DNA of 64,000 nt from Squalus acanthias (GCA_030390025.1 CM059441.1:67208001-67272000), one strand, 5' to 3'; positions 1-64,000 are shown, counted from the first letter of the stretch. The notes: generated from the sequence alone by a model not told the origin. A program made the numbers and translations.

Positions 1-309
1 AACCTTTGTTGACAATATTAAAAGAACACTTTTCCTATTAACTTGTTTTGCAAACAGTTCCTTCTCAAAATCTTTCAAAACAATTTTAAATATAAAAATA
101 GCTTTGGAAAAAGCAAATGAAAAACATTAAAATGATGATAACAAGACTATTGGATGTGTTCTGTGGGTATCTCCATGCCTGACTCCATCAGAATGCAGCT
201 TCTCTACGAAAACCAAGGCCTACTTCTGGTGTGGTGCTAAGATATATAGTCCAGATCTCAGGGCCTAATCCCCAGTTTGTGCTGAGTTAGCTCATCTCAC
301 TCTGCCTCC

Positions 310-860
310 AATGGTGGGACACAGGGAGGGGAGATGTGCACAAGCGGCAGGAGTCGGAAGACCGAAAGGTACCGGAGGGAATGTAAAGCTGGAGAAGGTT
401 GCAGAGATAGGGTAGGGAAGGGTGAGGCGATGGAGGTTAATAGAAGATAGGATTTAATCTTAACGTTTTGGGGGAACAGGGAGAAATTGTAGGACAGCAA
501 GGAGAGGAGTGACGTGCAAGAGGGTCGGGATTCCGACAGCTGAGTTTTGAACAGGCTGGAGTTTATGGAGGGTGCTAGGCCAGTAAGGACAACACTGAAA
601 AAAAATCAAGTCTGGAGCTAACAAAAGTATGGGTAAGGGTTCCAGCGGCAGCGAGATAGGTGTGGTGGCCGGCAATGTTATGGAAGTGGAAATAAGCGAC
701 GTTGGAGATGTTTAGGATGGCAGGTTTGAAGCGGAGCTCGAGGCTGAACAGGATGCCAAGGTTTCACATACGCTGGTTCAGCTTGAGCAGGGGGCTAGGG
801 AGCGGGTGGAGACAGTGTGAAGGGAACAGAGTTTATGCAAGAGACCAAAAATGATGGTCC
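310..860 (-). mobile_element. Degraded L2 LINE fragment
   Basis: Translates to the L2 3' region (TLHKLQPVQNSA...HVTPLL). Confidence 0.65.
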
Positions 861-1299
861 CTGATGAGTACCCCAGCATCAGTCAGTTCTTTTGCTGTTT
901 GTTGAGTAACTCATTATTGGCCAGTGGAATAGAAAGAGACAAAATAGAATCAATAATCAAGATGTAGAGAGAAAGCTAACTACACTCCCACCCATCTAGA
1001 ACTCTGGATAATAAAAGCACAGCAATATTATGCAGCACAGTTTAATAGCATGGGCAGGAAAGGGGGGGAAAAAAAAAGAGGGACAGTAGTCCATGGCAAA
1101 TCTTAAAAGGGTGTGGGTTCACCTAATTTCCCCAAAATTTAGATTAGTTTCCCCAATCTAAAACATGCTGCCATGGGGAGATGACAAACAAAAATCTCTT
1201 ACTTCAGGGAAAGTCAGAGGGACAGTAACCGAAGACAGAACTGTATAACTTACCCCAGTCTTAACCTTGAACCGCGTCAGTCTCTAGCTTTTCTCCCAC

Positions 1300-1630
1300 C
1301 TTCTCCGAGCTCAGCTTGTCCAAGGGACCCACCTCCTGCTCTGTTGACCCACATTCCCATTAAACTGCTGATCATCCAACTTCCCTTTCTGGCCCGCATT
1401 CTAGCTGGTATTGTCAATGGTTCCCAGTCAGGTTTCCGCCTCTGCTACAGCACTGAAACGGTTCTAATGAAAGTCACAAATGGCATCCTGTGACTGCGAC
1501 CACGGTATTAACTCAGTACACGCCTCAGCCTTCTCGATCTCTGCAGCCTGTGACACGGTTAGCCACACCATCCTCTTCCAACGCCACTCCTTCACTGTCC
1601 ATCAGTGTGGGACTGCCCTTGGTTTCTTTT
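1300..1630 (+). mobile_element. Degraded L2 LINE RT fragment
   Basis: QSGFR..STET..KVTN and AAxDTVxH-like motifs. Confidence 0.65.
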
Positions 1631-1840
1631 ACTCTTAAAAATCAAAAAAGTTCTAGATACCAGAGATATTAAATGTTTTGGGACTACTAGCCTATTAGCA
1701 GCAAACTTCTGAAACTCACTCCCCGTAAGTGTGGCTAACGCATCTCACATCAGTTTGATCCACTTCCAAGTTGAAGAGCTTTAAGGGTCTAAATTATCTC
1801 TTGGGACATTGCCAAAGTTAATAAAATGTCTGAGGCATAC

Positions 1841-14325
<12,485 letters not shown>

Positions 14326-14559
14326 GGTGGGATGAGAGAGAGCTCGGTCAACCTGAGGGAGGGGGGAGAGAAAAGAGACGGAAGGTCAAATTCCAGAAAA
14401 ATGAAGTCAATATCAGGAGTGAAATTCCAACACAAACCCACTTAAAGGCACTGAGCTGAAAGTTACTGGTTCATGGGACTGATATTAAATGGGGACATTT
14501 TATACCCAGCCTGAGATCTTAAAACGAAGAGCCGGGAGGGGGGAGGACTCAATTCAGCG

Positions 14560-14790
14560 GGGAAATTCAGCTAGGCCGCAGCGTGACAGCTCAATAATGC
14601 GGAGTTCGGCGCGGGCCCGCCTCCCGCCTCGCGCGCGCGCACGCACGCTCTCTCTCCACGGCCTGAACGCCAGGCGGTGCACGCGCACGCACACACGCAG
14701 CACCACCTTCCGGCACGCGCCCGGCCGGGTGTCAGGGGCGAGGCGGCAGCGCCTGTCAATCACCCCCGGGGTGGTGGGGACTCAGTGCAC
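14560..14790 (-). promoter_or_regulatory. CpG-rich putative POLM promoter
   Basis: Sharp CpG/GC enrichment with GCGCGCGC and GC-box-like motifs 250-450 bp upstream of the ATG. Confidence 0.65.
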
Positions 14791-15118
14791 CAGCGCAGCA
14801 CAGCTTACGGTTTTGCTGCAGGATGGTTAAATTTGCTTGCTGCAAAAATCCGACAGAACCCAGTCCGAAAGACGGTGCTTGTCCAGGTCTGTCAGACAGT
14901 TTGACCGCGATAGTATTGCATCAAGTACAACTCACTTTTTCCTACATTGCAACATCGAGACTGCCCGTCAAAAAGTACTTCGTTGGCTGTAACGCGCTTT
15001 GGGACGTCTGGTGGTCCTGAAAGGTCTTGCAAGTGGCACCAAAGACTGAGTCAGACACTAAGCTGCATTAACTGGCACTACTCTTAATGAACAACAACCA
15101 CACTACAATTTATACCAT

Positions 15119-15639
15119 TGTTGTAGGGGCTAATCGGAGCCTTAAGCGGACCAACCGTGAAGGAGAGTCGACGCGTTACCCGACTTAGCCCGACTGAGCA
15201 ATAAAACTCAAACACCAATTTACACGGTTAGATGCGGGAGTACACTTTATTGCAGAGCGCTCTGGGAGAGAATTGATGCACCCGCGTGCAGTCACCGACC
15301 TCTCAGATAAGTCACTCCGGGGCACAGTATTTTATACATCCATCATTGATCACATCGTGCTCACATGAGCGCGTGATAGTTATTAGAATCCAATCAATTT
15401 TATGTATACAATTGTTAAGCATGGTAAATAAATTCAATTAACGTCAGGGTACAGTTGATGTGATCAGCCTCGTCTATGTGACAGTGTTATCTCGAGCCCT
15501 GTATGTTGTAACGTTGTCTGACAAGGCAGACTGCCAACCCATTGCAGCATGTTAAAGTCCTGTGTCAGCGAATTTAAAGTTCATTAACTGGATGAGTTTT
15601 TCTTCTCCGACATTTCTTTAATAATTTTCTTCTCCAACA
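15119..15639 (-). repeat. 3' LTR
   Basis: Direct repeat of 20769-21289; TATAAAA at 15330-15336 and AATAAA at 15246-15251 on the minus strand. Confidence 0.97.
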
Positions 15640-15648
15640 CTCCCTTCT
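15640..15648 (-). promoter_or_regulatory. Polypurine tract
   Basis: AGAAGGGAG immediately before the TG of the 3' LTR. Confidence 0.8.
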
Positions 15649-15717
15649 GTTGGTCCGGGGGCACGACCTTCTTGCCCCCAGGAAACCACTGCTCCGTGCC
15701 TCTTCACGGGGTCGACG

Positions 15718-17128
15718 CTACAGCCACTGGCTCATCTCTTGAGGGCTGGCTACCCCGGCGACGGTGTCATGCGTTTCCTCCCTGGGCTGGAGATTGGTGT
15801 ATCCTTCCTTTTCTTCGTCTTCGAGCAACGGCTCCTCTTCCCGTACGGCGCTGACTGACATTAGCTGGGTTCTGGCAATCTTACAACATGTCTTTAACAA
15901 GGTTATCAAGCAACATACAGCGACACATATCATCACTATCACAACCATTACGTGCATAATCCAGGGGCCCCATTCTGTTAGCCCCACCCATTCTAGCCAT
16001 GACTGTGTCGGTTCCCGGTGTAATTTCTTAATCTCTTCCTTCATGTGGTTTACCAAGTTGGTGATGTTTTCCGAACTATCAGGGATGTAAGGACAACACT
16101 CTTGCCCGATCACCGCGCAAGTGCCTCCTTCCTTTGCAAGCTGGTAGTCCAGTGCCATCCTGTTTTGCATGGCCACTGTCCTGAGGGCTACCATTTCTGC
16201 GCTTATTTCTGCAAGGGCTTCTGTGGTGTCGTTGGCTACCTTCTCGAGAATTTGGGCATTGTTAATGATTTTCCGTGCTAATTTACCCACCCTCCCAGTG
16301 GGGGAAGGCGACGGCGAAGAATCGCTCAGTCTCCGTAATTCCTCGCCTGGTTCGATAACAATGGTGCTCCGTGAGGGATTTGAGATGGTATACATAAGGC
16401 ATGACGTATCCCAGGTAACATGACCCGGTCCAATCTCTGGGCAGCCATGGGTACGCTTTGTGCCCGCATATAAAATATGTTCCATTGTAGGCCGTCATAT
16501 CCATGTTTGCCCGAAAGATAGTGAAACCCATCTGACTATCTGTGGCCCGTCGGGTCCCATTCCACGGTTGGTTACTCGTTAAGTTTAGCAGACCAGTGGT
16601 ATTAAACCACCAGCTTTCAAATGCCGTGTTCCCCATCTCATATGTCACAAAGGTTTGGGTGCAATTACTATTTCCTGCCTCTAGGTTCACCTTCACCCCT
16701 CTACTTACACTCCTTGTCCAACATATTTCCCCGACGGGTCTTCCGACCCCGGTTGTGTTTGTTAGGGCGAAGAAGGGTGGATCTTTACTAGAGTTGTACT
16801 TGGGTTTGTAACATCCCTTAAATCGTTCCAATGGGTACCCTCCACCTCGGAACTCCTCCCTCGTGACGTCATGATAGCTGTTCTGGTCATTAAGCGCAAA
16901 TTCTGCTAGTTCCGTGAGATTCAGGGGTATGGGCCGCAGTGGTATCCCACCCTTACTATGGATCGGAATATGGCTACACACCCAACAGCTACTTTGCCCT
17001 GTCTCCTTTACATATTCATACGACCTATATACAAAGGTATCCACCTGGAGCTCTCTTCGCTTACGGGAGCCCCTTTCCATTCCCGAAACAATGCATGTTA
17101 ACGCTATTAAACAAAGTGGTATCCCCAT
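15718..17128 (-). pseudogene. env: Gamma-type env with a single +1 frameshift near 16290-16305
   Basis: Signal peptide, CWVC (CXXC), furin site RTRR, ISD MQNRMALDYQLAKEGG, CX6CC (CAVIGQECC), transmembrane helix and cytoplasmic tail; SU and TM are in different frames. Confidence 0.92.
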
Positions 17129-17290
17129 TTTTACTTGGAAGCAGGCACTGTCTATCACTGCGTCGTTGCCGCTTCTGGTAGCACTCTTGTATTAACATAC
17201 AAACATAAAAACACAGTAGTACACCAAATGCAATAAGCCAAAGCACGAATGCAAACAGGTAAGGTAATTGGACATTTACGGGTCGCTTGA

Positions 17291-17330
17291 TCTGTAGGTA
17301 AAAGAAACACAAAGAAGCGCCCATTAGTTC
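17291..17330 (-). promoter_or_regulatory. env splice acceptor
   Basis: CTAAT branch point, polypyrimidine tract TTCTTTGTGTTTCTTTTACCTACAG, AG at 17293-17292. Confidence 0.75.
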
Positions 17331-19093
17331 ATCTTTTCTCCATACATTTTTAATTGTGTCCAATGTTTCCAGACTCCCTTCCCCCTTATGTCCAGACAGG
17401 CACAGGTATCACCACTAATTATAATTTCGTACGGTCCGCTCCATTTTGGGGCGAAGCCTGGCTTGTCAGGCAGGACCTTCAGCATCACTTTGCTGCCCGC
17501 TGACGGCACGGAGGGTGTCATGACCCCCTCCTGTGCCTGATCCTGAAGTTCCTGATTGTCTCGTACGGCTTGGCGCATCCCCTTCAGTTGGGTGCTAAGC
17601 TCTAAGACGTAACGCCGTAGTCTGTCCTTTAAGGGGCCCACATCAGCCCCACCTGTTATGATGCCTTCTGGTAATTGCATTGCCCTTCCTGTCATTAGTT
17701 CATAAGGGGTCAGGCCTGTCGTACGATTCGTGGTGGCTCGTAACTTCATTAGGATAAGGGGTAAAACCTCAACCCATGTTTTCCCAGATTCCTGTATTGC
17801 TTTTGCTAAAGCGTTTTTGAGTGTTTGATTCATTCTTTCAACCATTCCCGAGCTCTGGGGGTGGTAAGGGATATGGAACTTCTGTTTAATCCCCATCAGC
17901 TGACAAATATTCTTTACTACACTCCCTGTAAAGTGCGTTCCTTGGTCAGAGTCGATTTGCAAGGGCACTCCCCACCGCGGGATTACTTCCTCGGCCAGGA
18001 TTCTGGCTACCGTTAAGGCCGTGCAATTCCGCGTTGGGAAAGCTTCTACCCACCTTGTGAACTGGTCAATTATCACAAGGCAGTATATTTTTCCGTGGGA
18101 CTGGGGAAGTGGTCCCGTAAAATCAATTTGTATGTGCTCCCAAGGACCTCGGGGTCTTGGCTGGTGGCCCATTCTAATTTTAATAGGCTGGCCAGGATTA
18201 TGCTGAGCACAAGTGATACATCGCTGACAGTGCCTCGCGATGTCTCTTCCCATCCCCTTCCACCACCAATCCTTACTTATTAAGGAGCTCATTGCCTCTC
18301 TCCCTGTATGTGAAATACCATGATGTATCTCTAGCAGAGTCTGTTGTATACACTCCGGTGCTACTACTTTACCTTCTTTTCGCCAGACTTGATCGGATCC
18401 TACTCCAGCTCCATTTCTTACCCATGTTTCCTTTTCCGTGTCCGATGCTTCGTCTTGGACTTCCCAGATCTTTATTTCGTTCTCCGGGCTGTCTACGCTG
18501 CCCACTGGTACTTCGTTTATCTCCTCCTGTTCTAGAGCTGCCTGTGCTGCCCGATCAGCCGCCTGGTTCCCCTGGTGGCTGTCCCAGTCTGGGCTTGTCT
18601 TGTCTGGTTCTTTCTGATGGGCCTTAATTTTGATAACTGCCACCTGTTTAGGTCTTTTGCTTGCTTCTAGCAAGGCCTCTATTCGTCCCTGATGTTTGAT
18701 GGGGTTACCTCCTGTGGTTATATACCCTCTACGTCCCCATGCTGTCATGTAGTCATGCACTACCCCGAAGGCATACCGGCTATCTGTGTATATATTGACT
18801 ACCTGGTTCTTTGCTTCATTCAATGCTTGAGTCAACGCGACCAACTCTGCTACTTGGGCTGATAAGCTACCGTCTAACCGTCCAGATTTAACTACTTCCA
18901 TCTTACTATTAACTACTGCCCACCCGGTTCGGGGTTGTCCATTAATATATTTACGGGATCCATCTACTTAGAATGCTTCCTCCACTTCCTCTAGAGGGGT
19001 GTCTTTGATAATCTCTTCTCCAATGTCCTCGTCTATTTTTTTTACAACTGTGTGGGGCTCCTGTTCCCAGGATCCCCTCAGCTGGGTTCTCCC
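17324..19093 (-). pseudogene. pol: Short pol, in frame with gag: linker + RNase H + integrase, with one internal TAA at 18968-18970
   Basis: F*VDGS, SAQVAELVAL, IYTDSRY, KAH, GNQAAD (RNase H); HHCC; QIDF, SDQG, GMVERMN (DDE); WSGPYEI. No protease or RT motifs. Confidence 0.92.
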
Positions 19094-20404
19094 CTATGTC
19101 TCCTTTTCTTCGGGGGTCATGGTGACGTGGGTCGTCTCAGGTCTGCCATGTTTACTGAAACAAGTGGCCTCAGTATGGCCCTTCTTATTACAGTAAGTAC
19201 ATGTCTTCTTAGCCTTACAATCTCTAATAAAATGTCCAGGCTTCCCGCAACCATGACATGCCCCCTTGGGTCCCACTGCCTGTTTTACCGCACTTACACT
19301 TTCCTGTTTAACCTTGGCCGTACCTTCCTCTTTGGCTTTTAACCCGTCTACCCCACAAGCCCACTCTACTAGGTCGTCGTAATTCCTGGTTGTTACTACG
19401 CCCATCTTGATGATAGCCTGGTGTGCGGGAGACAAGCCATCTTTAAAGGCCTGAATGAAAGCGGGGTCAGTTCTTGCCAGCCCTGGTTGGCCTGATGACT
19501 CTCCATAAACAATAAACAGCCTTTCTCCATATTCGGAGGCCCCCTCGCCCTTTTGCTGCTTACAGGACGTTATCTTACTCCAATTAGTCGGGGCCTCTCC
19601 TAACACCCGCTGGATTTCTGTTTTAAACAGATTAAAGGGAGCCTGTTGTCGGTCTATTGTATCTGCCAATGGACATTGTTCAGTCCATCGACCGGTCTTA
19701 TAAGCCGTATTGGCCTGATTGGGGGTGGTCTGCATGAGGCGCCATCGGTCGACCGGACATGCTGCCCGGACCAACTGATGAACGTCACGCAGGTGGAGGC
19801 TGTGTCCCAGCCAAACCATATCTAGGTTTGCCCAGAACTTGGTGTTGGCACTTCGTGTTTGTAAGTTCCCCAGGTCTTTCAAAATCTGTTGCCTTTCTCC
19901 CGGGGTAAAAGGCTGAAAATCCGCCCTTGCCCCGGCGGCAGCAGGCTGGCCCCTCATTCTAACGGGGGCCGCAAAATATTCTTCTGTTGTATCTCCGACT
20001 GTTTCTTCAGTTGGGGCTGTTGGTCCGGAAAGTCCGTACGGGGGGAGTGGATCTGTGTTACACCCCGTCCACCTTCCGGGACACATTCTACTTTGTTCTT
20101 GATTTATTCCCTCTAGTATTTCTACCTTCTTTTTTAAATCTGCTATTTCTCTGTATTTGGCCTTATCAGTCTCTCGGACCTTATCTACTTGCTCGATTAG
20201 TCCCGCCAATTGGTGTACCAAAAGAACTCCCGTTTTCTTGGTTTTCTCCCTTTTTTGCTTACGTACCCACTCTCGTTGTGACTCTAATGACTGGCTAACA
20301 TCCCAGCCATCTTTCTGCATTCTGTCTATCAGCGAACGTCTATCTGTCATGTAACTATTAATAAGGGACCCCGGGGGCCCCATCTTAACGTCCTTACCTG
20401 ACAT
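19094..20404 (-). CDS. gag: Retroviral Gag, intact ORF of ~436 aa
   Basis: Late-domain-like LPPY and PTAP; MHR-like CKQQKGEGASEYGERL; two CCHC knuckles CHGCGKPGHFIRDC and CTYCNKKGHTEATC; ends in TAG-G. Confidence 0.92.
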   Translation of the reverse strand: MSGKDVKMGPPGSLINSYMTDRRSLIDRMQKDGWDVSQSLESQREWVRKQKREKTKKTGVLLVHQLAGLIEQVDKVRETDKAKYREIADLKKKVEILEGINQEQSRMCPGRWTGCNTDPLPPYGLSGPTAPTEETVGDTTEEYFAAPVRMRGQPAAAGARADFQPFTPGERQQILKDLGNLQTRSANTKFWANLDMVWLGHSLHLRDVHQLVRAACPVDRWRLMQTTPNQANTAYKTGRWTEQCPLADTIDRQQAPFNLFKTEIQRVLGEAPTNWSKITSCKQQKGEGASEYGERLFIVYGESSGQPGLARTDPAFIQAFKDGLSPAHQAIIKMGVVTTRNYDDLVEWACGVDGLKAKEEGTAKVKQESVSAVKQAVGPKGACHGCGKPGHFIRDCKAKKTCTYCNKKGHTEATCFSKHGRPETTHVTMTPEEKET

Positions 20405-20440
20405 CGCCCGTCCGCTCTCCAATCACACTCTCCAGTAAAC

Positions 20441-20449
20441 ACTCACCGC
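20441..20449 (-). promoter_or_regulatory. Probable major splice donor of the ERV
   Basis: GCG|GTGAGT about 40 nt upstream of the gag ATG; a second strong donor CAG|GTAAGG lies 7 nt into gag. Confidence 0.55.
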
Positions 20450-20748
20450 CTCTCTTCACTCTCCCGTCCTTCTGGACTCGCGAACTCGTTTACCGACGTG
20501 TCTAGTTGCCTGGAGTTCCAGATCTCGCAAGCACCGCCCGCAGACTTTATCACAGGTTTTACTCTGTACCTTTAACCTACGGCCCAAAAATTTGACATAG
20601 TAATGCAGAATACTCACAACGATTCCCCCTCTGCCTTCCGAGAATACCCGGACCAAAAACCCCTATAAAGTGTACTCTCGCAAATCCCCTCAGATTCTTT
20701 CGGTTACTCGAGCCCGTTAACACTTGATCAGGGTGTCGGTACTCAGTA

Positions 20749-20766
20749 ACCCTGCTCGCAGCGCCA
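20749..20766 (-). promoter_or_regulatory. Primer-binding site, tRNA-Ser (UGA/CGA type)
   Basis: TGGCGCTGCGAGCAGGGT, 2 nt from the 5' LTR; closely complementary to vertebrate tRNA-Ser 3' ends as recalled, not aligned. Confidence 0.8.
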
Positions 20767-20768
20767 AT

Positions 20769-21289
20769 TGTTGTAGGGGCTAATCGGAGCCTTAAGCGGA
20801 CCAACCGTGAAGGAGAGTCGACGCGTTACCCGACTTAGCCCGACTGAGCAATAAAACTCAAACACCACTTTACACGGTTAAATGCGGGAGTACACTTTAT
20901 TGCAGAGCGCTCTGGGAGAGAATTGATGCACCCGCGTGCAGTCACCGACCTCTCTGATAAGTCACTCCGGGGCACAGTATTTTATACATCCATCATTGAT
21001 CACATCGTGCTCACATGAGCGCGTGATAGTTATTAGAATCCAATCAATTTTATGTATACAATTGTTAAGCATGGTAAATAAATTCAATTAACGTCAGGGT
21101 ACAGTTGATGTGATCAGCCTCGTCTATGTGACAGTGTTATCTCGAGCCCTGTATGTTGTAACGTTGTCTGACAAGGCAGACTGCCAACCCATTGCAGCAT
21201 GTTAAAGTCCTGTGTCAGCGAATTTAAAGTTCATTAACTGGATGAGTTTTTCTTCTCCGACATTTCTTTAATAATTTTCTTCTCCAACA
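20769..21289 (-). repeat. 5' LTR
   Basis: 518/521 identical to 15119-15639; TATAAAA at 20980-20986 and AATAAA at 20896-20901 on the minus strand. Confidence 0.97.
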
Positions 21290-23359
21290 CCATCATGAAG
21301 TTCAATATAATGATCATGGTAAAAGTAAACTGATAGTTTTACTTGCAAATCAACAAAACCGAAATCAGCAAAAGCACAGCGGTAAACTTAATTGTAAGAA
21401 TCACACTCTCTCAGCCTTTAGTTGGGGTTTGCTTAATTATAATATAACAGTTTCACAAAGTAACATTCAATGTCCAAGATTGCAGTATGGACTTATACTG
21501 GACACTCCTCAGCACAGACCAGAAATTGATCCTGAGACCTGATTAACCATTGGGAAGCTTTAAAATGTTTTTTTTTCACGCCCAAGTTACTTAAAAGATA
21601 AATTATTCAGGTTCAGACAGGATGTTTCTTTAAAACGTTTATTTTAAGGTCAGGTTAGCTCTGACCTGGTTCTTGCTGCTATTTCCAATGTTTCACAGAA
21701 TCATAGAATGGTTACAGCACAGAAGAAGGCCATTCGGCCCGTCGAGCCCGTTTCCTTCCTTGATATTTCTAATTAATATTAGACATTCAGAATATTTTTC
21801 TTATTGTGATGGTATTTCCTTCCTCCCCTTTTTTTTTTACCTGGTCTTCCCAGGCCTTGCAACGACCACCCGGAGGAGTGGGTAAGCAGCTCCCAGAGCT
21901 TGACATGTCTCACCCTGAGCTGGCTGCAATGGAGAAGCCGTAGAGTGACGGCCGCCACAACTTTCCATCTCCTCTGTGGAGAAGTAAACTGGGGCTGTCC
22001 TCAATGCCTCCCACAGAAATGCAACTGAAATTGGCGACTCAATCGTGTAGGCAGTGACGGGTGTGATGTGTTGGTGCTCCATTGCACTTCCGCATTGTGC
22101 TGCCCACAAAAGCTGCATTTCAACTCATAGATTGGCATGTGAGAAATATGAACAGAGCGCACAATATAATATTGGTCAAAGCAATACTTTCAAGCAAGGA
22201 AAGACTTCGGATTTGGGGCAGAAGGAGATAAGTTTTACAATTCCTAATAAAATACCATTTTGTTTTATAATTGTCCTTGTCCAATTTTCTTCTTCTAAAG
22301 GCACTGATTCTTGTTTTGGGGTACAGTTCCATGGGTTGCATAGATCATTGGCCACTCATTGTGCCTTTCCTAAGTGGCCATTCTTCATGCGTGAGCCCAA
22401 ACAATATTGGCAGCCTACTTGCCATGGGCAGCATCAAAGTCAAGCAAAAATGGTTTTTGTTTTATGTGGAGTTAACTTTGAGATTTATTATTTTAAATCT
22501 AAAAAGTTGTGTGGTATTGTTTAAGGTTATTTGTACTGTAAACATTATTGATTATTTGTAAAATTAATCATTGCATTTATATTAACTATAAGGCTGTTTT
22601 TAAGGCTTTATTTTTTACTGTGATGGATGAATGTAATGGATTTACTATGCAATGGATTTACTATGTAATTGATGAGTTGTATAAGTATTATTGTATTTGA
22701 AGAAAAAGATTTCAAAGTCAAGCAAGATTTCCTACATTACAACAGTGACTACACTTCAAAAAGTACTTTATTGGCTGTAAAGCGCTTTGGGACGTCCGGT
22801 GGTCGTGAAAAGCACGATATAAATTTAAGTCTTTCTTTCAGGTCCTATGCTCCCCAACATCCACACATATACTTTCCAGTAGTGAAGCTTAGCTGTGTTT
22901 TGCTCGCTCCCGAACCCAGGTCATTGCAACTCTACTACTGGCTGAGGTCAGCTCATACAGCAATGTACAGACATCAGACAGGAAACCTTCTGATCTGTAT
23001 GACTCAGGGACCAGTGCAAGTACTCATTGAGCCATAATAAAAGTTCCAAGTAATGCCAAAGATCACTAGTTTCCTGTGGACGTTCTCACAAAGGCCAGAA
23101 AAAACGTATTTCTTCAAGTGCAGGAAGATATCTCAAAGCAATTTATAGTCCAGAGACAAAACAGTGGCAGAGGGAAAACAGAGCGGATTAGGGTGGGGTG
23201 AGTCAAAGGCATGGTTAAAGAAAAGGGGTTTGAGTAAACCGAATCCGGGGCCACACAGGGTGGGAGCACAGCAAAGTCGCCAGGACAGAAAATGTAGCTT
23301 GCGCAGCGTAGCGAGGCGAAACTTTTGGTTATTTTGATGCAAACTGAATCTGCAAAAAG

Positions 23360-24145
23360 CATAAGAACATAAGAAATAAGAGCAGGAGTCGGCCATACGG
23401 CCCCTCGAGCCTGCTCCGCCATTCAATAAGATCATGACTGACCATCGACCTCAACTCCACTTTCCCGCCTGGTCTCCATATCCCGTGATTCCCCCAGAGT
23501 CCAAAAATCTATCGATCTCAGCCTTGAATATACTCAACGACTCAGCATGCACAGCCCTCTGGGGCAGAGAATTCCAAAGATTCACAACCCTCTGAGTGAA
23601 AAAATTCCTCCTCATCTTGGTCTTAAATGGCCGACCCCTTATCCTGAGACTATGCCCCCTAGTTCTAGAGACTCCAGCCAGGGGAAACAACCTCTCAGCA
23701 TCTACCCTGTCAATCCCCTTCAGAATCTTGTATGTTTCAATGAGATCACCTCTCATTCTTCTGAACTCCAGAGAGTATAGGCCCAATCTACTCAATCTCT
23801 CATCATAGGACAGCCCTCTCATCCCGGGAATCAATCAAGTGAACCTTCGCTGCACCGCCTCCAAGGCAAGTATATCCTTCCTTAGATAAGGAGACCAAAA
23901 CTGTGCACAGTACACCAGGTGTGGTCTCACCAAGGCCCTGTACAATTGTAGCAAGACTTCCTTACTCTTATACTCCAACCCCCTTGCAATAAAGGCCAAC
24001 ATGCCATTTGCCTTCCTTATTGCTTGCTGTACCTGCATGCTAGCTTTCTGTGTTTCTTGCACGAGGACACCCAAATCTCTCGGAACACCAATATTTGAAA
24101 GTTTCTCACCATTTAAAAATTATGCTGGTTTTCTATTCTTCCTAC
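23360..24145 (-). mobile_element. CR1 LINE 3' fragment
   Basis: ORF2 C-terminus ([32 protein letters not shown]), broken by one stop. Confidence 0.92.
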
Positions 24146-24757
24146 CAGTGCCAGAACTTTCTGCCTGAATAATGCGGCCGCTGTTTGCAGCATCTGCCAG
24201 CCGCAATCGCCGGCTCCACCCCCCTCCTCACAGCCCGACACTCACCCACACCATCCGAGGCCGCGGAACGCGCTCTGATCCGGCTCCCCGGGACATCCGC
24301 ACGGCCCGGCTCCAGCCGCCGCTCATTAATCCGGTTACCAGCGGCAACCCCCATTACCCAGGCATTTTGGCTCCGGGGCCTATTTCTCTTCAACCGAATT
24401 TCACAGGACTATCGGGGGATTCGGTGAGGGGGGGAGGGGGGGGTGCGGAGCATGCGTACTGTGGCCACAGAGCGCGATCTCTGCATAAATTAAAGTCCCA
24501 CAGTGAGTCCACCCCTTCTACTGGTTGTTCACTTCCTGGCCTGTCTGGTTCACTGCCCACCAATTGGAAGCCGCCCCGCCCACTTTATTGACCGACCACA
24601 GTTGCAGCTCGGGGTTGCGTGGCTCCTGATTTAAACCCGCGTGTATTCGGGGACGAGTTTCCTGAACCGGGGACTCTTCCGGGGACATTGTTTGCCTGGC
24701 GACACAGTCCCTCATCCGGGGAATGTCCCCGGAAATCAGGGACGTATGGTTAGCCTA
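24145..24757. mobile_element. CpG-rich truncated hAT-like DNA transposon remnant
   Basis: Right end reads TAGGCTAACCATACGTCCC on the minus strand, with repeated CGGGGAC subterminal motifs; no left TIR found. Confidence 0.5.
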
Positions 24758-24914
24758 GGTTTGAGGCAGTTTTTGAAAGCAGGAAGGGAAGTGATGAAGA
24801 AGATGGAACTCGGCAGAGATTTTCAGAGGCTAGGGGCATAATGGCTGACTGATGGTGCTGTGGGGAACAAAGAGAGGCTCAGTGTTAGAGAAGGGGAGGG
24901 TGCATGCAGCAAGA

Positions 24915-25535
24915 GTCATAGAGTCACACAGCACAGAAGGAGGCCATTCGACCCATCGAGTCCGTGCCGGCTCTCTGTAGAGCAATCCAGTCAGTCCCAT
25001 TCCCCCGCTCTATCCCCGTAGCCCTGCAAGTTTATTTCCCTCAAGTGCCTATCCAGTCTCCCCTTGAAAACATTGAGTGTCTCCGCTTCCACCACTTCCG
25101 TCAGCAGCGAGTTCCAGGTCCTCACCACTCGCTGCGTAAAATTTTTTTTCCTCACATCCCCCCTGTATCTCTTGCCCAAAACCTTAATTCTGTGTCCCCT
25201 AGTCCTTGTACCATCAACTAGTGGGAACAGCCTTTCCCCGTCTAGCCTATCCAAACCCGTCATAATCTTGTACACCTCTATCAAATCACCCCTCAACCTC
25301 CTTTGCTCTAATGAAAACAAATCCAGCTTCTCCAACCTGTCCTTGTAGCTAAGATCCCCCATCCCTGGAACCATTCTGGTAAATCTCCTCTGCACCCTCT
25401 CAAGGGCCTTCACATCCTTCCAAGTGTGGTGACCAGAACTGGACGCAATACTCCAGTTGTGGCCTAACCAACACTTTATAAAGGTTCAGCATAACTTCTC
25501 TACTTTTGTACTCAATACCTCTATTTATGAAGCCA
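24915..25535 (-). mobile_element. CR1 LINE 3' fragment (second subfamily) nested in an old L2
   Basis: KALERVQRRFTRM..RRLRGDLIEVYK..TRGH; (GACTCTAT)-type tail. Confidence 0.9.
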
Positions 25536-26119
25536 TAAAACTGGAGGAGATCACGAAGATGGGGAGGGGGAATTAAGCTATGGAGGGATTTGAAAGCAAG
25601 GATGAGAAATTTTTGTCAATTAACTGAGCCACAGTGTGTTTGGGGGCCATGACAACACAAGACTTTGGGCAGGTGAGGATGGGGGCTGTGGTATTTGGAG
25701 TTGTAATGTGGAGGATTGATGCGGGCAGGCTCACTCGGACAGTATTAGAAAGGTTCAGCTTTGAGGTAATGATGGTATGGCAGCAGTATGGTGGCGTCGG
25801 GTAGTATTGTGGAGGTGAAAGAAAGCAGTCAGCAATGGAATGGATATGGAGGGAGAAGCTGAATTTGAGTTCAAGATGAAGTTCGAAGTCTGAGGTGGCA
25901 GCCAGGGTGGTTTATGGAATCAGAACCTGTAGGCAATGGCAAGAGGTAGAAAGGACTGGCATTAAATTAAAATTCAATAATAGACACCCTGATTGGACAT
26001 GTGATCTCGACACTCATATTTGCTGGTTGTATGCATGTGTACTTTAACCTTTTTGTGACTTTGTTGCTAAAATAAAATAAAAAGTTTACGAATGTTTTTT
26101 GATTGTAGAGTGCTTTACG

Positions 26120-26450
26120 TTAACAACAACAACTCACATTGATATAGTGCCTTTAACGTGCTGAAACATCCCAAGGCACTTCACAGGAGCGTAATCAGAG
26201 AAAAATTGACACTGAGCCAAAGGAGACTATCAGGACAAGTGACCAAAAGCTTGGCCAAAGAGGTAGGTTTTAAGGAGCATCTTAAAGGAGGAGAGAGAGG
26301 CGGAGAGGTTTAGGGAGGGAATTCCAGAGGCTAGGGCCCAGTCAGCTGAAGGCACGGCCGCCAATGGTGGGGCAAAGGAATTCGGGGATGCCCAAGAGGC
26401 CAGAACTGGAGGAACGCAGAGTTTTTGGAGGGTTGTTGGGGGCTGGTGGC
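26120..26450 (-). mobile_element. L2 LINE 3' end
   Basis: aacaacaac tail plus L2 3' sequence. Confidence 0.75.
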
Positions 26451-26519
26451 TAGGAAGGGGAGATTTGAACTTACTTAGTGGTGGCACAAGTTTGTTAAGT
26501 AAATATACACGTGAAGTAA

Positions 26520-26971
26520 AAGAAAGACAGACTTACATTTATATAGCGCCTTTCACGACCTTAGGGCGTCCCAAAGCACTTTACAGCCAATGAAGTACTT
26601 TTTTTGAAGTGTGGTCACTGTTGTAATGTAGGAAACGCAGCAGCCAATTTGCGCACAGCAAGTTCCCACAAACAGCAATGTGATAATGACCCGATATTCT
26701 GTTTTAGTGATGTTGATTGAGAGATAAATATTGGCCAGGACACCGGGGATAACACTCCTCTACTTCTTCGAAATAGTGCCGTGGGATCTTTTACGTCCAC
26801 CTGAGAGGGCAGACGGGGCCTCGGTTTAACGTCTCATCTGAAAGACGGCAGCTCCAACAGTGCAGCACTCCCTCAGCACTGCACTGGAGTGTCAGCCTAG
26901 ATTTTTTGCACTCAAGTCCCTGGAGTGGGACTTGAACCCACAACCTTCTGACTCAGAGGCGAGGGTGCTAC
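26520..26971 (-). mobile_element. SacSINE1/DeuSINE-like SINE, near full length
   Basis: tRNA-like head with B box GGTTCAAGTCC, Deu-like core, L2-type tail. Confidence 0.8.
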
Positions 26972-27385
26972 CTTCTTCTTAGGCAGTCCCTCAGAACTGA
27001 GGATGACTTGCTTCCACATTAAAAATGAGTTCTCAGGTGACTGATGAGTCCAATGCGGGACCTACAGTCTCTGTCACAGGTGGGGCAGACGGTGGTTGAA
27101 GGGGTGGGTGGGTGGGGTGCTTGGGTTGACGTGCGTTCCTTGCGCTTGGTTTTCGCTTGCTCCCGGCGAAGAGACTCGAGGAGTTCGGCGCCTTCCCGGA
27201 TGCTTCTCCTCCACTTTGTGCGGTCTTGGGCCAGGGATTCCCAGATGTCGGTGGGGATGTTGCACTTTTTCAAGGAGGCTTTGAGGGTGTCCTTGAAGCG
27301 TTTCCTCTGCCCATCTGGGGCTCTCTTGCCGTGTTGGAGCTCCGAGTAGAGCGCTTGTTTTGGGAGTCTCGTATCGGGCATGCAG
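26972..27385 (-). mobile_element. RTE-clade LINE 3' fragment
   Basis: RLPKQALYSEL..GQRKRFKDTLKASL..CPTCDRDCRSRIGLISHLRTH; (AAG)n tail. Confidence 0.85.
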
Positions 27386-27819
27386 GACGATGTGACCCGT
27401 CCATTGGAGCTGATCGAGCTAACTGAGCCGAGGCTGACAAATATATTTACCTGCATCGTGTGTACGGCATTTTCGACTAAAATTAATGCATGTGGCTAAA
27501 ATGGTGTTACCGTAGCCACATCTGTGGCTAGTCAGAGCTTTCTATTGGACAACACTGGACTAGTGCAATTGGATCTTTCATGTCCACCACAGCCAATAAA
27601 CTAGATTGCAATCTAACTTCGCATCTGAAGCTTGGATCCAAGGAGTAATGGCTTTGTCACTGTCTACATTTATTTAAGATTCTTTTTAAGGTTTTAACTA
27701 AAAATGGCCAACAGCCTAGAGAGGAGTGTTTCAGAATCCCTAAAGTTGACAATACTGTGGGGGTGAAACTCCCACTGTCTGATACCTTTTGCCCTGACCA
27801 CGCCTTTCTATGCTAATAA

Positions 27820-28094
27820 ACCACAAGGGGGGGTGGGCTCGCGAGTCTCCGCCCCTCCAACGCGATTGGTAATTTAACAGGCACATTGGAAGACTGATAC
27901 ATTCTTGGCGCAGGTGATTGGTTGGATGACTTGCCAATTATAAGAACCTCCCGTCGCTTTATTAAAACAGTGCGTGTGCAACAACCGTGCAGAAAGTTTA
28001 GACCCAGGAAGTCGCGGCTGTTGGCAATAGGGGCTGTTAACCCATTCGGCTCTCCCTAAGATTGCCTCGACTGCTTCTTCTGCCAGCCGGTATC
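27820..28094 (+). promoter_or_regulatory. GNS-like promoter region
   Basis: CpG-enriched; GC box CTCCGCCC, three ATTGG plus one CCAAT boxes, ETS-like CAGGAAGT. Confidence 0.6.
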
Positions 28095-28208
28095 ATGAAG
28101 TTGGCTGCGTTTCTGCTCCTGGTCGTGTCCTGTTGGTTCGGGCAATGCACAAGGCGGAATATCGTGCTGATACTAACGGACGACCAGGACGTGGAGCTGG
28201 GAGGAATG
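28095..28208 (+). CDS. GNS: GNS-like exon 1
   Basis: [38 protein letters not shown]; donor GTAGGT. Confidence 0.92.
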
Positions 28209-31200
28209 GTAGGTCTCAACTGAACTGGCAGGTTGAACTTGTGCTTCTTTTAGCTTCGAGTATGGCTGTGCCTCGATCACTTGTTTTAGTCATATCCTTC
28301 TTCTGACCGCTCACTTCTAGTCCCGACAAACTGAGCTTCTGCATTGACAAAGTCACCGTGATTGGCAGAGAAGCTCTTACAAAATTAACCTTAAACTTTG
28401 CCCATAACGCCAAGTTTTTTTTCTTGTCGCGGGTTTTACAATACATAAGTTTGCTAACTTTTTATAAAATTAGCATTGATATCCTATGGGATTTTTCTCT
28501 TGCACGATACTGACTGCTATGCCCTGTACTTCCAGCATATTTTTATTTCCGATTACCAGCATTTGCAGTGGTTTTCATTAGCTTAATGTTACTCAGCACC
28601 AAGGCCATTAACATCACCAGGCCTGTGACTTGGGGGGGGGGGGGGGGGGAAATGTGGCTCAGTGGGTAGTACACTCGCCTCTGAGTCAGAAGGCTGTGGA
28701 TTGAGCACATAAATCTAGGCTGACCCTCCAGTGCAGGGCTGAGGGAGTGCTACACTGTCTGAAGTGCTGGTTTTTGGATGAGACGTTTAAACCCAGGCCC
28801 TGTCTGCTCTTAGGTGGACATAAAAGATCCCATGGCAATCTTTTGAAGAGCAGGGGAGTTATCCCTGGTGTCCTGGCCAATATTTATTCCTCAAACAACA
28901 TAACAAAAAACAGATTATCTGGTCATTATCACATTGCTGTTTGTGGGAGCTTGCTGTGTGCAAATTGGCTGCTGTTTCCTACATTACAACAGTGACTGCA
29001 CTCCAAAAAGCACTTAGTTGGCTGTAAAGTACTTTGAGATGTCTGGTGGTTGTGAAAGGCACAAAAGAAATGCAAGTCTTTCTTTCTTTAACTGATAACT
29101 AAATGGTGGATGAGGAATTTTCTCTTTTTGGGGTAGTTGTGGGATACTGAGGGAAAGATGAGCAAAGAAATAAAAACATTAAATGAAAAGTATACTTATG
29201 ATAAATTAAGTAGTGTTAAACTGTGGGTCACATTCACCCTGCTCGCCAAATACCACTATTCACCTATAAACTAAACTGACTTTTGGATGGTTACTGACCT
29301 TCGAGCTGTTGCCATTTGCTGATTTGCCAGTGCCTTTAATAGGTGAATCATACAATGTTTCTTTCTCATCTTCATGTGGTTAACACCATTACTGCCCTTG
29401 ATTGTCTGTGTGTGTGTATCTGATGCAAAATGAAGTTTAGTGCATGCAACATCTGAATTGCATGTAATTCAAATTTGACCACTTTTTTTTGAAGAAACTT
29501 CATGAGTTGTGCTGTGGTTGCCTAACCATCATCTAAATGAAGCAGTTTTACCAAGTCCTGAAATGATTGCTGATTTTAAACTAGGTTTTACAGGCTGTAG
29601 CATGAATAATGTAAGCTTTGCTTCCAGGGCTCTCAAACTCTGACCAAACACAAGTGCTGGAAACAAAGTGAATGCCTGCCAGAAATAAATGTGTGGTGCA
29701 CTCCTAAGGACAAGTTTGAGTCTTTGGTCCCAAGAGGTAGTTACTGAGCTTGGAATGAGATTATCAATATTTCCTATTCAATCCTGGGATCTGTTGGCCC
29801 ATATCTGTAATATTGAGCAATAAAACTGGGAATTGTGTAACTTGTCAATTGAAGTAAGTGATCAATTTTCTGCTATTTATTGTGTGATTAAATATAAAGA
29901 GCATTGACCTCTGATCAGAGTGTCTGAAGCATTTACTTTCTCATGATATGAAGTGGCCTTGTGACTTGCTGTGTCTTTAAGGCTAGTCACGATATGAGTC
30001 AGTGGTAGTGCCACTTCAAGTTTATTCATTTCCTATTTTGTAGCTTCATAAGGTTTTCTTTTGAATATTTGCCACTGGAAATTAACTTTTTTAGGGAGAG
30101 AATTTGCTGCTGGAGTGGGTTCAGTATTGACCTTCCACCTTTTAGATTGCTTGTGATGGTCATGCGTGCCAGCTTGACTTAGTTGCTAGTACGTTGGAGT
30201 CAGAAGGTTATGGATTCAAACACCACTGAACACAACCAGTGCAGTACTGAATGGATGCTGCATTGTCAGATGAGATGTTAAAACAAAGCACTCAAGGTGG
30301 ACATAAGATCCTTTGGTGTCTATCAAGGAGTTCTTCCAATATCCTGGTCAACTTTTAATACTCCAAAAAACACCACCAAAAGCTGATAATTTATCTCATT
30401 TGCTATTTATGGTATTGGCTGCAGTGTTTAGCCCACGTTACAATATCCCGAGGATGTGACGAGGGGCTAAAGAAATAAGTTATTTAGGATTGGACAGTCT
30501 CCATGCAAAACTGTTCCTAACAGATATGTCAACGTGCCATATTTAATGTGGCGAATCTGAGGTTAGGGACCAAATTGTCAACCTTCCTCCCAAAAAGTCA
30601 CAGGATGGCTGATGTGACAAATGGAAAAGTTGTTGCTTCTGAGATTGAAGTTGAGGTACATTTGGGATGAAGTAGAAGAAGCTTTACTTTGCAAGTAACT
30701 GTGCTGTACTTCACATGGGTGTGCTTGATGCTGAGGCTGAAATGGAGTGTTCCATTCTCACCACTAATGTCCCTACCTTTTTTGAGCACAAATTTCACAA
30801 TGAAATCTTACACCCCACCCCACCACTTCACTACCCTCCATCTCTGCTCTACATTTCTTCTTCAGAAGGACCTGAAGTTGAGTTGTGCCTATCCACACAG
30901 CCACATCCTGTCACTCTGGTACAGTGCACTGGAGCTCTAACCATGTGCTTCCAATCCTGGAGCGAGGCTTGAACCCATAACCTTCCTAGTCAACAATGAG
31001 TGATCCCAACTGAGCCAAGCTGATGACCATGTGTAGCTAATTACACAATGAGATTGTTAATTTAAAAAAAAAATGATTTGCGAACCCTAGTTGGGGACTA
31101 CTGGATAAAGCCTTTGTTTGCAAGAGAAAAATCCTTTAGCTGATATAGCTCATCTTATCCTAGTGTTAAGTTACTTTGTAACCTATCCTCTCCATGCAGT

Positions 31201-34200
31201 TGCTCAGCTACAATGCAATCCATGTTTGCTCTTAATTGCATTCCTGAGTGTTCCTGTTAGTGCTTTGATTGTTTGTGCTTTGGCTCAGCATGTTTTATTG
31301 AAGTTGCCTTTGCAATTCAGGCTTTTAGGAGGAATAGGTGTATGTGGAACTTAAAACACCTGTCAACAATCGATTCGAATACAATGAAGCATTCTCCAAA
31401 CTGGTCAACCTCTCTGCTTGATACTTTGTATTTGTACAGGGTATTGAATGGTTGAGGGGGATGCTATGTGTTGTGATCCCTTCTTAGTTTAGCTTTTTTT
31501 AATACAAACTGCAGCCTCCTGTAAACATAATGGCTGGATTTTACAGTTAAAAGTAAGTGAGGCTACCAGCGCTCACTGTTAAAGAGTAAATCGGACAGCA
31601 ACTTCCAGTGACCGCACATGCAGTTAAACGTGGAAATCAGGAACTTGCTGTGCTCCTCCTCCAGAAGCTGCACTATACCGGTATCTCGCTGAGACTCGCC
31701 ACTAAAACAGATGGAATGGCGGGAAGATGCGGTACTTACTCACTAGATACCCACTAAGTGTGGAGTCTCCTGCCTTCAGATTTTAATTGTGGTTGGAGAT
31801 TTTTAAAAATGTAAATTTTTTTTAAACTTCTGTTTCTTTTCTCTAAGTTCCAGTGCAAAAACCCCATAGAAAGTCTGTGGGCAAATGGAAGTGTAATGTT
31901 CACCACTGACTGCAACAGCTGTGCCATTATTTCAAAACTCCCCTCTTTCCTCTTTTTTTCCCCCCGCCCCCAACCCAAAATGTCTCCCTTTATGCCTGCT
32001 GTATATCTGATAGCAAGACGAGAACAGAACTAGACAAAAGCAAAATACTGCAGATGCTGGAAATCTGAAATAAAAACACAAAATGCTGGAAATACTCAGG
32101 TCAGCATCTGTAGAGAGAGAAACCGAGTTAACGTTTCAGGTCGATAACCCTTTGTCAGAACTAGACAATTGAGACTTCTGCCATTCAGTTAGATCATGGC
32201 TGATCTCTACTCCATAAATTCTGAAGTACCATAGCTGTCAATTATTGTACTCCATGACCATTAAGTTAATTTACAATTGTCACTTTTTGTCTTCACAAAA
32301 TCCTCTCCTAACCAAGAAATCTTTTTTTTGGGCGGGGGGGGGGGGTTATAAGTGACTTGCACATTGCAGTTATATAATGGCCATAAATCTGTGTCCTCTG
32401 GTTACTGACCCCCTTGCCAGTGGAACCAGTTTCTTAGTTACTCTATCAAAACTCTTCAAAATTTTGAACACCTTTCAAATCTCCTCTTAACCTTCTCTGC
32501 TCTTAAGGCGAACATCCCAGCTTCTCTAGTCTCTCCACGTAGCTGAAGTCTCTCTCATCTCTGGTACAATTCTAGTAAATCTCCTATGCCTTGAAATCCT
32601 TCCTGGAAGTGTGGTGCCCAGAATTGGACACCATACTCCAGCTGAGACCTAACCAGTGATTTATAAGTGACTCAAAGTGGCAACGCAATTGTGATCAGGA
32701 ATGTAAAAGTTAAGTGAGTAAATAATTTGCACGAATCCTGAATTAAAATTTGGCCGACCTCAGAGGTGGGGTCATGACAGCCCTCCCTCACTGGCTCTGC
32801 TACTGAAAGATAAAGATGTGGTGTTTCCAACAGACTGTCATTCAGAATAAAATTGAGAGGTCGCACAACACCAGGTTATAGTCCAACAGTTTTATTTGAA
32901 ATCACAAGCTTTCGGAGCTGTCGATCGCCCCTTCCTTCACCTGAGGAAGGGGCGATCGACAGCTCCGAAAGCTTGTGATTTCAAATAAAACTGTTGGACT
33001 ATAACCTGGTGTTGTGCGACCTCTCAATTTTGTCCACCCCAGTCCAACACCGGCATCTCCGCATCATTCAGAATAAACCAGAGAGCCATTTGGGTCCTTG
33101 TGGGTCTTGGTGTAAAACCACAAGACTGCTATGCAGTGATGCTAGCTGCATACAACTGATGCGCTCTCAAGTGAGGCAGAAGAACTATCTCTTGTTTTTG
33201 TTGAGTTCAGAAATGTTATGTTTCAAGATCCACACGATCACTGATACTGTGCTGATTTCCAAGGGTTGCTGTGTCTTTAATCCGAGGAAGTTGCAGTCCA
33301 GTGTTTTCTGCTGTTTCATCACAGGCAAAAGAACTTGCAAACCCAGATATTTGATGCTGAACTTTCAAGGTTATTCACATTACAAAAAGTATTGTGTTCA
33401 GATTTTATATGTTGCTTTTTAATTTGTCCTTGTACATTAAATATCATCTGTCTGAAAATTACATTGGAGGTTATAAGGATGGGTATAGACTGATCAACAA
33501 AGACTTCAGTACGCACTGGACATGTTTGCTGTGTGGTGGGAGGGGCCTGTGGAAAGCAGGCCAATGTTAAATAGGGCAGATGGGTGAAAATTAGGCAGTT
33601 TTTGATTAGTTTTGTAAATCAGATTCTTTCTGCAGATTAAATGGTCGAGGTGGCGTTCCTGATGAGTTTCTATGTGGTCTGTAAGGAGCAGGTTTGATGG
33701 GCTGAATGGCCTTTCTTCTGCACTGACACACCAGTGGTGCAGCAGTAGTAATCTGGCTGAAAGCTAGTCCTGGATACTTGCCGTTATCTCCACTATCTGC
33801 AATACCACATTATTCTATTCCTGCTGCTTCTTGAAACTATTGGAGTAAATCCTGACTTCTGTAATGTTCTGTACTTGTATAATGTCACTCACTGTGTGGT
33901 ATGCTGCTGTTTCAGACTCCCATGAAGAAGACTCTGTCCTTAATTGGAGATGCCGGGGTTACCTTCACTAATGCAGTAAGTAAACTCGTTGTTACTGTGC
34001 ATCTCATTACTTGTTGGTTCACACCATGCAGTGGGCTGGTAGCTTGTGTGTCGTCCACTGCTTGATTCAAGGTCCAGGATCTCGGGGATAACTTTTGCTC
34101 AGCTCTGCTACGGTGAGGCTTGTGTGCCGCTTCTGCATCAGTGGCCTGTCAACTGCTGTAAGCCCAAGTAAGCAGTTGGGCGTTGGAGAGGAAAATCCGT

Positions 34201-37200
34201 GATGGAAACCTTTTTTTTCCAGTATCTTGCATATTGTAGCTCAATGGAACAGGTATACTGTACAGCTGGTGTGTTCTACATATACAGTAAGTGGACTGTG
34301 CTGTCAGCTATGCATGCTATGGAGGTGCTATTCATCTATTCTTAGTGCAGCTTCTGGATCAAGTGGTAAGTGACTTTTGAGGAAAGGAGAAATTAGCAGT
34401 TACCTTAATGGTTCTGGCCAAATCTAGAAGGTCACAGATGGTGAGGGAGAACTGGCTGTGTTGTTGGAGGATGTGCTTTTGCCTTCTCGCTCTCATTCCT
34501 TAAGCTCCAAATATTTTCTACACATTCTTCCTTCTCCCTGCCTGCTTGCTTCAGGTGCAGCAGGCGGTGAAGAAGGCAAATGGTATGTTGGCCTTCATAG
34601 CGAGAGGGTTTGAGTATAGGAACAGGGATGTCCTGCTGCAGTTGTACAGGGCCTTGGTGAGACCATACCTTGAGTACTGTGTACAGTTTTGGTCGCCTTA
34701 TCTGAGGAAGGATGTTCTTGCCATGGAAGGAGTTCAGCGAAGATTCACAAGGCTGATACCTGGGATGGCAGGAATGACATATGAGGAGAGATTGGGTCGA
34801 TTGGGCTTGTACTCACTGGAGTATAGAAGAATGAGAGGGGATCTCATTGAAACATATAAAATTCTGACAGGTCTGGACAAACTAGATGCAGGAAGAATGT
34901 TCCCGATGGTCGGAGAGTCCAGAACCAGGGGTCATAATCTAAGGATAACGGGGTAAGCCATTTAGGACAGAAATGAGGAGGAATTTCTTCACCCAGAGAG
35001 TGGTGAACCTGTGGAATTCTCTACCACAGAAGGTAGTTGAGGCCGAGTCATTAAATATATTCAAGAATGAGTTAGATATATTTCTTAAAGCTAAAGGTAT
35101 CAAGGGATATGGGGAGAAGGCAGGTACAGGGTACTGAGTTTGGATGATCAGCCATGATCGCATCGAATGGCGGAGCAGGCTCGAGGGGCCGAATGGCCTA
35201 CTCCTGCTCCTATCTTCTATGTTTCTATATGTTTCATTGAAATCCAGACTCCTTGCACCCTGTCTTACATTTAATTCATTTTTTCCCATTAATTTGAAAC
35301 TGTGCACCTCCTCACCACCCTCAGTCTTCCTTCTGTTACAATCTGCAGGCTTTTAAACCCAATCTCTGTTCCATCTAATCATTACAAGATGGTTTCATTG
35401 TGCAGGACACCAGCAAAGGAAACTGAACTTGAGCTGTGGCCCTTCACCGAGGTGTCTACATTATTTTTTAAACGGTGCGATTAGCTGGGGTAGTAATAGA
35501 TTCAGCTTTTGAACTGTTTAGAAAAGTTAAGTCGCTTCCCTCATACGCTGCAATGGGAGCTGCAACTGCTGGTTTCCTTTTAGACCTGCTGATCTGAAAG
35601 TATGAGATCCATGTAACATATTAGATGAGGCAGACTGCACTCCAACAACAACTTATATTTATACAGTGCCTTTAACTTAGTAAAACATCCTAAGGTGCTT
35701 CACAGGAGTATTGAGACACAAAATTTGACACTGAGCCACATAAGGAGAAATTAGGGCAGATGACCAAAAGCTTAGGTTTTAAGAAGCATCTTAAAGGAGG
35801 AAAGAGAGGTTTGGGGAGGGAATTGCAGAGTTTGGGGCCTGGGGGTGTCAATTGTGGGGCTGGAGGAGGTTAGAGATCGGGAGGGGTGAGGCCATAGGTA
35901 AGAATTTTGAAATAGAGATGTTGCTTAACCAGGAGCCAATGTAGGTCAGTGAGCACAGGGGAGATGGGCGAACAGGACTTGGTGCAAGTTAGGACATGGG
36001 CAGCTGAGTTTTGGATGACAAGTTTACGTAGGGTAGAATGTGGGAGGCCATCCAAGAGTGTGTTGGAATAATCAAGTCTAGGGGTAACAAAGGCATGGAT
36101 GAGGGTTTCAGCAACAGATGAGTTGAGGCAAGGGCGGAGACTGACGATATTACGGAGGTGGAAATAGGCGGTCTTCATTATGGCATGGATATTTGGTCCG
36201 AAGTTCAGTTCAGGGTCAAATGACACCCAAGGTTGCTAACAGTCTGGTTCAGTCTCAGACAGATGCTAGGGCGTGGGGTGGATTCAGTAGCTAGGGAATG
36301 GAGTTTGTGGCGGGGGCCAAAGACAATGGCTTCGGTCTACCCAATATTTAATTGGAGAAAATTTCTGCTCGTATCTAACAATTTAGAGACCGTGGAGGGG
36401 TCGAGAGAAGTGGTGGTGAGGTAGAGCTGAGTGTTGACAGCGTACATTTGGAAACTGACGCTGTGTTTTCGGTTAATGATGTCGCCGAGGGGCAGATGTA
36501 GATGAGAAATAGGAGGAGGGGGCCAAGGATAGTGTTTTGGTGCTTAAAAATGCCTCTGGATTTGACCCTTCCTGATGCTGTTGCATGTTTGTTTCTACTA
36601 CAGTTTGCAGTCACCCCGCTGTGCTGTCCAAGTCGCAGTGCCATCTTGACTGGGAAGTATCCACATAATCACCTGGTGCGCAACAACTCGCTAACTGGAA
36701 ACTGCAGCAGCGTGAACTGGCAGAAGGTTATGGAGCCACAGGTCTTCTCTGTCTACTTGAAGAATCGAGGATACCAGACCTTCTATGCAGGCAAATACCT
36801 CAATAAGGTAACTTGGTTTGAACCAAAGGAACTGTCTCATGTGTTCTGGAATGGGTTAGTCTGACAACGTGCCACTTCATTTCAATGAATGTTCTCTCCA
36901 GGGCTCCCTGGACAATTTAGTTGGTTAAAGCAGGAATGTCCAAGGCTCCATCTCCTGATCAGTACTGAGTTGGCCGATTTCAGTTGGGGTGGTGGTGGTA
37001 GCAGGCTACGGTTGGTCTCTAGTGCCCCTAGTCTTGAGAGGAAAATTAGTTAGGGTTTGTATCCTGCGACTCCTGCTGAAAGTGCACTTGTGTGTGGGTG
37101 AGGACGAGATTTGGTTTGCCGTGAGTTCTCTCCACTAATCCAATCTCCCCTCATGGTCGAATAGCTTGCTGACACTTCCTATCTCGGCTCATGCTTGAAG

Positions 37201-40200
37201 GCTGGCCACTTGTGTGAAAGACTGGAGGGTGCCTGGCACCGGTGGAACCTTACCCCAGCATAGGTCAGTCTCTTCAGTTGTGGAGGGAGGAAAAGTGGCA
37301 GAAAAATTATAATATAAAATGAAGGCTATCTGTGGCTGCGGATGGCTGTAATCTTGGGGCATTGGTGGTGTAGTGTGTTGGAAGGGGTCAGGTTAAATCC
37401 CTGATTCAATGAGCTTTAAAGTCCTCCACAATGAAGAAATTCTACCTATTAAATTGTCAGCATCTTCAGCGCATGAAGAGTGATGAGCAAAGGCTCATAA
37501 ACCAAGCCCCTTGCTTATAAATATTGAGCAGATCAAACCGTGCAAATATTTGTCATGAACTGGTTGGGTAATCAAACATTTGAAGATGTTGGTTGCATTG
37601 TCAGTGATTCACTGTGTACTGAGGGTGGGGTGAATTGCTGCAGTTTGTACATCTCTTGGGGGGGAGAGGTGTTTAAATATCCCAACACTATTGTGTGCAC
37701 TTTGTCCTGGAGTTGGTCAAATGACCTGTTTAACTAAGGTGGATTAATCTCCTTATTGACACACAGGTCATCTACTGGCCTCGCTCATGGTGGTCTGCAC
37801 CCCCCCCCCCCCCCCACTTTGATCTGAGAGATATCACTGGAGTAATGAATAACGATGCGATTTGCTTTGGAATCTTTGCAACACTCCTCACCCCCATTCG
37901 TAAATGTTTAACTTCAAAGGCTGTCTGTGTAGGATATAGTAATTACTTTTAAAACACAAATGCAATTTAGAAGTAATCTGAAATCTAAACCTGGCTGTAA
38001 ACTCTACGCTCTTCAATGCCACAAGAAGATGGGAATGAAAAGGCCATTCTGCTAACTGACCAGTTACTTGGGTCTTCTTACAAGCCCCACCAGATTCTTC
38101 CCTCCTGCAATATTCTTCAGCCAGTAAATTATTCTTAACGCAGCAGATTATCTGTAAATTGCTGCTTAATCTTGAACCTTGTCCAGTCTGGCTGTAATGC
38201 AAGATTGATTGGGATGGCAATGGGCAGGGTGAGATATTTGATGTCTCCATCTGTAAGTGCTAAATTTTATGTTCACCTTTGCATCGCAGTTGAAACCATT
38301 GTCCCAGATAAATGTTGTGGTGATGGTTAAGGGGGAGATGGGGGGAAAATGTATGAATATTCTCTTCCTTTTCTTGCACCCCCCCCCCCCCCCCCCCCCC
38401 CACAAACAATCCACCAGGATGTCAGCACATAATAATGCTATTCATTCAAGCCTTTAAATAAACCAGTTTCTACAAAAGAGGGAAGATTTGTCTCTGCAGA
38501 CATCAAGGATGGTCTGGTGTTCATTTCCCAATGCTGTGACAGAAGCTAGTCACCCAGCTAAAGAATTTCAAGCCAATCTTTCTATATTGCTGATTTTGAA
38601 TTTTTTTTTGACAGTATGGGCATCCTACAGTTGGTGGAACGGCCCACGTCCCCATGGGCTGGGATCACTGGAATGGACTGGTAAGTCACGAGTTGTCTTT
38701 GTTTAGTTGGGAGATTGTTTGTTTGAAAGGTTCCATAAATTGGCTAAATCGCTTTTGAAATCATCAGTCACTAAAAATCGGGTCTTTGGCCTTCAGCCAT
38801 CATGGATTGGCACTCTGAGAATCTTTCTAAACTTTCCCTTCTCTGAAATTTTGAAACTCTACTCAACCTATATCGTTGACCTATCTTTTAGTCACCGCCC
38901 TAAACTTCTAACATCTGTTTGGTGGTGCTAGTTCCTCCTCTTCTTTCTCCAACCCCCATCCTCCTGTGAGGAGCTTTGGGACATTTCAGTTTGTTGAAGA
39001 CTACACAAGTGCGAGTTCTCCATTATTGCTTCAATAATTGCCTGTCCTTTTTGGAGTGAAAAATTCTTGCTATTAATGTCAGTATGTTCAATAAATAGCA
39101 GAGGTGACTGAAATTTACAATAACTTGCTGGCAGAATGCCTCTCCTCTCCATACTTGTCAGTATGTTCAATAAATAGCAGAGGTGACTGAAATTTACAAT
39201 AACTTGCTGGCAGAATGCCTCTCCTCTCCATACTTGCCAATGTGGAAAACCAGCAAACTAACTGATGGCTACAAAAACAGACCTATTGCAAGTATATATA
39301 CAAAGCATTGTAAAGGTGCAGTTTCCTCAACATTTCATCATTTGTATTGTGGAAGATTGTGAAAAAAAATTCAGGGATTTTCTCTCCTTGGGGGAAAAAA
39401 TTGCAGGCTGTTGTGGCAATATATTGTACCCTTGTTTCTACAGCTGATTTTGTTAAATATATTTGTCCTATATAGCTGCCTCCCCCTTTCCCTCCATTCA
39501 CACTTGCCCCATCCCTCCACTCCTACTGATGATGCCGTGGGAGGGATGGATTTCTGCTGCACACTACGGTTGGAGTCCCGAGGGGCAGACCCAGCAATGA
39601 CCATGACATCAGTCTGCACAAACTGACCCCGAACATACTGATGGTTGCCATGTGTCAGTCTCTGCAGATGCTTTCATTTTATTCAGACCAGTTATTGTAC
39701 AATCTGGCAGTATCTGAACTGTTTTAATGCCACTTATTGTAAGCAGTGCTTCATTCTCATGAGCAACACTTGCAGCTACTTGTGGTGTAAACTTCTGGCT
39801 CCACTTGTCCTGGTACTAAGCCCAAGAGGAAGCCTTTGCAAAGAATGCTGCCAACTTGCCACTTTTTGTCTAACCAACTTAGCCACTCTTCCATCCCAAT
39901 AAGTTAATTGACTCCTGAAAATCAACTGAAGTAGACTTTTTTAATCCTTTGATATATTTGTGCCAGTCGCCACCTAGTCGTCTTAAGCATGTGATGATTG
40001 ATTGTTACTGACATTGGAAGTGGAAGCTGTGGATGATTTTTGGGTTTAATAAATTTGATAAGCAGGCAGCTCAATGGTGAAATACATTCTGTCCTTCAGA
40101 GATAAACTGTGGTTCCTCTTTCCAATCTTTATCTTCTGTATATTGATTCATTCTATCAAATTAAGTATGATAAATAGGAAACCAATTTAACTAAATATAA

Positions 40201-43200
40201 GATGTGTTGGGATTCAGTCTCAATTTATCAAACAGTGTGACTAGTACAAGGACTCAACGATTCAGATTAAATGTTTGAACAGAGGTATTATATTAAAAAA
40301 AAATGGTTTTACACCTATGGAAAAATCCACATCCTCTAGGAAGCCTCTAAAATTGCTCATTCGTCCACAGTAGCCACCTGCCCATTGTATCTCAATGGGT
40401 CTATGCTAAGCCTGTAATGCCAGAGACCTCAAAGGCCCATCCAAGCACTCCAGCCCGTACTCGCACTCCTGATACAGGGGCTGATGGGTTGTGGCATCAA
40501 ATATCACCCTCCGATGCAGAGTATCTCCCTAATGGTATAGAACAGACCCATGTCCCTTGAGTTACTGCCAACAGCAATGATGGTGTGGATTAGCAAGTTG
40601 CCCTGTTCCTTGGGTATGGCCAAAATGATTATCCAGGAGCGAAATGAGGAAATGTTTGGGTGTCTGGAATCTTTCAGATCATCATCTTGACTGAAAGGGA
40701 ATGGTTTTTTCTCAACAAAGTGACCTCTAGTGCAATTTTCTTCTGCAGGTGGGAAACTCAAAATATTACAACTACACTCTGTCTGTTAATGGTGCAGCTG
40801 AAAAACACGGAGACAGCTACCAAAAGGACTACCTGACCGACCTCATAGTAAGACGCATTTACTCCTGAAGTCTGTTAAATCACAGTGTTAAATGAACTGA
40901 TTGTTGATGCTGAAGAACTATCTGGGCTTCTGCAGAATTTTACTGTTAAACTCTCTAAGCAGTACAGGCAGTGCAACAAAACTGTAACCTTTACTCGGAA
41001 TAAGATCTGTTGCATCTATTTTGATGAAACCTAATCTGTGGTATCGGATGTTCTCATTTGTAAGATTGCACAATGAGCTGTTGGCTCGAGTACCCTGGGG
41101 AATATTTTCATTGTGAATATTTGCCAGATTTGGATGGTGGAATATTGAAAGAAATTGTGTGCTTGGCTAAAGCTTCTTTAAGATGAATGAGTTGTTGGAG
41201 TGTTTCTTCTTTTTGGGCAGTCCCTGGGAACCGAGGATGACTTGCTTCCGCACTAAAAATGAGTTCTCAGGTGACTGAGTCCAATGCAGGACCTACAGTC
41301 TGTCACAGGTGGGGCAGACGGTGGTTGAAGGGGCGGGTGGGTGGGGTGCTTGGCTTGATGTGCGCTCCTTCCGCTGTTTGCGCTTGGCTTCCGCTTGCTC
41401 CCGGCAAAGAGACTGTGTTCAGCACCTTCCCGGATGCTTCTCCTCCTCTTTGTGCAGTCTTGGGCCAGGGATTCCCAGGTGTCAGTGGGGATGTTCTGAG
41501 GGTGTCCTTGAAGCATTTCCTCTGCCCACCTGGGGCTCTCCTGGAGTGTTTACCCTTGTGCTTCCAGGCATAATGATGGGACAGTCCAGCTCCTTGTGGA
41601 CCTGATTACAAAACAATGGTCTTGACACTGTTTAAAATTGGGTCAATGAAATACTGTGGGGTTTTTTTAGTAGTTAGGTGGGTTTTGTCATTCATCCTTA
41701 GCTTGCACATCTACCCATCTGAGTAAAGGTCTTCTGGGAGCCATTAAATCTACATGAGGTGGGTTTGAATTGTGTATCTTTCCCACCGGAACTAGTCAGT
41801 CTCAAACTGTCACCAGAAAGGTGGGATGGCTTTCAATGTTGCCAGTTGGCTGTCCAATTTTGAGCACGGAGAGAACTTTCACCCAGTGTGAATCTTTCCC
41901 TGTTCTGCGTGCTGGAGGACATGACTGTTTGTTTGTTTCAACTGAAATACTTGGAAAGTTTTTTTTTTTGGAGGGTGGGTGGGGGTAAGAATTAGTTGTT
42001 AAACTGCTTGAGCTACAGAGAAGGAGCACGTTAACAATACATACAGCACATAAAGGTTTTGCCTGTGTGTGTGGCAGGATTGTGCTGTTTGGATATTGCA
42101 TCAGCTACAATCTATAGGGAGAGTTCAATAAAGCAAAATACTGCAGGTGCCAGAAATCTGACTGCAGCGTCTGGAGAGGAAGGCAGGATTCACACTTCAG
42201 GGTTCTGACGAAAGGTCATTTATCTGAAACGTTAAACCTGTCTTCCCTCCACATGCTACCTGACGTGAGTATTTTCAGTTTGTATTTACTAATCAGTGTT
42301 CCAAAGTAGAAAAGTTTGTCTGATTGTGCAACTGATTGCCTCTGTTCTTTGTGTACAGGCGAACCGCTCTATCGAATTTCTGCAGTCCAGGAAGCGCAGC
42401 GCTCCATTTTTCATGATGCTGGCGACTTCAGCCTGCCATTCTCCCTGGACTGAAGCTCCCCGGTACAGCAAGTCCTACAACAGCATCAAAGCCCCGCGCC
42501 ATGGAAGTTTCAATGTTCATGGGAAGGTGAGTACACAGGAGCAGGAGGAGGCCACTTAGCCCCTCGAGCCTGTCCTGCCATTCAATGAGATCATGGCTGA
42601 TCTGTAACCTACATCCATATACCTGCCTTTGCCCCATATCCCTTAATGCTTTTGGTTAACAATTTTAAATCAGAGTGATAAATTTAACAATTGATCTAGC
42701 ATCAATTGCAGTTTGTGCAAGAGTGTTCCAAACTCCTACCACCCTTTGTGTGTAGAAGTGTTTCCTAATTTCACTCCTGAAAGGTCTGGCTCTAATTTTT
42801 AGACTATGCCCCCTAGTCCTAGACTCCCCAACCAGTGGAAATAGTTTCTCTCTACCCTATCTGTTCCCCTTAATATCTTAAACTTGGCTCAAATCACCCC
42901 TTAATCTTCTAAATTCGAGGGAATACAACCCTAATTTGTGCAATCTCTCATAATTTAACCCTTGAAATCCAGCTATCATTCTGGTAAGTCTACGGTGCAC
43001 TCCCTCCAAGGCCAATCTATCCTCCCTAAGATGTGGTGCCCAGAACTGCTCACAGTGCTCCAGGTGTGGTCTAACCAGGATTTTGTACAGCTGCAGCATA
43101 ACTTCTACCCCCTTGTACTCTAGTCCTCCAGATATAAAGACCAGCAGCCCAATAGTTTTTTGATTATTTTCTGTATATGTTCATGATATTTTAATGATCC

Positions 43201-46200
43201 TATGCAGGATGTTGTGCAGCTTTGCATGAGTCTGATCTGCAAGATCTTTAGAGCAGAGAAAGTTAAGGGGAGATTTAAGAGGCGTTCAAAATTTTGAAGG
43301 GTTTTGATAGTGTAGATCGGGAGAATAGAATGCAAGAACAGGCTATGCGGCCCTTCGAGCCTGCTCCGCCATTCAATAAGATCGTGGCTCATCATCGACC
43401 TCAACTCTACTTTCCCGCCTGATCTCCATATCCCTTGATTCCCCATGAGTCCAAAAATCTATCTATCTCTCTCTATCACAGCCTTGAATATACTCAAAGA
43501 CTCAGCATGCACAGCCCTCTGGGGCAGAGAATTCCAAGGATTCACAACCCTCTGAGTGAAGAAATTCCTCCTCATCTCAGTCTTAAATGGCCTACCCCGT
43601 ATCCTGAGACTATGCCCCCTAGTTCTAGACACTCCAGCCAGGGGAAACAACCTCTCAGCATCTACCCTTCAGAATCTTGTATGTTTCAATGAGATCACCT
43701 CTCATTCTTCTAAACTCCAGAGTATAGGCCCATTCTACACAATCTCTCATCATAGGACAGCCCTCTCATCCCAGGAATCAATCTAGTGAACCTTTGTTGC
43801 ACCGCCTCCAAGGCAAGTATATCCTTCCTTAGATAAAGAGACCAAAACTGTGCACAGCACTCCAGGTGTGGTCTCACCAAGGCCCTGTACAATTGTAGCA
43901 AGACTTCCTTACTCTTGTACTCCAACCCCCTTGCAATAAAGGCCAACATGCCATTTGCCTTCCTAATTGCTTGCTGTACCTACGTGCTAGCTTTCTGTGT
44001 TTCTTGCACGAGGACACCCAAATCTCTCTGAACACCATTTAAAAAAATATATATATTTTTCTACCTACCAAAGTGAATAACCTCATTTCCCTACATTATA
44101 CGCCATCTGCTACCTTACTGCCCACTCACTTAGTCTATCTCTATCCCTTTGCAGACTTTGTGTTCTCAAAAGGTCTGTTGGCTACTGGCGCCACCTAGTG
44201 GTGTTTACTGATCCTCACATTTTAAAAGCGACTCCGTATTGTGCCAGCTGCTTTCACAAGCAAAAAGGAATTTAAAAAAGTCAGAAAATAGTGAAACACA
44301 GCAGATTAGTCAGCATCTGAGAAAGGTCAGGGCAATGACCTTTACTGCCAGTGTTTCATGGACTTCCATGAACACTGGCAGTAAAGCGCATTGCCCTGAC
44401 CTTTCTCAGATGCTGACTAATCTGCTGTGTTTCACTATTTTCTGACTTTTTTTAAATTCCTTTTTGCTTGTGAAAGCAGCTGGCACAATACGGAGTCGCT
44501 TTTAAAATGTGAGGATCAGTAAATGCCACTAGGTGGTGCCAGTAGCTAACAGACCTTTTTGAGTCTGATGGCTTTAACACCAACTAGTCATCAGAACTGA
44601 CATCTAACTTTAACTTTCTAAAGCTTCTGCATGTGCTGGAAGTGTAGCTGATTCTGTGCAGAGGAGACTGTCTCAACTTCTAAAATAAATGGCCTCTTTT
44701 GTGTTAGTTTTACAAACTGGCTTGATGGGTAGTCCTAGGACTTGTGATTAGTGTTCACATTGATGGGCTGGGAGCTCAAAGTAATATCCTGGGCAAACTA
44801 TGACTGCAGCTGAGCCTCATCTGCACTTGCAATGCTGTTCGTTCTCTTCCCACAGGATAAACACTGGCTGCTCCGACAAGCTAAAACCCCCATGAAGAAC
44901 ACTTCCATCGCATTCCTGGACAATGCTTTCAGAAGAAGGTATGCGGATGCACTCACGTTTCAAAATCTGAGCCTGTCGTAGACTGGCTGGTACAGTGGGT
45001 TAGACACCGGCTTTTCCCCCTCCAGGATTGGGGTTTAAATTAGTCCGGACAGATGGGAAGCAAATCATTTCTAGCTGTTAGATGGTGGGGGCGGAGGGGA
45101 CGTCTGCTGGAGTTTCAGCCTTGCTCAGGGGCCCATAGCAAAAACAACTATTGCTAAATTAGCTCATTCACTCAGGCTGGTGTGGCATTTCCATTTCTCA
45201 CTGATGCAGTAGACCGTGTTTTTCTGATTGTTGCGGCAGAATAGAGGGAAATTATCTCTGCGTCTAACTGTGCTACACCTGATCTTTGCAACAGTTAAAT
45301 ATACAACTATGGATCCTAGAAGTCAGATGGTCTGTATTGAAATCAGAAAATGTGGATCAGCAGTATTTTCTGTTGAGTCATTAACTTCACTTCATTTTGA
45401 AATCATGAATCCTAACTAAAGCTGTAACAACCTGGCTGCTGATTAAATTATATTTTAAGTGCTCCATTTTGAACACTTTCCTGGTTTAAACACAATAGTT
45501 TTGTGAAACAAAAGCTATTAAGGGTATGTTTGTATTTGCAATCTACAGTGAGTTTGACAATAGTTTATCAAAGTGTGGCTTTAAGTATTTTGTCCCAAAG
45601 AATTTGGTGTTCAGTTCCCTGGCAAAGGGGTGAGCAGTGCAGAATCGTAAGGTACAAACTCCAAATTAAATCGGAAGTAGGTCCTGTATTTAGTTATTGC
45701 AACAGTATTGACTGTGACTCATATGTAAGAATGGGACATTACATCAGCAACTTGCTTATATAACTGACCAGGGTGGCGCAGAGCATCTGTACTGATGCAA
45801 TTATTGAGCTGCTGGTTTCGTGATGCTGTGAGTTGCAGATAATGGGCGGTTTAACCTGAGATCTCAATGGCTTGAGGAGAGTAGGTTGTAATGTTGACCA
45901 CTGTAGAATTTAAGTTGTTTTGTAGTGGCGTTCAAATCTATTTAAATAAAAAAAGAATGACACAATGGAGTGGGACTAATTGAATAGCCCACGGGCACGA
46001 TGGACCGAATGGCCTCCTTCTGTGCTGTATCATTCTGATTCTGTGACATTACTGCAGTGCTTTGGTGCTCTAGTTGCCTTAGATGAAAAATGTGATTTCA
46101 TCGTGTAGTAAAGCTGTGTGCTGTGGATGGGGTGTGTGCACATGTTTTCATTAAGTGTACTTCAAGCAGAAAGCAAACCCACCTTGTGTCTATTCAACTT

Positions 46201-49200
46201 GCCAACCAGCAAAGATTGTTTTTAATTGGGTTCTGTTGCTCTCAGCTTGCTGTACATGTGCACGGCAGGAGAGCACGTACAAGCTGTGTCACTGTTGTAA
46301 AGCGGTTTAGATGTCCTACTTGTGATGTAACTGATGTATGGAGTGAGACTGTGCTTTTTACAAACCTCACCATGAGGAGGATCCCTTTAAATAGGTTACT
46401 GCAAAGCACAGCTGTGCCGATATAGTCTGTTGTGTTTTGTAAGGGCCCCGCACTTGAATTTATATCTGGCTAGTTCAGTCAACGGTGTGTTTCACTCACC
46501 CATCCATACAAACTAACGCAGTCACTCACTGTTGCAAGCTGAACCCCGAGTCGCTGTGCAACCTCTTGTACGGAATTGTTGGAGTATGGAATGCCTTGCC
46601 ACTGACCATTACATTTTTTTAGAAAAGTGAATAAGTATTAAAAGCAGAGGAAGATATTGGGCTATGGGGAAATAATGAGTGAGATTAGTTTTGAATTGTT
46701 CTAGCACAAGAGTTGGTACAGTCACTGAGGGGAATTTTAACCCCCCAGGATGGGTTAAAAATCTCTAGCCCACAAGGGGGGGGTTGGGTGGAGGGAAACA
46801 GTAAAATCTTTAAGGAGACTGTGTGCTTCCATTTTAACAGTATTTTTATTTTTAACCCATGGCGGCCATGTTTCCCGGGCTCTGGAATCCTTACAGGTAA
46901 AAGAAGACAGTCCATGAGGTAAGTGCATTTACAGCACTGCTTGTGGGCCAGGAGGAGCAGGAGTGTTTCTTCCCGACCCAACAAGCTAACCTCTTTACAC
47001 CCCGAGATCAGTCGCGGGCGCCCCCCCCCCCCCCCCCCCCCCAGATTTCCAACTTACCTGATATCTGCTGCCTGACTCGACAGCCAGCCTGTCGATCAAG
47101 AATTTAAAAGACTTGCTGCGATTAATTTCTGCAGGATGTCTGGCAAACCCTTGCTTCTGGTTTTCCCATCTGGAAATCTTCACGACCTGAGAAAATACCG
47201 AGGCCAATGGTCGAACAAGTGGTTAGGATTTGGAATGCACTGCCTGATAGGGTGGGGGAAACTGATTCAATAGCAGCTTTCGAAAGGGAATTTGATAAAT
47301 ACTTGAAGGGGGGATTAAAAAAAACTGCAGGGATATGGAGAAAGCGCAGGGGAGTGGGACCAACTGGATTATTCTTCGAAAGAGCTGGCGCAGACTCGAT
47401 GGGCCGAATAGCCTCCTTCTGTGCTGTATGATTCTATGAATGGCCTCCATCTGTGCTCTTGTTTCATGGAAACTGCTGCATTTCCTCCTGTTCCCTGTAG
47501 GTGGCAGACTCTGCTCTCTGTGGATGATCTGGTGGAGAAGGTGATCAATAAACTGGGGGAAGTGAAAGAGCTCAACAACACATACATCTTCTATACATCT
47601 GACAACGGCTATCACACAGGTGCGTCTGGGAGTAAAGCCTTTGCAGCATTGCTGATCCAGTTCCATTTATTTTTCCATTAATGTCGGGCTGTAGTTTGAC
47701 TCCACTAACTGCACTGAAGTGTTTGTTAAATGCTTGGACTTTTATCATCTCTTGTCTTATCCATCGTTCCCGATGGTCTTGTAACGAGTGTGAAGACCTC
47801 CTCTTTGATGGTGAATGTGACGTCTGACCATTCACATGGCATTATATTGGAGCAGATCTGTGCTGTGCGAATGTTGCTGAAGTCTTCTGCTTGGACTTGC
47901 CTCGTTTACCCAGTCCACACCTCCCTGAATAAGGATTTGGCTCCGAAATGTGGACGCAGCTAACGGAGAATGTTTTAAATAAGAAAGTTTCCTTCTGTTG
48001 TGAACAAAGTGCTGTCGCAGTCCATGGAGAGTTTCAAACCTGAGCTGAGAGGAATTATTCTTCACCATTGGTGTGGACAGGTAGCCTCTTTGGCCTTTTA
48101 ACAGCTGGTTTGAGTGCAGCAGGAGTTCAGTGAGTGGCTTATGATGGTTCTCTTTTCCCCAACTCCTCCTCCTCTCTTTCCCCCCCCCCCAAACATTTTT
48201 CCCTTTCCATCTGTGAGGCAGATGTCGAGCTGACTGCAGGTAAGATTGGGAATTGCCATGGTGGGAATAATGTGGGCAGAATCATTGTCCTGTCACTCAT
48301 GATTCATGCTGTGAAATAAGATCGCACCCTCTGTGGGCCCCACAGATTGACACTTGCTGCAGTTTCACTGCAATTTTTCAAGGCATACCTGGCAAGTTTA
48401 TACAGAGGGAATCCTGTTTGGGAGAGGGAGCATTCAACGGCCGCTATTGACACTTACGGCTTCTGTTTACAGGGCAGTTCTCTCTCCCCATTGACAAACG
48501 GCAGCTTTACGAGTTCGATATCCGGGTGCCGTTGCTGGTCCGTGGTCCGGGCATCAAACCCAAACAGACCGTGAAGGTATGTGTTCACTCCTAACGAGGC
48601 ACTTAAAACCTCTGTCGACACATGAATTGAGTCAGGCTGCATGACCCATCTACAAACCCAGCTATTGGGCTGTAGCAATCATTGAACCTGGATACCTAAA
48701 AGGAAACATTCATTTTAATAAAAAGAGCTTGCATTTACATAACACCTTTCATGGCCTCGGGCTATCCTAATGCACTCCACAGGCAGTAAAACACTTTTTA
48801 AGTGCAGTCACTAGGGAAATGCAGCAGAGAGTTTGTGCGCAGCAAGATCTCGCAAATAGCGATGTGATAAGTGACCAGGTAAGGTGTTTTCTGTGGTGTT
48901 GGCTGACTCGGATTGGGGAGGGGTAAATAACGCCCAGAAACAAGATCGCACATACCATGGTGCAGTTCTTCTTCTAGGTTGTTTTGCTTTGTACTGTAAT
49001 TGGGAAGAAGTTAGCCATGCAGCTGAATTCCATCCTTTTTATCTACTTTGTACAGGAACCCATACTGAATATAGACCTGGCCCCCACCTTCTTAAATATC
49101 GCTGGATATGATGTATTGGAAAGCATGGATGGCAGCTCTTTCCTTCCCCTCATGGTGCGTGCAATGAGCAGTTGTAAGAAATTCTCTTTTTTCTCTCATT

Positions 49201-52200
49201 CTCTCGACAGGATATGGTGAAACTCTCCTTGTCCCACTTGTGTGCAGAAAATAACCACTGCATTGTCAGCAGTGTAGATGGAAGCATAAAATTACAAAGG
49301 GATATTAATAGATTAAGTGGGGCAAAACTGGAGCGGGGTTCGAACCCTGCACCTTCTGACGCACACGGGTGGGAATGCTACCACTAAGACAAAGGCTCGC
49401 TCCTTTTCAATGTATGGCGTTGCTGTTCTGCCAGATGAAGTTTGCTGTGCAAAGAATTTTATACAGAACCAAGACAGCAAGTGGTCCCTGTACTATTGAG
49501 CAGCAATTATAACTCTGTTGATTCCACATTTCATGACCCATCACTTCAGGATTCAAACTTCAATCACTGATTCCTCCCTGGTTGCTTGACTGGAGGTGCG
49601 AATGACTAGAACCCGTTTTGTTAACGCAGGACACCCAGAATAACCCCAGAGTTGTCTGTGAACTTCATTCTGCACCGCACTCTTCAAAATCAATTTCTGT
49701 TATCTTTTGGAGAAAGGACAGTTGTTTGAGCCCTTTCTGTTGTAACACAGTCCCTTCCATATACTCCTAGGATTCTTCACAGAATAAAACCAGCTGGCGT
49801 ACTGATTTCCTGGTAGAGTATACTGGCGAAGGTAGCGACAAGGCAGACCCTCTGTGCCCCCATGTAGGACCTGGTGAGGCTGTAAGTATTCTACAACAAC
49901 TACTTGCATTTACAAAGCATCTAGATAACAGCAGAGGCAGAATCCAATAAATACACATGGGATTTCTCATTTGGAGAGCCTCGGTGTTGCTGCTGTTCCA
50001 GAAAGATTCTCACTAGTGAAGATTTTGCTTTCAAGCAGCTCATTGATCGACTCCGCATTGTGAAACTTTATTCACTGTTGGTAGACAGGATTTATGCAGA
50101 TGAACTAGCATTTGACTAAAGCATTAGCATTGGCTCTCCTGATGGTACAGTGGATAAAGGTACTGCTTGGACCAAGCCATTGCAGGGCAAAAATCCCAGG
50201 TTCCATCCCCTTGTTTGTTTTGAGATAATAAATATGTTACAGGGAGGGTGGAGGAAATTGGGCAGACTTCCCGCTTCTCATCACTAAGCTGCAACTGCTG
50301 AAAGGGTGTCTGGATATCGGGCAAGGGCAGAAGCAGACTTGACTGTGATGCCCCACATGTTCATATAGTTAACCAGCGCTCCCCTGAACACTCATGAAGA
50401 AGGGTCTCTTGTATGAAGTGCTGGAGGGTAATTGGAGCACCTCAAAAACCGTATCCCAGCAAGAGTCCATGTTTGAGGAAGGAGGGAGTGGGTGACATCA
50501 ATAGTTCTAGTTTTACCTGTGGTTAGAAATTTGTTTTGAAAGTTTATATAATCAAAGTTAATGGAGATCACATGTCTTAACAGGCCACACCTGTGAAGTG
50601 GAGTTTGAAAAGTCTTCCAAATGCAACATGTTTTAATTTTTCTTTTTAATGTTTTCTCCATTCCTTAGGAATGTTTTCCTGACTGCGTGTGCGAGGATGC
50701 TTTTAACAACACTTATGCCTGTGTACGGACATTATCTAAAAGCAATTTGCAATACTGTGAATTTGCAGACAGTGAGGTAGGTGCGGTCTCTGTCACATGC
50801 TTGTTTGTGTAAATTTGTTCACCTCCCAACCAAATGTGTGTTCGCCATCTGGCTGTTGCACTTGCCACTTCCTGTAGATTCCAACGTCACAGCATGAACT
50901 CGCTCTGAATTTTTTGTTACTTATTCCTGTGCTCCTCCTGGTTTCAGTTCTTTGTGGAAGTCTATAACTTGACCTCTGACCCGCACCAACTGACCAATAT
51001 TGCCAAAACCGTGGACCCCTTGCTACTTGTGAAGATGAACCAGCGGCTGATAAAGCTCGAGTCTTGTTCAGGCAATGACTGCCGTAGGATCAAGCGAGAA
51101 GATGATGGGTAAGTGCGCACACGGATCATGAGGAAGGTATATTCCTGCAGTCTGAATTTTGCTCTTTTTTGAGGAATTTCCCTTTTTCCCCCCCCCTTGT
51201 TCTATTTTATAATTTTCCTGAAAATTAAGGAGTTTTTCCTGTGGCTTTTGTTCTCCCTTTCCTCACCCCTGCTACATTCCCTCCTACAAAGGCACTGACT
51301 GCTTGCTTGCTGGGCTATGGTACCAAAGGCAGCAGTCACCCTTGTGTCCCTTGCCCGCATTCTTGAGTGCCATTTGAGTGCTTGAAGCATCACAGCTGAG
51401 ACTAATCCTGTCCACCGTGTACCCACACATAAACCGGACTGTGATCGGGGGCAGGGATTGATTCTCTATTCTCTCCGCCCCCAAACTTGGGGGCCCATTG
51501 GTGAATTCTAATGTCTCTGCTACTGCTCTCACTGGGATCAACAACAACTTGTATTTATATAGCTCCTTTAACATAGTAAAGCATCCCAAGGTGCCTCACA
51601 GGAGTGTCCTAAAACAAAATTTGACACTGAGCCTCATAAGGGGAAATTGGGACAGGTGACCAAAAGCTTGGTCAAAGAAGTAGGTTTTAAGGAGCATCTT
51701 AAAGGAGGAAAGAGGAGAGGTTTAGGGAGGGAATTCCAGAACTTTGGGCCTAGGCAGCTGAAGGCATGGCCGCCAGTTGTTGCGTGATTAAAATTGGGAT
51801 TCTCAAGAGGCCAGAATTAGAGGAGCGCAAAGATCTCTGGGCGGGGTGGTGGGGCTGGAGGCGATTAGAGCTAGGGTGGGGTGAGGCAATGGAGACCTTT
51901 GAAAACCAGGAATGGAATTTTGAAATTGAGGCGTTTAACCAGAGCCAATGTAGGTCAGCGAGCACAGGGGTGAACGGGACTTGGTGCGGGTTAGGACTCA
52001 GGCAGCCAAGTTTTGGATGAGCTCAAGTTTACGCAGCGTAGAACGTGGGAGGCCAGCCAGGAGTGCGTTGGAATAGTCAAGTCTAGAGGTAACCGAGGCT
52101 TGGGTGAGCGTTTCAGCAATGGATGAGCTGAGTTGGGGGCGGAGACAGTACTAAGTTCATACAGACTGGAAATGGAAACCAGACTGTGTAACCAGTATCA

Positions 52201-52559
52201 CACTGAGGAATTAAGAAGACAATTCAACTAAAAATCTGTCCTGAACTATCAGTATCTTGCACTTGCCCAGTGAATGTATATAAACCACTTTGTGGCTTGT
52301 CTTTAGCAATTGCCAAATATCAGCCTCTGCAATTAATAAGTAATTCTCATTAAACGTTAACTCTGTTTCTCTCTCCACGGATGCTGCCTGGCCTGAGTGT
52401 ATTTCAGATTTCTAGCATCCGCAGTATTTTGCTATTGCGCTACTCATTTAATCTATGTTGGATTATGGGTCTGTAAAGCGGTCTTTTTGGGGGGTTTTTC
52501 ATGAAATCTCCCTCTAACTATGTGATTATGGTTTTTTTAATTACAGATTTGGTTCCTAG
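28095..52559 (+). CDS. GNS: N-acetylglucosamine-6-sulfatase-like, complete, 14 exons, 502 aa
   Basis: 14 GT-AG exons total 1509 nt in frame; signal peptide, [11 protein letters not shown], sulfatase motif [46 protein letters not shown]. Confidence 0.93.
28653..29090 (+). mobile_element. SacSINE1/DeuSINE-like SINE
   Basis: A box TGGCTCAGTGG, same family as 26520-26971. Confidence 0.78.
32852..33063. mobile_element. Penelope-derived palindromic insertion with 14-bp TSD
   Basis: Perfect 88-bp inverted arms (32849-32936 and 32944-33031); TCATTCAGAATAAA at 32838-32851 and 33064-33077; single arm again at ~61695-61765. Confidence 0.8.
32937..32978 (+). ncRNA. Minimal type I hammerhead ribozyme-like motif
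   Basis: UCAC-CUGAGGA-A-GGGGC/GCUCC stem II-GAAA-GC-UU-GUGA; palindromic AAGCUU in place of stem III. Confidence 0.55.
33916..33975 (+). CDS. GNS: GNS-like exon 2
   Basis: [20 protein letters not shown]. Confidence 0.92.
34552..35232 (+). mobile_element. CR1 LINE 3' fragment
   Basis: [34 protein letters not shown]; (TTCTATG)n tail. Confidence 0.92.
35640..36530 (-). mobile_element. L2 LINE fragment
   Basis: [37 protein letters not shown]. Confidence 0.85.
36604..36807 (+). CDS. GNS: GNS-like exon 3 (formylglycine motif)
   Basis: [23 protein letters not shown]...YAGKYLNK. Confidence 0.95.
38615..38680 (+). CDS. GNS: GNS-like exon 4
   Basis: [22 protein letters not shown]. Confidence 0.92.
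39077..39234. repeat. Perfect 79-bp tandem duplication
   Basis: 39077-39155 is identical to 39156-39234. Confidence 0.95.
40749..40847 (+). CDS. GNS: GNS-like exon 5
   Basis: [15 protein letters not shown]...DYLTDLI. Confidence 0.93.
41205..41540 (-). mobile_element. RTE-clade LINE 3' fragment
   Basis: Same family as 26972-27385. Confidence 0.82.
42359..42526 (+). CDS. GNS: GNS-like exon 6
   Basis: ANRSIEFL...[16 protein letters not shown]...FNVHGK. Confidence 0.93.
42533..43205 (-). mobile_element. CR1 LINE 3' fragment
   Basis: [28 protein letters not shown]. Confidence 0.85.
43325..44164 (-). mobile_element. CR1 LINE 3' fragment
   Basis: Very similar to 23360-24145. Confidence 0.9.
44165..44563. 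repeat. Long inverted repeat (~198-bp arms, 2-nt spacer)
   Basis: Arms pair across 44363-44364 with fewer than ~10 differences. Confidence 0.93.
44856..44938 (+). CDS. GNS: GNS-like exon 7
   Basis: [28 protein letters not shown]. Confidence 0.93.
46728..47205. mobile_element. GC-rich MITE-like remnant followed by a CR1 3' end (47220-47440)
   Basis: GGGGAATTTT terminus like other MITEs in the window. Confidence 0.45.
47501..47619 (+). CDS. GNS: GNS-like exon 8
   Basis: [13 protein letters not shown]...[12 protein letters not shown]. Confidence 0.94.
48473..48576 (+). CDS. GNS: GNS-like exon 9
   Basis: [35 protein letters not shown]. Confidence 0.94.
49056..49154 (+). CDS. GNS: GNS-like exon 10
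   Basis: [17 protein letters not shown]...[10 protein letters not shown]. Confidence 0.93.
49771..49881 (+). CDS. GNS: GNS-like exon 11
   Basis: [21 protein letters not shown]...CPHVGPGEA. Confidence 0.9.
50669..50776 (+). CDS. GNS: GNS-like exon 12
   Basis: [22 protein letters not shown]...YCEFADSE. Confidence 0.94.
50948..51108 (+). CDS. GNS: GNS-like exon 13
   Basis: [20 protein letters not shown]...SCSGNDCR. Confidence 0.93.
51540..52145 (-). mobile_element. L2 LINE 3' fragment
   Basis: LADLHWL..; aacaacaac tail. Confidence 0.82.
52547..52559 (+). CDS. GNS: GNS-like exon 14 (coding part, GFGS-stop)
   Basis: ttacag acceptor; phase-2 join gives G-F-G-S-TAG; followed by ~2.5 kb of repeat-poor UTR-like sequence with several AATAAA. 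Confidence 0.7.
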
Positions 52560-55342
52560 CTGAAGGGATATATATGAAGTTCCTCCCTTTCGTGGATGAT
52601 CTCTGGCAGATTTCATTTGAACGGACAAAATGTACCAGCCTCCATCCACAAAGGAAACACTTACTGTGAATATGCAGGGCCACAAACAAGCCAAGAGATT
52701 ATCAATTGACCAGTGTGCAATAACTCCAATCTGGAAGAACCTGAATTCCAACAGTATCTCTATTGAACATTCCATGCAAGAAACTACTCTATCCTAATTT
52801 GAGACTGTCCCGGTGCCTTTTAGGGAAAACCCAGCAGCTTTTTTTGGGTGATTAATATGGTTCCCACCCTTTCATAGTTGGTACATGTTTGAAAATTCTC
52901 TACTGCATATACCAAGCAACCAGCTTCACCTGGCAACTGAATTGCTTAGCTTTTAGAATATTTTGATTGGTTATTAAGATCAGATTTCCCTCACACCACC
53001 CCCCCCACCCCCTCCTCATCACTGCCTAGTTGTGTTCCTGTTTTACTGAGTATGGTGGGGTTTTTCCCCCTCCTGATTTTACAGTAATTTCCAAGCAGGT
53101 GGCTGAGCTTGTCTTCCACCAAATCAGAATCCTAGGGAGCTCCACTGTATCAAATCAACCAAACAAGAGATTGGTTGATTGGTGTGTGGGGTGACTTCAC
53201 TCTCAACTGGTGCCAAGACCATTGGATTTAAGGGTTGTGGTTGACAGAATTGTTGAAAGGGATACACCTGCACTCTCCTGTGAAATTGCAAGTAACTGAG
53301 CCATCTCCATGTTTTCTGTTTGCTTTCCATAAAGAAGTGTTGGTAGTAGATGAGAGGGCATTTAGTATGGATATTAGCATGCCAAACTCTGCTTTGGTGC
53401 TTTGCTTCACCATGTTGAGCCACTTCATAAACCATCTTGATCATTCAGTGCCTACTCAACTTTTCTGTATGTTGGAAACATTTTGGAGAATTCCTGCATT
53501 GATTTGATGACAGGAGTATAAAACCTGCTGAGAGGAAACTTCTCTTTTTGGAGTAATTGTCTGAAAAATAAAGTGCCTTTTGCTGGATTTACTAAGAGAA
53601 ATCCTTGAAAGGGAAATCAGTGTTGCACAATTATCTCTTTGGGAACTGGGGTTTGTAGCCTGAATTCAGAAGCTTGTTGGATTTCTGTGCTAATAGTGTC
53701 CTTTTGGTATTAATAAGCCCTTTCTCTAAATGTAGGAGAAGGTGACTGATAAGAAATTAAAATGCACAAGTGAATTCTGAATTAAAAATGATTGAGATGA
53801 ATAGTTGTTCAGACTTTGCTTGTTGTTGAAGAGGCTGATTGGTTTGGCTGCCATTTTGCCACAGGTCTGTATTATTTTCCTGTAAGAGTATTAAAAAAAA
53901 AAGCACTGCAGCTGTTTCCAGAGAAATGCAAAGCTGATTGAAACCTGGAGCTGCAGTGCAATGGCTGAATGACCTCCCAGAGTGTGTTCACTTTCTGGGC
54001 TCGATGAACTGGAAATCCAAGCAAATGAGTATTATTTGTGTCCCATGCCTTCAATGTGTTGTGTAAAATCAGTGATGTAAATCAGTGGCAGTATTTAATT
54101 TTAACGAGTTCAGTAAAAATCTTTCAAAACCAATCTGGCTTTAAGTCCATTTTGTGGAAAACTAGTTATCAGAGGTGGCAAGGAGTCTTGTGGAAAAAGC
54201 TGAACGCAGTGGTATCTGGGAGAAAAGGACTAAAATAGTAAATATTTACTACATGGTTATTTAAAAAAAAAATAAACCTTCGCCCTCCTGGCTGTGCAGC
54301 CACTCACTTAAACCTTAGTCAACTGGGAGAGGGTTGCTGCTGTTCGAAATAGTTGCCTTCTGTTTCTCAAGGGTCTTTTGAATGATGTCGTTGTGCTCGT
54401 GCTCGTAACCTAAAGCCTATGTCAAGTAACAAAAGGGTTCTACGCTTCAGGAACTGACCGATTTTTATACAAATTTTTTTTGAAACTAGGTGAGACGATT
54501 CTGTCATTCAGTCAACACTTGATTTAAAATGCTCCTGCTGTGCTAACTGGCCAGATTGGGGATCATCTCTGACAGAAAGGGAAGGGTGATTGTTGTGTGA
54601 TGTTGTTACTGACTGGACAGCATTACAGCTCTAACTAAGATGACCAGGAAACAGTAACTTGGTCTAACAGCAGACAAAGAAGTAAAGAGGTGAGCTGTTG
54701 GGACTGAGCAGTGCTGTTCCATCAGCCGCCTTTTGTGCTGTTAGTACACCTGGGTAGAGCTTTGTGATTTACAGTCCTATAAACCTGATGTGCCAACAAG
54801 CTCCCCCTTGTGAGGTGGAATGTCAAAACATGGGAAACTGGGTCACTACCAGTGATTGTGGGGCAAGTTTTCTGTGTAACTTGCTTGCTTCTCTTACTTT
54901 CTGTTGGCTTGTACCTGCTTTGTGTGCTCTTCACTCACCAACTGCCTTGCAGATTGAATGTTTTTTTTAATTGAACAATAAAATGATATTGATGTTGTTG
55001 GAGTTTTTTTTTTTAAAGATTTCTCCAAGGGCAGCCCTGCCCTTAATAACTAAACACCTGCATATGGAATGGTTTCTGCACTGCAATGTTAAATTAGACT
55101 TACGGCCCGCTGCCATTTGCAGCCCTCACTAGATCTGTTACTAATCTGGATATAAGGGATAACTGAGGCTCCAATTGAACAGCACCAATAAAGAAATCAA
55201 CCTTGCACTTTACTATTTTGCTTGTTTTAAAAATAAAGGGATGCCAAGGAAAGATAGTACCCAGTCAGGTTCTTTCTAAAGCCATTTTCAATTATGGATT
55301 TGCATGCATCATGAAGTAAAACAAAAGAACCAGGGTAGATAT

Positions 55343-56022
55343 GGCCAGAAATTCGGGTTGGAGACTTCCCGCGGGTGCAAGTCCCCGACCTGCACTTACC
55401 TAGCGCGCCTGCCGTTCTCCTGTGGGCCCGCGTGGGATTCCGATCCTGGGCCTCCTCTAGCTGCCGGTGTGCAGTGCTCGCGGATCCCAGGGGCGCAGTT
55501 AGTTCGCAGCGTCCCCTGGATCACGGGCCATGGAGAGCCAATTGGAGCTGGGAATCTCCATTCATAGATTGGACAGGAAGACCTGTCCAATCTATGAAGA
55601 GATTGGCCCCAAAACCTAACTAAAACTTCAATTTTTTTTAAATATCACATTTTTAAAATAACTAAATTACAAACTATTTTAAACCAATTTAAATTTTTGA
55701 AAAAATTAATTTCTGTTTAACAGGGCTAAAAATAAACTCACCTTTCTTTGAAGTATTTAAAAAAGATAAACCTGTAGAAAAAATGTTTAAGTTTCACTTA
55801 ATTCGCCACTTACCTGGTTAAAAGCAGGCCTTGCGCCTGCTTTTTCCCCACGTCGCTGCCACGGACTTACCCTCACGGGCAAACCTGGGAAAAAAAACGC
55901 AGAAGTTCGATGCGTGTGCGCTGCCTCTCCGGCGCACGCGTTTGACCTCCAAACCCCTTCCTTCAAGGGAATGGAAGTTCCAGTTTCCAGCGCATGCGCA
56001 GTGGAAACCTGAATTTCTGCCC
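55343..56022. mobile_element. Non-autonomous DNA transposon (MITE, Harbinger-like termini)
   Basis: TIRs GGCCAGAAATTCGGGTT and AACCTGAATTTCTGCCC; CpG-rich ends, AT-rich core. Confidence 0.7.
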
Positions 56023-56049
56023 CAAGGTGTCTGCTGATCTTTGCTGGAC

Positions 56050-58135
56050 AGCTACAAGGATTGCAATGTCACATCATCCAGGGTTCTGATCTTCCCTTTC
56101 CAGACTTTACTATCTCTTGGGCTAGACTGCCCACTGACTCCCAGAATTGGATTATACTACTTCCCACTCCACTTCATGTAAGGACTCCATTCCCCTCCTA
56201 CTTTCCCATTTCTGCCACAGCGATTCTGATGCCACTTTCCACACCAGAGTTTCCAAAATGTTGTCGTCTTGCTTCTGCCGAGGTTTCCCCTCCATCAATA
56301 TAGATAGGCCCCTTGGCTGTATACATCCCATTTCCCACACCTGCTCTCATACCCATGACAGAATTCCTCTTCCAGCCTCCGCATGCGACAGATCACCTTG
56401 CGCCATTTCTGCCACATCCAACATGATCCCACCACAAAATACACCTTCCACCCTCCCCCGCCCCCCCATCCCCCTCTGCTTTCCGAAGGGATTGTTCCCT
56501 CCATTCAGTCTTCCATCACCCCTGCCACCTGCTCTCCTTCCCATGCAAGTGCAATGGATTCGATACCTGCCCATTCACCTCTTTCCACACCATTATCCAG
56601 ATTTCCGAACACTGCTTGTGTGTGAGACAGATTTACATATACTTCCTCCAACCTAGTACACTATTTGCTGCTTACGGTACGGCCTCTATAGTGGGGAAAC
56701 CGAACACATCATACAACACAGAGGGAGAGCTACCAGTTAGTCCCTGCTTTTCCCCCCATCGTTCTGCAGTTCTATTTTCAGTTACAGGTCCAATTCCCTT
56801 TTGAAAGTTACTATTGAATCTACTTCCACCACCCTTTCAGGTTGTGTATTCTAGATTGTAACTTGCTGCACAAAAATAAAAACTTCTTTTCCACCCCCAC
56901 CCCCTGTCATTACATGCTTCTGCCCCACAAAAATCCTTGCATGCTAGGTAAATGTTGCGGTACATATCTATTATGGGCTTAGATTACATTAGGTTAGGTG
57001 ATCACTGCTGAAAACCACCGTTCTGTTTGCAAGCCTGACCCGCCAAACGCCCTGTGGCTTGCCATTTTAATTGTCTGTCCCACTCCCACTCTGACCTCTC
57101 TGTCTTTGGGCTTCTCCACTGTTCCAATCAAACTCGGCAGAAGCTCGAGGAACAGCAGCTCATCTTTCTATTCAGCTCTCTGGCTTTAACACTGACTTCA
57201 GACAACCATAACTCCCACGTTCTCCCTGGCAAGTAGGTGCTGGCAAAGTGAGATGTGTGCTGGGAGAGGTGGGGGTGACATGGTACTTCAAGAGGAAACT
57301 CTATCCACCGCCCCCTCAAATCAGAACACTACCGCCAGGGTGATCTGCAACCTTGGTGTCGAATTGCTTTTCTTTTTCTCCCGAACACTAGAGACAGCTC
57401 TGCCTTGCCGGTTTTTCATACTTTCTACTTATTCCCCTTTAGCTATTCTTGCTCCGTTTCATGTATGTCTTTTATTTCTTTGATTTCTCTCAATTATGTC
57501 CCTGTTTGTCTCCTGCCAATATCACTTGTGTCATTTAAACATCTCCTGTTCTCCACCTTCACAGGTCACTCTATTTCTTTCCCTGTGTTTGTGTTTTTCC
57601 CTTTCCCTCGCTCACTGACCTACATTGGTTCCCGGTCCACCAATTGCTTCAAATTTAAAATTCTCATCCTTGTGTTCAAATCCCTCCCTATCTCTGTCAC
57701 TGCCTCCAGCCCTCCTCCAATTCTCATCTCTTGCCATCCCCAACTTCCTTCACGCCTCCATTGGCCGCGATGCCTTCAACCGTCTAGGCCCTAAACTCTG
57801 GAATCCCCTCCTTGAAACCTCTTCTGCCTCCCTATGACCCTCCTTAACCCTACCTCTTTGGCCAAGTCACCCTTCCAATTCCTCATATCTCCTTTGGCTC
57901 AGTATTTATTTTTGTCCACTTGCCCGTCTGTGAAACATTTTGGGAAGTTTTCCTACCTTTAAAGGTGCTATATAAATGCAGGTTGTTCTATTCCTTTTTA
58001 AATTCTGTTCATCTGTAATGTCTTCCAGTTCTGAGGGAAGGTCTCGGACCCGACGCATCAAATTCTATTTCTCCACAGATGCTGAGTATTTCCAGCTTTT
58101 TGTTTCATATTTCCAGCATCTGTAGTGTTTTTTTT
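56050..58135 (+). mobile_element. Fragmented Penelope-like element with nested CR1 and L2 pieces
   Basis: Degenerate PTDS..DYTSH..CKDSIP and YxGET-like segments and a terminal repeat at 58025-58135; L2 at ~57620-57985. Confidence 0.6.
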
Positions 58136-59509
58136 GTTGACAATCCAATTGTTCTGCTCCAAACAGCTCTCGACACTCTGGTGAGAGTGTTTGCGATTAA
58201 GATCAGGGACTGAGCTACCTCCCTGGTGCTGGTTTGTTGAACTGAACCTATGCAAAGTGCAGAGCTGAGGTCAGAAGCAGGGCCTCTGTAACTGAACAAT
58301 AGCTCATTTTCACAAACTTTTGCATTGCGAATCACAAACACCCGACTAGGAGCTGAGGTGAGAAGCTATTGACACCGTGTCCTTGGGGAACTGGCACAGG
58401 AAGCTTTGCCGTCACGGAGGAATTGTGGAAAAACCTGTTGGATGTTTCATTCTAAAAAATGGTAATAGTTTACGTTCTTATTTGACTTTTTACTATTGTA
58501 AAATGGTGACCTCCTCAGGCTAGGGGAGATTGAGCTGTGAAAGATCTATTGACACTCGCGGACTCAGGTGTCCCGCGGTGTCGCAAATAAAAGAGTTGGC
58601 TTAGAAAGTGACACAAGACTGAGCACAGTTGGATCAGAGACATCTGAAAATATTCATGCAGTGAAACTCGGCTCAAACTTGGTACCTGCAAAGCATTCTA
58701 AACTACAAAATAACGAGTGCTGTCTCCGAAGTAGTTTAAAAAAAAATATTTCAGCTATCTAGGATGTAGTGTAAAGTACCTTAAATTTAATGGGACAATT
58801 TAGTAGCAGGGCATCATTGGTAAAGTAGGAGTTTTTCATTTTTCTGGTACAGCGTGCCATGTTCATGTTGATGGTGACATTTGTTCTTTGAGGTATTTTT
58901 CTCCTTTTCGCTCTCATTGCACTGTGCCAGATATCCAATTCAGAGGCTGTGACCTGATCTGAAGCCTCCATTGAAAGCTGCCGTTGACCAAATCCCAACT
59001 CCGAATAACTCTGCCTAAACCCATTCCTCCCGTATCTCCTGGAATCTGCTCGGTGCTTCAGCACAATTTGGACCCAGAGTCCGCACTGGGAGAATTCTGT
59101 GACACTGCATGTTGTGATACAGCCACAGTCGTTTCTAACCACAGATAACAAATTTAACAGTAAATAAGAACTGATAAGAGCAATGAAAAGATACCAGTTG
59201 TACTGTGCCAGTTGTACTGTCTTCAGCACACAGTTTTACCTCATAGTTAGCTGTGAAGGTTCATTGACAGAAGATACTAAAAATTTGCTGTTTAAGAATG
59301 TTTGTTCCCGTGAGGTTTTTGGGGATTATTTTCTGGACTCACTCAGTGACAAAACTCGGCTGTTTATTATTGTCAATAATATATTTTGGAATTAGCTGAC
59401 AGGCCAGTGTCTAAGATATTATCTGTATCTAGCTGATTACAATATAGCGAGTTGATGCATCTCCATTTACTGTGAATGAGCTGTGCAGTTGTTTCCAAAT
59501 TTTGAATTG

Positions 59510-59840
59510 TTCTCTGTAACTTTCTCCAGCCCTACAGCTCTCCAAAATCTCTGTGTTCCTCCAATTCTGGCCTCTTGTGCATCCCTGATTTCCATCACCT
59601 CACCATTGGCGGCCGTGCCTTCAGCTGTCGAGGCCCCAAGCTCTGGAATTCCTTCCCTAAACCTCTCCGCCTCTCCTCCTTTGACAAGCTCCTTAAAACC
59701 TACCTCTTTGACCAAGCTTTTGGTCACCTGTCCTAATATTATCTTACATGGCTTGGTGTCAAATTTTGTCTGACAGCGCTCCTGTGAAGCACCTTGAGAT
59801 ATTTTACTATATTCGAGGCACTATATAAATGCAAGTTGTT
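59510..59840 (+). mobile_element. L2 LINE 3' end
   Basis: ggcactatataaatgcaagttgtt tail. Confidence 0.78.
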
Positions 59841-60149
59841 ATGGAGTTAGGTCACAGATCAGCCATGACCTCATTGAATGGCAGAACAGGCTTGAGGGGT
59901 GAAATTGCCAACTCCTGTTCCATTGTTGATCAAAACTTGACTCATTTCTCTAATCCACCAAATTCAGATGAAATTGGGTCTCAGTTGCCATCTCAGCTTA
60001 TTCTGTGAAAGGCCAAATCAACATCTACCACTTAAGCTAGCAAAGCAAAATTAGTACCATCACTGGGGAAATATTCACATACCAAAACATGTAAATCCAA
60101 AGATAAAATCTGGATCCAAACCATCCCAACCAACAGGTAAGAATTTTAC

Positions 60150-60445
60150 CAAGGTTACTTTGATAGCACCGACCAGCCCCGTGACCTCCACCACTGAAAA
60201 GGACAAGAGCAGCAAATTCACAGGAACACCATCACCTCCAAGACCCACACCATCCTAACAAAGACATTTGTCACTTTGTTTATTGTCGCTGGGTCAATAT
60301 CCTGGAATTCCCTAACTAACGTCAATGGGGGAGCACCATCACCGCAAGGACTTCAGCAATTCAAGAAGGCCCAGCACCACTTTCTCAGGGCGACTCGGGA
60401 TGGGCAATAAATATGGCGTTGCCAGTGGTGGCCAAATCCCATGAA
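60150..60445 (+). mobile_element. LINE 3' end (CR1-superfamily-like)
   Basis: tcctggaattcccta..ttcaagaaggc..caccac..gggcaataaat pattern. Confidence 0.5.
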
Positions 60446-60994
60446 ATTTTTGAAAAGGGGTGGGAATTCTGAATTAAAATAATTCAAAGTAATTGTTCCA
60501 ATGCTCAGAATGGTTCTGTTGCTGAACTATGGCATTCTTATCTCGGTGCATGAATCCTCCATTTAACATGAAACCCAGAAACCATTCCATGTCCAACACT
60601 CTTAACCCACACATTGATTGTCACAGCCATGAATTAATGTACCGTTTGTACTACATATTGAATAATAAGGGTTTCTGTGCCCTTCACAGTTTGCATTTCC
60701 TCACAGTCTCACTCTTGTCCCTTTCATGATTATTTATCACAATGGTTTTCATTTGCTCTGAAGGAATTTTCTTCAAGTTTATTTTTATATAGAAAGCTGC
60801 TTCAATACAAGACCAAACTGAGTTGGGCAAATTGTGGTCAGCGTTCAGGCCTGAGATTAAAACGCTCTTTCCATCTGCCATTCATAATGATCATAATTTA
60901 ATGATTTAATAAAATGTATAATAATTATTTCTGTCCTCTTTTCAGAATCTCCCCAAACCTTGGAATTTGAAAAATATGTGAGTATAATATTACC

Positions 60995-61300
60995 CACAAT
61001 GTGCATGCATAAAATGTGTATGTGAGAGAGCGACTTTCTGTGAGAGTGAGAGATTGTGTAAGAGCGATTATGTGTGTCAGTGTGAGAGTGTGCGTGAGAG
61101 AGAAATTGTGTGTCGGAAAGATTGTATATATGTGTGAGTGAGAAAGTTGATTGTGAGTGGGTGCATGTGTCTATGATAGCATGTGAGAGAGTGTGTATGA
61201 GAGAGTGTGTGTGTGTGTCTGCGTGTGTACACACATGCTTGAGAGTGTGTTTGAGTGAGTGTATGTGGGAGTGTTTGGGTGTTTGAGAGTGTATGAAAGT
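60995..61300. repeat. Degenerate (TG)/(AG) low-complexity tract
   Basis: Direct inspection. Confidence 0.85.
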
Positions 61301-62219
61301 GAAATCATAGCTTTAGAATCAATGAACTGGTAAAAGTGTAGATACCAACTCACAGGTAACTGCAGATAGAGGAGCAGAAGGAGTGTACGGGAGTGAACTT
61401 TGATGTTCTCAGACCCTGCAGCACACTCCCACGCAGTTGGTGTTTTTTCTTTGTTACCCTTCGTCTCCTGAAGACACTGGCTCTTGTTTCAGTTGCCAGC
61501 TCCCTCTGGTGCCTCACCCCAGTGGCCATTCCTCGTGCGTGAGTTTGACAGTGTGGGTTGATAAGCTATGCAGCTGTGGACAATATCCAAGCTATACCAG
61601 ATCCTGACCTCACCCAACATCCATGGACATATATTTTCCAGCAGGGGTCATGGGATAGTGATCAAGAGTGGGAATCATGGCTATATTTTTTCCAAAATTG
61701 AGAGGTCGCACAACACCAGGTTATAGTCCAACAGTTTTATTTGAAATCACAAGCTTTCGGAGCTTACTACTCCTTCGTCGGGATGGTTAGGACAAGAATA
61801 TCTGCCTAACTGCTGCCTGGCTGAGATCAGCTAACTCAGCATGAACTGTTTTATAGAATGCTCACAAAAGATGGTATCAGAGTATAAGTCCTGGCTGCTC
61901 CTACCTTGTTTCCATTACCAAGTATTGCTGCTTGAAGAAAGAAAGAAGAAAGAAAGACTTGCTTTTATACAGCACCTTTCACGACCACCGGACATCCCAA
62001 AGCGCTTTACAGCCAATTAAGTACTTTTGAGGTGTAATCACTGTTGTAAGGTAAATTCTGATCGATATAATGTCACCTGGTATTTCATAGTCTAATTTTG
62101 ACATATAGAGCTGGTACGGGAACTTCCCATTTGCTAATATAGTAACGACACGCAAAGACCGAGAGAGAAAGAATGTATCTCATATTCCTGGTATCCTATT
62201 AGTGGTCCACCAACAGATT

Positions 62220-62379
62220 GGTGACAATTTTCACCTTCACAACTTGGGCAGTAAACTGGTGCCCACCTGTTATAGAAACCACCACCCCCCCCACCCCTAT
62301 TTTCATTTTCATTATATAACAGGCGGGTGATCCACTTTGCCAGTTTACCATCCAAGGGGTGAAGGTGAAAATTACCCCC
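62220..62379. mobile_element. Short palindromic MITE
   Basis: AATTTTCACCTTCAC ... GTGAAGGTGAAAATT inverted ends. Confidence 0.65.
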
Positions 62380-62558
62380 ATTGTACCCCATGAACAGACT
62401 GTAGTGACTTTGAAACTGAGGCATTAGAGAATACCTGAAACAGCATCTTTTATGGAGATGTCACTAGATGAATGAGACATTGCATCAGAACTTGTTTAAA
62501 TAACAAGGGCGGTGGAAGCAGATTCAACAGTAACTTTCAAAAGGGTATTGGATATATA

Positions 62559-62964
62559 CAGGAAACTCTTTATTAACCGGCACCGACGGGACCGGTGTGG
62601 TGCCGGTTTATGGAAAGTACCGGATAACGGAGAGTTATATCTACCGAGGCTATTTTTAACAAAGAAAAATAAATAAATCAAGAAATGTGCAGTATACTTC
62701 CGACAGCGACAGGAGGCCGAGTAGTGGCACTTTTGAAAACTACCCCTGCTGACTAAATCGGCATTCGCGGACTCGGACTCGGACTCGGGATCGGCAACAT
62801 TGCCGGTTATTTGAGAGGAGTTTTCGGAGTACTCAGCGTTCGCGGAGACTCGACTGCGACTCTGGAACATTGCCGGTTATTTGAGAGGAGTTTTCGGAGG
62901 ATGATTTTTGCCGGTTAAGCGAGAATTCCGGATATTTGGGTGCCGGATAAACAAAAGTTTCCTG
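62559..62964. mobile_element. Tc1/mariner (pogo/Tigger-like) MITE nested in a CR1 3' end
   Basis: TA|CAGGAAACTCTTTATTAACCGGCACC ... GGTGCCGGATAAACAAAAGTTTCCTG|TA; CR1 sequence resumes on both sides. Confidence 0.85.
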
Positions 62965-63294
62965 TACATGAAGGGGAGAAAATTTCAGGGCTATGGGGAA
63001 AGAGCAGGGGAATGGGACTAATTGGACAGCTGTTTCAAGACACAGGCATGATGGGCCGAACGGCCTCCTTCTGTGTTGTAAGATTCTATATTACTGAACA
63101 GAAGGAGGCCACTTCGAATGAATGTGGATGAAAGTGGACATTATTTGTGGAACCTTGCTTTGTTGTATCAGTAAGTTACTGGTAACATAACTGAATGGTG
63201 ATTTGAAAGTATAGCAATTTAACAAAGAACATGTAACATGTACAAACGGGAGTCACCTCAACTTCAGAAATGAGACTGTGCCATCAAACACGCA

Positions 63295-63433
63295 GGGGGT
63301 AATTCTGACTTTGGGCCACAGTGTAAACGGGTGATATCGGATCAGCCGCTCATTATCATCTCTCTCGATTTTCATTTCCATTTGATCCCAGATCGCCCAT
63401 TTTACACTGTCACCCAAAGTCAAAATCACCCCC
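63295..63433. mobile_element. Short palindromic MITE
   Basis: GGGGGTAATTCTGACTTTGGG ... CCCAAAGTCAAAATCACCCCC. Confidence 0.72.
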
Positions 63434-63494
63434 CAAATGTTAAACAGCTTGGTCTTATTGCACGCATCTCTCATTTTCTGGTTTATTGCGCATT

Positions 63495-64000
63495 AAGGGC
63501 ACAGCAGTTATCATGGGTGACTTTAATCTACATATAGGTTGGGCTAACCAAATTAGTAACAATACTGTGGAGGAGGAATTCCTAGAGTGTATACGGGATG
63601 GTTTCCTGGACCAATATGTTGAGGAACCAACTAGAGATCAGGCCATCTTAGACTGGGTATTATGTAATGAGAAAGGATTAATTAGCAATCTTGTTGTGTG
63701 AGGCCCCTTGGGGAGGAGCAATCATAATATGATAGAATTCTTCATTAAGATGGAGAGTGAAGTAGTTGACTCAGAGACTAGGGTCCTGAATTTAAATAAA
63801 GGAAACTACGATAGTATGAGGCGCGAGTTGGCTAGGATGGATTGGGGAGCGTTACTTAAAGGGTTGATGGTGGATAGGCAACGGCAAACATTTAAAGATC
63901 GCATGGATGAACTACAGAATTTGTTCATCCCTGTTTGGCATAAAAATAAAACAAAAAAGGTGACTCAACCGTGGCTAACAAGGGAAATTAGGGATAGCAT
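63495..64000 (+). mobile_element. CR1 LINE ORF2 (endonuclease-linker region), runs off the window
   Basis: VIMGDFNL..FLDQYVEEPTR..ILDWVL..PWLTREI. Confidence 0.9.

Follow-up and report, generated by a model that had tools for sequence, protein, structure and literature searches.

The window analysed here, a 64,000-nucleotide stretch of Squalus acanthias DNA (GCA_030390025.1 CM059441.1:67208001-67272000), carries an endogenous retrovirus (ERV) on its minus strand. Two 521-nt long terminal repeats (LTRs) bound the element, the 5' LTR at 20769..21289 and the 3' LTR at 15119..15639; they align over 521/521 nt with three mismatches (518/521 identical) and are flanked by a 4-bp target-site duplication (TSD), whose upstream copy (21290..21293) is identical to the downstream copy (15115..15118). 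A TATA-like motif (20977-20987) and an AATAAA (about 20895-20901) were located in the 5' LTR by motif, as were candidate splice sites of the element. The primer-binding site (PBS; 20749..20766) pairs with tRNA-Ser(TGA) at all but one position. An exact-match variant of the PBS occurs in 2/20 full-length copies of the family, and its complement was found in a genomic tRNA-Ser(tga) gene. The polypurine tract (PPT) lies at 15640..15651. A preliminary description had reported the LTRs, the 4-bp TSD, the PBS and the PPT, all of which we confirmed.

On the same strand, gag (19094..20404) encodes 436 aa with two CCHC knuckles and ends at a TAG (19096-19094). Behind it lie 41 codons (18971..19093), a stop codon (18968..18970) directly before the VDGS motif of RNase H, and a 547-codon RNase H-integrase frame (18967-17324). 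The RNase H domain (18530..18967) is of gammaretrovirus type with its catalytic residues present (Pfam RNase_H, 1.8e-21; best PDB match XMRV/MoMLV RNase H, 4e-24), and R585 and F588 of MoMLV have their counterparts in it, while the residue corresponding to A589 is Gly. The integrase (IN; 17324..18499, N-terminal boundary approximate) has its HHCC, D-D-E and GPY elements and is lesion-free in this copy (Integrase_H2C2, 2.8e-13; rve, 4.8e-20). None of the three reading frames on the strand of the element contains a protease (PR), LPQG or YxDD motif, so the description of a provirus with RNase H and a complete integrase but without PR or reverse transcriptase (RT) motifs held. The env gene (15718..17128), with a gamma-type TM, was also recognized correctly (TLV_coat, 4.3e-11), but it is frameshifted near 16290, a lesion common to 28/38 deleted copies.

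The layout of gag TAG, 41 codons and RNase H was likewise as described, but the TAG is not the gag stop of the family. The junction at 19092..19111 is compound: it combines a family-wide 1,758-nt deletion of PR, RT and tether with a second deletion of 55 nt, found in this copy and one other insertion (L051) only, by which the final gag codons were lost along with the native stop. The first 17 of these 41 codons read the end of the tether in a shifted frame, after which the RNase H leader follows; a slippage-prone A-run lies at 19031-19048. The stop at 18970-18968, previously taken as the start of the RNase H motif ('*VDGS'), is present in no other copy and precedes VDGS, so that RNase H-IN is severed from gag here. 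The window copy is a decayed member of a non-autonomous subfamily, which we call D1.

The D1 deletion is in frame, occurred at 6-7 nt of microhomology and leaves gag, the gag stop, 8 codons and then RNase H-IN in frame, with 54 codons, rather than 640, between the gag stop and RNase H. Its junction occurs exactly at 45 places in the genome, 43 of them independent once two duplicated pairs are dropped, and one more copy brings the count to at least 44 separate insertions. The breakpoint is identical in 41/43 aligned copies and extended in the remaining two, and PR, RT and tether are missing from all 43. Flanks differ among copies, and TSDs of 4-6 bp were found in 26/30 copies with both LTRs; lengths of 5-6 bp (12/26 D1 versus 7/25 full-length copies) showed no clear difference, nor did LTR age (0.46% for D1 versus 0.30% for full-length copies, p=0.096). 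The 1,758-nt joint was also present in contigs of 2/4 public runs, from two studies, which has no bearing on expression, and that it did not appear in public runs of organisms B and C does not show it to be missing there. For the main deletion, a one-off event or an assembly collapse at this locus is refuted: the near-private 55-nt deletion (two copies) and the private RNase H stop would fit such an event, but the main breakpoint is common to 44 insertions with differing flanks, rather than unique to the locus, and the joint recurs in the contigs of two public runs. The suggestion that the loss preserves frame and goes beyond the chance decay of a single copy is thus borne out, as one in-frame deletion.

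The junction allele, carried by the window copy and common to all 43 aligned D1 copies, occurs in only 5/38 full-length copies, an indication that the deletion arose once. On the same counts, recurrent deletion at a hotspot is unlikely. The junction search pattern included this allele, and deletions on another background would escape it; a PPT-pattern search yielded no D1-type deletion on another allele background among 18 extra loci, 4 of which showed none of the family's sequence within the 3 kb examined and are unclassified, and 8 further PPT matches were unlisted and hence outside the classified set. D1 monophyly was not recovered on gag, RNase H-IN or env trees. D1 copies are mosaics, with haplotype blocks in common with both older and younger full-length copies, and these shared haplotypes are an indirect sign that D1 was mobilized in trans.

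Full-length relatives (gag-PR-RT-RNase H-IN-env) reside in the same genome, with the same LTR, PBS and PPT and 98-99% identity, copies being compared by pairwise alignment to one real copy. The tether-RNase H junction is kept by 42 independent insertions, mostly proviruses of this structure, and pol is open in 21/38 full-length copies. The exact RT motif of the family occurs at 47 places, 37 of which belong to the set keeping the tether-RNase H junction, while the other 10 comprise three full-length copies and seven in which RT is cut shortly after YVDD. Because 47 places carry this motif, the family would not be missed by surveys that use RT as bait, contrary to what had been proposed. The piece deleted from D1 codes for PR-RT-tether, with its best PDB match to XMRV/MoMLV RT (2e-80), ahead of foamy virus (3e-56) and HIV (about 1e-19). 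Pol lies in the gag frame behind a stop in a predicted read-through context, and env is gamma-type (TLV_coat). By these PDB matches, its pol layout and its env type, the family is classed as a young class I (gamma/epsilon-like) ERV. Besides the RT and RNase H matches, it shares with MoMLV and XMRV the YVDD motif, an in-frame gag-pol stop, a TLV_coat-type TM with CX6CC and a GPY integrase. It differs from class I references in having two CCHC knuckles and a tRNA-Ser primer, and its stop is a TGA in a CARYYA context, not a UAG-G with pseudoknot or a UAG-R with stem-loop (PMC3542737).

These relatives bear on whether D1 is one half of a two-component retrovirus, supplying Gag, RNase H-IN and Env to a partner that provides PR-RT. 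The architecture of the single window copy invites this reading, which we regard as very improbable and contradicted by the data: the PR-RT-bearing relatives have RNase H, IN and env too, a PR-RT-only genome was found at 0/47 exact RT-motif places, and env is broken in 33/38 deleted copies versus 17/39 full-length copies (p=1e-4), mostly through one inherited frameshift. All three shared env indel lesions are frameshifts. The shared deletion, the full-length relatives and the lack of a PR-RT-only partner instead indicate a helper-dependent lineage. Of the earlier proposal of a non-autonomous satellite, the need to borrow PR and RT therefore stands, while the supply of Env does not.

We then considered whether the retained frame matters. 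The gag stop is retained in 41/43 D1 copies, with its context (TGA-CAG-TCA) intact in 41/41 of these. The junction is net in frame in 30/43 copies and out of frame in 13/43, and 11/43 have no interruption between the gag stop and the end of IN, compared with 21/38 full-length copies, in which the stretch is twice as long (p=0.012). Two further deletion classes of the family, D2 and D3, were also amplified; in both, the gag stop is deleted, RNase H is cut and the gag start is fused to IN in one frame. A 1059-nt or 1491-nt deletion alone, with the gag stop kept and RNase H cut, was found once each, whereas their stop-less double-deletion derivatives number 7 and 4 copies. Of the gag-pol deletions of at least 500 nt, the five with 4 or more copies all preserve the frame (1758, 1059, 1299-1302, 1491 and 960 nt), compared with 6/15 single-copy deletions of at least 50 nt. 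This bias, at p of about 0.01-0.05 (0.013-0.04 for the counts just given, with a microhomology null of 0.38-0.58), is post hoc; counting two 2-copy out-of-frame deletions (2021 nt and 49 nt) gives 5/7 versus 6/15 (p=0.36), and p=0.05 results for at least 5/6 in frame when the null is set to 0.42. Since the double deletions are nested, three lineages, not five, stand behind the count.

A first possibility is that D1 is a pure cis parasite, for which only LTR, PBS, PPT and packaging signal matter, the frame being chance plus a codon-phase bias of microhomology, magnified by founder effects. The in-frame share under a microhomology null is already 0.38-0.58, and 13/43 junctions and one 2-copy class are out of frame. 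IN frameshifts are common to 4 and to 3 separate D1 insertions, and one gag frameshift is common to 2; these lesions were inherited, so an open frame is not obligatory. Neither IN nor RNase H showed an omega significantly below 1, which, with the 11/43 open copies, does not sustain the earlier idea of a stable RNase H-IN protein design. This explanation is nevertheless rather unlikely, although it is the strongest competitor: the highly amplified deletions are in frame without exception (5/5), and so are the two most widespread small pol indels (+3 in 21 copies, +6 in 14), whereas only 5/27 small indels found singly in D1 gag-pol preserve the frame and the shared env indels are all frameshifts.

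Alternatively, a protein acting in cis, Gag-RNase H-IN for D1 or a Gag-IN fusion for D2 and D3, could aid its own RNA, and nascent D1 RNase H could also bind eRF1 and boost read-through. The whole integrase is kept in all three amplified classes, and its seven HHCC/DDE positions are unchanged in 43/43 D1 and 7/8 D2/D3 copies. Placed right behind the read-through signal, MoMLV RNase H is reported to double read-through in cis and stabilize the RNA (PMC4917968); the R585 and F588 equivalents are retained in 41 and 43 of 43 D1 copies, respectively. The excess of stop-less derivatives over the stop-kept genomes, and the precedent of the mouse element IAP 1-delta-1 (PMC6466679, PMC7411935), also fit. 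We find this reading doubtful: at about 1-2% divergence such residues are expected to be conserved even in the absence of selection, omega for IN in shared variants restricted to deleted copies, with D2 and D3 added, was 0.75 and not significant, IN frameshifts were passed on, the A589 position is Gly, and RNase H is not what the three classes have retained in common, since it is cut in D2 and D3.

We hold in equal doubt that the RNase H tail and the IN region persist as an RNA element, for cis-acting packaging, export or splice control, irrespective of frame. All classified deletions that were amplified have their end upstream of IN, and each IN-region deletion in a full-length copy was seen once. 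However, the frame bias would go unexplained, and the 4/18 unclassified extra loci and 8 unlisted PPT matches could be without IN. For RNA folding downstream of the gag stop, z ranged from -0.8 to -4.0 with the length of the folded segment, and we drew no evidence from it.

On balance, we consider it likely that D1 is a helper-dependent subfamily that spread with borrowed PR and RT, under weak cis selection for continued translation through its effect on RNA stability, like IAP 1-delta-1. In this process D1 RNA would, very probably, be co-packaged with helper RNA and copied by helper protease and RT, with helper integrase and Env as needed. Template switching would then account for the mosaicism, and env, presumably not needed in cis, would decay. 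We lean slightly towards the further step that frame retention reflects better replication of defective RNAs whose translation still continues as far as the pol stop. The most probable cause would lie at the RNA level, where read-through at TGA-CAG-TCA and elongation along the shortened pol would shield the unspliced RNA from nonsense-mediated decay (NMD); a need for the integrase protein itself appears less likely. The D1 stop context fits the CARYYA read-through motif (PMC3542737), and read-through has been reported to protect RNA from NMD, less so with a long downstream frame (PMC5360307). Also in favour, variants of gag, RNase H and IN shared only among D1 copies were enriched for synonymous changes relative to singletons (28/17 versus 234/67, p=0.039), and the same enrichment was absent from env variants. 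The excess weakens once D2 and D3 are added and may be an import from unsampled helpers via recombination. D2 and D3 arrive at the same state through loss of the gag stop and gag-IN fusion, as IAP 1-delta-1 does.

Helper-dependent deleted ERVs are already known, mainly from the mouse, and the case for a cis benefit of a retained frame rests largely on one IAP subtype. The primary paper on this subtype, IAP 1-delta-1, is Saito et al. 2008. As described in two later sources, IAP 1-delta-1 is non-autonomous, carries a frame-keeping 1.9-kb gag-pol deletion, is mobilized by full-length elements, rivals them in new insertions and shows by experiment a cis benefit of the retained frame (PMC6466679, PMC7411935). 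The D1 deletion keeps frame in the same way, and D2 and D3, as single gag-to-IN frames, follow the same logic. In contrast, IAP is class II and mostly env-less, while the shark family belongs to class I and its helper bears env. A stop-less gag-pol fusion, the narrow hallmark of 1-delta-1, is found in D2 and D3 and not in D1 (stop in 41/43), which keeps the whole gag, stop, read-through context, RNase H and IN. The cis effect, experimental in IAP, is deduced in the shark family from frame counts, with a bias of p=0.013-0.36 according to the rows counted and with inherited IN frameshifts.

As in elements of the ETn and 1-delta-1 kind, D1 lacks enzymes that its own replication needs, shares one deletion among many insertions and has a coding-competent relative with the same cis signals. 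ETn/MusD and VL30/MLV are similarly described as defective LTR elements amplified by the proteins of a coding-competent relative in the same genome, but ETn is without coding capacity, whereas D1 is 98-99% identical to its helper outside the deletion and keeps long frames (PMC6466679). Complementation in trans is also mentioned in PMC5512871. Judged by titles and abstract openings, with most subscription papers outside the search, no paper described an ERV that lacks RT and retains RNase H-IN, or a shark example.

A more speculative and unlikely proposal is that D1 is a contributing satellite and no passive parasite. Its RNase H, 54 codons past the stop, would bind eRF1, raise read-through and shield its own RNA from NMD, RNase H-IN would be delivered to particles matured by the helper protease, and the sister classes would escape by deleting the stop. 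As in MoMLV, the helix that follows YTDS carries the corresponding Arg and Phe, and as in the published reporters the D1 domain lies close behind the stop; unlike in MoMLV, the third determinant is Gly instead of Ala, RNase H is cut in two of the three amplified classes, and eRF1 binding is a prediction for D1 (PMC4917968).

These data do not show a new kind of virus. One very young non-mammalian vertebrate family holds a helper and three amplified deletion classes that run from gag to integrase in frame and have dropped env. It thereby offers naturally occurring alleles of one RNA, some in frame and others out of frame, which could separate RNA stability from a protein acting in cis by sequencing alone. 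If the contributing-satellite proposal were true, the family would be a three-times-repeated natural demonstration that translation surveillance decides the germ-line spread of defective retroviral genomes.

The provirus lies on the minus strand from 21289 to 15119, within a 4-bp target site duplication (TSD) and between LTRs of 521 nt with three mismatches, as the preliminary description had stated. Its gag frame is stop-free up to the TAG at 19096-19094 (minus strand), and an RNase H-integrase (IN) frame of 547 codons follows at 18967-17324 (minus strand). Pfam matches were RNase_H, Integrase_H2C2, rve and TLV_coat, and a search of this copy for the protease, LPQG and YxDD motifs confirmed that none is present. 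The frames and domains described are there, but three lesions had been missed or passed over: a stop immediately 5' of VDGS, private to this copy, a frameshift near 16290 that leaves env as two separate stop-free pieces, and a missing native end of gag. The copy in the window is dead. In the rest of the window (1-64000) we found no stop-free frame of at least 200 codons and no further piece of the family.

Searching the species' own genome with the junction revealed two kinds of match, the deletion junction at 45 exact-pattern places and the undeleted tether-RNase H junction at another 45. We examined all 45 + 45 places and removed copies duplicated with host DNA, which left 43 deleted and 42 undeleted insertions; one additional deleted copy surfaced beyond the 43. 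The duplicates L067/L069, L084/L085 and L113/L115/L116/L117 agree with one another in their flanks or in their lesions and are not new insertions. The deleted copies form the subfamily D1, to which the window copy belongs. TSDs were present in 26/30 D1 copies with both LTRs, and 7/30 had identical LTRs, so insertion was recent and retroviral. With so many insertions the main deletion is not unique to this locus, and an assembly collapse is ruled out by the joint skipping 1758 nt, which two studies contain in contigs of 2/4 public runs.

Undeleted proviruses measure about 8.0 kb, read gag-PR-RT-tether-RNase H-IN-env and have the same LTR, PBS and PPT as the deleted kind; over shared columns their identity to the window copy is 98.3-98.9%. 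Their PR-RT stretch matched XMRV and MoMLV RT best (2e-80), which on sequence places the family, at class level, among the class I ERVs. The PBS fits tRNA-Ser(TGA), with one mismatch in the family but an exact match in two copies, L032 and L041, the outcome expected if the primer tRNA is copied during reverse transcription. A tandem unit in U3 makes LTR length vary by 60 nt at a time (510, 570, 630; e.g. L031-L070), sometimes even between the two LTRs of one provirus. TSDs are 4, 5 and once 6 bp within this single family with one integrase.

The D1 deletion removes 1,758 nt (586 codons), from eight codons past the gag TGA to the end of the tether, and is flanked by two copies of a 6-7-nt word. 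The breakpoint is exact in 41/43 copies; in the window copy and L051 it is extended by a second, 55-nt deletion that removes the native gag stop, and in these two the TAG and the next 17 codons are a shifted reading. One junction allele occurs in 43/43 D1 copies versus only 5/38 full-length ones, indicating a single origin on an older helper haplotype. On none of the gag, RNase H-IN and env trees is D1 a single clade, and it has haplotype blocks in common with full-length copies, older and younger alike. From retroviral biology, such mosaicism would reflect co-packaging with template switching. Helper proteins very probably carried out the packaging, reverse transcription and integration of D1 RNA.

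The preliminary description had also considered a two-component retrovirus with a partner encoding PR-RT. The RT motif occurs at 47 exact places in the genome, 37 of them within the undeleted set; the other ten are three full-length copies and seven with RT cut shortly past YVDD. Since none of the 47 holds a complete PR-RT lacking RNase H-IN-env, the two-component reading fails. Supply of Env by the RT-less element fares no better. Counting only copies with complete spans, env was lesion-free in 5/38 D1 versus 22/39 full-length copies (p=1e-4); the corresponding counts were 26/41 versus 22/39 for gag and 24/41 versus 30/41 for IN. A single env frameshift is common to 28 D1 copies, so env died while the lineage was replicating. 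The original interpretation is thus partly supported, without its bipartite and Env-supplying readings.

With gag, RNase H and IN pooled, variants shared exclusively within D1 showed a synonymous excess over singletons (N/S 28/17 versus 234/67, p=0.039), and env showed no comparable shift (15/7 versus 80/37). The dN/dS comparison proposed at the outset gave no significant result for any individual gene, with an IN omega of 0.75 once copies of two further deletion classes, D2 and D3, were added. Several observations count against strict frame maintenance: 30/43 D1 copies have a junction that is net in frame, IN frameshifts are common to four and to three separate insertions, and the stretch from gag stop to IN end is open in 11/43 D1 versus 21/38 full-length copies. 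The suggestion that the loss is more than random decay of one copy holds, but a stable protein design for RNase H-IN is not supported. Most out-of-frame junctions result from variation in an A-run behind the junction (19031-19048, minus strand; same site in all copies), which is 7 nt long in most full-length copies and 6-11 nt, mode 10, in D1.

The PPT-LTR junction has 108 exact places; among the 100 matches listed, 18 loci were not already in the set, and we classified them from 3-kb pieces. Four were D3, one D2 and one D1, two had a common 2,021-nt deletion and three had single deletions; two more were undeleted in the part seen, one was uninformative and four had no family sequence in the piece. 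D2 comprises seven insertions (L121, L123, L124, L126/L127, L129, L131, L137) with deletions of about 1,300 and 1,059 nt, L126/L127 being tandem proviruses with one LTR in common. In this class a single frame of ~850 codons runs from the first ~95 codons of gag through part of RT and the RNase H tail into IN; the breakpoints are net in frame in 5/7 insertions, and most copies carry a common env frameshift distinct from that of D1. D3 comprises four insertions (L134, L135, L136, L145; 2.5-3.1 kb of each) with deletions of 960 and 1,491 nt, each a multiple of three, and keeps IN. In both classes the gag stop is deleted and a single frame connects the start of gag with IN. One copy each has the 1,059-nt (L122) or the 1,491-nt deletion (L130) alone. 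L132 and L133, 99.4% alike and possibly not separate insertions, are the two with the 2,021-nt deletion, which is out of frame, and also have in common ~310 nt unmatched in the family.

All five gag-pol deletions of at least 500 nt in at least four copies were multiples of three, versus 6/15 single-copy deletions of at least 50 nt and 38-58% of direct repeats able to seed such deletions (p=0.013 to 0.04). Because this threshold was set after the data were seen and the five events represent three lineages, a preference for in-frame amplified deletions is suggestive, not proven; adding the two 2-copy out-of-frame deletions gave p=0.36.

We lean towards the view that defective RNAs fare better when they can still be translated as far as the pol stop. 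An RNA-level cause would be favoured, since the data give a stronger signal for frame than for protein and since lesions in env, beyond the portion of the genomic RNA that is translated, spread without hindrance. All 41/41 D1 copies that have the gag stop context, TGA-CAG-TCA, keep it intact, and it fits the CARYYA read-through motif, which can act on UGA (PMC3542737). PMC5360307 and PMC10141005 describe read-through as shielding RNA from NMD, with stronger read-through needed for a longer downstream frame; the D1 deletion halves that frame. According to PMC4917968, MoMLV RNase H binds eRF1 via R585, F588 and A589 and makes read-through in cis twice as frequent when it directly follows the signal. 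In the family RNase H, Arg and Phe are retained at the positions of R585 and F588, with Gly at the A589 position, and in D1 the domain lies 54 codons behind the gag stop versus 640 in undeleted copies. In a bolder version, by analogy, the D1 RNase H would be a putative eRF1 binder raising read-through in cis, although gamma-type RNase H domains share the eRF1-contact motif in any case.

D1 has the testable features of a non-autonomous deleted ERV subfamily. In this it resembles mouse IAP 1-delta-1, a non-autonomous element with a 1.9-kb gag-pol deletion whose fusion frame is reported to help in cis (PMC6466679, PMC7411935). D2 and D3 are fusions of that type, whereas D1 is not, because it keeps the gag stop. 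The literature searched, whose coverage leaves out most subscription journals, yielded no description of a comparable gag-stop-RNase H-IN genome. With three amplified in-frame deletion classes and out-of-frame alleles, this one young family offers a ready test of a cis-translation rule.
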